A DNA stretch of 64,000 nt, from assembly GCA_963849325.1 (NCBI GenBank), contig CAWKHF010000005.1:832001-896000 (forward strand), given 5' to 3'. Origin of the DNA: an uncultured Planctomycetota bacterium (GTDB taxonomy: Bacteria > Planctomycetota > Planctomycetia > Gemmatales > Gemmataceae). The notes beneath the pieces were generated by a model that was not told where the DNA came from, made no database searches, and saw only the letters and a program-made list of their open reading frames with translations. Position numbers and translations under genes: made by a program. Positions 1-64,000 of the stretch are shown in pieces; position 1 is the stretch's first letter, and each line of letters opens with the position of its first letter.

Positions 1-670
1 GGCGCGTGATTTCCTCCTTCTCCGGGTGTCCTGCCAGCCAGCCCTCGCCTTTGGCGAGCAGCTTCTCCATCTCATCCTTGCCGATCCAGTAGTGCTTGTT
101 GTTGTCAAACACCGGGATCAGGACATATAGGTGCGTGAGCAAGTCAGCCAGCGTCGTCGTTTTCTGAACCGTGACCGCAAAGAAGGGACTCTCGCCCCAT
201 TCGGGGAACCGTTCATCGAGCGGACACCGAATCGCCTCGACTGCGTATCCCAACGGCTCGAAGACATTCCGCAAGAACCGCTCACCGCCGCGCACTGGCA
301 ACACGTCGAGCCGAGCCAACAGCGGGATCGGCGTTGTCACCAGTTTGGGCCGGTCATTGCAGCGTCCTTGAAGCGCCGAACCGAAGACCTGTGCAATCGC
401 CACGGACATGAACGATGAAGCGGTGTACGGACGGTCGTTCACGTACTGGGCCAGCAGAAAGCTGGCGTTCGCGTTCTTGCCACGGACTATGCCTATCGGG
501 TCCACATCGAGCAGCAGGCAGACCGTACACCGCTCGGCGCTGACTTCCGGGTAGAAGACATGGACTTTCCCGAAGCTCAGATCGAATGACTGGAACCTCT
601 CAGGGTGCTTGTGCAGCAGATAGCCGAGGTCCGAGGCGGGCTGGTGCGTGGTGGTGATCGTCAAGAGCAT
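1..670 (-). CDS. hen1: 3' terminal RNA ribose 2'-O-methyltransferase Hen1, N-terminal part (runs off the window)
   Basis: Not in the ORF track. Manual translation from ATG at 670 gives MLLTITTTHQPASDLGYLLHKHP...LLLDVDP...QYVNDRPY...FPEWGESP...LYVLIPVFDNNKHYWIG, the characteristic bacterial Hen1 N-terminal domain. Confidence 0.92.
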   Translation of the reverse strand, partial: MLLTITTTHQPASDLGYLLHKHPERFQSFDLSFGKVHVFYPEVSAERCTVCLLLDVDPIGIVRGKNANASFLLAQYVNDRPYTASSFMSVAIAQVFGSALQGRCNDRPKLVTTPIPLLARLDVLPVRGGERFLRNVFEPLGYAVEAIRCPLDERFPEWGESPFFAVTVQKTTTLADLLTHLYVLIPVFDNNKHYWIGKDEMEKLLAKGEGWLAGHPEKEEITR

Positions 671-851
671 TCAGGTATCCTTCACCTTCGGCACGAACCT
701 GCGTCGGCTTTTTGGTGTCAATCGGTGGATCGCCCGTTTCACTGGCCGTTTTCGGAGGCACAACCCATGAGTCCCATTCATCTTATTCCTCACACGACAC
801 GCTGCCGTACCCGGTGGTTCACTCTGACAATCCGTTCACGACGCGAGCTAT

Positions 852-2342
852 ATGGACCGAGACAACCGCAAACCGAAGAAGGATCTCACCGAAGAGCTTA
901 ACCCGGACCTCCTCACCCACATCAGGTCGCTTGGCCTCACCGGCGTCGAGGACTACATCGCGTGGTGCGCCGAGCACGGTTTCAGCCGCCGCACGGACAA
1001 GCACTGGCGACTCCGCTTGAAGGAGCGGACCTACGCCACCCGCGCCATCGCCGATGCCCGCCTTGCCCAAAAGAAACAAGAACTCAGAAAGCCCGAAAAG
1101 ATTATCCAGAGGATCTTCAACGGCGAGCTTCACGAGGATGATGTCACCCAGCCTCACTTGAAGGCGGTCTGCCGGGCGTGCAAATCTGCACAAGAATCGC
1201 GTCGAACTCGGCTCGCCTTTCACGACCTCCTGCAACACGTCGGCATGTGCTCCGACCTCGTAAATTGCCAGCCCGTGATCTCGCAGTATGGTTGGCAAGC
1301 CGGGAATACCTTCGTGGATGGCCTGCTGGCGTTGGCCCGGCACTCACGAAACTGGACTCGCCCGGTCGCCGATTGGAAGCCCCAGACGCACAACACGCGC
1401 CGCCAGTTTTCCTCACTGGCGCGGCACTTGTTCGCCGAGTGGCCGGTTCCCCCTTTCATGGATTCCGTCTGGTTCTTGGGGAACAGCAGAGCAGCCGTCC
1501 AGCAGCAAGGCTGGTTTCTGCACATCGGCAGAGGGCAGAACATTCGCACGGCGGATCTCCCGCTTCCCTACACGAAGCGCATGGCTCACCACTTTATGCA
1601 AGCTCCTTCTGACCTCACGGTCGAGGCGGCGCTGCGCTGGGGCCAGATCCACGGACTCGGCGGCTCGGAGCGTCTGGTGCGAGCCATCATGGGAACGCGC
1701 CTCGGCACGGACTTCGAGCACGATGATTTCTGGATCACCGTGTTCCAGTTCTTTATCGCCAATCCGATGCTTGATCTGGCTCAGGTCGGCCCGCTCATCG
1801 ACTACATCCACCAGCAGCGGTTTGTTTCGCAAGACGGGTTCATTGCTCCCGGTGTCGTCGAACGCCGAGGACCGGCGCAGCCGAACTTCACGATGAAAGG
1901 ACGCACGCCCGCGTCCTTGCTGCGGCAGGTGGACTCATGGCATAAGTCGCTGGCGAAGGTGCAGCAGCCGAAAGCCGAGTGGCCTCCCTCGGGGACTCCA
2001 ACATTCGAGTTCATCGAAGGGGGAGAGAAAAGTGGCAATTTGAAGGTCTGGACAATCACCGAACTGCTCAGCACCAAGGCGCTCGTCGCCGAGGGCCGAA
2101 AGATGAAGCATTGCGTGGCAACTTACGCCCATTCGTGCGCCAGCGGAGATTGCTCCATCTGGACGTTAGAGGTCGAGACGTTCGAGGGACGCTCCAAGAT
2201 ACTGACCATCGAGGTACAGACCGCAACGAAGTTGATTTGTCAGGCACGAGGGAAGTGCAACATGCTCCCCGGCGACAAGCACCGTGGCATCCTGCGCCGC
2301 TGGGCTGAGCAGGCGCGACTCCAGTTGGCGAAGCATGTGTAG
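852..2342 (+). CDS. PcfJ domain-containing protein
   Basis: 496 aa. C-terminal ELLS..ALVAEGRKMKHCVATY...SIW...LTIEV...QARGKCN is the PcfJ-like signature. Confidence 0.8.
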   Translation: MDRDNRKPKKDLTEELNPDLLTHIRSLGLTGVEDYIAWCAEHGFSRRTDKHWRLRLKERTYATRAIADARLAQKKQELRKPEKIIQRIFNGELHEDDVTQPHLKAVCRACKSAQESRRTRLAFHDLLQHVGMCSDLVNCQPVISQYGWQAGNTFVDGLLALARHSRNWTRPVADWKPQTHNTRRQFSSLARHLFAEWPVPPFMDSVWFLGNSRAAVQQQGWFLHIGRGQNIRTADLPLPYTKRMAHHFMQAPSDLTVEAALRWGQIHGLGGSERLVRAIMGTRLGTDFEHDDFWITVFQFFIANPMLDLAQVGPLIDYIHQQRFVSQDGFIAPGVVERRGPAQPNFTMKGRTPASLLRQVDSWHKSLAKVQQPKAEWPPSGTPTFEFIEGGEKSGNLKVWTITELLSTKALVAEGRKMKHCVATYAHSCASGDCSIWTLEVETFEGRSKILTIEVQTATKLICQARGKCNMLPGDKHRGILRRWAEQARLQLAKHV

Positions 2343-2548
2343 GAGGCCGTCAATCCTCGTTCGCTTATGCCGCCAGCATCCGAAGGTGGTATTGGCTTCC
2401 TCCTCAAACCGCCACACTACTTTCCCTGAACAGGTCCACTGCCGCAGTCTTCGTCTGCTCGTGGATCGAGCGGGCTGCGGTGTTGCCTTTTTAGTACACG
2501 CTCGGTACAACGCGAATAGGTACTCGCTCCATTGCAAGGGTGAATGCC

Positions 2549-2875
2549 ATGCGTTTCGGCGAAAAGGTCCGTTCCCTGCGAACGGCGAAGAGCCTTAGCC
2601 TGCGTGCGCTGGGCCAGCGGCTCGGCGTCTCCTACGCCTACATCAGCAAGGTCGAGAACGGCAAACTCGCCTTCGGCGACTACCCCAGCGAAGACCTGAT
2701 CCGCAGGCTCGCCGCCGCGCTCGACGCCGACGAGGAGGAACTTCTCCTGCTCGCGGAGAAAATCCCCGAGCCGATCCGACGCCGGTGTTTCGAGCGCCCC
2801 GACGCCTTCCGGCTGATCGCCCGGCTGGATGACAAACGGCTCGACCGGGTGCTCGCCTTCATCAAGGATGGCTGA
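2549..2875 (+). CDS. XRE-family helix-turn-helix transcriptional regulator
   Basis: MRFGEKVRSLR..SLSLRALGQRLGVSYAYISKVENG, a typical HTH_3 pattern. Confidence 0.85.
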   Translation: MRFGEKVRSLRTAKSLSLRALGQRLGVSYAYISKVENGKLAFGDYPSEDLIRRLAAALDADEEELLLLAEKIPEPIRRRCFERPDAFRLIARLDDKRLDRVLAFIKDG

Positions 2876-3005
2876 GGAGCATGGCGGTGGACCGGCACTC
2901 CCTTGAGAAGATGCTGGCCGGGTTGCAGGGGTGAACGGCGTGATGTCGGTGGCGTCATACTGAGGCCCGTGGCCTCTGGCGACTGGCCCGTTGGAGGGAC
3001 GAACG

Positions 3006-3650
3006 ATGAGCCAAAACCCGGAAGTCCGGCTGGCGGGAACGGCACTCGGTCGTTCCCGGCACGTCTGCGCCTTCTTCCACACGAAGGATGAGGAGTACAA
3101 GGTACTCCTGCCCTTCATCAAGGAGGGCTTCGAGCAAGGTGACAAGGCGTTCCACATCGTCAAGGAGGACCACCGGCCCGAGCATCGACGGCGGCTGCAA
3201 CGGGCGGGTATCGCCGTGGACGAGGCCGAGCGAAAGGGACAACTGGAGGTCCGCCGCTGGGAGGATGCCTACCTGCGGGAAGGCCACTTTGACCAGAACC
3301 GGATGCTCGCCTTGATCGAGGAAGTCCTCCAAGGCGGCAAGGTGCAGGGCTACCGGATTACCCGGCTGGTCGCCAACATGGAGTGGGCGTTGGAGGACCG
3401 CCCCGGCGTGGACGACATCGTGGAGTACGAAACGCGCCTGAACTACGTCCTGCCGAAGTACGACGACGCCGTGTGCTGAACGTATGACTTGCACCAGTTC
3501 GGTGCAGAGGTCGTCATGGACATCATGCGGACGCACCCGATGGTCATCATCGGCGGCATCCTGCAAGATAACCCGTTCTTCGTGCCGCCCGATGAGATGT
3601 TGCGGGAACTGCGGGAACGTCGAGGCCGAAACCGCGTGACGGATCAGTAA
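3006..3650 (+). CDS. MEDS-domain sensor protein with an in-frame TGA at 3477-3479 (candidate selenocysteine); 214 aa with read-through
   Basis: RHVCAFFH...EEYKVLLPFIKEG...RLVANMEWAL...EYETRLN is MEDS-like. The same frame continues past TGA as TYDLHQFGAEVVMDIMRTHPMVIIGGILQDNPFFVPP, the normal MEDS C-terminus, to TAA 3648-3650. GGAGGG RBS lies upstream of ATG 3006. Confidence 0.8.
3480..3517 (+). promoter_or_regulatory. Putative bacterial SECIS element
   Basis: Hairpin TGCACC-AGTTC-GGTGCA (3490-3506). The loop starts 17 nt after the UGA, with G at loop position 2 followed by U. A lower stem is possible (ATGAC with GTCGT or GTCAT). Confidence 0.6.
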
Positions 3651-6600
3651 TGCACACGCCAGAGAACACCTTGGAAGAGAACCGCCACCTGCGGCGGACG
3701 ATGCGGGACTTGGTTGCCCTCTCGACCCTGCCTGCCGTCTGGACCGGCCTGAGTCCAGACGGCATCGTCCGCAGCTTGGCTGACGTGCTGCTGAACACCC
3801 TGTCGCTCGAACTGATTTACGTCGCGGCTGGAGGGTCTGGGCGGGAACGGCGTGGTCGAAGTCGTCCGCAACAAGCGTGGCCTCGACGCAGAACACGTCC
3901 AAGCGGTGAAGGCATCGCTCGCCCCAGTGCTGGGGGCCAACCGTTCCGACTCGCCTCTCACGATCCCCGATCCGTTCGGCGCTGGGACGTTGCACATTGC
4001 CATTACCCGGTTCGGCATTGCTGACGACCACGGGGTTCTGATCGCAGGTTCCCGGCGTGCCGATTTCCCATCCGAGCGGGACCGGCTGCTGCTCAGCGTC
4101 GGGGCTAACCAGACAGCCATCGTCATCCAGAGAAGGCGGGCCGAAGAGGAGGTTAGAGAGCAGCAAGAGCGGCTGCGAACGACGCTCGCCTGCATCGGGG
4201 ATGCCGTCATCGCCACCGACAGGATGGGGCGCATCACCACAATGAACGCCGTGGCCGAGTCGCTGACCGGCTGGGCAAAAGAGGAGGCGACCGGCCAGCC
4301 GCTTGACGCAGTATTCCGCATCGTGAACGAGGAGACACGCCAGACGGTCCCCAACCCCACGACGAGGGCGATACGGGAGAGCATCGTCGTCGGGCTGGCG
4401 AACCATACTGTCCTCATCGCCAAAGACGGTACGGAGCGGTTCATCGACGACAGTGCCGCCCCGATCCGGTGCAAGGAGGGCCAGATCATCGGCTGCGTGC
4501 TGGTCTTCCGCGACGTGTCCGAGCGGCGACGGTTAGAGCAGCAGAAGGCCGAGCAGGGTAGAGCCGCACGCAGGTTAGCGGCCATTGTGGACTCCTCGGA
4601 GGACGCCATCATCAGCAAAACGCTGGACGGGATCATCCAGAGTTGGAACGCCGCCGCCGAGAGGGTCTTCGGCTATACCGCCGAGGAAGCCGTGGGGCGT
4701 CCCATTACCATGCTCTTCCCCACTGACCGCCTCGATGAAGAAGACAGGATCATTACCCGCATCCGGGCAGGGCAGCGGGTGGAACACTTCGACACGGTGC
4801 GGCGGCGAAAGGACGGGACGACCATCCCGGTTTCCCTGACGATCTCACCCATCAAGGATGAAGAGGGGCGGATCATCGGGGCGTCGAAGATCGCAAGGGA
4901 CATCACCGAGCGGAAGCGGGCCGAGGAAGCCAACGCCAAACTCGCCGCGCTGGTGGAGTCCTCCGACGATGCCATCGTGAGCAAAAACCTCAACGCCATC
5001 ATTACCAGTTGGAATCGGGGCGCGGAGCGTATGTTTGGCTACACGGCACAAGAAGCGATTGGGCAGCCTGTTACCATGCTCATGCCCCCGGAGCGCGTCG
5101 ATGAAGAGCCGAACATTCTGCGCGCATCCGTCGCGGCGAGAAGATCGACCATTACGAAACGATCCGTCGCCGCAAGGACGGCACGCCGCTGACCATCTCC
5201 TTGACCGTTTCGCCGATCTTCGACGGCCACGGCAACATCATCGGTGCGTCGAAGATCGCGCGCGACATCACTCGCCGTAAGCAGGCCGAGGAGCGGCTGC
5301 GGCTGCTCTCGGAGGCGGCGGCGATCATCCTCTACGCCCCCGATCCGACTGCCCTGATGCGGACGCTGTTCGCCAAGATCGGCCCGACCATCGGGGCCGA
5401 CGTTTGCCTCAACTATCTGGTGAACGATGCTGGCGACGGCCTGCGGCTGGCGTCGTGCGTCGGCGTCTCCGAAGAGGCGTTGCCGCCCCGGCTGGTGTTC
5501 GGGGAAACCCTGTGCGGCACGGCGGCTCTACACCGCCAGCCCGTCGTCGTGGCCTACGTTCAGCAGTCCGACGAATCGAAGGCACGAGCGTACAAGTTGC
5601 TCGGCGTGCGGGCCTACGCCGGGTTCCCGATGCTGTCCGGCAACCTACTGCTCGGCACTTTGTCCTTCGCCACCCGGTCGAAGGACGAGTTTGCCCCTGA
5701 CGAACTAGAGTTTCTGGAAGCGATCTGCCGCTACGTCGCCGTGGCCTACGAGCGGCTGCGGCTGGTGGAGAAACTGCGGCAGGCCGACCACAAGAAGGAC
5801 GAGTTCTTGGCGACACTGGCCCACGAACTCCGCAACCCGCTCGCCCCGATCCGCAACGGCCTGCAACTGATGCAGATGGCGGGCGGGAAGGTCGAGACGG
5901 TCGATCAGGCCCGCACCATGATGGAGCGGCAGGTCGTGCAGATGGTGCGGCTGGTGGATGACCTGATGGACCTGACTCGCATCAGTCGGGGCAAGATCGA
6001 ACTCAAGAAGCAGCCGGTCGAACTGGTGGCAGTGGTGAACAGTGCGGTTGAGATAGCCCGCCCGCTCATCGAGGAGATGGGCCATGAACTGACCGTCCTG
6101 CTGCCTGAGCAGCCGATCATCTTGGAAGCCGACTCGACCCGGCTGACACAGGTGTTCTCGAACCTGCTCACCAACGCCGCCAAGTACACCGACCGAGGCG
6201 GTCGCATCTTGCTGACCGCCGAGCGGCAGGGGAGCGACGTGGTTGTGGCGGTGAAGGACACGGGCATCGGCATCCCCGCCGACAGGTTGCGGAGCATCTT
6301 CGAGATGTTCTCGCAGGTGGAGGCGGCGCTGTCCCGGTCGCAGGGCGGGTTGGGCATTGGCTTGTGTCTGGTGAACCGATTGGTGCAGATGCACGGCGGC
6401 TCCATCGAAGCCGAGAGCGAGGGTCCGGGGCGGGGGAGCCGGTTCGTCGTCCGCTTGCCGCTCGCCGTTGAACAGTGTGAAGCCAGCGTAACCGGCGACA
6501 ACGCCGAAGCGGCGAAGGCGACCTCCAAACTTCGCATCTTGGTGGTGGACGACAACCGGGACGCCGCCGAAAGTTTGGCGATGCTGCTCAAGATCATGGG

Positions 6601-6898
6601 CAACAACGTCCGCACGGCCAGCGACGGCGAGAAGGGGGTGCAAGCGGCGGCTGAGTTCCGGCCCCATGTCATGCTGATGGACATCGGCCTGCCGAAGTTG
6701 AACGGCTACGGGGCGTGCCGCCTCATTCGTCAGCAGGCGTGGAGCAAGAATATGGTAATCATCGCTGTGACCGGCTGGGGTGCGGATGAGGACAGGCGTA
6801 AGTCTCAGGAGGCAGGCTTCGACTATCACATGGTCAAGCCAGTGGACCCGACCTCGTTGATGAGGCTGCTGGCCGACCTGAGCGTTGTGAAGGCATGA
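3650..6898 (+). CDS. Hybrid sensor histidine kinase/response regulator (PAS x3, GAF, HisKA, HATPase, REC); two apparent frameshifts (~3830, ~5135)
   Basis: Joined ORFs 3650-4024, 3852-5192 and 5201-6898. Repeated PAS-PAC motifs (SSDDAIISK..WN..AER..GASKIARDIT), FLATLAHELRNPL H-box, NAAKYT/DTGIG/GGLGIGL boxes and a C-terminal receiver (VVDDN..MDIGLP..KP). Confidence 0.92.
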
Positions 6899-6980
6899 CG
6901 GGGCGAGGAAATCTGACCAGCGCTGGCAGGTTTGTCGTCCGGCCTCTTGATCGACGCCGAACGACTCGTTTCTGTCGCTC

Positions 6981-7205
6981 CTATCCCTGCCTCCTCCTGC
7001 ACCATTGCTCGGCAAGGATCTTGACCTGTTCCCATGCCTCTCTCACTTCTCGTGCGGGTTCCGTCTCCGGCAAGTTGCGGAGAGTCTCCAGTAGTCTCCG
7101 CACGGCATTCACCAGAGACACGCGCTCCCGCTCATCCCCGCCGCTCTTTCGCTCCATTTCCTCAAGTGTGGCGATTGCATCTGCGTCTGGTCGATCCAAC
7201 CACAT
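6981..7205 (-). CDS. Small hypothetical helical protein
   Basis: ATG at 7205 preceded by a GAGGG RBS; 74 aa charged helical sequence with no recognisable family. Confidence 0.4.
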   Translation of the reverse strand: MWLDRPDADAIATLEEMERKSGGDERERVSLVNAVRRLLETLRNLPETEPAREVREAWEQVKILAEQWCRRRQG

Positions 7206-7396
7206 GATGTTTCCCTCTTTGGACGGCATCGCCGTATCCCCAGCAGTCGAGCGATCCTGCCCCCAGTCGCCTACAATGGACGTGTTCCTCCTCGGAGAGT
7301 CGGTTTCAAAGAGGCGACCGAGGAGGGTAGGCGGCGGCAACGAGGGGCAACGACTGGCCGCGCCGCTTCCAAGCCAAGCAACGGAGGAGGTCTGTA

Positions 7397-8080
7397 ATGA
7401 AGATCCTCATCGTCCTTACCTCTCATGATCGACTCGGCGACACCGGCAAAAAGACCGGCTTCTGGCTGGAAGAGTTCGCTGCGCCATATTACACCCTGAA
7501 GGATGCCGGGGCGGAAGTCACGCTGGCCTCGCCGAAGGGCGGTCAGCCGCCGCTTGATCCGAAAAGCGACCTCCCCGAGAACCAGACCGCAGCGACGAAG
7601 CGCTTCCGCGCCGACGCCGACGCACAAGCACAACTGGCTAACACGAAGAAGCTCGCCGATGTATCGGCAGGCGATTTCGACGCCGTGTTCTACCCCGGAG
7701 GACACGGCCCAATGTGGGACATGCCCGACAACGCGACCTCCATCGCGCTGATCGAAGCCTTCGTGAAAGCCGACAAGCCGGTGGGTGCGGTCTGTCACGC
7801 CCCAGCCGCTCTCATAAACGTGCGCGGAAAGAACCGCGAGTATCTGATCAAGGGTAAGCGCGTAACGGGATTCTCGAACGCGGAAGAAGAAGCGGTGGGC
7901 CTGACCGCTGTTGTGCCCTTCCTGCTGGAAGACCGTCTCAAGGAGCGGGGCGGTATCTACAGCAGCGCACCGAACTGGACGCCTCATGTCGAAGTGGACG
8001 GCAGGCTCGTGACCGGCCAGAATCCTGCGTCTTCCGAGCCTGCTGCGGCAGCGCTGCTGAAGTTGCTTTGTTCTCTCTGA
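7397..8080 (+). CDS. DJ-1/PfpI family (type 1 glutamine amidotransferase-like, Hsp31/glyoxalase III-like) protein
   Basis: TGFWLEEFAAPY, YPGGHGPMWD, AVCHAP nucleophile elbow and TGQNPAS; GGAGG RBS. Confidence 0.92.
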   Translation: MKILIVLTSHDRLGDTGKKTGFWLEEFAAPYYTLKDAGAEVTLASPKGGQPPLDPKSDLPENQTAATKRFRADADAQAQLANTKKLADVSAGDFDAVFYPGGHGPMWDMPDNATSIALIEAFVKADKPVGAVCHAPAALINVRGKNREYLIKGKRVTGFSNAEEEAVGLTAVVPFLLEDRLKERGGIYSSAPNWTPHVEVDGRLVTGQNPASSEPAAAALLKLLCSL

Positions 8081-8187
8081 GCCGAAGCAGAGGAGCACAA
8101 CGACGGGACCATCTCCGGGCTGCTCCGCAGGCTCGTCAGGAACTCAGGCCGAGCAGGCTTTCGCCAAGATCGCCGAAGGAGGGGACC

Positions 8188-8392
8188 ATGTCAGTCATAA
8201 GCAAACGGCAGATCCTCCTCGCCTCACGCCCTCGCGGCGAGCCCACCCTCGACAACTTCAAGCTGGTCGAGACCGAGGCTCCTGAGCCCGGCCCCGGCCA
8301 GATGTTGCTGCGCATCATCTACCTCCTATGCGAATCCGGTGGAAGTCGGGGAGGTCATGGAAGGACGCGCCATCTGCGAAGTCATCAAGAGC
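8188..8392 (+). pseudogene. Truncated NADP-dependent oxidoreductase (CurA/YncB-like) N-terminus
   Basis: MSVISKRQILLASRPRGEPTLDNFKLVE...GQMLLRIIYL, then in another frame SYANPVEVGEVMEGRAICEVIKS. The family's usual intervening SLDPYMRGRM segment is missing and similarity stops at about 8392. Confidence 0.75.
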
Positions 8393-10516
8393 TATTGCCA
8401 GCGTAGATCGCCTGAATTAAAGCATAAATGACAGATTTCTCTTCGTCTGGGCGACTACGAAACTCTTTTTTTGTGGTCATTCTTATCAGTTTGTTGACAA
8501 GAAAAGGCAGGCTGAAGCGGCCTTTAAGCTGATCGATATTCGCGTCAACCTGACGCTGCTCGTAGTAGTCCATCCCACTAGAAGGTTTTATTCTCACATA
8601 CTCGCACAAATAGTGGATAAGTGCATCATCGTCTTCTACCACTTTCTCCATAAAATCCGCGATTTCCTTATTATCTCTGTCAGCAATTTGTTCCCAGTAA
8701 TTGAGAATCGCGCAAATCCGTGGATGCTTCAGTAGTCGTCCATCAGCCGCCCATGTGGCAATTTTTTCGTTCATGAACCGCCTCGCATCTGCGCTTCCCG
8801 CAAGATACTTTTGACACATCAAGATCGGGATTAAAAGGCTCTTCGAAGAAGTCGCAGCCGCTTCCTCGATTGCATAACTGGGTTTGCTCTCGGGACCGTA
8901 GCGAAAGATCACTTGGTTGATTATGTCCATCACAAGTTGCGTTGTCGGAATGTCAAGGCTTCTCTCCTCTTCGGATGCGGAGCTTTCGTCGAACACATCA
9001 CCTAAATCAGCAAGCGCCATAATGAGGTTTGCGGCAATGTCATCAGAGACAAGTCGTGAATCTACATAACCCCAGAGAGTTTCCAATAACCGCCTAGCAC
9101 GGCCTTCGTTATTCAGGACTAATAGGCCACCAGCTAGCGCCTCGCAAATCAGTTGCATTTGTCAGGAGCCTTTCAATTTCGCTCCTCTCCAAATCTCCCC
9201 TCGGCAGAGAAAGGCTGAAGAACAGATCAAAATTGGTGGGAAAGCAGAATCCTTCCCTCTCTCCTCCACTGAGGCTGTGGCGTGTAATCGAGAACGCCCC
9301 CTTGTTTCTGTTCAGTAACAATTTTGTTAATCTTCGGAAATAGAAGCTGTAATATCGTAAGAGGATGGTTGTCCGATTTGCCCTTCTGCGATTTAACGAT
9401 TTCGTTAAGCGTGGCGACTGCATTTTGCATGATGATGTAATAAGGACTGCTTTCTTCTTTGGATGTCTGCCGAGTGAGAAACGTCTTGTTGGCGGCGAGG
9501 GCCTCGTAGATCGCAGGCTCAAATAGTTGAAGAACGGTGATGCCAATTAAGTCGGTCGGCGACAATCCTCCTCTCGCAGTGTTGAAGTTGAAGGACAAGA
9601 CGTTCAGATACCGCTTTGCTTCCCGAAGATCGGCGATGTAAGGTTTCACACCATACTGGAACACGTTTCGCAAATGATTTTGGTCGTATTCTTCAGTCTT
9701 CACTCTGTCCATCAGTTCCCGAATGGAACGCTGCAAAAACCTATGCACTTCCACGACGGGAATCTCGGGCACTCTGAACGGGACTTGGACGATCTTCTCC
9801 AAGAACGCCTCTCCGCTCTGGATTTGCACCCCCGCCAGTTGCTCTGCCACCATCTTCTCATCGAACGCCAACAGATAAACCGTGTTGGGGAAGTTCGCCA
9901 ACGACTTCACCACTTGGAACAGTTGCCGGGCCTCGGTAGCGCTCAATCGGTCGATCTCGTCAATGATGATGATCAGCTTGTGCGGTTGTTTGGCAAGTGC
10001 CTCGTCGATGTTCCGCTTTTGTTTTTCGATGCTCTCTGCCCCCGTCACAAACCCCGCGAGCCATTTGTTGAACCAATTAGCCAGCTTCAACAATCCGCCG
10101 ATGATCTTCCCCTCCGGGGTGGGGATCAGTCCCATCGGGGTAAGGTAATCCGAGTAAGTCTCCAACAGCCTTGACGTTTTCCTGATCCCTAGTGACGTGT
10201 TCCACTTGCCCAGCACGCCTAACATTTCGTCAAAGAACCTGTATATCAGGACGGTTTCGTCCGTCACCATCCAAGGGTTGAACTCGATGACAATCGGCTG
10301 TTCTTCCTTCCGTATTCCCCTGATCTTCTCCGCGAGACACTCCCTCGCCATTCGGAGTATGGAGGACTTCCCCGAACCCCACGGACCCAACAGCCCGATC
10401 ACCAACGGCGACTTGTCGGGACGGGACACGAGGGCCTGCGCCAGCGAGTCGGCGAACTTTTTTCGACAAAGAATGTCTTCGGCAGAAGAGCGGATCGGTT
10501 CGTCATCCAGAAACAC
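8385..10516 (-). CDS. KAP-family P-loop NTPase (two apparent frameshifts near 9250 and 9160)
   Basis: Walker A GPWGSGKSS, FNPW, Walker B IIIIDEIDRL, FLEKIVQVPFRVP. Continues through CFPTNFDLFFSLSLP into ORF 8385-9158. Lower GC than the flanks. Confidence 0.88.
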
Positions 10517-10525
10517 GTCACCCTC

Positions 10526-11394
10526 CTACCTCGGCAACAGATCATGCTTCCTCGCCTTCTCGACGAGATAGTTGACGAACCCCGAGCAGGACACCAGCAT
10601 GAACATGGCGTCCTCGGCCTCTGGCTCCTCATCGTCCTTGAGGGCGTGACGGATGCCGTGCGTATCGCTCGTGTAGCCGTACAACGCCTTGAACGCCTCT
10701 TGCAGCTTCGGATGGAGGTTCGTCCGTGCCTTCACCGCGTCAAGGGCCGGTCCCAGAGTTGCCCTTTCGTTCTGAGCGATGATCTTGCAAATGGCCTCAA
10801 CCGCCGAGATCGACTCTTTCATGGAGTTTCGGTAATCTGGCTTCTTCCTGTCGGCGAGCAGCTTGAGCGCTGTGCCGATGTGTTGGCTCACGGGCGCATC
10901 AGGCTCGTGTCCAGAGAAGCTGCCTTCTCGATGGCCTTGATCTCAGCCTCGCTGGTGATCGGAGTGAGCGTGCCGTTGACGAAGCGGTACGCCGAAAACT
11001 CCCGTTCCAGAACACGGTTGCAGGCGCTTTGGAACGTCACAGCCCACGCTCGGAGATCATCCCCGAGTTCTGCAACGAACTGCACGAAGTCGTAGATCCT
11101 GTTCCAAGGAACCTTCTCATTGAAATACCACTCCCTCACGGTCCTGAAGGCAAAACTCGGATCGTCGTAAAGCGAATCCAGCGGCCATTTGAAGAAGTGA
11201 ACCCACAAATTGACAAGTAGCGTCCCTGAGTGCCCGTCTCGACTCCGGGGTGATAGCCCCCATCCTCGTTTGATCGGCGATAAGATCAGTAGCTCGAAGA
11301 CGTTCCAGAGGCTATTTCGCAAATCCCAGTCCATCGAGTTCTTCTGCAACGCTTTCGTGGCCGGTTCCAGACCGATCCGCTGCGAGAAGTTCAT
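10526..11394 (-). CDS. AbiJ-N4-like abortive-infection protein with a C-terminal HEPN-like domain (frameshift ~10890)
   Basis: N-terminus FSQRIG...SMDWDLRNSLWN; C-terminus DYRNSMKESISAVEA...LYGYTSD..GIRHA...AMFMLVSCSGFVNYL. Confidence 0.75.
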
Positions 11395-11555
11395 ACGGCA
11401 TCTCCGTTGAACATAGGAACACTATCGCCATTATCCTTTCGGACACGGCAGGTGCAAGGTCGGTTCACGAACTTCTGTGGCTTCGATTCGTTTGTGGGAT
11501 CAGGATTTACGGCTTGGGAGACGAAAGCGGCTGGCTGGTGGTTGCCAGCGTCTGT

Positions 11556-11909
11556 TCAGCGCTGATTCGGATCGTTGATCGACTGCTGGAGTTGCTTCTT
11601 CAACCCTGCCACGGTGAAGTTCAAGTACGTCCCTTGCGTCTGCTCGGGATCAACGACGATCTCCGTAACGGATGGCGGGAGGGCCTTGAGGTAGAGATAA
11701 AGCTCGTGGTCCCAGTTGAACTTGATACACGGTCCTGCGAACTTCTGGGTAGCCACTTGTGCCGCCCTGAACTTATTCACCTTGTCTTCGCTCGTGAAAA
11801 GGGGCATCGCCACTGCCCCGGTGTTCAGATTCAAGACGACTCCGCCGTTGCAGGCGTTGTTCATGAGGGCGTAGCATGGGAACGGGATGGCCTGCTGAGG
11901 CGCGGACAT
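11556..11909 (-). CDS. Hypothetical protein
   Basis: 117 aa ORF with an AGGAG RBS upstream; no recognised family. Confidence 0.55.
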   Translation of the reverse strand: MSAPQQAIPFPCYALMNNACNGGVVLNLNTGAVAMPLFTSEDKVNKFRAAQVATQKFAGPCIKFNWDHELYLYLKALPPSVTEIVVDPEQTQGTYLNFTVAGLKKQLQQSINDPNQR

Positions 11910-12003
11910 CGAGGACTCCTTTGCGGCTCGAACAAAAGTAGTTTCGGATCAACAACGGATTTTACCACAAGCTCGGCTTCGGCCCAAGCGCGGTAGCGCA
12001 ACG

Positions 12004-12038
12004 AAAAGGCCCGCCGAGGTCGAAGGCTCGGCGGGCCT
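12004..12038 (-). terminator. Rho-independent terminator
   Basis: 12-bp stem AGGCCCGCCGAG/CTCGGCGGGCCT with a short T-run on the minus strand, just after ORF 12062-12346. Confidence 0.65.
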
Positions 12039-12061
12039 CTAGCTTTCAGATTGTAGGTCTG

Positions 12062-12346
12062 TCAGGAGACCAGAGCGAGCCGCTTCCGTCGCCGTGTCTC
12101 GGCGGCTCGTTTGGCCCTGTCCCTGCGTGCCTTCGCCTCCTGATGACGGATGTAGTGCTCGCAGATCCCGATCAGGTTCCGTACCGCGTGCAGATTCTCG
12201 AACTCGATCTCCACATGGTTGCCGTCGAGGTCGGAGATCTCGACGGAACGGGCCTGCCACTTATCAGCCAACTCGCCGCCGTAGTCGGCGGTACGCAATA
12301 CCATCTTCTGCCGTCTGGGCTTGCGGATCTTGAGAATCTTCGTCAT
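12062..12346 (-). CDS. Small basic hypothetical protein (mobile-element type)
   Basis: 94 aa, AAAGGA RBS, followed by a terminator. Confidence 0.55.
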   Translation of the reverse strand: MTKILKIRKPRRQKMVLRTADYGGELADKWQARSVEISDLDGNHVEIEFENLHAVRNLIGICEHYIRHQEAKARRDRAKRAAETRRRKRLALVS

Positions 12347-12484
12347 GGGTTCGGTCCTTTATGTTGTCGGCAGGGGCGTCTGCCGTCTGTAGAGGTTCAG
12401 CGGGCGACATTGCATTTCACGGCTGAGGTCAAGCCCGACGCAAAGCCATCGTCCCTTCCTGCAACCGTTGTCGCGCCACAGGGG

Positions 12485-12614
12485 CTCACTTCGGCGACCG
12501 CTCCACGCCCAGTCACTTCGCCCCTCCCAAAGCACAGGCCATCGGGATACTGTTCAAGCCGAGGAACGGATCGACGACCGTAGGATCGGCCAGCGTAGAT
12601 GCCTTGACCAGCTT
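12485..12614 (-). pseudogene. Decayed DNA methyltransferase C-terminal remnant
   Basis: Manual translation gives KLVKASTLADPTVVDPFLGLNSIPMACAL, then frameshifted LGVERSPK. This resembles the motif I (VLDPFxG) region of N6/N4 MTases. Confidence 0.45.
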
Positions 12615-12630
12615 GCTTCCTCTCCGACGC

Positions 12631-12927
12631 TCACATGTCGCTGATGAAAACCTCGCAGCCCATCAGTCGCTCGATTTTGGTAAAGAGCGCATAGAGAAAT
12701 GAGCAGGCGTTCGTCGTGCCGTCCGCGCAGACCCGGAGGACATCCAGCGGCAGGCCATCGTCGAGGCGGCAGGCGACGGGCCGACCGGCGACGGCGACCC
12801 CGACCAACTTGCCCTCGTCGTCGGCAGCGTCCACGGCGAACTTGCCGCCGACCGTGGGCAGCGAGTGCCGGTGGTGTTGGGCCACGAAGTCGTTGGCGTC
12901 TCGGAGATGACGCGGGACTGCACGCAC
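12631..12927 (-). pseudogene. XF1762-family protein remnant
   Basis: LRDANDFVAQHHRH...GGKFAV...LVGVAVAGRPVA.RLDDG...RVCADGT.NACSFLY, truncated before the usual C-terminus. Confidence 0.6.
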
Positions 12928-13142
12928 ACCGTATGTAGACAGCCGCGTGTGCTATTTAGTGACCGTTTCAACCAGCCAAGTGTCCAATCCGAAAACCTGA
13001 CACAATTCTGACACGACATGGGCCACCCAAATGCCCTGCTGTTGCCCTCTTGTTCCGGCGAGTTCTCGCCACAAAAGGTTAGTGGTTTAACGCTTACAGC
13101 ACAAATGCCCTCCAGTCGCCCGCTGGCCTTGAGAGGTTGGGG

Positions 13143-13167
13143 TTAGGTTCGAATCCTAAATCCCCAG
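13143..13167 (+). mobile_element. att site: displaced 3' end of a tRNA (probably tRNA-Gln) marking the right boundary of an integrated island
   Basis: Perfect T-arm TTAGG-TTCGAAT-CCTAA followed by acceptor 3' strand ATCCCCA and discriminator G. No matching 5' half lies upstream. Confidence 0.7.
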
Positions 13168-13173
13168 ATAACG

Positions 13174-13215
13174 AGACCCCTCGCCAGATAAGCATGTGCG
13201 AGGGGTCTTCTATTT
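13174..13215 (+). terminator. Terminator-like hairpin after the tRNA fragment
   Basis: 11-bp stem AGACCCCTCGC/GCGAGGGGTCT followed by TCTATTT. Confidence 0.55.
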
Positions 13216-13369
13216 GCCTATCCGTTGATGCGAGCAAAATCCACACTCTCCCACACTTGCGGAGAGGAGAGCGTCCGCGAAGTTTCGCATCGATTCCAAG
13301 CCGCCGAGGCGGTCGGCTCATAAGAAATCTCCCGGACTTCCTCTTCGGGGCACGGGAGCTTTCCGGCTC

Positions 13370-15316
13370 ATGAGCGAGCGCGCGCAGACCGGTCCTTTGA
13401 ATCCTCTGCACTGGTTCCCCGAGTTCTGGCAACTCGGCCGGCGCCGAACTGCGTCCACAGGCGCGTTTGCTGGGACTCTCTCTATGCGTGGGCGTCATCG
13501 CGGGATTGGGCGCCGTGGTGTTCTACCTGGCCACGCGGCTGGTCTTCCATTACGCCCTCGACGTCCTGGTCGGCTACCACGCCGGTGGTCCCGCCAACGA
13601 ACCGCCGCTGTTCCCGGAAACCACCGAGCCTTTGCGCTGGTGGCTGCTGCTGATCGTGCCGGCGATGGGCGGCCTGGTCAGCGGGTTTCTCGTCTACACG
13701 TTCGCTCCGGAGGCAGAGGGGCACGGCACGGATTCGGCCATCGCGGCGTATCACTTCAAGGGCGGACAGATTCGGCCGCGCGTACCGCTGGTGAAGATCC
13801 TCGCCAGTGCGGTGACGCTGGGCACGGGCGGCTCCGGCGGCCGCGAAGGACCGATTGCGCAGATCGGCGCCGGCTTCGGTTCGTGGCTGGGCGGACTGCT
13901 GCGCTTGCGGCCGGCCGAGCGACGCTTGCTCATGGCCGCCGGCATGGGCGCCGGCATCGCCGCCATCTTCCGCGCCCCGCTGGCCGGCGCCCTCTTCGCC
14001 GCCGAGGTGCTGTACCGCTCGCCCGACTTCGAGTCGGAAGTCGTCATCCCCGCGGCGCTGGCCTGCATCACCGCCTACTGCACGTTCGGCCTGATCTTCG
14101 GCCACTGGACCGCGCCTGGGCTGGAGTTCGCTCTTCGACCTGCCCCCCGCTCTGGCAGGCTCGATCACTTTCACCAATCCGCTCCACTTGCTCCCCTACC
14201 TGGTGCTGGCCCTGTTCATGGTCGTGCTGGCCATGCTGTACACGCGCAGCTTCTACGGCCTGACGGAGTTGTTCCGGCGCATCCCCATCCGCCCGCACTT
14301 CAAGCCAGCTATCGGCGCGTTTCTGTCCGCGGTCGTGGCCCTGGTCCTCTATTTCGTCCTGGGAAAAGTGCGGGTCTTCAGCGGTGCTGTCCTTCGGCTA
14401 CGGCATCCTGCAAGACAGCTCTGACACGCTGCCCGGCGGAGTCCGAGGACCTGTCGTCTGGCCGTGCTGTTGTTGGCCGTGGCGGTGGGCAAGATCGTGA
14501 CGACGGGGTTGACGATCGGCAGCGGCGGCTCCGGCGGCGTGTTCGGTCCCTCGATGGTGATTGGCGGCTGCGGCGGCGGCGCGCTGGGCATCCTTCTCAA
14601 CCGCGTCTTCCCACCCGGCCTACATGCCGCCGCCGACCAGCTTCATCATCGTCGGCATGGCTGGCTTCTTCGCCGCCGCCGCCAAGACGCCGCTCTCCAC
14701 CCTCGTCATGGTCAGCGAGTTGACCGGCAATTATAATCTGCTATTGCCGAGTTTGTGGGTCTGCACTATCGCCTTTTTGTTGTCCGACGAGCAATCCATC
14801 TACAGCTCGCAGGTGCAGAGCCGTTCGCGCTCGCCGGCCCACCAGGGCGCCTATGTCCGCGAAGTGTTGACCGGCCTGTACGTTCGCTCTTTCATCACGC
14901 CCTTGCGCGACGTACCGTTTCTCCATCCCGGCGATCGCGTCGCCGAGGTGATCGAGCGGTTGAGCAGTAGCCCGTTCCAGGCGGTGCCGGTGATCGATTC
15001 GGACGAACACCTTCTCGGCGTCGCCACCGTGGAGGAGGTGCTTCTGGCATCGCAGTCGCCGCACCTGCGCTCGCTGCTGGTGGCGATGGACCTGATGCGC
15101 GAGGTCATGCCCTTGTGCCCCGACGATCCGCTCGATCAAGCGATGGAGCTGTTCGTCGAAAGCGACCTGCTGGCCCTGCCGGTGGTCGATGGCCTGGGCA
15201 GCAAGCGCGTCCTGGGCATCGTCAAGCGGGCCGACCTGTCCGGGACGTACCTGCGGCAGCTCCAGGGCACGCAGCCGCCCACCATGCCGCCGATGACCGA
15301 CGCCGTGCCGCGGTAG
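13370..15316 (+). CDS. ClC chloride channel/antiporter with C-terminal CBS pair (several apparent frameshifts)
   Basis: GHGTD, GGSGGREGP, FRAPLAGALFAAE, GSGGSGGVFGPS, AKTPLSTLVMVSE and CBS domains across ORFs 13467, 14188, 14464 and 14561. Confidence 0.9.
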
Positions 15317-15341
15317 CGGCCGCGGGGGAAATGCACTTTGA

Positions 15342-15425
15342 ACCACGGATAACACGGATAAAACGGATAAAGAAAATACAGAACGCTTCTTTGGTTTTAT
15401 CCGTTTTATCCGTGTTATCCGTGGT
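15342..15425. repeat. Palindromic repeat built from 9-nt units (ACGGATAA-type)
   Basis: ACCACGGATAACACGGATAAAACGGATAAA ... TTTATCCGTTTTATCCGTGTTATCCGTGGT between convergent genes. Confidence 0.85.
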
Positions 15426-15449
15426 CAAAATGGCATTGGGTTCGTGCCT

Positions 15450-16284
15450 CTAAGGGAACTGGAGGGGACTGGTGTTCTGCCAGTTCCAGATGGACGAGTT
15501 GGCCGTCAGCCACGGGTTAGCGATCGATTGCACGTGACCGTCCGCAAACAGCACCCCGTTGACGCCCGCATGCGGCGAACTGAAGAATTGGTCCATCTGA
15601 CCTGGCGGAACTTGACTGTCCTGCACGCTCTGGGCGGAAGTCGGTTGAGCGCAATCGTACCAAGACGTGGGGCCGATGGGATAGTCCTGAGGATTGCAGC
15701 CAAGGTGAGCCACCATTGCCGTGTTGGAGGCACCGTTGGCGTTGGTAATGGCCCCCAAGGAAACCCCCACAGGCGCACCCGTAGAGGACGGCGTTACTTT
15801 GCTGCATGTAGTTGTAATCGGTCAACCCATTGCCGCGAATGCCGCGACTGGGGCAGAGGAAGAATTTGAGCAGGATGTTGCCGTTATTGACAGGGACGAG
15901 TGAGCCTGTACCGCCGGCGCCACCCGTTGGGTCGCTCCCACCACCTCCTTGCCCGTTAACCACTGCCTGCACCGCGTTCTGTTGTTCCCAGAAGGGGAGC
16001 GATTGAAGCATCCAGCAGGTATTTGGATATGGATACGGAGGAGCGGTCGCGGCATTGTCGCTCGGAAAGAACCCGAAAACGCCGTGGAAGTTCTGACAGG
16101 CGACCCCCATCTGTTTGAGGTTGTTCTGGCAACTTATACGGCTGGCTGCCTCCCGCACTTTTTGGACAGCGGGAAGCAGCAGACCAATCAGGGTGGCGAT
16201 AATGGCGATCACCACCAGCAGTTCGATCAGCGTGAAGGCGACGCGGGGGCGTTGCTCCGCCGCGCAAGAGACGCATCGAACCAT
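15450..16284 (-). CDS. DUF1559 family prepilin-type protein (frameshift ~15775)
   Basis: [39 protein letters not shown] and [18 protein letters not shown]. Confidence 0.92.
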
Positions 16285-16361
16285 GATTCCGTCCTCCTTT
16301 GCCGGCTCGACCGCGGGGCGGCTGGCTATTCCCCGCTTTTCACCGCACCAAAAAGCTTATC

Positions 16362-16400
16362 GTAGTTTAGACTAATCGATTAATTAGCCTAAACTAATTA
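16362..16400. promoter_or_regulatory. AT-rich palindromic operator candidate (TTAG-N6-CTAA type)
   Basis: AATTAG-CCTAAA-CTAATT at 16382-16399 plus a second degenerate copy GTAGTTTAGACTAA, between the divergent DUF1559 and holA genes. Confidence 0.45.
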
Positions 16401-16516
16401 GCTATTTAGTCATCACGAATGGTTTGGCAAGGGAGGAGCGACTTTTTTCACGAAGATGAAGCAGCCGGTTACTGGACTTTCTCTTTGGAAAGCAACGGTG
16501 TCGCTACAATGCCTTC

Positions 16517-17515
16517 ATGGATAGTCTGACGTTTCTCCACGGCGCGGCGAAAGCGAAGCCCAGGCCGATTTACGTCCTCCACGGCGACGAGCACTTCCTC
16601 AAGCGCCGCGTGCTGGCGGCGTTGAAAACGCTGGTGCTCGGTCCCGAGGACGGCGGCTTCGCCCTGTCCAGCCGCGATGGCGACAAGGCCATCTGGGCTG
16701 AGGTCCACGACGAGCTGGAGACGTTGCCGTTCCTCAGTCCGCGCCGCCTCGTCGTCGTCGATCGCGCCGAGCCGTTCGTCACGCGCGAACGCGCCCGGCT
16801 GGAGAAGTACTTCGCGGAGCCGTCGAAGACCGGCGTGCTGGTGCTCGACGTGCAGTCCTGGCCGGCCAACACGCGGCTGGCCAAACTGCTGCCGGACACC
16901 GCCGCCATCGTCTGCAAGGCGCCGGCGTCGGCGAAGCTGCCGGAGTGGTGCGTCGCCTGGTGCGCCGACCGGCACGGCAAACCGCTGTCGGTGCCCGCCG
17001 CCCGTCTGCTGGTCGATCTGGTCGGCTCGGACATGGGGCTGCTCGATCAGGAGATGGCCAAGCTGGCGATCTTCGTCGGCGGCAACAGCCGCATCGACAC
17101 CGCCGACGTCGATCAGCTCGTCGGCCAGAGTCGGGCGGAGAACACCTGGAAGATTTTCGACCTGATCGGCGCCGGTCAGAACGGCGAAGCGCTGACGCTG
17201 CTGGACCGCCTGCTCGACCAGGGCGAGGAGCCGCTGCGTTTGCTGGGCGCCTTCAGCATGCAGTTGCGCCGTTTGGCCCAGGCCGCTCGCCTGCACGGCC
17301 AGGGCGAATCGGTGCCCGAGGCGTTGGAGCACGCCGGCGTGCCGCCGTTCGGCCGCCGCGGCGCCGAGCAGCAACTGCGCCACCTCGGCCGACGCCGGCT
17401 CGATCAGGTGTACGACTGGCTGCTGGAGACCGACCTCGGCATGAAAGGCTCCAGCCAACTGCCGCCGCGCACCTTGCTGGAGCGCCTGGTCGTGCAACTG
17501 GCGCGCAAAAGATAA
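16517..17515 (+). CDS. holA: DNA polymerase III subunit delta
   Basis: PIYVLHGDEHFLK, TLPFLSPRRLVVV, LLDQEMAKL and C-terminal TDLGMKGS..P..LLERLV. Confidence 0.9.
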   Translation: MDSLTFLHGAAKAKPRPIYVLHGDEHFLKRRVLAALKTLVLGPEDGGFALSSRDGDKAIWAEVHDELETLPFLSPRRLVVVDRAEPFVTRERARLEKYFAEPSKTGVLVLDVQSWPANTRLAKLLPDTAAIVCKAPASAKLPEWCVAWCADRHGKPLSVPAARLLVDLVGSDMGLLDQEMAKLAIFVGGNSRIDTADVDQLVGQSRAENTWKIFDLIGAGQNGEALTLLDRLLDQGEEPLRLLGAFSMQLRRLAQAARLHGQGESVPEALEHAGVPPFGRRGAEQQLRHLGRRRLDQVYDWLLETDLGMKGSSQLPPRTLLERLVVQLARKR

Positions 17516-17524
17516 AAGGTGAAA

Positions 17525-18547
17525 ATGTCGTCCTCGCTACCCCGTTTGCTGATTACGCTGGGCGACGTTGCCGGCATTGGGCCGGAGATCGTCGCGCGGG
17601 CCTGGCCGGACCTGCTGCCGTTGTGTCGGCCGGTCCTCGTCGGCGATCCGCTGTGGGTGCGGCGCGGCCTGGAGCTGATCGGCTCGCCGGCCTGCGTCCA
17701 CGTCGTCTCTCATCCCGGCGAGGCCGAGGCCCGAGCCGACGTGATGCCGTGCCTGTGCGGCAGCGAGCAGGACCTGAGCAGCGTCGAGCCAGGCCGCGTC
17801 AGCGCGGCGGCCGGGCGAGCGGCCTACGATTTTCTGTGTCGGGCCATCGATGCGACGATGGCCGGCGAGGCCGACGGCATCGTGACGGCGCCGCTGCACA
17901 AGGAGGGACTGCACGCCGCCGGCCTGCCATACCCCGGCCATACCGAGATCCTGGCCGAACGCACCGGCGTCCGCGAGTTCGCCATGGTCCTGGCGGTGGG
18001 CAACCTCGCCGTGGCCCACGTCACCTTGCACATGGCCCTGCGCGACGTGTTCCGCCATCTGAGGCCGGAGTCCGTGCTGGAGAAGGCCCATCTCCTCGAT
18101 CGGTTGCTGAGGCGCATGCTGGGCCGTCGGCCGCGCCTGGGCGTGGCCGCCCTGAACCCGCACGCCAGCGACGGCGGCCTGTTCGGCGATGAGGAAGCCA
18201 CGATCATCGCTCCGGCCGTGCAGGCCGCCCGCGAGCAGGGATTGGACGCCAGCGGTCCCTGGCCGTGCGACACGCTGTTCGTGCGCGCCCGCCACGGCGA
18301 GTTCGACGGTATCGTGGCGATGTATCACGATCAGGGTCACATCGCGCTGAAGCTGCTCGGCGAAGGGCGGGCGGTCAACATCAGCGCCGGTCTGCCCATC
18401 GTGCGCACCAGCGTGGCCCACGGCACGGCCTATGACATCGCCGGTCGCGGCGTCGCCGACGCCGCCAGTCTCATCGAGGCGACGCGCGTCGCCGCCTTGC
18501 TGGCGCGATCCGAGCCGCGAGCGTCAGCGAGCGGACCCGCTCGCTGA
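17525..18547 (+). CDS. pdxA: 4-hydroxythreonine-4-phosphate dehydrogenase PdxA
   Basis: TLGDVAGIGPE, TAPLHKE, GHTE, LNPHA, AMYHDQGHI, RTSVAHGTA. Confidence 0.95.
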   Translation: MSSSLPRLLITLGDVAGIGPEIVARAWPDLLPLCRPVLVGDPLWVRRGLELIGSPACVHVVSHPGEAEARADVMPCLCGSEQDLSSVEPGRVSAAAGRAAYDFLCRAIDATMAGEADGIVTAPLHKEGLHAAGLPYPGHTEILAERTGVREFAMVLAVGNLAVAHVTLHMALRDVFRHLRPESVLEKAHLLDRLLRRMLGRRPRLGVAALNPHASDGGLFGDEEATIIAPAVQAAREQGLDASGPWPCDTLFVRARHGEFDGIVAMYHDQGHIALKLLGEGRAVNISAGLPIVRTSVAHGTAYDIAGRGVADAASLIEATRVAALLARSEPRASASGPAR

Positions 18548-18564
18548 CGCTCGCGGCTCGGATC
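18507..18564. repeat. REP-like palindrome
   Basis: GATCCGAGCCGCGAGCGTCAGCGAGCGG / CCGCTCGCTGACGCTCGCGGCTCGGATC. Confidence 0.85.
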
Positions 18565-18572
18565 GGCTCGGC

Positions 18573-20251
18573 TTATTTCCGCGGCTGCTTCGGCTCCGGC
18601 GGCGGCATGCGCACGGTCAGATCGTCCCCGCGCGGCTCATCGTCAAAGCTGCGCCCCTCTTCGTCGATTCCGTTGACGCCGACGCTGTACAGCAAATAGC
18701 CGTTCGGCTGCGGACGATAGGTGAGTGCCCTGCCGGCGAAGATGTCTGCAGGGACCTTGGGCAGATACTTCGGCGCCAGCGCCGCCAGCTTCTCCGGATA
18801 GCGGCCGTGGTCGCGGCGGTAGGCGGCCAGGGCGAAGGCGAGGTGCAGGTTGTCTTGCACCTGCCCGGCGCGGTCGGCTGCGTACTGCACCTTGCGAACC
18901 GCCGGGACCAGCAGGGAAATCATGAGGTTGCCGACGGTCTCGCCCAGGGCTTTGCCGGTGTCCTTCGCCAGCAGGATCTTCAGCGGGTTCTGCACCATCT
19001 CGGCGGTACTCTTCTTGAGCGCCTTCAATTCCTCGTCGATCTCCTCCAGTCGCTCCGCGCGTGTGGCCCGATCTGCGATACGCATGGCCTTGACCATGCG
19101 GTCGTAGCAGCGGTTGCCGTTGCGCAAGGCCGGGTCCCAGTCGATGGCCGACAGCAGAAGCTTGGAGAGCGCGTCCGGGATACGCGGCGACGTACCGAAA
19201 CCGAGACCTTCGAGATACTTGGTCCCTCCCCGATCAACCATCATAACGATGTCAAGAAACATGAAGCGCTCGCAGAGATCCACCTTGTCGGCCATGCGGG
19301 GCAAGGGCGGCAGCTTGCGGAGATCGTCCAGGCAAGCCATGATCCGCCGCGAGTCCAAGCCGGCGCTGTCGAGGAAGACCAGATCGGCCCGGCTGGCGAT
19401 GGCATCAATGGCGATGCCGACCAAGGCCTCGATGAGCGTGCCGCCGCGGCCAACGAGCCGGCCCAGCCGATGGCAGGCGATCAGGTCGCGCCAGGCGTCG
19501 TCGAAGCGTCCCTCGCCGATGCGCAGCATGCGCGCGCAGTCAGGGCCGTGGCCAGTTCGCGGCATTTCTGCACCGAGGGCAACAGGCAGCTAACCAACCC
19601 GGCCGAACCTTTGTCCGTTCTTGTCGGCACCAGCGGCAAATAATAGTGCGAGCGCTGGACCGCCTCGATGACGACCGTCAGCGGCTTGTCGTTGGCCTTC
19701 AGCCAGTCGGCGATGTGGGGATAGCGCACCGCTTTCCACGGCCGCCGTAGGCTGCGCTCCAATTCGTCGAACACGGTCTCGCCCCCAGCGGGCGGACCCG
19801 ACTTGATCTGTTCCTTCAGGTAGTCGCCCATGCGGAGGAAATAATCGCCGCGCGGCGGCGGTTCGTCGATGCCCAACCATTGATAAAACTCGGCGGACAT
19901 CCGCGCTCCCTCGGGGCGCGGCCCGAGGGCTTTCCAGAGGAGGACATTGGCGTTGTTGGCCGGCGTCACGCCCTGCCTCAGTCGTTCGTTGAGCGCGGCC
20001 GCGTAGTCGATGTAGCCGTCCGCGTCGCGGGGTCCGGGGACGTAGGTCGTCTCCTTGCCGATGGTGAACTTCGGCCGACGTTTTTTCGCGGCGGCACCGC
20101 CCATTTTGTCCTGGCCCTTGGCCGGCGCGGTTTTCGGGCCGGCGCTGTTGGACTGCGCGGCAGGGACGGCGTTGCGTCCGGCGGGCGGATCGCTCCAACC
20201 GACGGCAACAAGAGGTCCTAACAAGAGCAATAAAGTACCGATTGTTCTCAT
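18573..20251 (-). CDS. Exported planctomycete hypothetical protein (frameshift ~19545)
   Basis: Signal peptide MRTIGTLLLLLG; ETT....DADGYIDY..ALN; C-terminal ALAAY..DHGRYP..L..L.PKYL...P.D.F...YLLYSVG.NG.DE.G, a tail seen in PVC pseudopilin-like proteins. Confidence 0.75.
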
Positions 20252-20288
20252 GGACACATTTCCTGATGGACACAAGAAACGGATAACA

Positions 20289-20381
20289 GGCACGAACCAG
20301 AGGGCGAGCGGGGTCGCGTCGACGCCGAGTGCGGACTTCTCGGGGCACGGATGCGACCTTGCTCGCCCTCTGGTTCGTGCC
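20289..20381. repeat. REP-like long inverted repeat
   Basis: GGCACGAACCAGAGGGCGAGC ... GCTCGCCCTCTGGTTCGTGCC. Confidence 0.8.
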
Positions 20382-20451
20382 TCTTACACTTCCGCCCCGG
20401 ACAAACACGGTTTGTCCGCTCGTCCGAAATCGCCTTCGACGCGGGTGTCAG

Positions 20452-24807
<4,356 letters not shown>

Positions 24808-24916
24808 GCTGCGATTCCTCAGGGGGGGTAAGGTCCAGGCAGTCTTTGCCGGCGCGGCAACACCATCAGGACGAAGGAGCCGTAGGTACTTCTTTCCGTT
24901 CGCTGATGTGTTTTTG

Positions 24917-24945
24917 TTTGTAATGGACGGAAAGGGGTGTGTCAA
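24917..24945 (-). promoter_or_regulatory. Sigma70-type promoter of peptidase copy 1
   Basis: Minus strand TTGACA-17 nt-TACAAA; conserved in copy 2. Confidence 0.6.
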
Positions 24946-25043
24946 GCAAAAACGGCTTGAAAACCAATGGCTGAGCTGATGTCAAGCCATTGTCACTGGA
25001 GACTGGAACTCAGCAAGTCTCGACGATTCCCCATCGAGATCCC

Positions 25044-25103
25044 TCCGAGCCTGAAGCGTAAGCGAAAAGTAGGGTCTTCCTTCGCTTACGCTTCAGGCTC
25101 GGA
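25044..25103. repeat. REP-like palindrome, family A copy 1
   Basis: TCCGAGCCTGAAGCGTAAGCGAA / TTCGCTTACGCTTCAGGCTCGGA; identical arms at 35561 and 62142. Confidence 0.9.
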
Positions 25104-25153
25104 TAAACGCCGTTTGTCCGCTCGCTCGAAGTCGCCTTCGGCGTGGGCGCCGT

Positions 25154-28054
25154 CTAGCCTCCTGGATGTCTGGCGTGCGGCGGTGTCGGCGTGGGCGTTG
25201 GCGTTGGCGTTGGCGTTGGGGTCGGTGTCGGAGTAGGTGTCGGCGTCGGAGTAGGTGTCGGCGTCGGAGTAGGTGTCGGCGTCGGAGTAGGTGTCGGTGT
25301 CGGCGTCGGTGTCGGTGTCGGTGTCGGCGTTGGAGAGCCTGGATGTCTCCCGTGTGGAGGCGTCGGTGTTGGTGCCGGCGTGGGCGTTGGAGTGGGCGTC
25401 GGTGTCGGAGTCGGTGTTGGGGTGGGCGTCGGAGTCGGTGTCGGGGTGGGCGTCGGTGTTGGTGTGGGCGTCGGAGTCGGTGTCGGGGTGGGCGTCGGTG
25501 TCGGAGTGGGGGTTGGGGTCGGCGTAGGAGTGGGTGTCGGCGTGGGTGTCGGGGTCGGAGTAGGCGTCGGCGTCCCGGTCACGGACACGTCATCGAAGAC
25601 GAACCCCTCCTGCAAGCCGGAAGGGCCATCAAAGTGGAAGGAGTCCTTATCGAACTGTTGGAACTTGATCTGCACGTCGTTGCCCAGCGTCAGGCCGTTG
25701 CTGGCGGCGAAGGCGCTCAGGTTGATGCTATGCGACTGGTAGGAGCTGCTGGTATTGGCGCCGGACAAGCTGATTAACGGAAACCAGGTGGTGCCGCCAT
25801 CGACGCTCAGCGACACGCCGTCGCCGTCAACGTGGCCTGTGAAGGGGTTGGCCGGCAGCGGGGTCGTCGAATCGGGCGGGATAGTCTTCGAGCCTGCAAA
25901 GGTGGCAAGGTTCTTTTCGTTGAACGACAGCGCCAGGTTGGTGTCGCCGGTGGCGTTGACGTGCAGGATGGCCTCGTTCAGCACCGGCTCGGTAAAGGCG
26001 TTCGATGCCCCGTCCATGGTCAGGTCGAACGTATCGCCGATGGGGGGATTGTTCGCCGTGGTCACTCGCGTTCGGCCGGCGCCGGCGTTGTAAACTTGCC
26101 AGTCCTGGCCGAGGGCGCCAGAGGCGAAATTGTCGGTGAAGTTCGGTGTCGCGGGGATAGGAGTCGTGGGAAAGACGGCCCGATAAGCGTCGATCAGACC
26201 GTGGCCAACGATGTTGGGATTGCCCGGCGTGACGTTGAAGTTGTCCGCGCCCGAGTTGATGCTGACGTTGGGGTCGGCGGTGCTTTCCAGGCGAGCGTCG
26301 ATCTGTGCCGGTGTGAACATCGGGTTGGCCTCCTTGACCAGTGCGGCCACGGCGGCGGCGTGCGGCGTCGCGGCGGACGTGCCGAAGAAGGTCGGGAAGC
26401 CGTTTGGCTCGAACTGAGTCGTCCCGAAGAAGGTGGTGCTGACGCCGTCGATCGCCATGATGTCCGGTTTGTTGACGACCTGCGGCATCGCCAGGGGCGT
26501 GCCGTTGGCGGCGAACAGAAACGTGGCCGGACCCAGGGAGGTATAATTTTCCGGAGTGTGCTGATCGAAGAACGGCGCCGCCGCCACCGCCATGGCGTTG
26601 GGGTCCGCCGCATGGGGAATTAGGGTCGGACTGTTGGTGGCGAAGTCGTCGAAGGTGATGTTGCCGAAATCGTTGGCGCCGTAATTGACGTACTTGAGCG
26701 TGCTGGGGGTCGGCCCGCCGTTGGCATTCTGGATCACCACGTCGTAGGTATGCGTGGCGCCCGTGCTGTTCGTAAACCCGAGGACTTGCAGCGGTTCCTG
26801 CGTGCTGACGGCATTGGTCGTGCTGGAGGCGACAACCGCTCCCGTGCTGTCGTCGAGGACATAGAAGTTCAGGTCCGTCGTCACTCCGTTGGCGGTGTAG
26901 AACGGCTGGGCCCACTGCAGGTCGAGAGTCGCTCCCTGGCCGGCGGTGAGCGTGATCTGCTGTTTGTCGGTGGCCGTCCCGCCGGGGTTGAAGTTGTAAT
27001 AACTGCTCGAACTGCTGGAAATGGTGGGGATGGTGTCGGTCATGAAGGAGACATTCGTCGATTCGTAGGCCTGGCTGCCGAGGTTGCCGGCGAGGGAGAA
27101 GTAGGTCACGCCCTGGCTGGTCACCGTGTCGATGGCCTGGCCGATGGGGCCTTCCTGGAAGTAGGGTTCGTCGAAGTAGAAGGCGTCGTCGGCGAGGATG
27201 TTGGCGCCGAAGGTATTGGCCAGCGCTTTGATGTTCTGGGCGAAGGCGAGGTCGCCGCCCGCGGCGGTGGCGAAGCCCAGGGTGGCGCCGGGCGCGACGT
27301 CGTGGACGATCTGCAGCATGGCGCGGCCTTCGTCGGTGCCGCCGGTGAACGGGTCATCTTGCAGGACCGTCACCCCGCTGGCGGGCAGGTCGCCACTGGC
27401 GATGTCGGCGGAGGCGCCACCCTTGGCGTTGTAACTATCGCTGAGGATGCCGACCTTGACGCCGCTGCCGTCGTAGCCGGGCGTGCCGGCGTTGACGCGG
27501 TCGGACTCCAGTACGTTGGCGCCCTCGCTGGTCACCTTGCCGACGGCGGTCATCGGTTTGTAACTGGGCAGTACGCCCATCAACCCCTCGGGCGCCAACT
27601 GCGACGTTTGCAAGATCGACAGGACCGGCAGGTAGCCCTGGATCAGATGATCGCTGGCGTCAGCGACGCGGTCAACTGGAAGCCGAGCGATTGCAGGCCG
27701 GACAGGAGCTGGTTGACGTTGGTGGCCGTGATGTTGACGGCGACGCGGCCCTGGCTGTCGTACAGGAGCAGGTTACTGGTCCCCGCCGGATTGGCCGACT
27801 GGCTGTTGCTCGACAGCCCCACCCCGCCGGCCTGCTGATACAGGCTCAGGAGAGTCGGATCGATGTGGCTGATGGCCGGCGTCGTCGTAGTGGCGGCTGG
27901 CAGGCCGATGGGATCGGTGGACGGTACTACTCGCGCTTCCAGGATTTCCAGATACAAGCTGGCGTTGCCATTGGTCGCGGACAACCCGGCCACGGCGACC
28001 CATCGAGGCCCGCGATTGTCGTTTCAACCAGCTCCGGAATGGCGAGAAGAACAT
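25154..28054 (-). CDS. Exported S8/S53-like serine peptidase, copy 2, with Pro-Thr tail and no Ig repeats (frameshifts ~27960, ~27640)
   Basis: Same motifs as copy 1 ([34 protein letters not shown]); collinear paralogue. Confidence 0.88.
25180..25575. repeat. Coding hexanucleotide repeat encoding (Pro-Thr)n
   Basis: About 400 bp of degenerate 6-nt units. Confidence 0.95.
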
Positions 28055-28163
28055 GGTGCGATTTCTCGGTAGAGGGAAGGTCCAAGGTATCCTCAATCGG
28101 TGCGGCTACGCCGCCGAGCCGATTGAGCCGAATGCGCTTCTTTTCGATCTTTTATGTGTTTTG

Positions 28164-28192
28164 GTTCTAAGGGACGGAAAAGGAGGTGTCAA
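28164..28192 (-). promoter_or_regulatory. Sigma70-type promoter of peptidase copy 2
   Basis: Minus strand TTGACA-17 nt-TAGAAC, homologous to 24917-24945. Confidence 0.6.
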
Positions 28193-28525
28193 GCAAAAAA
28201 TGGGCAAAAGAGGCAATGGCTGAGCTTAAGTCAAGCGATGGTCGCTCTTCGAGGGCGTCCCGAAGGCGCTGGCCTTCGTTCTCCCGTTTCTTCGAGATGG
28301 ACCTTCGGTAAACTTCCGCATCGACGGACAACAAGGGTGATGCCGTCGAACGGCACCTGTCAGCAGCCGGCTCACGCGAGAGAGACATGGAAGTCCGAGA
28401 AACCCTCCGCGTGGCCGGTCTGCTGAAGCAAATGGTTCGGCTCGAAAACCCACGATATCCTCTTTTTCGTTCCGATGTCCCCTTTATTCGTTCCTGGGCA
28501 AGAGTATAGAGCGACTCATCGCGGT

Positions 28526-28792
28526 TCAACTGACGACGACGGTGCCGGCCATGCCGATGCCGCCCGGAGCACCATGCTGGCTGCAGTAATAGGGATAGGT
28601 TCCAGCAGTAGGGAACGTATGACTGTAAGTGAAAGGACTATCTTGAACACCCGAATCCCAACTGTTGTCATCCGCAGTGGTCGAGTGCCCAGAGCCCCTC
28701 CAAATCCACTGGACTGTATCTCCTGTGTTAATGTTCGCCTTTGGCGGAGTGAAGGCCATAGGATCATCAATATAGACCGTTGTGGTAGCCAT
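28526..28792 (-). CDS. Small cupredoxin (plastocyanin/amicyanin-like), no signal peptide
   Basis: GDTVQW...HS...YYCSQH.....GMAGTVVV type 1 copper ligands; AAGGAGG RBS. Confidence 0.88.
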   Translation of the reverse strand: MATTTVYIDDPMAFTPPKANINTGDTVQWIWRGSGHSTTADDNSWDSGVQDSPFTYSHTFPTAGTYPYYCSQHGAPGGIGMAGTVVVS

Positions 28793-28865
28793 GAGAAAAA
28801 CCTCCTTTAAGCAAGACAGAGGGACAGATCGGTTCAACGAGATAGCGAGCGGTGCGGACATCAAG

Positions 28866-31066
28866 TCACTGCCGCGAGTCAACAGGAACCCTCGGACTGC
28901 CGCTGACCGAAGGAGTTGGCTGAAGCGAAGTCCCTGTGACAGACTCGCGCCGCGGCGAAAGGTGTGCTCGAACCAGTCCAAGCAAACGTCGAGCGTCCGT
29001 CTCCGGTTGTTCAGTCACGGATTGCCAGCGCACTTGCCCGTCCGGGTCGATCAGGAACAGGGCGTGCAACGGTCCTTCTTCGTAACAGCCGTAGCGTCGA
29101 AAGACCAACAGAGCCGGATCGGCGAGAAGGGGGAAGCCAATTCCAAGTCGCTCGCTTGCCTTTCGGACCTCGGCCTCATCGGGCCATTGAGGACTGATGG
29201 CCGCAATCTCTACGTCCAGAGTATGGAACGCGGGGGCTGCTTTTGCCAGGGCGGCGAGTTGCCGGGAGCAGTGTAGGCAGCCCATGCCACGGTGGAAGAC
29301 GAGGAGCAGATGATGTCCCTTGAAGGCTTCACAGCGGAAACGGCGGCCATCAGTCGCCTGCAAGGCCCATTCGGGGGCGGCCTGGAGTAGGTTAGGCAGG
29401 CCCCGGACATGCGCCTCGGGGTTTGTGGGTCTGGCAGCTCCTTTCGGCATGATCTGGATGACCTGCATCATCCCCTGGTCCTCATGGTCGAGATTGTGGC
29501 AGTGGAGAACCGTCTTCCCGGAGAAGTCCAAGAAGCGTGCTCGAATTTTGATTGATTGCTTATTTTGCAGCAGAATGGTATCGCGCCAGACCCATTCCAC
29601 AGTCCCATCCGGGAACGAAGCCTGAACCTGGAACGGATTGACGTGAATGTGAAAAGGGTGCGAGTCCAACTCCGAAGTGAGCGTCCATTCTTCAACCGCG
29701 CCGAGTTGAATCGTCTGATCGATCCGATTTTCATTGAAGGTTTTGCCGTCGACGAAAAACTTCCACAGACCCTCGTGCCGGAACGTCACGGTTCGCTTTC
29801 CGGTAATTGTTTTCTCATCAATATCTTTGAGCTGAGGGTGCTTCTTGTCGATCAGGTCAGTCACCCAAGCCGTCATCTTTGCGGGGTTCGGCATAGGCAT
29901 GTCGCCTTTCTCCCCTTCGACAACAACTTTGGCGAGCATGTGCGCTTGAACCGTGGCTCCCCGAAACGCCGTCTGGGCGTTTCCTACTTCGTTGTAAAGG
30001 CAATACGTGCCAGGTGTGAGACTTGCCTTCACCAGTACGTCGATCCGGTAAGCGGGTTCCAACTCGGCGCGCGTAAGCGTATGCATTTTCTTCAACGGGA
30101 TTCCGTCGAGGGCAATGGCTGTCAGCGTGTGGTCCTCCAAGTGGACGTGGATAGAGGTATTCAGCCCGGCATGAATCATCCGCCAACGCTGAATTTCTCC
30201 GGGACGCATCGTGATGACGGGCACCAGTTGGCCGTTGATAAGCGTCCTCGACGTTTTCGGCGGGGGGTTGGGAGGGAGATTGAATCCGGTGTAGATGTCC
30301 TGAGCGAAGATGACAGCCGGCCGAGAAGGGACCGGTCGATAAGCCATTTGTTGAAAGACCATGACGCGTCCTCGACACCGCGCAGGCCCTCGTAATCATC
30401 GAGCCCCCCTCGACGATCAAGGCGCCCGCCATCCCATTGGAGAGTTGAAGTGCCACGGAGCCATGCTTGTGCGCGTGATACCAAAAGGTTCCCGCGGGGT
30501 GATCGTCGCGGATGTCAAACGTGTAGGAGTATTCTTTTTTGACGAAAGGATCGATCTTCAAAAAGACGTTGTCGCTCGGCTCATTTGGCGTCACGTGCAG
30601 GCCATGAGTGTGGAGGTTCGTCGTGTTGAACCCATGCGGAACTTCGACGGCGTGGTCATTCTTTGGGTCGAGAAGAGGGTCGATGTCCGCCGAGGTCACA
30701 GGCAGGTTGTTCACCAGATGGACGAACAGCTTGTACCCGGGTCGAGTGCGGATCACCGGCCCGACCAAGGAACTGTTGTAGGAGTGGTGGCGGACTTGAT
30801 CCTTGCCGATCGTTGACACGGCCTCCTGGACGCTCAATTCGACCACCGTTCGTTTGTTCGCCGGAGAGTACGTCCTCGGTTCCACCCAGGTGGGATCTTC
30901 GTCCGTTACCGGGCAGGCGGTTTGGGCCAATCGTTTCGCCGGCACCTCGGCCTTTTTTGGCTCACTCTTTCTCGCATCCTTCTGATTCGCTGACCCAAGA
31001 AGTCGCGGCACCTCCCAGCGTCACTCCAAGCAGAAGGCTCAGGGATCCGATCGCTTTGCTCTTCAT
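28866..31066 (-). CDS. Multicopper oxidase fused to a C-terminal AhpC/TSA (thioredoxin-fold) domain (frameshifts ~31000, ~30400)
   Basis: TNLHTHG, WYHAHKHG, HPFHIHVN and HCHNLDHEDQGMM; then APEWAL...FHRGMGCLHC...FPLLADP...HALFLIDPDG.VRW. Hydrophobic N-terminal signal from ATG 31066. Confidence 0.88.
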
Positions 31067-31189
31067 ACGTATTCCTTTCAGAAGCCGGCCCGTATGATGC
31101 ACGTTCACCAATTCACCTTACGCCACGACTTGGCGTGGGAGTATTCGGTCTTGTCATGTGCCGTTTCCAACCCCTTCTCGAATGGCCCC

Positions 31190-32194
31190 TCACCGAGCAC
31201 GGGAACTCCCACTCTCATTGCGAACTAGCCCGCGAAACGGACGGAATCGCCAGACCGGCACCGCGAGCGGCCGCACGACCGCAAGAGGAGCGCTCGGCGC
31301 GGAAGCTGAGGTATCGTAGACATACCCAAGGGCGCGGTAGTCAAGAACATCAGCCGGTGTGACATTCGATGGAAACAGAGGCATGATGGAATGCAGGGAG
31401 ACTCCGGGGCGGCTCGGCTGTTCCTCGGCAGGCAAGTATGTATGCGAACCGGAAGCGTCTTGCCACTGAGCCCAAATTCGGTCAATATTGCTGTGATGGA
31501 GGAAGAACACGGGATCGTTCGGTGACGCTTGGCCCTGCATGGTCGCATTGTCCCCGCCTACCCAAACGTGGACCTGATTGTGCAGGCGAGGAAGCTGGGC
31601 ACCCCAACCTTCTAAATTGTTCCGGAAACTCTGGGCAATGTCCGAGGTCATGTCCCACGGACTGACATCGTAGGTGTCCAGCGCGAGGGCTCCCGCGACA
31701 TCTGGCTGCGTCGGCAAAGTCGGAGCTGCCTGAGACGAGCTGAACGCGCGTGACAGATAGTTCATACCGGTGTCGTCGTAGACAATGGGCCAATTGCCCT
31801 TATCGACTGCAAAGGGGCCGGTCATGACTTTGAGGTCGCTGGAACGACCATTGCCACCCATGAAATCATCGGCCCACAACGGTTCGCTCGCTCCCGCTGT
31901 GGGATCGGCCCAATCCCAGTACGGGATCGCCAGTGTAAGGTTGCCGCTGACGGCCTGGAGATCCAACTCCAACAATCGCACGTATTCTCGATGCCAGGGT
32001 AGGAACATCGGACTGATGTGCGCCCGCATCTGGGACATCGGCAATTGCATCATTTGCCAATGCCAATTGACGTAGGTATCGTAGTTCCTGCGGGTGGCGG
32101 GGTTGCCGTCTTTCTTGAGTTTGAGCAGTGCATCGACAAATGTCTTACGTTGGCTTGGAGAGAGGCTTCGATAGTTGACACGCTTGACCGCCAT
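31190..32194 (-). CDS. Tyrosinase (type 3 copper protein)
   Basis: CuA WH...AHISPMFLPWHR; CuB LHNQVHVWVGG...SPNDPVFFLHHSNIDRIW; no signal peptide. Confidence 0.93.
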   Translation of the reverse strand: MAVKRVNYRSLSPSQRKTFVDALLKLKKDGNPATRRNYDTYVNWHWQMMQLPMSQMRAHISPMFLPWHREYVRLLELDLQAVSGNLTLAIPYWDWADPTAGASEPLWADDFMGGNGRSSDLKVMTGPFAVDKGNWPIVYDDTGMNYLSRAFSSSQAAPTLPTQPDVAGALALDTYDVSPWDMTSDIAQSFRNNLEGWGAQLPRLHNQVHVWVGGDNATMQGQASPNDPVFFLHHSNIDRIWAQWQDASGSHTYLPAEEQPSRPGVSLHSIMPLFPSNVTPADVLDYRALGYVYDTSASAPSAPLAVVRPLAVPVWRFRPFRGLVRNESGSSRAR

Positions 32195-32390
32195 GAACTT
32201 GTCCTTTGTTGAGGACTCATTTGTGGAGGCCGAACGACAAGGAGCAGCAGCCAGCTCACGCGGGCTAAAGCGCTAACACTTTAGACTTCCATCGCGTGGA
32301 CGGTCTGCTGCTGCAATTGGTTCGGTTCAGTTCTTCAGAGCGTTTCCTTATAAGCCCTTCTTTTCCGACTCTTTCCTGAGCCGTTTCCTG

Positions 32391-32846
32391 TCAAGGGATG
32401 TCTTGTGGAAGATTGGGCAACGCCTCCGAAGTCCCAGGGAAATTAGCACCTGCTGCCGACGAAGTTGTTTGTATGGGACCAAAGTTGTTCATCACCTGAT
32501 TGATATCCGGCGTTTTGTGGTTCAACAGTCCAAAGTTGTTGGGACTGGAGTTCGGATCGTAGCCGGGGTAGTTCGGGCTTGGACAATAACACCAATAAGC
32601 CCCATTGGGATATTGGTTGCCCATGTCATCACTGGTTGGGTACGGAGTATAACAGAGGAAGTAGCTTGACAGCGAAGGAAGGGGGTAGAACACGACAAGG
32701 AATACGAGCCAGGGATCTTGTGGCCCAGCATTATCTGGTTTGTACCGGCACTGCTTACGGTAGTGATCCCCACGATTCTCCCACTGGTTCTCAAAGGTGT
32801 ACTGCATACGTCCTCCTACAAAGTCTTTTCCAAAAGACTCAGGCAT
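32391..32846 (-). CDS. Tyr/Pro/Cys-rich hypothetical protein upstream of tyrosinase
   Basis: 151 aa ORF co-oriented with the cluster; alternative start MQYTF with a GGAGG RBS. Confidence 0.6.
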   Translation of the reverse strand: MPESFGKDFVGGRMQYTFENQWENRGDHYRKQCRYKPDNAGPQDPWLVFLVVFYPLPSLSSYFLCYTPYPTSDDMGNQYPNGAYWCYCPSPNYPGYDPNSSPNNFGLLNHKTPDINQVMNNFGPIQTTSSAAGANFPGTSEALPNLPQDIP

Positions 32847-33196
32847 TAACCTACATCACCCAGCAAGACGCAGTTGAATGCCTGCGGCCACAAGGAACCC
32901 GGCTTTGTAGCCTGCACTGGGCTTTGGGCCGGAACAGAATTAGATCGCGGTGCGCGCGACCTAGCCAGTTACGCATGCTGATGGCCCACTGAATGTCTGC
33001 GGTAGAATCCGGTCCTATGCATTGGGTTTACCCACGATCGCCGACAAGCAATAGCGGATGCTTGCCGCTGATTCCACACAACTTGTCGCGGCGTTCCGGC
33101 GATTTCCCGAGAAACCGAGTCGAGTGTACTCGCTGCTGTCCAAATCTACGGAGCCGCGGATCAGCGAACGGATTGTCCCATGCAATCCGCCGTTGT

Positions 33197-33229
33197 CTAC
33201 TGTCGCTCTACTGTCGCTCTACTGTCGCT
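33197..33229. repeat. 11-bp direct repeat x3 (CTACTGTCGCT)
   Basis: Three exact tandem copies at 33197, 33208 and 33219. Confidence 0.9.
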
Positions 33230-33580
33230 CGTCTTGCGGTACTCCCAGGCCACGCCGGTGCCCTGGCGGATGACGTGGAAACGGAGCAGCGACACGCGCT
33301 GCCGCCGGTTGAGGTTCGTCACCGCCATCCGCAAGCGTTGCTTCGGCTCCTGCTCGTCTTTCCCCGCCAGAGGATCGTCGATGCTCCAACTCCAGTTGTC
33401 CTCCTGGAACGTCCGGACGATGATCTCCTGAGCGTCCGATTCCTGCGTGAAGCGTTTGACGAGCACGCCACCGACATGCAGCACGCGACGTTCTTCGTCG
33501 TAACAGGGCGTCTCGCTCCCACCCTCCGCGCAAACCGTCTTCGCGGAGGCCCGTTGGCCTCGATTGCGTTGCCCACTCAT
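33197..33580 (-). CDS. Small planctomycete protein with a possible winged-helix-like DNA-binding domain
   Basis: PCYDEERRVLHVGGVLVKRF...QE.I...FQEDNW...IDDPL...RLR.AV.NLNR.Q...F...G.GV.WE, a pattern I recognise from Gemmataceae proteins. The function is inferred. Confidence 0.6.
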   Translation of the reverse strand: MSGQRNRGQRASAKTVCAEGGSETPCYDEERRVLHVGGVLVKRFTQESDAQEIIVRTFQEDNWSWSIDDPLAGKDEQEPKQRLRMAVTNLNRRQRVSLLRFHVIRQGTGVAWEYRKTSDSRATVERQ

Positions 33581-33945
33581 GGTTGTCTCGCTGTCTGGGG
33601 ATGAAAAGTGCGAGGGGTTCAGATTCCTCTATATATTCCATCGAAATCGGCGCGCGAAATCGGACAAGAATTCCGACTATTTTTCCGATTTTTTCTCAAG
33701 TTGTTGCTAGAGACGAGAAAGGCTGTGCACTGAACGTATTTGCAGACATAAGCACGGAAGGAGATCACGGGTCCATTTTACGGGGAGCCGAGCGTCACGC
33801 GCGACGGTTGTGACGAGCGTGCTACGCGCTGCTTTCCGCTGTCTATGACCTTGCCGGCAAATCGCATTGCGACCCCCACCGTCGAAACGGCACAATCGAG
33901 TAAGTCCAGCGCCGGCATCGCTTCGCGGAACACGTGGGGGCAAGT

Positions 33946-34629
33946 GTGAACACCATCGCTGAATGCACCGTACCGGAAAAAATCCTCCTGGCCGCCTTCC
34001 AGCTCGAAGAACAGGGCCAATCGCCCTTCAGCGCCGAGGCGCTCATCGTCGCGGCCTGGCAGAAGTATCCGCGCACCTTCGGCCTGAAAGGCTACGACGA
34101 GCAGCACCCCGACTCGAACAAGGTGCTGGCCAGCATCATGGGCGAGAAGGGACTGACGCGGCGCGGCTGGCTCAGCAAGCCGGCCCAGAAGTTGTACGCC
34201 CTCACGCACGACGGCCGCCGCGTGGTGCGCCGCCTGCTGCAAGGCGACGACCAGCCGGAAGTCGTTCACAAGGACCGGCCCGTCAAGCTGACGAAGGAGC
34301 ACGACAAGCTGCTGCAAGGGCTGTTCGTCGCCTCGGCCTACGAGAAGTTCCGCGAGGGCCGGCAGCAAGAATTGACCTTCGCCGACGGCTGCCGTTTCTG
34401 GAGCATCACCGAAAACCTGTCCGGCGAGGCGCTCGACGCTCGGCTCGACCATCTGCGGGCGACGCTGGCCGAGGTCGAACGGCAGATCGGCCTGGGCAGC
34501 GCCAACCTCGGCGACGGCCACAACGTCACCCTCGACGACATCGGCCTGCTGTGCGACATCCACAACCATCTGCTGCAGCGCTTCAGCCGCCATCTCACCC
34601 TGTTGCGCAACCGGGCAGGGAAGTCGTGA
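33946..34629 (+). CDS. Hypothetical protein with a probable N-terminal winged helix
   Basis: Host-like codon usage; EKILLAA...FSAEALIVAAW..YP.TFGLKGY...HPDSNKV...LT..G. Confidence 0.7.
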   Translation: MNTIAECTVPEKILLAAFQLEEQGQSPFSAEALIVAAWQKYPRTFGLKGYDEQHPDSNKVLASIMGEKGLTRRGWLSKPAQKLYALTHDGRRVVRRLLQGDDQPEVVHKDRPVKLTKEHDKLLQGLFVASAYEKFREGRQQELTFADGCRFWSITENLSGEALDARLDHLRATLAEVERQIGLGSANLGDGHNVTLDDIGLLCDIHNHLLQRFSRHLTLLRNRAGKS

Positions 34630-35509
34630 CGGCGGCGTCCTCGAAGCGCAGCCGCGAGCCGGCCACGTAGTCGGCGTTGATCTCGACGCTCAGCCAGCGT
34701 CGCTCCAACCGCTCGGCGACGTGGCCGGTCATGTTGCTGCCGGCGAACGGATCGAGCACCAGTTGGCCCGGCTCGGTCAGAAAGCGGATGAAGAACTCCG
34801 GCACCGCCGCCGGGAAACGAGCCGGGTGGATCGGCAGGCCGGCGGCGCGGCAGCGGCGGAAATACTCGTCGCTGGAGCGCGTGTTCGGCACTTGCAGCAG
34901 GTTCGGCGGGATGGCGCCGCCGTTGTCGCGGCGAAAGTGTGGGCCAATGTCGTGCTGCGACGGCCGCTTGGCCGTCTGATAGCCGTCGCGCAATAGGCGT
35001 CGCATGGAACGGCTGTACGGCCGCAGCACACGGCGGTTGTCGGCGCGCGGCGACTCCGTCTTGGACAGCCACCAGAACGTGTTGACCGCGTCCTTGACGC
35101 GCGTGCGGCGAATCGTCACCCACTCGGCCGGCGTCGGCAGTTTGCTCGGGTTGTACCAGTAGAATTCCTGGGCCAGATGGAAGACGCGGCACAGGCGCAG
35201 GAGCAGTTCGTACTGGTACAGGGAGCGCGTGCCGCTGCCGCGGTTCCAGGCGCCGCCGAGGTCGAAGACGAAGCTGCCGCCGGCGTCGAGCACGCGCTGG
35301 ATCTCGACGGCGAACGGCCAGAACCACTCGACGTATTCCGACGCATCGACGTTGCCGTAAGCCTTGCGCCGCCGCAGGGCGAACGGCGGCGAGGTCAGCA
35401 CCAGGGCCACCGAATTGTCCGGCAGCTGCCGCAGCACCTCCAGCGCATCCGCTTCGTAGCACTCACCTTGGGCCGTGGTGTAGCGCGGCTCTCGTCCTGT
35501 CTGGATCAC
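34595..35509 (-). CDS. Site-specific DNA methyltransferase (beta class, N4-C-like)
   Basis: Motif IV LTSPPF near the N-terminus, HPARFP, motif I LDPFAGS near the C-terminus; GTG start with GGAGG RBS. Confidence 0.9.
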   Translation of the reverse strand: MIQTGREPRYTTAQGECYEADALEVLRQLPDNSVALVLTSPPFALRRRKAYGNVDASEYVEWFWPFAVEIQRVLDAGGSFVFDLGGAWNRGSGTRSLYQYELLLRLCRVFHLAQEFYWYNPSKLPTPAEWVTIRRTRVKDAVNTFWWLSKTESPRADNRRVLRPYSRSMRRLLRDGYQTAKRPSQHDIGPHFRRDNGGAIPPNLLQVPNTRSSDEYFRRCRAAGLPIHPARFPAAVPEFFIRFLTEPGQLVLDPFAGSNMTGHVAERLERRWLSVEINADYVAGSRLRFEDAAVTTSLPGCATG

Positions 35510-35560
35510 GTCGTTCCTCCTTGAATTCGTCCGCGCGCTAGCGCGAGAGCCAGGGGCCAT

Positions 35561-35622
35561 CTCTCCGAGCCTGAAGCGTAAGCGAAGGAGCATCCCTTCG
35601 CTTACGCTTCAGGCTCGGAGAG
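35561..35622. repeat. REP-like palindrome, family A copy 2
   Basis: Same arms as 25044-25103. Confidence 0.9.
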
Positions 35623-35778
35623 GAGTACGAGGCGCCCGCGGCGCGGTCCCTTCGTTGGGCAGAGTTATTGATACCAGCGGAGAGCGCGAAGGCGAAGGGG
35701 AAGTTGAGAGACGGGGCGATCCAGGATACAATGCGGGGCGTGTTCGCGTGGCGCGGCAGAGGCATGGAGGATCGGCTT

Positions 35779-36594
35779 ATGAAATCACCATTTCCGGGCA
35801 TGGATCCCTACATTGAAGACCGTGGCTTGTGGGGAGATTTCCATCATAATCTGATCAGCGAGATTTGCCGCTGTCTCGCCGACGTTGTCTCGCCGCGCTA
35901 TCTGGTACGTACCGGAGAACGCTTTTACCTGGTGCTGGTGGGCGCGGAGGGTAAGGAGGACCGCCCTTTCTATCCCGATGTCAGCACCACCACCCACCGG
36001 AGCCGGAAAAAACCCGCGAACAAAAAGGGAGGAGCGAAGGTCGCGGAGACCGGCGCCGGCCCGCAACCCGTGAAGATGCGCGCCTTCATCACCGAAGAAC
36101 ACCGCGAGAGTTTCTTGGAAATCTTCGAGGCGGAACCGGAGCAACGCCTGGTGACGACGATTGAGGTCCTTTCTCCATCCAATAAGCGCCCCGATACGCC
36201 GGGTTGGGAGCAGTATCAGCGGAAGCGACAGAGCTTACTACTCAGCGGTCTCAACTTGGTCGAGATCGACCTGCTGCGCGGCGGCCAGCGCTTGCCAATG
36301 CTGGATCCGTGGCCAGATTCCCCCTATACCTTGCTGGTGTCGCGCGGAGACTGGTTTGATCGCTGCGACGTTTGGCCGGCCCATTTCCAGGAGCCGCTCC
36401 CTGTCATCCCCGTACCGTTGGCCAAACCCGACCCCGACATTCCGCTCCCCCTTCAACCCTTGATCGAGACGATTTACCAGCGCTCCCGCTACGCGGCCAG
36501 CATCGACTATCGCAAACCGCTGACTCCGCCATTGACCGCCGAGGAGATGAGTTGGCTAAAAGGACGCCTCCGCCAGCGGCAGAGCCAGACATGA
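35779..36594 (+). CDS. DUF4058 family protein
   Basis: MKSPFPGMDPYIE...W.DFH, LVTTIEVLSPSNK, LVEIDLLRGG, IDY..PL.PPL. Confidence 0.92.
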   Translation: MKSPFPGMDPYIEDRGLWGDFHHNLISEICRCLADVVSPRYLVRTGERFYLVLVGAEGKEDRPFYPDVSTTTHRSRKKPANKKGGAKVAETGAGPQPVKMRAFITEEHRESFLEIFEAEPEQRLVTTIEVLSPSNKRPDTPGWEQYQRKRQSLLLSGLNLVEIDLLRGGQRLPMLDPWPDSPYTLLVSRGDWFDRCDVWPAHFQEPLPVIPVPLAKPDPDIPLPLQPLIETIYQRSRYAASIDYRKPLTPPLTAEEMSWLKGRLRQRQSQT

Positions 36595-36614
36595 GGAACA
36601 CGATCCTTCGGGAC

Positions 36615-36857
36615 TCAGACGGAGGCGGCGTCGCCGTCCTCGACCTGGCGAAAGTCGGCGGCGCGGCGGAGGAGACGGTAACAAGCACGCTCCAGCCCGA
36701 GCAATTCGCCGCGCGTCGCGGCGACCAGCTCGTAATACAACGCCTCCACCGCCTCCAGGGCGAACGACTCGTCACCATCGAAGGCCAGCAGGGCCGGCGC
36801 CTCCGGCCGCAGTGTCGCGTACAACAGCAAATCATCGAGTAAACAGCGGATCGTCAC
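36615..36857 (-). CDS. Small hypothetical protein (start uncertain)
   Basis: The C-terminal 80 aa of ORF 36615-37253 looks protein-like and fills the gap between genes. Confidence 0.45.
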   Translation of the reverse strand: MTIRCLLDDLLLYATLRPEAPALLAFDGDESFALEAVEALYYELVAATRGELLGLERACYRLLRRAADFRQVEDGDAASV

Positions 36858-37035
36858 CGGCGCGTTCCCTTCCCCTGAAAGCGCTCGTTCGCGTTCTCCT
36901 CTCTCAGCGTAACGCGGCGACCGATCCGGCTCCAAGGTCGGTAGGCGCGAATGCTTCTCAAAGCGACGGCCGGCGCCTAGGATGGACTTGCCTCCGCACC
37001 GGCGCGGAGGCGAACCGCCCCGCGGGAGCCAGCTC

Positions 37036-38229
37036 ATGAATGACGTACCCGAATCGGCCGGCAATCCGCCGGTCCCTCCGCCGCCTCCGCCGCACGGGAG
37101 GGCCGCCCCGCTCGGCTCGCGGGGCCAGCCGACGCCCAACACCTCCATGCTCGGCTGCGCCTTCGCCTTTTCCTTCGCTCTCAACCTGCTGGCCGGACTC
37201 GTGATCCTCGCCGGCTGCCTTGGCCTGTTCGTGGTCAAAAAGCCCGACGTCATCCCCCTGGCCGAACAGCACTACGCGGGCCAGAAAGGGGCCAACGACA
37301 AGGTCGCCGTCATCACCCTGGACGGCGTCATCCTCGAAGGATTGCTGTCCTACGTCCGCAAGCAGATCGAGCAGGCGGCCGGCGACAAATCCGTCAAGGC
37401 CGTCGTCCTTCGCATCAACAGCCCCGGCGGCAGCATCACCGCCAGCGACGATCTCTACCGCCGCCTCACCGAGCTGCGCGACGGCAATCCCCGCAAGGAC
37501 CGCAACGGCAAACCGCTCGTCGTCTCGATGGCCGGCATGGCCGCTTCGGGCGGCTATTACGTCGCCATGCCCGCACAGACCGTCTTCGCCGAGCGAACCA
37601 CCCTGACCGGCTCCATCGGCGTCTACGTCTCGTTGCCCAACGTCAAGGAACTGGGCCAGAAAATCGGCGTGTCGCTGAACACCATCAAGCAGGGCCAAAT
37701 CAAGGACAGCGGCTCACCTTTCCACGACATGACCCAGGACGAACGGCAGGTATGGCAGGACATGATCGACAACGCCTACCAGCATTTCGTGCAGGTCGTC
37801 GAGAAAGGCCGACCGGCCCTGGCTGGCGGCAAGCTCCTGGAACCGTTGAAGATAACGCCCCTCCAGGCAGGTCCGGCGTTCCGGAAAAACGGCGAAAAGC
37901 GTGAGCCGTACACCCGCTACTTGGCCGACGGCGGCGTGTGGACCACCGATCAGGCGCTCCAGCATCGGCTTATCGACCAGATCGGCACGCTCGACGATGC
38001 CATCCAGGCGGCCCACGACGCGGCCGGACTCGGCGACCATTACGAGGCCATCCAGTACGAACGGCCCCTCACTCTCCTCGGCCTGCTCGGCTTCGGCGTC
38101 CATTCGCCGACGCCTCCCGCCGGCTCTCTCCTCGACCCGTCGCGCCTCGAAGCCGGATTCATGCCTCGTCTGTGGTATCTTGCGCCGGGGGCCGAGGCGT
38201 CCGGGTTCCTGGCGGCAACGCGGGAGTAA
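37036..38229 (+). CDS. sppA: S49 family signal peptide peptidase
   Basis: N-terminal TM helix; LRINSPGG, AASGGYY, TGSIGV. Confidence 0.9.
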   Translation: MNDVPESAGNPPVPPPPPPHGRAAPLGSRGQPTPNTSMLGCAFAFSFALNLLAGLVILAGCLGLFVVKKPDVIPLAEQHYAGQKGANDKVAVITLDGVILEGLLSYVRKQIEQAAGDKSVKAVVLRINSPGGSITASDDLYRRLTELRDGNPRKDRNGKPLVVSMAGMAASGGYYVAMPAQTVFAERTTLTGSIGVYVSLPNVKELGQKIGVSLNTIKQGQIKDSGSPFHDMTQDERQVWQDMIDNAYQHFVQVVEKGRPALAGGKLLEPLKITPLQAGPAFRKNGEKREPYTRYLADGGVWTTDQALQHRLIDQIGTLDDAIQAAHDAAGLGDHYEAIQYERPLTLLGLLGFGVHSPTPPAGSLLDPSRLEAGFMPRLWYLAPGAEASGFLAATRE

Positions 38230-38275
38230 ATCGCAACCTCTTGCTTTCAAAGAACATCTGCCGAGGAAAGTAGCG

Positions 38276-38635
38276 ATGAGCACCTTGCTTCGGTCTCGAC
38301 CGCTCTGGCGAGCAGTGCTTCTTCTCCTAACTCTTTTGGTCTTTGGGGCTTCCGATGTGGGCTTCACTCAGGAGCAGGTCAAGGAAGATCCGGCGTCCGC
38401 CTTCGCCAAGCTGGAGAGTGGCATGACCGCCGACCAGGTGCGCCAACGAGTAGGAACGCCCAAGCACATCGCCCGGCAGATCCTCTATCATCGCTACCTC
38501 GAACAATGGATCTACGATGGCCCGGTCGCCGCTCGCCTCCAGTTCGATTGTCCCCGCGGTCAGCAACCGCAACTGCTGTGGAAACGAACCCTTACGGATA
38601 AAGCCCGCCCCGGTCGGGGAGTCGGCCCGCGTTGA
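38276..38635 (+). CDS. Small exported hypothetical protein (BamE/SmpA-like motif)
   Basis: Signal peptide; L..GMT.DQVR..VG.P...EQWIY. Confidence 0.6.
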   Translation: MSTLLRSRPLWRAVLLLLTLLVFGASDVGFTQEQVKEDPASAFAKLESGMTADQVRQRVGTPKHIARQILYHRYLEQWIYDGPVAARLQFDCPRGQQPQLLWKRTLTDKARPGRGVGPR

Positions 38636-39046
38636 CGGAGGTTCGGTCCCGCCGACGCCAAGGCCCGTATCACTCCCCAAGTGTCGGCGCAGGACGGAAA
38701 CGCCCCTTTTCCCCTGCAATCCGCAGATCGCGTTCGTCTATCCTTTCCCGACGAATAATCCGAGCGATTCGACGAAAAGACTCAAGGTTGCAAGCGCTTC
38801 GGACGCTCGCTCGTCTTTTTGTCGGATATACTTGGATCGCTTACGGCCCAACTCAGACGCAGCGGAATGAGAGTAGCCTATTCTGTCCGATGCGCCACCG
38901 ATGGCTGTAAATCCGGCAGCGAAGTGTTCAATAATGGATCAGACCGGCAAGGATCGCGGCGGCATTCGTGAGTTTTTTTTGCTGGAACTGCTCATTTTAT
39001 CGCAACTTATGAATGAGAACGGCAAAAGATCGCTAAGAGAGGAAAA

Positions 39047-39062
39047 CGGCACAAAGATTGCT
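39047..39062 (+). promoter_or_regulatory. Sigma54 (-24/-12) promoter candidate
   Basis: CGGCAC-AAAGA-TTGCT with exact GG-N10-GC spacing, about 170 bp upstream of the DksA-like gene. Confidence 0.55.
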
Positions 39063-39231
39063 TTCCTACGGGAGTTGGGATCTTTCCTTCTTATTCCCTG
39101 GAACGGAGTGGGGCAAGGCTCAGCGATCGGATCGAACGGGCGGATTGTCCGAACGGACGGACGGTCTCTGAGGGCTGGGTCCCGTCCCAACCTGGCAACC
39201 GAGTTTCATCCTTTGAGTGAGGTGGTCAGTC

Positions 39232-39708
39232 ATGGCACGACGAGACGCATTACTGCGACTGCATAAATCGCTCTTGAGTCGCCGATCGGACATCCGCAAG
39301 AAGCTGGCGGATGAGCTGGATGGTTTGCGGAACCTCAAGGGGCACGACGCGACCGGAGACTCGGCCGACGTCGCCTTCGAGTCGGGCAGCGAAGAGATGG
39401 CTTCGCAGTTGGCCGAACTGGACGCGCGCGAGCTGAACCAGATCGAGCGCGCCTTGCTGCGGCTGAAGCAGGGCACTTATGGCGGCTGCGAGGTCTGCGG
39501 CTGCCGCATCCCCATCGGCCGGCTCAACGCCTTGCCGTACACGACCTTGTGCATCGCCTGTCAGCGCGAGATGGAAAAGTATCCCGACTGGGCCGACCAT
39601 CGCTCCGTCGGCAGCTGGGAGAAAGTCTACGACGCCGCCACGCCGCTGGAGGAGCAGCGCGAAGTGGACCTCTCCGAAATCGAGATCGACCTGTCGAGCA
39701 ATCGCTAA
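39232..39708 (+). CDS. TraR/DksA C4-type zinc-finger protein
   Basis: Coiled coil with GDSAD; GTYGGCEVC..IP..RL.ALP...LCIACQ. Confidence 0.92.
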   Translation: MARRDALLRLHKSLLSRRSDIRKKLADELDGLRNLKGHDATGDSADVAFESGSEEMASQLAELDARELNQIERALLRLKQGTYGGCEVCGCRIPIGRLNALPYTTLCIACQREMEKYPDWADHRSVGSWEKVYDAATPLEEQREVDLSEIEIDLSSNR

Positions 39709-39741
39709 TCGCTCTCCGCGATCCGCAATCCGTCAAGCAAC

Positions 39742-39773
39742 GGGCCGCGTCTCCTCTTCCGGGGACGCGGCCC
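39742..39773 (+). terminator. GC-rich hairpin after the DksA-like gene
   Basis: GGGCCGCGTC...GACGCGGCCC; weak U-tail. Confidence 0.45.
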
Positions 39774-39839
39774 TCCTCATTTGTCCCTCCGCGATCCGTA
39801 GAATGTCCTCGCTCATCCCCGCACGGAGGATCGTCGATC

Positions 39840-40744
39840 ATGCCGGACTTCGTGGTCGTGGCCACCTGGCCGTTCGGACAGACGGCGGTGAAAGCCGCCG
39901 CGTCGCTGCTGCAAGCGAACCAATCCGCCCTCGACGCCGCCCTGGCCGGCGCCAAGCCGTCGAGGACGATCCCACGGTCCACTCGGTCGGCTTCGCCGGC
40001 CTGGGCAACGCCGTCGGCACGGTGCAACTGGACGCCTGCGTCATGGATGGCCGCACGCTGAGCTGCGGCGGCGTCGCCGGTCTGGAGAACGTCCGCCACG
40101 CCGCCGCCGTGGCTCGCCGCGTCATGGAGAAAACGCCGCACGTCCTGCTCGTCGGTGAGGGGGCCAAGCTGTTCGCCGTGCAGCAGGGCTTCGCCCTGGA
40201 GACGCTGCACACGCCGGAGAGCGTGGCCGAGTGGGAGAAGAAACGTCCCAGGGGCCGACCGCGGCCGGAGACGCCGATGGGTTCGCCGTCGGGCAGTCAC
40301 GACACGGTGACGGTGCTGGCGCTGGACCGTCGCGGTTCGCTGGGCGGCGTGTGCAGCACGTCGGGCTTGGCGCACAAGCTGCCCGGCCGCGTCGGCGATT
40401 CGCCGCTGATCGGCGCCGGCCTGTACGTGGACGACACGGCCGGCGCCGCCGGCGCGACCGGCGTCGGCGAGGAGGTCATTCGCCTCGGCGGCAGTTTGCG
40501 CATCGTCGAGGCGCTGCGGGCCGGCAAAAGTCCGCAGGAGGCGTGCGAGTCGGCGGTGCGCACGGTCAACACCGTGGCCGTGCGTCGCGGCGTGCATCCG
40601 GCGCGGGTGGCGTTTGTGGCGCTGGACCCGCGTGGCCGCGTCGGCGCCGCCTGCACCGAGCAAACGGGCTTTCAGTACGCCGTGGCCCGGCCCGGCTCGG
40701 TCGAGCTGCTCAAGGCGAAGGAGATCGGCGTCGAGGGGAAATGA
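39840..40744 (+). CDS. N4-(beta-N-acetylglucosaminyl)-L-asparaginase / Ntn asparaginase 2 (frameshift ~39950)
   Basis: VATWPFG, EDDP..SVG, LDACVMDG, HDT autocleavage site, STSG..K.PGRVGDSP..GAG, ATG.GE. Confidence 0.9.
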
Positions 40745-40749
40745 GGAAC

Positions 40750-40794
40750 GAGCCGCTGGCGGCCTGACGCGAATCGTCAAGCCGCCAACGGCTC
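40750..40794. repeat. REP-like palindrome between convergent genes
   Basis: GAGCCGCTGGCGGC...GCCGCCAACGGCTC. Confidence 0.7.
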
Positions 40795-40799
40795 ATGGG

Positions 40800-43700
40800 T
40801 CAATCGATGATGTTGTAATACGGCACCACCAACGGATCTTGTCGTGGATCGTAGGACTTCAGCGTCCACGGGCCGGGGTTGCCGCGCTGGATCACCTGGA
40901 CGCCGGGGGCGTGGCTCTTGTAGAAGGTGGCCTGGTATTGTACCGTCGGAAGAGCGCTCGTCACTTGCTGCAAAGTTACCGTCTCCTCGTTGTCGGTGCC
41001 CGGCTCGAACACTAGCGTCGAGCCGACGCCGATGCTCCAGGGTACTCCCGTGTACAGGTTGTTGCCTCCCGTCGCCGAAAACGTCAGTGGTATCGCGGGA
41101 GGCGGGGGACCTATCGGTTGTTGCGCGGTCTGCGGTCCGCCGGTCGGCGCGCCGGTCGCCGTTACATTGATCGCGCCGCCCGTGTATGTCGTCGAGAAGA
41201 CGTTCAAGTTCGTCCGATCGACGATAGCGAACATGCGATGCCGCACTTGCCGGCCCTCGCTGCGGCCAATCTCCGGCCCCAATTGAGGCACGTTCGGCTG
41301 GCCCACGGCCCCGCCGGGTATCACCTGGAAGAAGCCGACCGTCACGAACACCGCGAAGGTGTTGCTGCGCGTCGTCACGTTGTTGTACAGTTTCGTCAGC
41401 AACTGCGTCTGCAAGTAGGGATGGGTGGCCGAGGTGTCGGCCGAAATCGCGGGATTGGCCGTGCTAGCGCCGGGGTTTTGCATCAGCAACTGTGTCGTAG
41501 TCGCCGTCGAATTCGTAATCGTACGCAGAAGGGTATCCTGAATACTCACGCCGTTGGGATACTGCTGCCCAGCCTGGCTCGCCCCGGTGGCCAAGGGCAG
41601 GAAGGGCCGATCTAACGAATAGCCGGTCGGGACCGAAGTCGTCGGCACATTGGTTGGTCCAATCGCGCCGGTGCAGAGCCCTGTGCCCAAGGCGTATCCC
41701 ACGCTGGGCGAACGCGATTGCATCATGTAATTGAAGAGCTGGGCGACGGGGTCCGTGGCGTAGGGCGAACTATTGGAAGGCACAACGGGGAGGCCAATGC
41801 TCTGGTTGGCATCAATGAGGGCCTGCAAGATTTCCGCGTCCCAGATGGTGTTGATGTTAATCTTGCCGGGGATGCGTCCCAGGCCGTTGACGCCGAAGGC
41901 ACGGTCGCCGCATTCGAGGAACTCGAAGAGGCGAGAGAGCCGGTGCGTCGATCCAGCCGGTAATTTAGAGTCAAACCACCAGGGGCAGGTCGCTGGGTTA
42001 AGCGCCGCCGTTGCCGGAAGCCCATCTAACCACGGAGCGTAGTGCTGGAACATGTTGGCGGGAGTGGCGTCACTACCCTGCATGAACATCTGGGTGAGCT
42101 GGTAGGGTTGATACCCAGACACGTGCAGCAACTCGATGGGACTGATGACCTGGCGGTCGAGATGGACCAACCAGTCGTAATGATTGCTCTGCGGCAGCGG
42201 ACTGTTCTGCTGTCCGAACGTGTGGCTGACACCGGATGCCTTCGCCGGGCCGGGTTGATCGGCCGTGGGGCTGGTGGCCTGCGTGGTTGCGGTCGGTCCT
42301 GTTCCGTTAACCTGCGTGAAGGCGGCGTATGGCTGACGTTTGCCGCGCGAGGCATAGCCCGGCAGCGGCGCCGGTGGCACGCCCGCCGCCGAGACGCCGT
42401 TGGAACGAATCGGCACGTTCTGGAGGTAATCGACCGTGACGTAGGGGTTGTAATTGGGTCCAGGCGTTCCGTTGTACGGCAAGTACGGATTCGCCAGCCG
42501 GCGAAGCAGTATCGTAAGGCCGGTGGTCCGCTCATCGGTGGTCCCTCCGAGACCCCAGGTCGGCGTATACGACATATTGGCCGTGCGCACTACGAGCGTG
42601 GCGGCCGGTGCGTCCGAGAACGGATCTTGATAGTCGGCGGCCGGCGTCGGTGAATTCGGACCAACCAAGAAGTATTGTTGCGGAGCGACGGTGGCTCCGC
42701 CGGGGACTGCGGCCCCGCCGATCGTCTTCACGTTGGCGGCCAAGAAATCCCCATTGCTCGTGCTGACTGGGAATGGCGCGACGATGTTCGCCTTGCCCAG
42801 GACATTCATGCTGGCGTCCGTCAGGGGAGCCGGGTTGGCCATGAGGTTCTGAGCGATGGTAACGCGATAGGGGCTGTAACCGCCGTTGCCCGTCATGTAT
42901 AGCGGGACGGGAGTGCCGTCTTGTTGCTGGGCCATGTTGGCGCCGTGGGCGGCGTCTGCATCGAGTTGTACAACTCGACCCAAACATTCACCTGTTCGCC
43001 GGCGACGGGGGCGAGGGCCGGGGTGGAATTCTGGGCCTCGGCCAGCGCCTCGTTGAGCACCACCTTCGGCAGTTCGGTGCCAAACACCCAGAACATGGGA
43101 TTGGCTCCCGTGTTGGTCGCTTCGTCGCTGCCGTTCATCTGAGGGGCCGGAGTAGTAATCGCAGCCCCATTCGTGTCCTGGGTGGTGTAAAAGTTAAAGG
43201 GAGTGCTGATATCGTCTTCGTCGATGAAATCGACAATGTTGACCGCCAGCTGAGCGAGCCAGCGGCGCGGGGCAAGGTCGGCGGCAGACGGATTGATAGG
43301 CGTGCCCGTCGGATTGGTAGGCGTGCCCGGCCCCGTGATCCCAGCGGTGCCCGGCACCGGAATCCCCGCGAGGGCCAGCAGACGGCGATAGATGTCGTTG
43401 GCCAGCGCTTGCCGGGCGTTTTGGGCCGCCAGGAACTGGTTGTAGATCGGATTTCCAGCCGTCAGGTTGTAGCCGGTGCTCGCTCCCGCCATAGCGCCGG
43501 CCGTATAGGGAGGGACCAAACCGCTGCCCATGTGTGGATAAGGCGGCAGCGGACGGTTCAACTGGATACGACCGCCGGGAGACGTATACGGGAACAAATT
43601 GTTCGCCGTATATGTGGTCACATTGGCGGTCAGTGCTCGCCAGTCGGTGCCAAACTCGCTCGTGGGTGGACTGGTCCCCGCAGGGTTGACGATGGTCTGA

Positions 43701-45564
43701 TTGGGCGGCAGCGTTGGGAAAAGCACGGCTTGGCCGGACGGCGCGAACTGTGCTCCGTTCGTATTGGCCGCCAGATACGACGCCACCGGCATCCCACTCC
43801 ACCAGTTGGGAGAGAGAGCGGGCGTGCCGAGGTCCATGCTGAGCGTGGTCACGAGATTGCGAAGTCGCGGATAGGCGGCTCGGATAGGCGGGCTCGGGCC
43901 GAGATTTTTCGGACACAGCCGCAGCAGGTCGGACATCAGGGCCGAGCTGCCGGCATCGACGGCGCTTCCGGTGAGGCTGTTCGGCCGCATCAGCGGTTCC
44001 ATGTCCGACGCGCGAAACAGACGATCGTCGGTTCCGTTGTACATGCACCGATCGGAGGAGATCGTACAGTAATGGATGATTGGTGTTCTCGGTGCCGCCG
44101 TTGAGGTAACCCTGAGTGAACGTCGGGAAGCAATTCGTCGCGGTGGCGCCGGACTGCGGCGAGCACCGGACGACTGCTGGGCGTTGGCACTGCCGGTGAC
44201 ACAACCGGCGTCGCAGCCTCGTTCAGTCCGTTATAATCGACCGGGGCGTAGAAATGCGGGCCGGTCCCGGCCGGGGCCGGGTAGGCGGTCGGAGTCGGCA
44301 CACCAGGTTGGGTCAGCTGGATGGGCAGGTTTGGCGCGTTCGGCGTGCCCGTTGCGCCGTAGCGGCCATAGACCTTCTGCACACCAGCGGGAGGAGGACC
44401 GGCGGGAGGCGGATTTCCTACGATCAGATTGATGTGTTCGGTGGGCCAGGTCGTATAGGTGGGCGGCTGGTTCATCGTGTTTACCGCCTGGTCCGCGTAG
44501 AGAACCTTGGCCAGGTTGACTTCCCACGGACCCCAACCCTGGTTCGAGACGTGCGGCGCGGTGCTGCGGCGCATTCGCATAGTTCAAAATGTTCCCCGCC
44601 GTGTTCAGGTTAATGCGGCCGTCCAGGTCCACGATGAGCGGAGCAAACAGCATCTTGTATTGCGTGCCGTCCGCCGCCGTCATCACCGGCGCGCCGAGGT
44701 CGATCCAGATGCTGTCGTTGCCGCCGGGCGCCCAGACCAGGTTCTTGACATCACCGTTGGGATCGTCCGGGAGGGGGAACAGAGGATGCTCGGCGGGTCG
44801 CGGACGCGGCGTCAGGTATTTGCCCTGCGGACTGGTCCAATTGGGATTCGTCATGTCGTTCAATTGGTAGAATTCCATTGACCGTTCGCGAGCTACGTTC
44901 TGGAACAGCCAGGCACGATGGTAGGACGGCGTCAGTACCTGGCCGTAAGCGTTCACGGCGGCGAGGAAGAAGTTGTTGAGATCGGGATAGGTGTAAGGAG
45001 CGTTGCCGCCCACATAGGTGTTCGGTGGATTAGGCAGACTATTGCTCTGGGCAAGAGCATTCGTCCGCGTAGAGTAGCGCTCGGGGTCGCGTAAGAAATG
45101 GTCTCCGGAGAACCAGGTATAATTGACAGAGTGTAATCGTCCACCGTCACCGGCTGGAGCTGCCTGTCGCGGGATTGAACATCGTTAGCGGATCGGGTAG
45201 TGCAGTCGGCCGATGCCATTGAACGGGACGATATTGCTTCCGGGGACGAATACCGGACCGCCGGCTGGCTATAGTTGTAGCCGTACATGGTACGGGCCAG
45301 GCTGTGGCCGCGCAGACCGGAGCCGACGCCGGTAACGTCATCGTTCACGTCGTAGATGAACTGGCCGAGGAAGAACGCGAGGGCCTGCTCGGGGTCCACG
45401 TCGGCGCGTTGCTGTCGATTCGGATTCGCGGGCGATGCGCGCGGAGGTGGCCTCGCTGCTGGCGTACAGCACGAACGAGATGCCGACGATGGCGAACAAC
45501 GTCAACAGCGCCAGCACGACCAGAAGGATGATGCCGCGCCGCTCGGTGTTCGGTTCAATCGCAT
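40800..45564 (-). CDS. Very large PilX/GspK-like minor pilin or tip protein (about 1500 aa, many apparent frameshifts)
   Basis: N-terminal [55 protein letters not shown] and [17 protein letters not shown] across consecutive ORF pieces. Confidence 0.78.
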
Positions 45565-45631
45565 GACTGTGGTCTCCGTGTGCGTACCATCCCGCGGGCC
45601 GTGGCGCTGCAGCTCGGCGGCGGCGGCCTCA

Positions 45632-47040
45632 TTACATCGCTTGCACAACCGTCACTTGCCGCGTTTGATTCGTCTTCGTGTCCCAAATGCGAATCGATAT
45701 CTGAATCGCCTGCACGATCGGGCCGGACTGAAGTAGCGGAATTCCACAATGGAATGCTCGTGTTTGTCCGTTGGCTGTTCCAAATCGAGTAGTTGGCCGG
45801 TGAGAAGGCGGAACCTGAAACTATCGTGACGCTGCTCCAGGTGTCGAAGACCATCGGTCCTGTGACCGGGTTGAAAGATGTTCGGGTTGCCGTTGAAATA
45901 GTTGGCGGGGCGACAGGTGCATTGGTGAACGTTCCGGGTTGAGCAGCGTCACGAACGGTTCATCGGGAAATGTGGGGTCTGTTATAAGGAGGGCCGTAGA
46001 ACCCCGCGTATATTAGCGGCCAGCAGGCGCACGTCGAAGGACACCACATCGGTCAGCTGGATGTCCGCCCCCTTGAGGGTCGGACGGCAATTGCCATAGG
46101 GCCAGGCTCGGATAACCCATGGTCGAATACCGGCTCGGGCGGATAGTCTGCCATCACATAATCTTGCAATCCGAAAGGGGGTTCAGGAGGCCCAAGTATC
46201 ATGCCGAAACGCCGGTTCGGCACGGTCAGGTCGCTAGGGTTATTGAAGTATATAGAGTATGTATTCGCCGGGGCGAGATTGGAGAAATATACATCCATGG
46301 CTCATTTCGAGGAATGGCTGAACAAGCGCTTCTGGAACGCCTAAATTCCCGCGGGCACCGAGAAGGCGATGGACTGCGGGGGCACCAAACTGTTGTCGGG
46401 CACGCACAAGCGCTGATTGCGGCACAGCGTCCACAGCGGCGGCCCTCCCGCGCCTGCCGTGTCCTGAAAGTTCGTATTGGGGTCGCTCTGCGGCAGGAGG
46501 AACCATGTCACCTCGGCCCACTGGTAATTGTAGGTGCTGGTTGACGTTTGATACCTGCGCTTCCATGGGACCGAAACCGTGATCGAGCCGAGAAGTTGTC
46601 CGCTTCCGGACGGCCCCGAGGTAAAGAAATCACCCTGCTGATTGCCGCGCAGCTTGACCGTGAAGGAGATCGTGTGATCGACGCTGAGAAAGGAGCTAAT
46701 GCCGTCGATGTCTGTCCCTTCAAGAACGCTGGAGCTACCGGGAACTGCGGAAGGCGGACTGCCGTGCCAGACCCGGAAGAAACCCTGCTGCGGCGGACCG
46801 TTGACCCAGAAATTCGGATTGCTGAGACGCTTCGTGCCCTCGAAGTGGTCGGCGGCCAGGTCGTGCTGCATCATCGCAGTAACGGCACGCAACTTGTTGG
46901 CCATGTCGCCGACGGCCTTGAGGTTGCGGAACGTGTTCGTCGCGGACACGAACGCCTGCGACAGGATGGCCATGATGAACATGATCAGGGCCATCGCCAC
47001 CAGCAGTTCCACCAGCGTAAAGCCGTTGTCGGCGTCGCAT
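45632..47040 (-). CDS. Prepilin-type (GspJ/PilW-like) protein, frameshifted
   Basis: GFTLVELLVAMALIMFIMAILSQAF; ends with TAA at 45632-45634. Confidence 0.75.
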
Positions 47041-47108
47041 GGTCGATGCTCCCAGATGCGCCGGACGGGCCGTTGATGAGGTGGATAAAAAAACTCCGGT
47101 CCATCCGC

Positions 47109-48045
47109 TTAAGGTTGCCAGCTAAACCCCTTATCGAAAACTTCCACCGCGTAATCCATGACCACGACCTGGGAAACGTTGCCGATCGGGTTGGGCTGCA
47201 CGTCGAGTGCCGCCGATCCGGCCCCCGTGTCGGTCACGTTCACGACGCGATAAAAATTCGCTTGCGGAACGGCGGGAATCCCAGGCACTCCGGTTCCAAA
47301 GATCGGCGTGGTATCGAGGATCGATATCCCGCGCTTGAGGTTCGGCGACTGCGTTGCGGGGTTCCAATTCAGAACCAATCCACCCCCGGCGACGCTGGCG
47401 GAATAGGTCTGTTCGATGGTGGGTACGAGGGTCGGCCGACCGCTGTAGACCACCACGGTGACATCGACCGTCGTATTGGACCACGCTTGCGGCCGACGTA
47501 GCATGTACGCCCAGCTGTACCGCCGGCCGCGCTCGATACTGCCGCCGCTGAGGTCCGGTGTGCCGTTGGGAAGGAAAGTAATGTCGTTGGGCAAGCTGAA
47601 CCATCGATCCACCAACGGCATCGCCACGGGCGGAGACGGCAGAGGTATCGTCAGGGGCAGGCCGATGAAACTGACGAGGCCTGCGCCGGATGAGCGGCGG
47701 AGAGGTGCCCAGGGTACTCATCCCAGAGGGATCGACGTAGACCGGATAGCTCGGCCCCGTGTACCACGGGGGCAAAGTCAAATTTCCCGCGTTGGATTGA
47801 ACGACGAACAGATTGGGTAGGGTCTGACTCGGATCACCCGTTATCCACAGATCCTGACGGAGGTTCTTGGCGAGGGCGACCTGCTCGGCCATGCTGGCGG
47901 CACTGGTACAGCGGTCGTCCTTGAGGGCCTGGCCCATGGTGACGGCGCCCAGTGGGAACAGCGCCAACAACGCCAGCATGCCGATAGCCATGATGAACAT
48001 GGCCACCAGCACTTCCATCAGCGTAACAGCGGGCCGTCGTATCAT
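47109..48045 (-). CDS. Prepilin-type (GspI/PilV-like) protein, frameshifted
   Basis: AVTLMEVLVAMFIMAIGMLALLALFPLG; C-terminal part in ORF 47109-47627. Confidence 0.8.
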
Positions 48046-48063
48046 GATGCGTATCTCCATCGT

Positions 48064-49077
<1,014 letters not shown>

Positions 49078-49098
49078 GGACAAGACCTCCGCCGGCGA

Positions 49099-50095
49099 TT
49101 ACGGGGTGCTGAACAGGTCGTCGTTGTAGGTAACCGGCGTCATCACCGACAACCAGATCGGATCGAAGCTCGGGTTCTTGCCCCTGTTGTCCCTGTCCGG
49201 CCCGGAGGAGGCGAGCATGGGCATGAGCTTGTACGAACAATTGCCTCCAGCCAGCGGTTGCAGGGTCAACTGCGTGAAGAGGGTCGTATTGCGCTGGACC
49301 AGGCCTGGCTGTTCAGTAAGCCCTGGGGATCGCCCGGATCGTTGATGCCTGGCTGCCCTCCGCTGGGAACCTGGGGATTGCTGTTGACCAACGGACAACC
49401 GGCCGGGACTGCGCGTGAAATACAACGGCTGTCCCCACGCATCCACATAAGCGCGGATGCTCTGGTTGCCTCCCAGGGGGATACTCTGCGTCGAGCCGCC
49501 GGTGCCAACGTCTCCACTTCCGCCGCCGCCGCTCTGCGTCCGTTGCATGGCCATCAGCAAGCACGCCGCGGATTCGTAAGGTTGAGGGCTGTAGGCCGCG
49601 CGACTCACATACGCTTGGGTGATCCCCAGGTTGTTCAGGTAGCTGACATAGGCCGGCAGCGGAGGCAGCGGCGAGGCCGGAACGATGGGAGATATTCCCA
49701 GTTGAGCCAGTTGCGGGTTGTTGTACTGAACGCCCAGTGCCTCGCCGAAGTTCATCGGGAACAGCTGGCGCATTCTCAGCTTCACATAGACCACGTGAAA
49801 CGCGCCGTGGCATTGGCGTCCGTCCCCGCTAGGTTGAGAGCTTGCACGCTGGGGGGGATCGTTTCTCTGAGAGCCTGGTCCTTGGCGGCGGACCATTGCT
49901 TGTTGAGGGCCGATTGGAGCTTGTTCAGCGTCGTTTGCGTATTGCCCACTTCCTGCACGGACAGATACTTCAACACGGCCGAGGCGCCATGCGCCAGCAG
50001 CGCGGCGATGATGACGGTGACCACCATCAACTCGATCAGCGTGAAACCGTCCGGCGCCTGGCGCCGGACGGAGTATGGACCTCGATTCGTGGCAT
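49099..50095 (-). CDS. Prepilin-type pseudopilin, frameshifted
   Basis: GFTLIELMVVTVII; VDAWGQPL.F; SSGPD. Confidence 0.78.
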
Positions 50096-50115
50096 GACCG
50101 ATCCTCCTCGATTCC

Positions 50116-51066
50116 TTATTGTCCGGCGCCCAGGGTGCCGCTGGCGAAGTTCGCCTGGTCATCGTAACCGGGAGTACCCCTGGTCACGCCGCCCGCGGGA
50201 TTCCACGGATAGAACCATTCGTCGCCGTACCGAACATGACATCCTTCCCCGCCGAAATGATCTGGTAGGTGTTGTTGTTCGTGAAGTTCGCTGTGCCGGC
50301 GGCTGTCATTTCAAAGTACGGCCAGGCGGCGATGGATGCGCAGTCTCCCCCGACTGCGGATGTCACGGGGTTGTAGCCGTTGATTTTTCCTGCGGAGCTG
50401 AAGAAGGCATACGGTTTCGGTGTTTTAATGCTCCAGTCATCTACATAGACGGGGAACGAGCCGACGGGACGGAGACGCGCCGGGTTGAAGTTGAAGTAAG
50501 GGCCTTTGCGCTGCGTACCTGCACTGGCAGGAGTCGCCGGCCCCATGGGGTTTGCCGGGCTGACCACCACATTCGGCGAAAACCCGGTCATACTGACGCC
50601 GCTGGCCGTGGAAATCGGAATGCCGCCCAGGTAAAAGACGAGACACTGTTCGCCTTCCAAGACATACATTTCGTTGGGGTTGCCATTACCGTTCCAATCG
50701 CAAATCGCCGAAGTCACGCTGAAGCTGCGCCCAAACCACTGCTGGAGGAAAGCGACCGTCTGGGCGGCCAAGGCGGCATTCACCGGGCCTTGAGCACCAC
50801 CGATCACCGCCGCATATTGACTGCCATTTTCGCACAGAAAAAGGCAGCTGGGCGGCGGCGTGCTGAGATTATAATCCGACATGAAGCCGCCAGGGCGACT
50901 TCCAACTGCCGATCTCCGTGCGCGTCTTCACCTCCGGGATCTTCTCCATCGCCTTCATCACCGCGGCGGCCGTCAGGCTCACCAGGACGGCGATGATGGT
51001 GATGACCACCATCAGCTCGATCATCGTGAAGGCCGACCGCGTCTTCCGCGAATGGATGCGTATCAT
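50116..51066 (-). CDS. Prepilin-type (GspG-like) pseudopilin, frameshifted
   Basis: AFTMIELMVVITIIAVL; LEGEQCLVFYLGG; YQIISAGKD..FG; the true end appears to be GYDDQANFASGTLGAGQ*. Confidence 0.8.
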
Positions 51067-51105
51067 GAGTGTCTCCTTGTGTCGCGCAAGCCGCAAGCGG
51101 CCTCT

Positions 51106-52349
51106 CTACTTGCTCAACCCTTCCAGCAGTTTGATCAGCGGCATGAACAACGCGATCACGATGGTGCCGATGATGAAGCCGAGCACCACGATCATGAGCG
51201 GCTCCAGCAGGCTGATGAGGCTCTCGACCATCACGTCCACTTCCTCATCGTAGACATCGGCGATCTTGTAAAGCATCGTATCCAGGTCGCCGGTCTCCTC
51301 GCCGACGTCGATCATGTTGACCACCATGTCATCGACCAGCCGGCTCTCCTTGAGCGGCTGCGCGATGGTGTCGCCCTCGCGGATCGACTCGTAGACGCGC
51401 TGGTACATGCGCTCGAAGACGGCGTTGGTGCAGGTCTCGCGGACGATGCTCAGCGCCTCCAGGATGGGCACGCCGGAGCTGACCAGCGTGCCCAGCGTCC
51501 GCGTCGTGCGGGCCACGATCGTCTTCTCGATCAGCGGGCCGACGATCGGTATCCACAGGTAGATGCGGTCCAGGGCGTACGAGCCGGTCTTGTTGAGGCG
51601 GATGAGCTTGATCATCAGCCACCAGCACAACGGGAACAGCGGCAGGACGTACCAGTAGTTGGCGAACCAGCGCGACGTGGCCATCAGCGCTTCGGTCAGG
51701 GCCGGCAGCTTCATGCCGAAGTCCTTGAAGATCTTCTCGAACTTCGGAATGATGTACAACATGATGAAGGTCAGGATGGCCACCGCCGTCAGGATGACCA
51801 CGACGGGATAGACCATGGCGCCGGTGATCTTGCGTTTGAGGCTCTGCGCCTTTTCCTTGAAGTCGGCGAGGCGTTTGAGAATGACTTCGAGGGCGCCGCC
51901 GGCCTCGCCGGCCTTGACCATGTTGACGTAGAGACGATCGAAGCATTTGGGGTGCTTGGCGAACGCCTCCGACAGCGTGCTGCCGGACTCGACGTCGTCC
52001 ACCACGTCGATCAGCGCGTTTTTGAGGACGCCGGGCTTCATCTGATGTTCGAGGATGCGCAGACTGCGCAGCACCGGCAGGCCGGCGTCTTGCAGGGTCG
52101 AGAACTGGCGCGTGAAGGTGCAGAGGATTCTTGCTGGAGACGCCGCCGATGGTGAAGGTTTGGCCCTTCTTTCTCTTGCGCGCCCTTCTTGCCCTTGGCC
52201 TTCTTGGCGCCGGCCATTTCCGTGATCTTGGTCACGAAATAGCCCATTTGGCGGATCTTTTGTTGCGCTTCTTCCTCGCTCATGGCCTCGACGGAGTCCT
52301 TGACCTCTCCGCCGCTGGTGTCCATCGCCTCGTACTTGTAGGTCGGCAT
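51106..52349 (-). CDS. pilC: Type II secretion system F family / type IV pilus platform protein (frameshift ~52130)
   Basis: MPTYKYEA, YVNMVKAGEAGGAL, AMVYP, VGEETGDLD, LLEP. Confidence 0.93.
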
Positions 52350-52358
52350 GACGCCCCC

Positions 52359-52391
52359 AAAGTTCTGAGTTCTGAGTTCTGAGTTCTGAGT
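52359..52391. repeat. Left arm of a 33-bp inverted repeat, (AGTTCTG)4
   Basis: Exact reverse complement of 52831-52863. Confidence 0.95.
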
Positions 52392-52409
52392 AAGAACAGC
52401 GAGCGTCAT

Positions 52410-52790
52410 CTAGCGATTGTCGCAGTACCGCTCGACGGACGCTCTCAGACCTCCAATAACCCGGCCCACTTCTTCCGCTTGTTGGAGAAATTGGGCAAAG
52501 ACTTCTTGATCCAAGTATTCCGCGTCGAACGCAACATACAACTGAGAACGAACTTCGGCACAGGATCCTTTCGCAATGCGAAGGAAGTTGTGAAACTCCG
52601 CCGACGTTCCTTTCTCGAACCCCTCCGCCACGTTCGACATGATCGATACCGCGGCCCTACGAATCTGCTCTCGAAGACCATAATCCCGAGCGAACAACCC
52701 TGTCCGCGTCACTCGGTAGATTGCTTTCGTTAGTAATCGCGCCTTCTGCCAGGCGATCAAGTCCTCGAATCGCTTGACCCCCGTACTCAC
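52410..52790 (-). CDS. Four helix bundle protein (23S rRNA IVS protein / bAvd-like family)
   Basis: [45 protein letters not shown] start with GGAGGG RBS. Confidence 0.93.
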
Positions 52791-52830
52791 ATCTGGTCCC
52801 TCCGTCTGAGCCTCGACTGCTCCGTCTTGC

Positions 52831-52863
52831 ACTCAGAACTCAGAACTCAGAACTCAGAACTTT
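52831..52863. repeat. Right arm of the 33-bp inverted repeat, (ACTCAGA)4
   Basis: Exact reverse complement of 52359-52391. Confidence 0.95.
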
Positions 52864-52867
52864 TTTT

Positions 52868-54848
52868 CTAGCCCTCATCTTCCAGCACGGTTTCGCGGAC
52901 CACTTCCTCGATGGTGGTGACGCCATCGTAGATGGCGTGCAGGCCGGACTCGCGCAGACCGACCATGCCGTGGCGCAGGCAGGCCGCCCGCAGCTCGTCG
53001 GTCGAAGAGCCGGCGGAGATCATGTCGCGCAGGTCGTCGTTGATGATGACCAGCTCGTACAGGCCGGTGCGGCCGCGGTGGCCGGTGTTGTTGCAGCGAT
53101 CGCAGCCTCGACCGTAGTAGAACTTCTTGCCCTTGACCTCCTCCGGCCGCATGTTCAACTCCATGAGCATCTCGGCCGACGGCTCGAACTCGGTGCGGCA
53201 GTCCTCGCAGATCTTGCGCACCAGGCGCTGGGCCAGGATGGCCTCGACCGTGGCCGTGATCAGAAACGGCTCCAGACCCATGTCGCGCAGGCGCGTGATG
53301 GTGCTGGGCGCGTCGTTGGTGTGCAGGGTGCTGAAGACAATGTGGCCGGTCAGCGACGCCTGCACGGCGATCTGCGCCGTCTCCAGGTCGCGGATCTCGC
53401 CGACCAGGATCTTGTCGGGGTCCTGGCGCAGGATGGCCCGCAGCGCCGAGGCGAACGTCAGGCCGATCTCGTGGTTCATCTGGCACTGAATGATGCCGTC
53501 GATGTCGTACTCGACCGGGTCCTCGGTGGTGATGATCTTCTCGCTGATGACGTTCAGCTCGTTGAGGGCGGAGTACAGCGTGGTCGTCTTGCCGGCGCCG
53601 GTCGGGCCGGTGACGAGGATGATGCCGTTGGGCTTGCCGATGACCTGGCGGAACTCGGCCAACAGTCTGCGACGGCATGCCGATCTTGTTGAGGTCCAGC
53701 GACACGACGGTGCGGTCGAGCACGCGGATGACGACGCTCTCGCCGAACATGGTCGGCAGGATGCTGACGCGCATGTCCACCGGATTGCCGCCGACGTTCA
53801 GCTCGATGCGGCCGTCCTGCGGCATTCGGCGCTCGGCGATGTCGAGGTTGGACATGACCTTGATGCGGCTGGAGATGGCGTTGGCCAGGTGGCGCGGCGG
53901 CGGCACCATTTCGTAGAGCACGCCGTCGCAGCGGTAACGCATTTTGTACTCTTCCTCGAACGGCTCGAAATGGATGTCGCTGGCGTGGTCCTTGATGGCC
54001 AGCAGGAACACCATGTTGATGAGCTTGCGGACGGGGGCGGCCTCGGCCATCTCGAACATGTCTTCCAGGTCGATGCTGGTCTCGGCCCGGCGTTTGCCCA
54101 GCTCGGGGTTGTTCTCGATCTCCGTGATGATGTCGATGATGCTCTCTTCCTTGCCGGCGTAGGCCTTGGCGATGGCCTCGTCGATGGCCTGCGGCGTGGC
54201 CAGCTGCGCCTGCACTTCGTTGATGTTGAGCAGGTTGCGCAGGTCGTCCAGGGCGGCGAGGTTGTTGGGATCGCCGATGGCGATGGTCAATACCTTGTCC
54301 TTGAAGGACAGGGGAAGCACCTTGTAGACGCCGGCCATGGTCTCGGGGACGAGTTGGGTGGCCTCCGGCGTCGGCTTGGTCTCTTGCAGGTTGGCGACCT
54401 TCAGTCCGTGCTGTTCGCCGAGAGCTTGCAGCAGTTGGTCCTCGGTGATGAGGCCGCGTCCCATGGCGGCCTGGCCGATCGGCTGGGCGGTGTTCTTGGC
54501 CTCTTCGAGGACTTCCCACAGCTGGTCCTCGTCGAGGAAACCGAGATCGACGAGGACCTGGCCGAACTTGCGACGGCCGCCGGCCGAGGTGTTTTTGGCG
54601 GGGCTTTTCTTGGCGGGGGCCTTGGCGGCGGGTTTGCCGCTGCCGGCCTTGGAGACCGGCGCCGCCGGTTTGCCCGTCGGCACAGCCGGTTTACCGGCCG
54701 GCGCGGCCGGTTTGCCCGTCGGTGCGGCCGGCTTGATGGACCCGGAGACCGGCTTGCCCGCCGGCGGTTTGCCCGCGGGCGGCTTGCCGGACGCCGCGCC
54801 CGGTGGAGTGGGTTTCTTGGGAGGTATCGATTCGTTCGGCGCCGCCAT
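52868..54848 (-). CDS. pilB: GspE/PilB family assembly ATPase (frameshift ~53665)
   Basis: MshEN-like N-terminus, [43 protein letters not shown], tetracysteine motif. Confidence 0.92.
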
Positions 54849-54897
54849 ACCAGGTGCTCCTCAGCAAGATGCCGGACAGGATCACGTTCGCCGTTTC

Positions 54898-54950
54898 GCC
54901 GCGACGCGCAGCGGAGCGCGGGACTGACGCGCTCCGCTGCGCGTCGCGGC
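54898..54950. repeat. REP-like palindrome
   Basis: GCCGCGACGCGCAGCGGAGCGCG / CGCGCTCCGCTGCGCGTCGCGGC. Confidence 0.85.
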
Positions 54951-54973
54951 TAAACAAAAGACATTTCTGGCGA

Positions 54974-56147
54974 TTAGCGACGAATGCCCCGACGAGGGGG
55001 ACTTTCGTCCTCATCCTCGTCCTCGTCGTCCTCATCCTCGTCCTCGTCGTACTCTTCCTCCTCGAAGTCGCCGCGCTCGGCCAGGGCGAACTTGGCGGCC
55101 AACTCGGCGGGCTTGGCGGCGCGAAGGAGGGCCTCTTCCTTATCGACCAGCTGGTCTTTCCACAGCTTGAACAGGCTCTCGTCGAGCAGGAACATGCCGT
55201 GCTTGCGGCCAGTCTGGATGCTGGAGTCGATGCGATAGGTCTTGTTTTCGCGGATGAGGTTCTGGATGGCCGGCGTCACGACCATCATTTCGTAGGCGGC
55301 GATCACGCCCTCGGGCTTCTTCGGCAACAGCGCCTGCGACAGCACGCCGATGAGGGCCGTCGAGAGCTGCGTGCGGATCTGGTCCTGCTGCTCCTTGGGA
55401 AAAACGTCGATGATGCGGTTGATGGTGCTCGACGCCCCGCTGGTGTGCAGCGTGCCGAAGACGACGTGGCCGGTCTCGGCCGCCTCGATGGCCGCGTGGA
55501 TCGTCTCCAGGTCGCGCATTTCGCCGACGAGGATGATGTCGGGGTCCATACGCAAGGCCCGGCGAATGCCCTCCTTGAAATCCGGCACGTCCACGCCGAT
55601 CTCGCGCTGATTGACCGTGCATTTCTTGTGCTTGTGGAAATACTCGATCGGGTCTTCCAGCGTGATGATGTGGCGATCGTAATTGTCGTTGATGAAGTTG
55701 ATCATGCTGGACAGGCTGGTCGTCTTGCCCGAGCCGGTCGGTCCCGTCACCAGCAGCAGACCGCGCGGCCGAGTGATGAGGCGCTTGATGGCCTCCGGCA
55801 TGCGCAGGATTCTCGAAGGAGAGAAACTGGCTGGGGATGCGCCGCAAGACCAGGCCGATGCTGCCGCGCTGTTTGAAGACGGCGACGCGAAAACGATAGC
55901 CATCGGTGAACTCGATGGCGAAGTCCGAGCCGCCCTTCTGCTGCAACTCCTGCTGGCAGCGGTCGGGGGTAATGGACTTCATCAAGGAGGTCGTGTCGTC
56001 GCTATCCAGCGACTTGGTGTCCAGGCGGCGCATGCGGCCGCTATGGCGGATGACGGGCGGTTGTCCCACGGTGATGTGCAGATCGCTCGCCTTGAGCTGG
56101 ATGACCGTGGCCAGCAGTTTGTCAATCAGCGGCGTGGTGGCAGCCAC
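54974..56147 (-). CDS. pilT: Type IV pilus retraction ATPase (frameshift ~55815)
   Basis: ASDLHITVG.PP, GPTGSGKTT, TLEDPIE, QREIG, AAETGH, AIQNLIRE. Confidence 0.93.
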
Positions 56148-56471
56148 AAGAACTCCTCGCCAATCAAGAGGACCATCGGTTCAGCCGAGAGGGTTCCCCG
56201 GCCGGCCTTGCGAAGCGCAAAGCGGAAGGTTCCACCCGGCGCCGGGTGGGCCTTCACAACCTCAGGCGTTGGGCGCGTGAGCTGTGAGACACAGCCGCTC
56301 AGAAATCGAGCAGGACGGGTTCAATGTCCTCACCCGCATTATCCGTTGCCGGTTGTGAAGGATCAATTCATCGCAACAAAAAAACCAATACCGAACGCCG
56401 AAGGCGAAAATCCGAAATCCTCCCTCGGAACCGCAAAGGAGGCATTCCCTCGTCTCCCTACTCCTTCCCCT

Positions 56472-56593
56472 CTCGTTCCCAAGCTCTGCTTGGGAACGCC
56501 CGGGTGCGAAGCTCTGCTTTGCGTCTCGCCCCCCCATCGCAACGGGAAGCCGAGCTTCCCGACGTGCGTTCCCAAGCGGAGCTTGGGAGCGAG
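56472..56593. repeat. Composite palindromic repeat (GTTCCCAAGC..GCTTGGGAAC type)
   Basis: Two terminal hairpins in inverted orientation with inner GAAGC..GCTT hairpins. Confidence 0.8.
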
Positions 56594-56639
56594 GAGGGAA
56601 GCGCCACAACCTTCCGCCTTCGGTATCCCTCGCCGGGGG

Positions 56640-58346
56640 CTAGAGGGACGATTCGTGATGGCAGGTGGACAGCACTTCCTCCAGGGTGGTCATGCCCGTA
56701 AGTGCTTTGTAGAGTCCATCTTCCAGCAAGGTACGCATACCGAGGAGCCGAGACTGACGACGGATGGTTTGCGTCGGTTCGCGTTTGAAGGTCATCTCGC
56801 GGATGGCCGAGGTCATCTTCATCATTTCAAAGATGCCCTTGCGGCCGCGATAGCCGGTGTGGTTACAGTGACTACAGCCGCGCCCGCGCATGAAGGTGGC
56901 GGTCTTGAGTTGCTCCGACGTCAGGCCAGACGCCTTGATTTCGGCGTCCGAGGGTTGGTCGGGAGCCTTGCATTTTGGGCAGATCACACGCACCAAACGC
57001 TGGGCCATAATAGCGATAACAGAGGAGGCAACGAGGAACGGTTGCACACCAATATCGACCAAACGTGTAATGGCGCTGGGCGCATCGTTCGTATGCAATG
57101 TACTGAAAACCAAGTGTCCAGTTAAAGAAGCTTGCACCGCGATTTCAGCGGTCTCATGGTCGCGGATTTCACCGACGAGGATGATGTTGGGAGCCTGCCG
57201 CAACATGGCGCGAATGATGCGCGCGAAGTCCAGTCCGATCTGATGTTTCACCTCGACCTGATTGATGCCCGGCAGATAATACTCGACCGGATCCTCGGCC
57301 GTGATGATCTTGCGATCCGGTCGATTCAGTTCGTTAAGGGCGGCGTACAGCGTCGTGGTCTTGCCCGAGCCGGTCGGTCCCGTGACCAGGAAGATGCCGT
57401 TGGGCCGTTTGATGATCGACTGGAAGCGGCGATAATCGTCCTCCGCGAACCCCAGGTCTTTAATGCTCACCTGTATACTACTGCGGTCGAGGATGCGCAT
57501 GACGCAGGTCTGCCCCATGTTGGTCGGCAGGAGGCTGACGCGCAGGTCGAAATGCTTGCCGGCGATGCTCATCTTGATGCGGCCGTCCTGCGGTCGCCGC
57601 TTCTCGGCAATGTCGATCGATCCCATGATCTTGAGACGAGACAGCATGGGGGCGAGCAAGCGCCGCGGCGGACTGTCGCGCTCGACCAACATACCGTCAA
57701 TGCGATAGCGGATGCGCACGCGGTCGGCGAACGGCTCAATGTGGATGTCGCTGGCCCGCAGGCTAACCGCCTCTTGAATGATCAAGTTACATAACTTGAC
57801 GACCGGAGCATCGCTCTCCTCGAAGGAGGTGGACGAGGTCGCCTCGGTCTCGGTGAAGTCGATGGCCGTATCGGTGAACTCGGCGAGCATGGAGTCCACC
57901 GATTCGGTTTCGGACTGCCCGTAGTGGCGGTTGATGGCCTCGATGATCTGCTCGCGCGGGGCCAGGACCGGCTGAATGTCTTTGTTCAGGATGAACTGGA
58001 GCTTCTGAACGGTGTCGAAGTCGCTGGGGTCGCTCATGATGATCTTGAGCGCTCCGTTGTCCTGGGCCAGGGGCAGGACGACGTTCTCGCGGGCCACCGA
58101 TTCGGGCACCAGTTCGACGACGGCGGGAGGGATCGTCACCTCGGTGAGGTCGATGAACTGCAAGCCGTGGAACTCGGCGATGGCCGTCATGATCTGTTCC
58201 ATCGTGGCGTATTCCAGCTTCAGCAGGGCGTCCTGGATCTTGACGCCGGTCTGCTGCTGGAGTCCCTTCGCCTCCTCCAACTGATCGGAGCTGAGGACTT
58301 GACGGCGAACGAGGATGTCCGTGAAATCGCCACGCGACTTGGCCAT
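56640..58346 (-). CDS. Second GspE/PilB family ATPase
   Basis: ASDIHIEP, IDIAEKRRPQDGR, GPTGSGKTT, TAEDPVE, LRQAPN; likely start MAKSRGD. Confidence 0.92.
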   Translation of the reverse strand: MAKSRGDFTDILVRRQVLSSDQLEEAKGLQQQTGVKIQDALLKLEYATMEQIMTAIAEFHGLQFIDLTEVTIPPAVVELVPESVARENVVLPLAQDNGALKIIMSDPSDFDTVQKLQFILNKDIQPVLAPREQIIEAINRHYGQSETESVDSMLAEFTDTAIDFTETEATSSTSFEESDAPVVKLCNLIIQEAVSLRASDIHIEPFADRVRIRYRIDGMLVERDSPPRRLLAPMLSRLKIMGSIDIAEKRRPQDGRIKMSIAGKHFDLRVSLLPTNMGQTCVMRILDRSSIQVSIKDLGFAEDDYRRFQSIIKRPNGIFLVTGPTGSGKTTTLYAALNELNRPDRKIITAEDPVEYYLPGINQVEVKHQIGLDFARIIRAMLRQAPNIILVGEIRDHETAEIAVQASLTGHLVFSTLHTNDAPSAITRLVDIGVQPFLVASSVIAIMAQRLVRVICPKCKAPDQPSDAEIKASGLTSEQLKTATFMRGRGCSHCNHTGYRGRKGIFEMMKMTSAIREMTFKREPTQTIRRQSRLLGMRTLLEDGLYKALTGMTTLEEVLSTCHHESSL

Positions 58347-58662
58347 GTGTACAAACTCCAGGAAGTACGGACCCGGGGAGCGCGGAGGAAACCGTCTCGG
58401 TTCATTCGGAGACCCACACGACCGTGTGGGAGCTACACGTCCGCGATCGGCAAGACTTGTCCAGCCTTTCGCAAGGCAACGGAACAGGTTGTTGTTATTC
58501 AGAATACGCCTCCCGCGCCAGTCCTTCAAGAGAAAAGCACCTCGGCTGGCGCGGATTCGTGCCGCACAGATTGTCGCCGTGCGGGAATAAACGCTCGGCT
58601 CTCGGATCGAAGGAAATAGGTAGTGGCCGCTAACTTCTGCTGGCGTTCCGAGGAGAGCAGTC

Positions 58663-59064
58663 ATGGGATACGGCCTGCTCGCGGACGGGATCGTGGCGCT
58701 TCACGTCGCTTATGTGAGTTACGTCGTGCTGGGTCAGCTGGCGATCTGGCTGGGGCTGGCCTTGGGATGGCGCTGGGTCCGCAACAGGTGGTTCCGCTGG
58801 ACGCACTTGCTCATGATCGCGATCGTGGCCGGGGAGGCGATCCTGGGTATCGAGTGCCCCCTGACGCGCTGGGAGAGAAACCTGCGCGAGTTGGCTGGGC
58901 AGGCGACGAGCGGTGAATCGTTCGTCGGCCGGTTGCTCCACGAGCTGATCTTTGTGAGCTGGCCGCCGTGGGTCGTGAATGGCCTTCACGTCGTCTTCGC
59001 CCTGGTGGTGCTGGGCACTTTCGTTCTGGCCCCGCCGCGCGGGATGGGCGAACGGCCGGCGTAA
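58663..59064 (+). CDS. DUF2784 family membrane protein
   Basis: LADGIVALH..Y, WVRN.WFR..HL, CPLT.WE..LR..AG. Confidence 0.88.
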   Translation: MGYGLLADGIVALHVAYVSYVVLGQLAIWLGLALGWRWVRNRWFRWTHLLMIAIVAGEAILGIECPLTRWERNLRELAGQATSGESFVGRLLHELIFVSWPPWVVNGLHVVFALVVLGTFVLAPPRGMGERPA

Positions 59065-59110
59065 GCCGGCTGGTGCGGTCCAAACCAGCCGGCTTACGCC
59101 GGCCGTTCGC
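59048..59110. repeat. REP-like palindrome
   Basis: GCGAACGGCCGGCGTAAGCCGGCTGGT / ACCAGCCGGCTTACGCCGGCCGTTCGC. Confidence 0.85.
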
Positions 59111-59118
59111 CTCAACGA

Positions 59119-62075
59119 TTACTTGCGCGTTTCGGCCTCCGGCGCGGCCGGGAAGGCGGCGCCGACTTCAAAGCCACCGCCGGCCATCGGCTGCACGCGA
59201 ATGATGCGAGCGAGGACGGCGAAGCAGGACACCGTCGCCGACTTGTGCCAGTGCAGGTAGGCTTGCTCGGTGCGCGGCGCCTTGGGGACGCGGAAGCTGA
59301 CGCCGCCCAGCGAGATGTTGCGGCTAATGCCGTCGAGCACTTCGTCCAGCTCCAGGTCGGTTCGGACGGGATAAACGTGCAGCGGCTGAGGACAGGGCCA
59401 ACGATCCGCCGAGCGCTGCTCCGGTCCGGCTTGCAGGTAGCGGCGCATGCTGTCGAACAGGCGCGGGGCCAGTTCCGGCAAGAAGCGCGCGATCCGCTCG
59501 CGGTCGCCGCCCGCCGGGCGGACGCGCATGCGCGCCTCGGCGAAATGCTTGGCGGAGCTCGATCGTCGATTGCACGTCCAGCTCGAACGCCAGGCGGACC
59601 AGGGCGATGGGTTCGCGGTCGCCCGCTCCCGGTCGCGGCGGCGGCTGCACGTCCAGGTGGAAGACGAACGAGTCGCCCTTCTCGCGGACGGTTCGCGCCT
59701 GCCATTCGCCCTTGAAGCCGGCGACCTTCAACGGCAGCGTGCCGGCGAAAAGCTGGATAGGGCATTTGCACTCCCAGACCTCGCTGGACTGCAACACGTA
59801 GCGGACGTTCTGCGGCCCGAGGATGATGCGCGGCGGCGCGGACGAGGCCAGGTTGGGCATGGCCAGGGCGATGGCGATCTGGTTGAGGGGCGGCAGAATG
59901 ATGTCCTTGGACGGCGGCTCCCCTTGCAGGCTGGAGAAGGGAATGACCGCCGGCAGGTCGTAATACAGGTTGCCGCGCCGCGTATTCTGATCGCCGGCCT
60001 TCTCCAAGGCCGCGATCAGCTCCGTGCAGCTGGCGAAGCGCTGTTCGGGATCGTCGCGCAGCGCCCGCTGGAGGATGTCGCGGTCGCAGGCCGGCAGCAG
60101 ATCCAGGTCCAGGCGCGGCTGACCGCGTATCGGAATCAGTCCGGAATCGCCGCGACGCCCCTTGCGCACGCCGGCGGGACGGCGCGAGGAGGCGGCGGCG
60201 GAACGCGGCACCTGCGGCGGGATGCCGTTGAGCATCTCGGCATAGATCAGCGCCAGGCTATACTGGTCGGCGGCGGAGCCGGCCCGACCCATCAGCGCCG
60301 CCCACGCCGCGTCGCCCGGCGGAATGCCTTTCAAGTCCGGCTTGTCGAACAGCTCCGGCGCGGAATAGCGCCCGTTCACGCTGGCCGCCCTCTGTCCGGT
60401 CGGCAGCCAGACCAGCGGCACCAGGCCGAAATCCGTCAGATAGATCGCTTCCTGGTGGAGCATGAGCGCGCGCGGGTTCAGTCCCAGGTGCGGAAGGCTG
60501 TGCTGTCCGTACAGCGCATCCAGTGCCTCGGCCACGGTGCGGAGGAAGGCCAGCAGTTCGTCGCGCGGGATGCCGGGTAGTCCCTGTTTCTGGCACACTT
60601 CCAGGCGTTCGCGCAGGCTCTGCTCGAACTCCTCCGTGACGAGCACCAGGCGGCCGGCCGGACTCCAGGATACCTCGGTGGCCGGCAAGGCCGGATGGTT
60701 GAAGCCCTGCAAGCGTTCGATCAGGATGGGATCTTGTTCGACGAAGCTGTACAGGCACAGGGCGGCGCGGACGGCCCTGCTCGTCCTCGGCTTTCCAGAC
60801 GTCGCCGAGCGGCGTCTGGTTGATGCACTGGAGGAAACGATAGCCGGGCAGCGAAACGCAGGTCGGCGCCAGCCCCATCGGCCCCATTCGGCCCCGCGGT
60901 ATCGAAGGCGGCGCCGCGTCCGGCGCCAGGGCCGGGCGGAGCACCGTCTCCAGTCCGCGGCCGGGTAGCAGCAGCTTGTTGTCCGGGTTGGTCTGCATCA
61001 TGGCCGGCGTCGGCTCGGCCGGCGGACTCGCCCCCGCGTCTTCCGCCGGGCTGGCCGAATGGCCGGCCTTTTCCTCGGACGGATGGGCCGACACGATTTT
61101 TTTGACGGTCATGGCCCGCCGCGGCAGATCGCGCCGCGTGCCTTCCTGTCCGCCGCAGATCAGCGCTTGCAGAAAGTCCAGGCACGAGGGGAAACGCTCT
61201 TCGGGGCTTTTGGCCAGGGCGCGGCCAAGTACCGGCCGGTCCTCCGGCGACAGCGGCGCCAGGTTCGGCTCGGCCGTCAGGTGCAGCATCATCAGCTGAT
61301 ACATGTTCTGGCACCAGAACGGCACCGTGCCGGTGAGCAGCTGTTGATAGACGATGGCCAGGCTGTACTGATCGCAATGACGGCTGACGGTCCCGCGCAG
61401 CAGTTCCGGCGCCGCGTACAACGGCGTCATGCCGCCCTGCCGATGCGAGGGATGGCTGCGGTCCACCTCGCTGAGCCGATCCACCAGGCCGAAGTCGGCC
61501 ACCTTCAAGTGATTGCTGACCAAAAACAGGTTGTGCGGTTTGATGTCGAGATGTTGCAGGCCGTGGCCGAAGTTCATCCAGTCCAGCGCCTCGGCCGCTT
61601 CCAGCAGGTAGCCCAGCAGCTCTTCGCGCGGGATGCCCGCCTGGTTCTGGCCCTGGTAATCGCCCAGCAGGCCGTACAGGCTCTTGTCGGCCAGCTCCAT
61701 GACGATGACGAGAACGCCGTCCACGACCTCGACGCGGTCCAGCGACAGGATGAAGGGATGGCGGATGGTTTTGACCAGCTGCAGGGCTTCGCGTTCCTGG
61801 TTGGCCGGTCCGTCCTTCTCGTCCTGGTTGGGCACGAACTTGACGGCCTTGTACAGGCCGCCGGGCGCCTCGCACTTCCAGACTTCGCCGAAGCCGCCGC
61901 GACCCAACGGTTCGATCAAGCGATAACCGGGGATCGGCTGGGCGCCCGTTTCGCGGGCCCAGGTCGGCAGTTTCGAGGCAACGGGGACTGCTTGCTCCAC
62001 GGCATTTACCTTTGCCAGGGTACGGGAGGAGAGCGGCAGCGGCTTGCCCGAACGTCCTTTTCCTTCCTCCAGCAT
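59119..62075 (-). CDS. Ser/Thr kinase + degenerate second kinase domain + PilZ-like domain (frameshifts ~60760, ~59550)
   Basis: Domain 1: GRGGFG, AVK, HLDIKPHN, DFG, APE. Domain 2: HLGLNPRAL, DFG, APE. Tail: RSADR...NISLGG. Confidence 0.82.
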
Positions 62076-62141
62076 CCCAAGGTTAGTTCACAGGATGAAC
62101 GCGGTCCAATCCGGGTCCGAGAATGAGGAAGGGAACGCACC

Positions 62142-62178
62142 GTCCGAGCCTGAAGCGTAAGCGAAGAGCGTCCTTCGC

Positions 62179-62197
<19 letters not shown>
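62142..62197. repeat. REP-like palindrome, family A copy 3
   Basis: Same arms as 25044 and 35561; supplies the stop codon of the upstream kinase. Confidence 0.9.
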
Positions 62198-63880
<1,683 letters not shown>

Positions 63881-63884
<4 letters not shown>

Positions 63885-64000
63885 GGTGTCAGTACGGCCC
63901 GCAGGCGGCGCACGGCCCGCAGATAGCGCATGGAGGCGGCCGCTTCACTCAGCCCCAGGGCGGCGGCAACGTCCTGGTTGGACAGCTGTTCGCGGTGTCT
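63881..64000 (-). CDS. ECF sigma factor, C-terminal region 4 (partial)
   Basis: Manual translation RHREQLSNQDVAAALGLSEAAASMRYLRAVRRLRAVLTP*; ATGA overlap with the kinase start. Confidence 0.85.

Follow-up and report, generated by a model that had tools for sequence, protein, structure and literature searches.

The window analyzed here is a stretch of 64,000 nucleotides from an uncultured Planctomycetota bacterium of the family Gemmataceae (contig CAWKHF010000005.1). On its forward strand, positions 3006–3650 hold a gene for a MEDS-domain protein, very probably a selenoprotein, of 214 residues with selenocysteine (Sec) at position 158. A Shine–Dalgarno-like GGAGG (2993–2997, forward strand) lies 8 nt before ATG 3006. 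The list of open reading frames (ORFs) opens the gene at TTG 2991; we place the start at ATG 3006 because the N-termini of MEDS homologues, which begin MSQ(N/K)PEVRLAG, fit it. Direct reading of the sequence gives TGC TGA at 3474–3479, and the in-frame TGA (3477–3479, forward strand), the candidate Sec codon for residue 158, occupies the invariant Cys site of a C-x-Y-D motif. Past the TGA, the frame runs on for 56 further codons and ends at TAA 3648–3650, which shares letters with the start codon of a kinase gene (ATG, from 3650) in the string TAATG. A preliminary description of this DNA had reported the in-frame UGA, the 56-codon continuation and the TAATG overlap, all of which we confirmed on the sequence, and had anticipated that gene callers would truncate the gene. 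This is the case: the ORF list ends it at 3479 (214 residues result when TGA is read as U), and the NCBI record for the window's contig (P0122) gives the MEDS protein as a truncated form of 157 aa. Similarly, an independent 1007-nt ENA contig carries a 157-aa protein, 96% identical, with the same end at Cys157, and among 150 listed cluster representatives at least eight truncated ones stop ~2 residues or less from the Sec site.

The overlapping gene (3650–6898, forward strand), defined from ORFs and Pfam matches, encodes a hybrid histidine kinase comprising an N-terminal GAF-like domain, three PAS domains, a GAF domain, HisKA, HATPase_c, and a receiver. It is spread over three frames in this assembly (3650–about 3823, 3852–5192, and 5201–6898), with one base more at 3822–3824 than in a locus of the same genus or in contigs from three other samples; the lack of this base in the three samples points to assembly indels. 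In 81 of 88 loci examined, the MEDS gene is followed immediately by the N-terminus of a homologous kinase. Seven of the ten longer MEDS homologues examined are MEDS–kinase fusions, and the fusion partners of MEDS among close homologues are histidine kinases, a sigma-54 activator or B12-binding domains. The MEDS selenoprotein probably regulates the hybrid histidine kinase that it overlaps, and this gene context makes it plausible that the selenoprotein acts in signalling and not as an enzyme. Upstream, an XRE-type helix-turn-helix (HTH) gene (2540–2875, Pfam) ends in TGA (2873–2875), so TGA serves as an ordinary stop here and the code is standard. No XRE-type HTH gene stands beside the MEDS gene in any of 88 other loci, and we therefore leave this gene out of the module.

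The read-through product scores 147.4 bits on the Pfam MEDS profile (PF14417), which has a cut-off of 29.8, with residues 18–178 covering profile positions 1–161 of 161, i.e., across the TGA. An AlphaFold2 model (mean pLDDT 96.8) has a KaiC/FlaH-like fold, in which Sec158 is sited in the central strand AVC-U-TYD and the segment downstream of the TGA is modelled as strands 179–188 and a helix 195–213 (pLDDT about 97). The best Foldseek matches are FlaH (4yds), PH0186 (2zts), SSO2452 (2w0m), and KaiC domains, with probability 1.00 and TM scores of 0.53–0.62; sequence identity to these KaiC/RecA-like matches is 9–18%. A sequence search of solved structures returned nothing below E 0.86, the value at which KaiC appears as a weak echo. 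The protein shares the scaffold of KaiC/RecA-like proteins such as FlaH, PH0186, and SSO2452 and, unlike them, lacks the P-loop: no Walker A motif (GxxxxGK[ST]) occurs in the 214 residues, and after strand 19–24 the sequence reads HTKDEEY. Thus, it is very probably not an ATPase. Assignment to the RsbA-family anti-sigma factors (NCBIfam NF041045) was rejected, as the match scored 56.8 bits where the cut-off is 210, and it covered only positions 2–174 of 303; the rest of that model we take to be a kinase-like C-terminal half. NCBIfam yielded this sub-threshold RsbA match only and no model specific for the MEDS selenoprotein.

A TGA at the same column was found at 132 genomic and metagenomic loci, representing 97 distinct 48-mers, so the tally of TGA against TGC or TGT put forward as a check in the preliminary description shows TGA to be common. 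Within the window's own family, six other genomes with a MEDS gene (five genera) carry one TGA each, at the same column, with 75–83% identity. TGC or TGT occupies the Sec column in three copies from the relatives' loci. Species-representative genomes gave 79 copies in 78 of 80 loci, with TGA in 57 and TGC/TGT in 22, and metagenome loci (n = 80), retrieved with a Cys-form query, gave 68 TGA and 13 TGC/TGT copies. TGA forms thus outnumber Cys forms in both sets of fetched homologues, each of which consists of the best 80 matches to a query and is not an unbiased census. The TGA-form loci of this family collected here come mostly from soil metagenomes, and every TGA-bearing record examined was metagenome-assembled. 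One metagenome copy (L137) was mis-registered by the search pattern; its residues at the motif read CC.

At the protein level, an alignment of 57 sequences reaching down to 35% identity has only three invariant columns, C158, Y160, and H177, and the TGA column is Cys in all 56 other rows, which bears out the earlier statement that MEDS domains carry a conserved C-x-Y-D Cys at this position. Among full-length protein homologues, 14 of 15 have Cys at the TGA column, and the remaining one (P0004) has Gly. His19 and Cys21 in the first strand are near-invariant. The residue preceding the Sec site is variable: among 115 distinct TGA forms, residue 157 is C in 73, T in 26, V in 12, and I in 4. The vicinal Cys-Sec pair of the preliminary description is thus present in the window's protein (Cys157-Sec158) and does not hold as a family feature. 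After the TGA, the frame stays open for at least 48 codons in 129 of 130 TGA loci, and the next stop comes 47–68 codons past it. The frame downstream of the TGA is under purifying selection, with a median dN/dS of 0.107 against 0.072 upstream (6928 pairs).

Just 3' of the TGA lies a SECIS-like hairpin (3489–3507, forward strand), whose stem pairs 3490–3495 (TGCACC) with 3501–3506 (GGTGCA), plus U3489-G3507, around the loop AGUUC (3496–3500; AGTTC in the DNA). The loop starts 17 bases past the A of the TGA, i.e., with 16 nt between, and G and U hold loop positions 2–3. The 6-bp hairpin and its GU had been pointed out in the preliminary description; the sequence is as described there, and the 19-nt element, at −9.4 kcal/mol, is matched in stability by 0 of 200 dinucleotide shuffles (z −4.82). 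The wider context of 60 nt does not stand out (z −1.69; 16 of 200 shuffles equally good). As laid out in the sections of Zhang et al. 2026 (PMC13188914) that define it, the bacterial SECIS (bSECIS) model specifies an apical loop of 3–9 nt, a stem of 4–16 bp, and a G in the first two loop positions, together with a UGA-to-loop distance of 16–37 nt and a minimum free energy (MFE) of at most −7.5 kcal/mol. The window's hairpin satisfies all of these constraints (loop 5 nt, stem 7 bp, G at loop position 2, spacing 16 nt, −9.0 kcal/mol). A scan of 3400–3700 against Rfam, with E up to 10, gave chance snoRNA matches only and no SECIS family.

The hairpin follows the TGA across homologues. In each of the 97 distinct TGA sequences, a hairpin places GUU at the same loop position (local MFE −6.6 to −14.7 kcal/mol), and in Cys forms the hairpin is weak or lacking, which answers favourably the question of hairpin conservation in TGA-bearing homologues raised at the outset. 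The mean local MFE is −10.2 kcal/mol in the 97 TGA sequences vs −4.1 in 36 Cys sequences. When only contiguous stems are counted, 96 of 110 TGA sequences pass the loop, G, and spacing rules, and the hairpin alone reaches −7.5 kcal/mol or lower in 30 of 110 TGA sequences and in none of 36 Cys forms. The same threshold applied to the whole element was discarded as a discriminator, since it lets every sequence through in this GC-rich DNA (110 of 110 TGA, 36 of 36 Cys). The stem exists in several lineage versions, all paired: GCACC/GGUGC, GCGCC/GGCGC, GCUCC/GG(G/A)GC, CGCCA/UGGCG, and GGCCC/GG-U-GCC with a bulge. The first three versions share one register, and pair 17-27 in their 30 sequences is AU in 26, GC in 2, UA in 1, and UG in 1. 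Pair 20-24 is AU in 67, GC in 20, GU in 1, and unpaired in 9. The 3' arm also leaves its mark on the protein: Gly166 (codon GGN) is found in 115 of 115 TGA forms, and the residue is D in 17, S in 11, G in 5, and E in 2 of the Cys forms.

RNAalifold found no common hairpin across the 97 TGA sequences, yielding just a trivial structure of four pairs (−0.6 kcal/mol), because the stems lie in three registers; the analysis was therefore made per sequence and per class. Likewise, a single fixed register pairs 62.6% of cells vs 56.7% in shuffles, a low value that follows from the shift of the stem register between lineages. A phylogeny-aware test of the 20-24 covariation had only four independent pairs on supported branches to work with, too small a number, and gave p 0.5. 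Synonymous resampling favours the hairpin only moderately: the median share of resampled sequences as stable as the observed one is 0.18, and 15 of the 97 sequences are at or below 0.05.

The genome was searched for selA, selB, selC, and selD, as the preliminary description had advised, and all four were found, with selA and selB frame-broken in this assembly. In a profile search, selD scored 386.9 bits. A tRNA-Sec gene (selC) with the anticodon tca is located at C6:239940–240031. The selA pieces span model positions 1–454 over three frames, and the selB pieces span positions 2–294 and 398–576 over two frames; the selA/selB region is at 1294158–1297495 of contig C12. An fdhA-type gene in the same genome carries one in-frame TGA. 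Elsewhere, selA is one intact frame in nine of ten same-genus genomes, and selB scores above the cut-off in four of five other TGA-bearing genomes; in the fifth, it appears only as adjacent fragments of 169.8 and 69 bits, below the cut-off. The broken selA and selB reflect either assembly indel errors, as the breaks in the kinase gene suggest, or decaying machinery in this strain.

Taken from sequence comparison, the reading we favour is that TGA 3477–3479 is a Sec codon and that the gene very likely encodes a genuine selenoprotein with Sec158 at the invariant Cys of a sensor protein of KaiC-like fold. The preliminary description had proposed that the UGA encodes Sec, and its proposal is supported by the conserved TGA column, a hairpin that tracks the TGA forms, and the Sec machinery in the genome. 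Alternatively, the TGA could be a true stop, making the gene a nonsense mutant or a natural 157-residue MEDS fragment followed by 56 untranslated codons, and the gene callers and the NCBI record do end the protein at 157 residues. With selA and selB frame-broken in this assembly, this particular strain might not decode Sec, and some truncated MEDS product is to be expected in any case because Sec insertion is usually incomplete. However, the downstream 48 codons have a dN/dS near 0.11, similar to that upstream, and are open in 129 of 130 loci; both the Pfam profile, which extends to residue 178, and the confident fold require this part, and an inherited nonsense mutation would not last at one column in 97 distinct sequences from many lineages, all of which makes a true stop highly improbable. 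A sequencing or assembly error for TGC or TGT in this genome would be in keeping with the frame breaks in its kinase, selA, and selB genes, yet those breaks are indels rather than substitutions, and the same TGA recurs in 131 other loci from independent assemblies. No difference at 3477–3479 appears among the rows listed for contigs of four other sequencing runs (no run contained more than 0.22 of the sampled words, all runs being contigs rather than reads, and shares below 0.2 are uninformative on habitat), and we regard the chance of such an error as practically negligible.

Read-through could also proceed without Sec, by a near-cognate Trp or Cys tRNA or a local change of code, with the hairpin only slowing termination. 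The Gly at this column in the database protein P0004, as if TGA had been decoded by another code, and the one TGA-bearing genome without a selB match above the cut-off would both fit. Such decoding is nevertheless very unlikely, as the site is an invariant Cys and forms a typical Sec/Cys pair, the loop, G position, and spacing of the hairpin fit the SelB-type bSECIS model, selB is present in this genome and in four of five other TGA genomes, and the neighbouring gene terminates with TGA under the standard code. On the Sec reading, the hairpin at 3490–3506 would recruit SelB with Sec-tRNA(Sec) to the TGA, the GUU loop lying 16–17 nt downstream; Sec would be inserted at position 158, and translation would continue through 56 codons to TAA 3648 at the kinase start, so that the hybrid kinase would be co-translated with the MEDS protein.

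The prototype of a bacterial SECIS within an ORF and read by SelB is Escherichia coli fdhF. The MEDS gene resembles bSECIS selenoprotein genes in having a UGA at a conserved Cys, a hairpin just downstream with G then U early in its loop and a 16-nt spacing, Cys-form homologues, and a genome equipped with selA, selB, selC, and selD; the hairpin also lies inside the coding sequence and restricts an encoded residue (Gly166). It departs from the bSECIS consensus, as presented in the model sections of PMC13188914, in that the stem register varies by lineage and no single consensus structure emerges. Known MEDS regulators, as covered in the relevant passages of PMC11507031, include Methylobacterium DcmR, EtnR2 and the Methylohalobius epoxyethane-cluster regulators, and actinobacterial RsbA-type anti-sigma factors; the few studied are tied to dichloromethane or epoxyethane clusters, and those passages establish no ligand or mechanism for MEDS. 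The window's protein has in common with them a whole-length domain match and a signal-transduction setting; unlike DcmR, EtnR2, and the RsbA-type factors, it is a stand-alone protein of 214 residues with Sec at the invariant Cys. A CU motif occurs in other selenoproteins, among them SaoL (MerB-like), SaoC, HgcA, MbdU, the KCU-star family, and the Csac_0668 family (Table 1 of PMC13188914; main text of Haft and Gwadz 2022). The window's protein has such a pair (Cys157-Sec158), as do 73 of 115 TGA forms; the MEDS fold and family are unrelated to those proteins, and Cys157 is dispensable. Since 42 of 115 TGA forms carry T, V or I at residue 157, the defining feature is Sec at the C-x-Y-D Cys and not the CU pair.

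What the Sec residue does can be addressed from its surroundings, and we infer that the MEDS function is redox, electrophile or metal sensing. In the mechanism we prefer, though at less than even odds, Sec158 would be the nucleophile that reacts in a covalent or redox switch, a role in which it would act with His19 and Cys21 of the first strand, Tyr160, and His177; a contact with Cys21 is assumed from the RecA-like strand order. Oxidation of Sec158 to a selenenylsulfide, or its alkylation by an electrophile, would then alter the action of the MEDS protein on the N-terminal GAF-like domain of the kinase. In the main functional alternative, rather unlikely by our reckoning, Sec158 instead ligates a metal or cofactor together with His19, Cys21, and His177, which would make the protein a sensor of metals, metalloids or gases. 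The near-invariant residues, two His, one Cys, and the Sec/Cys site, would suit such a site, as would the CU pair in 73 of 115 TGA forms, given that CU/CC motifs in other selenoproteins have been interpreted as heavy-metal sites in the pertinent part of a preprint (Haft and Gwadz 2022). However, the other 42 TGA forms have T, V or I in place of Cys157, and the searches matched no metal-binding family, giving only MEDS in Pfam and the sub-threshold RsbA in NCBIfam.

Catalogued prokaryotic selenoproteins are almost all redox enzymes, metal handlers or transport components, and the 119 families of the 2026 inventory in the review PMC13188914 include no sensory-domain protein of the MEDS kind. MEDS (PF14417) is not among the 119 prokaryotic selenoprotein families and subfamilies in Table 1 of that review. 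Searched by term, with sets of terms that differed between papers, the main texts of BSepDB 2026, deep-Sep 2025, the 2026 review, Haft and Gwadz 2022, a 2022 review, and PMC4807772, the supplementary tables of which could list the family, gave no mention of MEDS, and the literature searched gave no report of a MEDS protein with selenium.

The Sec position flags a functionally critical residue of the MEDS domain, and what MEDS senses becomes directly testable through U/C/S variants together with the adjacent kinase. We propose, tentatively and with more doubt than confidence, that MEDS senses chemicals by covalent reaction: its invariant Cys (here Sec) would react with oxidants or small electrophiles, and this would switch a histidine kinase partner. 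If so, it would be the first sensor in two-component signalling to depend on selenium, and it would link selenium supply to the sensitivity of signalling in abundant soil Acidobacteriota and Planctomycetota.

The MEDS gene (Pfam PF14417; 3006-3650, plus strand) starts with an ATG at 3006, eight bases downstream of a GGAGG, and contains an in-frame TGC TGA at 3474-3479. The preliminary description read the sequence correctly: the frame past the TGA remains open for 56 more codons up to a TAA at 3648-3650, which shares its last base with the following ATG (TAATG), and the hairpin TGCACC-AGTTC-GGTGCA is found at 3490-3506 (plus strand). It also anticipated that standard callers would split or truncate the gene, and the ORF list indeed ends it at 3479, while the NCBI protein record for the contig is the truncated form. 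Reading the TGA as selenocysteine (Sec, U) yields a 214-residue protein matched by the Pfam MEDS profile from first to last position across the TGA, with 147.4 bits (cut-off 29.8). The selenocysteine reading, proposed from the sequence alone, is supported by the conserved TGA, the Cys column, selection downstream, the hairpin, and the Sec genes described below. We thus regard a genuine Sec codon in the MEDS family as very probable, and hold this with slightly less confidence for the window's own strain because its selA and selB frames are broken.

In a protein search, 7584 of the 8000 scored candidates had E <=0.001, and among the 120 homologues listed, most have lengths of 205-240 residues and extend across the site. 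When 15 full-length homologues are aligned, the TGA column is occupied by Cys in 14; the fifteenth, protein P0004, has Gly there, as though a pipeline had translated TGA by another code. The conserved MEDS Cys invoked earlier is borne out by a 57-row alignment reaching down to 35% identity, where only C158 (the TGA column), Y160, and H177 are invariant. An independent 1007-nt ENA contig encodes a 157-residue protein, 96% identical and ending at the same Cys157, which falls into the same 90% cluster as the truncated NCBI protein of the window's contig.

Whole-genome searches that read through stops are decisive on the TGA being real and conserved. Among 61 genomes (the window's and 60 relatives), a stop-bearing close copy was found in seven: the window's own and, spread over five genera of the same family, six more. 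Each copy, at 75-83% identity to the window, has exactly one stop, a TGA, at the same column in 7/7. Likewise, in the best 80 loci from species-representative genomes, the codon at this column is TGA in 57 copies and TGC/TGT in 22, with the site missed by the motif search in two loci. The best 80 metagenome loci retrieved with a Cys-form query have TGA in 68 copies and TGC/TGT in 13, a tally that leaves aside locus L137, mis-registered by the pattern, whose printed residues are CC at the motif. Part of the species-genome loci duplicate those of relatives; with identical sequences removed, the 132 TGA loci comprise 97 distinct 48-mers.

Translation appears to continue past the TGA in the family at large. 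Of the 130 TGA loci whose flank is long enough, 129 keep the frame open for at least 48 codons, and the next stop falls 47-68 codons after the TGA. Pairwise dN/dS has a median of 0.107 over the 48 codons that follow the TGA (6928 pairs), against 0.072 over the 48 that precede it. Judged from sequence, the mixed TGA/Cys column, the open frame, and the low downstream dN/dS make up the classical Sec/Cys signature, which is incompatible with the TGA being a sequencing error, a private nonsense mutation, or the mark of a dead gene.

The 19-nt hairpin has a predicted stability of -9.4 kcal/mol, equaled by 0/200 shuffles, and its 60-nt context is of ordinary stability (z -1.69). The bacterial SECIS (bSECIS) model in section 5 of PMC13188914 comprises a stem of 4-16 bp capped by a loop of 3-9 nt, a G at loop position 1 or 2 with G or U usually next, a UGA-to-loop distance of 16-37 nt, and a minimum free energy <=-7.5 kcal/mol; compared with this model, the window hairpin has a 5-nt loop (AGUUC), a 7-bp stem, a spacing of 16 nt, and -9.0 kcal/mol. 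The hairpin is conserved in TGA homologues: all 97 distinct sequences fold locally at <=-6.6 kcal/mol (mean -10.2), versus a mean of -4.1 kcal/mol for 36 distinct Cys-form sequences, and loop bases G21, U22, and U23 are invariant across the TGA family. Stem sequences in the TGA forms vary by lineage yet remain paired. For instance, pair 17-27, which joins the middle base of a His/Arg/Leu codon to the wobble base of a Gly codon three codons on, is AU in 26, GC in two, UA in one, and UG in one of the 30 sequences in that register; pair 20-24 is AU in 67, GC in 20, GU in one, and unpaired in nine, and the Cys forms have a C-ending Phe codon regardless of the base at column 20. Gly166, whose codon is the 3' arm of the hairpin, is invariant in 115/115 distinct TGA forms, whereas the Cys forms have D, S, G, or E there. 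RNAalifold recovered no consensus structure among the TGA-form hairpins because the stem uses three registers, and a single fixed structure pairs just 62.6% of cells. A phylogeny-aware covariation test was without power, synonymous resampling of the region was moderately favorable and no more, and Rfam has no model matching it.

The window's genome contains selA, selB, selC, and selD: one tRNA-Sec gene, a selD with an open frame (386.9 bits), and adjoining selA and selB genes outside the window (contig C12, 1294158-1297495), split over three and two frames, respectively. On contig C10, a gene of the formate dehydrogenase alpha type (fdhA; 540688-543804, loci L190 and L191) carries a single in-frame TGA, its frame of 1126 codons being open apart from that, and is a candidate for a second, classical selenoprotein. 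The breaks in selA and selB would reflect either assembly indel errors or decaying Sec machinery. selA is a single frame in 9/10 other genomes of the genus, and the hybrid histidine kinase gene directly downstream of the MEDS gene (3650-6898) is also split over three frames. There, an extra base at 3822-3824 has no counterpart in a same-genus locus or in the contigs of three other samples, and the stretch 4924-5275, inside a run of similar PAS domains, measures 350 nt in the window versus 486 in a related contig. We prefer to read the breaks in selA, selB, and the kinase as assembly indels. Beyond this genome, selB exceeded the cut-off in four of five TGA-bearing genomes tested, the fifth having adjacent fragments, and in three of five Cys-form genomes, so that the two genomes without selB are both Cys-form. 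In this small sample, TGA forms appear to reside in genomes that decode Sec, and Cys forms in genomes that do or do not.

A FastTree phylogeny was built from 150 distinct protein rows (115 U, 35 C), excluding the site column and 29 duplicate or incomplete rows. The U/C label changes at least five times, an unrooted count that gives no direction of change, and a single large group of 122 rows takes in the U forms together with seven Cys forms; the tree has modest support, with 26 of its 147 inner branches starred. The Sec form may have had a single origin, which is compatible with this tree. Metagenome locus L119, a Cys form inside the U group, retains a hairpin at -9.1 kcal/mol, as expected of a recent change from Sec, and is a possible example of one. 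Cys-form and Sec-form copies occur together in three distinct loci (L023/L045, which are one locus, L118, and L127), in direct succession on the same strand in L023. By record title, the U group spans Acidobacteriota, Planctomycetota, Armatimonadota, Binatota, Eisenbacteria, and some Pseudomonadota and Actinomycetota bins, a spread that suggests horizontal transfer across phyla. Some titles are unreliable: L040, titled Alcaligenaceae, matches over the compared stretch L021, which the coded taxonomy assigns to the window's own family, so that both the spread and the transfer depend on bin quality. The loci nearest to the window copy (90-95% identity) come from metagenomes or carry Gemmataceae or Pirellulales labels, while same-genus relatives reach 76-83%.

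An AlphaFold2 model from the 57-row alignment (mean pLDDT 96.8) has FlaH, the KaiC-like PH0186, SSO2452, and KaiC domains as its nearest structural neighbors (TM 0.53-0.62). The 214-residue MEDS protein lacks a Walker A motif, and is thus a scaffold of the KaiC type in which the ATPase signature is missing. In the model, Sec158 lies within strand 155-161, and the near-invariant His19 and Cys21 are on the first strand (19-24); from the strand order of RecA-type folds, the two strands would be neighbors.

Gene adjacency, overlap, and fusions lead us to regard the MEDS protein as the input module for the hybrid kinase encoded next to it. A kinase with a homologous ~165-residue N-terminal region, weakly GAF-like (E 0.0076, below cut-off), directly follows the MEDS gene in 81/88 loci, alike for Sec and Cys forms; the MEDS stop and kinase start overlap in the window; and MEDS-kinase fusions account for seven of 10 longer homologues examined, the others being a sigma-54 activator fusion, a B12-binding-domain fusion, and a double MEDS.

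At an invariant Cys position, Sec158 would be a nucleophilic or redox residue, either forming a selenenylsulfide with Cys21 or Cys157 or becoming alkylated. Dichloromethane and epoxyethane are electrophiles. MEDS regulators are described as sensors of simple hydrocarbon derivatives, including these two compounds (PMC11507031). A redox or electrophile-switch function is conceivable, if somewhat short of probable; the main alternative is that His19, Cys21, Sec158, and His177 together bind a metal or cofactor.

Upstream in the window lie a Hen1_L domain (Pnkp-associated RNA repair protein Hen1; 2-670, minus strand, 355.7 bits, running off the window start) and an adjoining gene for a PcfJ-like protein (852-2342, plus strand, 50 bits). 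Just after the kinase come a DJ-1/PfpI family gene (7397-8080, plus strand) and a cut oxidoreductase gene, both of families that include enzymes detoxifying reactive electrophiles. The latter (ADH_N_2, profile positions 1-40 of 108 only) breaks off near 8400. Beyond this point G+C drops to 0.47-0.57, compared with 0.65 genome-wide, and the genes are on the opposite strand, as if an island had been inserted into the oxidoreductase gene; gene and putative island together take up about 8185-12000.

MEDS/PF14417 is absent from the whole of Table 1 of the 2026 review PMC13188914, which holds 119 selenoprotein families and subfamilies and is termed there the most comprehensive inventory. Similarly, a MEDS selenoprotein was not found in the main texts of other selenoproteome papers, the scope of that comparison, or in the literature searched, and NCBIfam has no model for such a family. 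What is new is the selenoprotein family and its signal-transduction setting; Sec insertion itself would follow the known mechanism.
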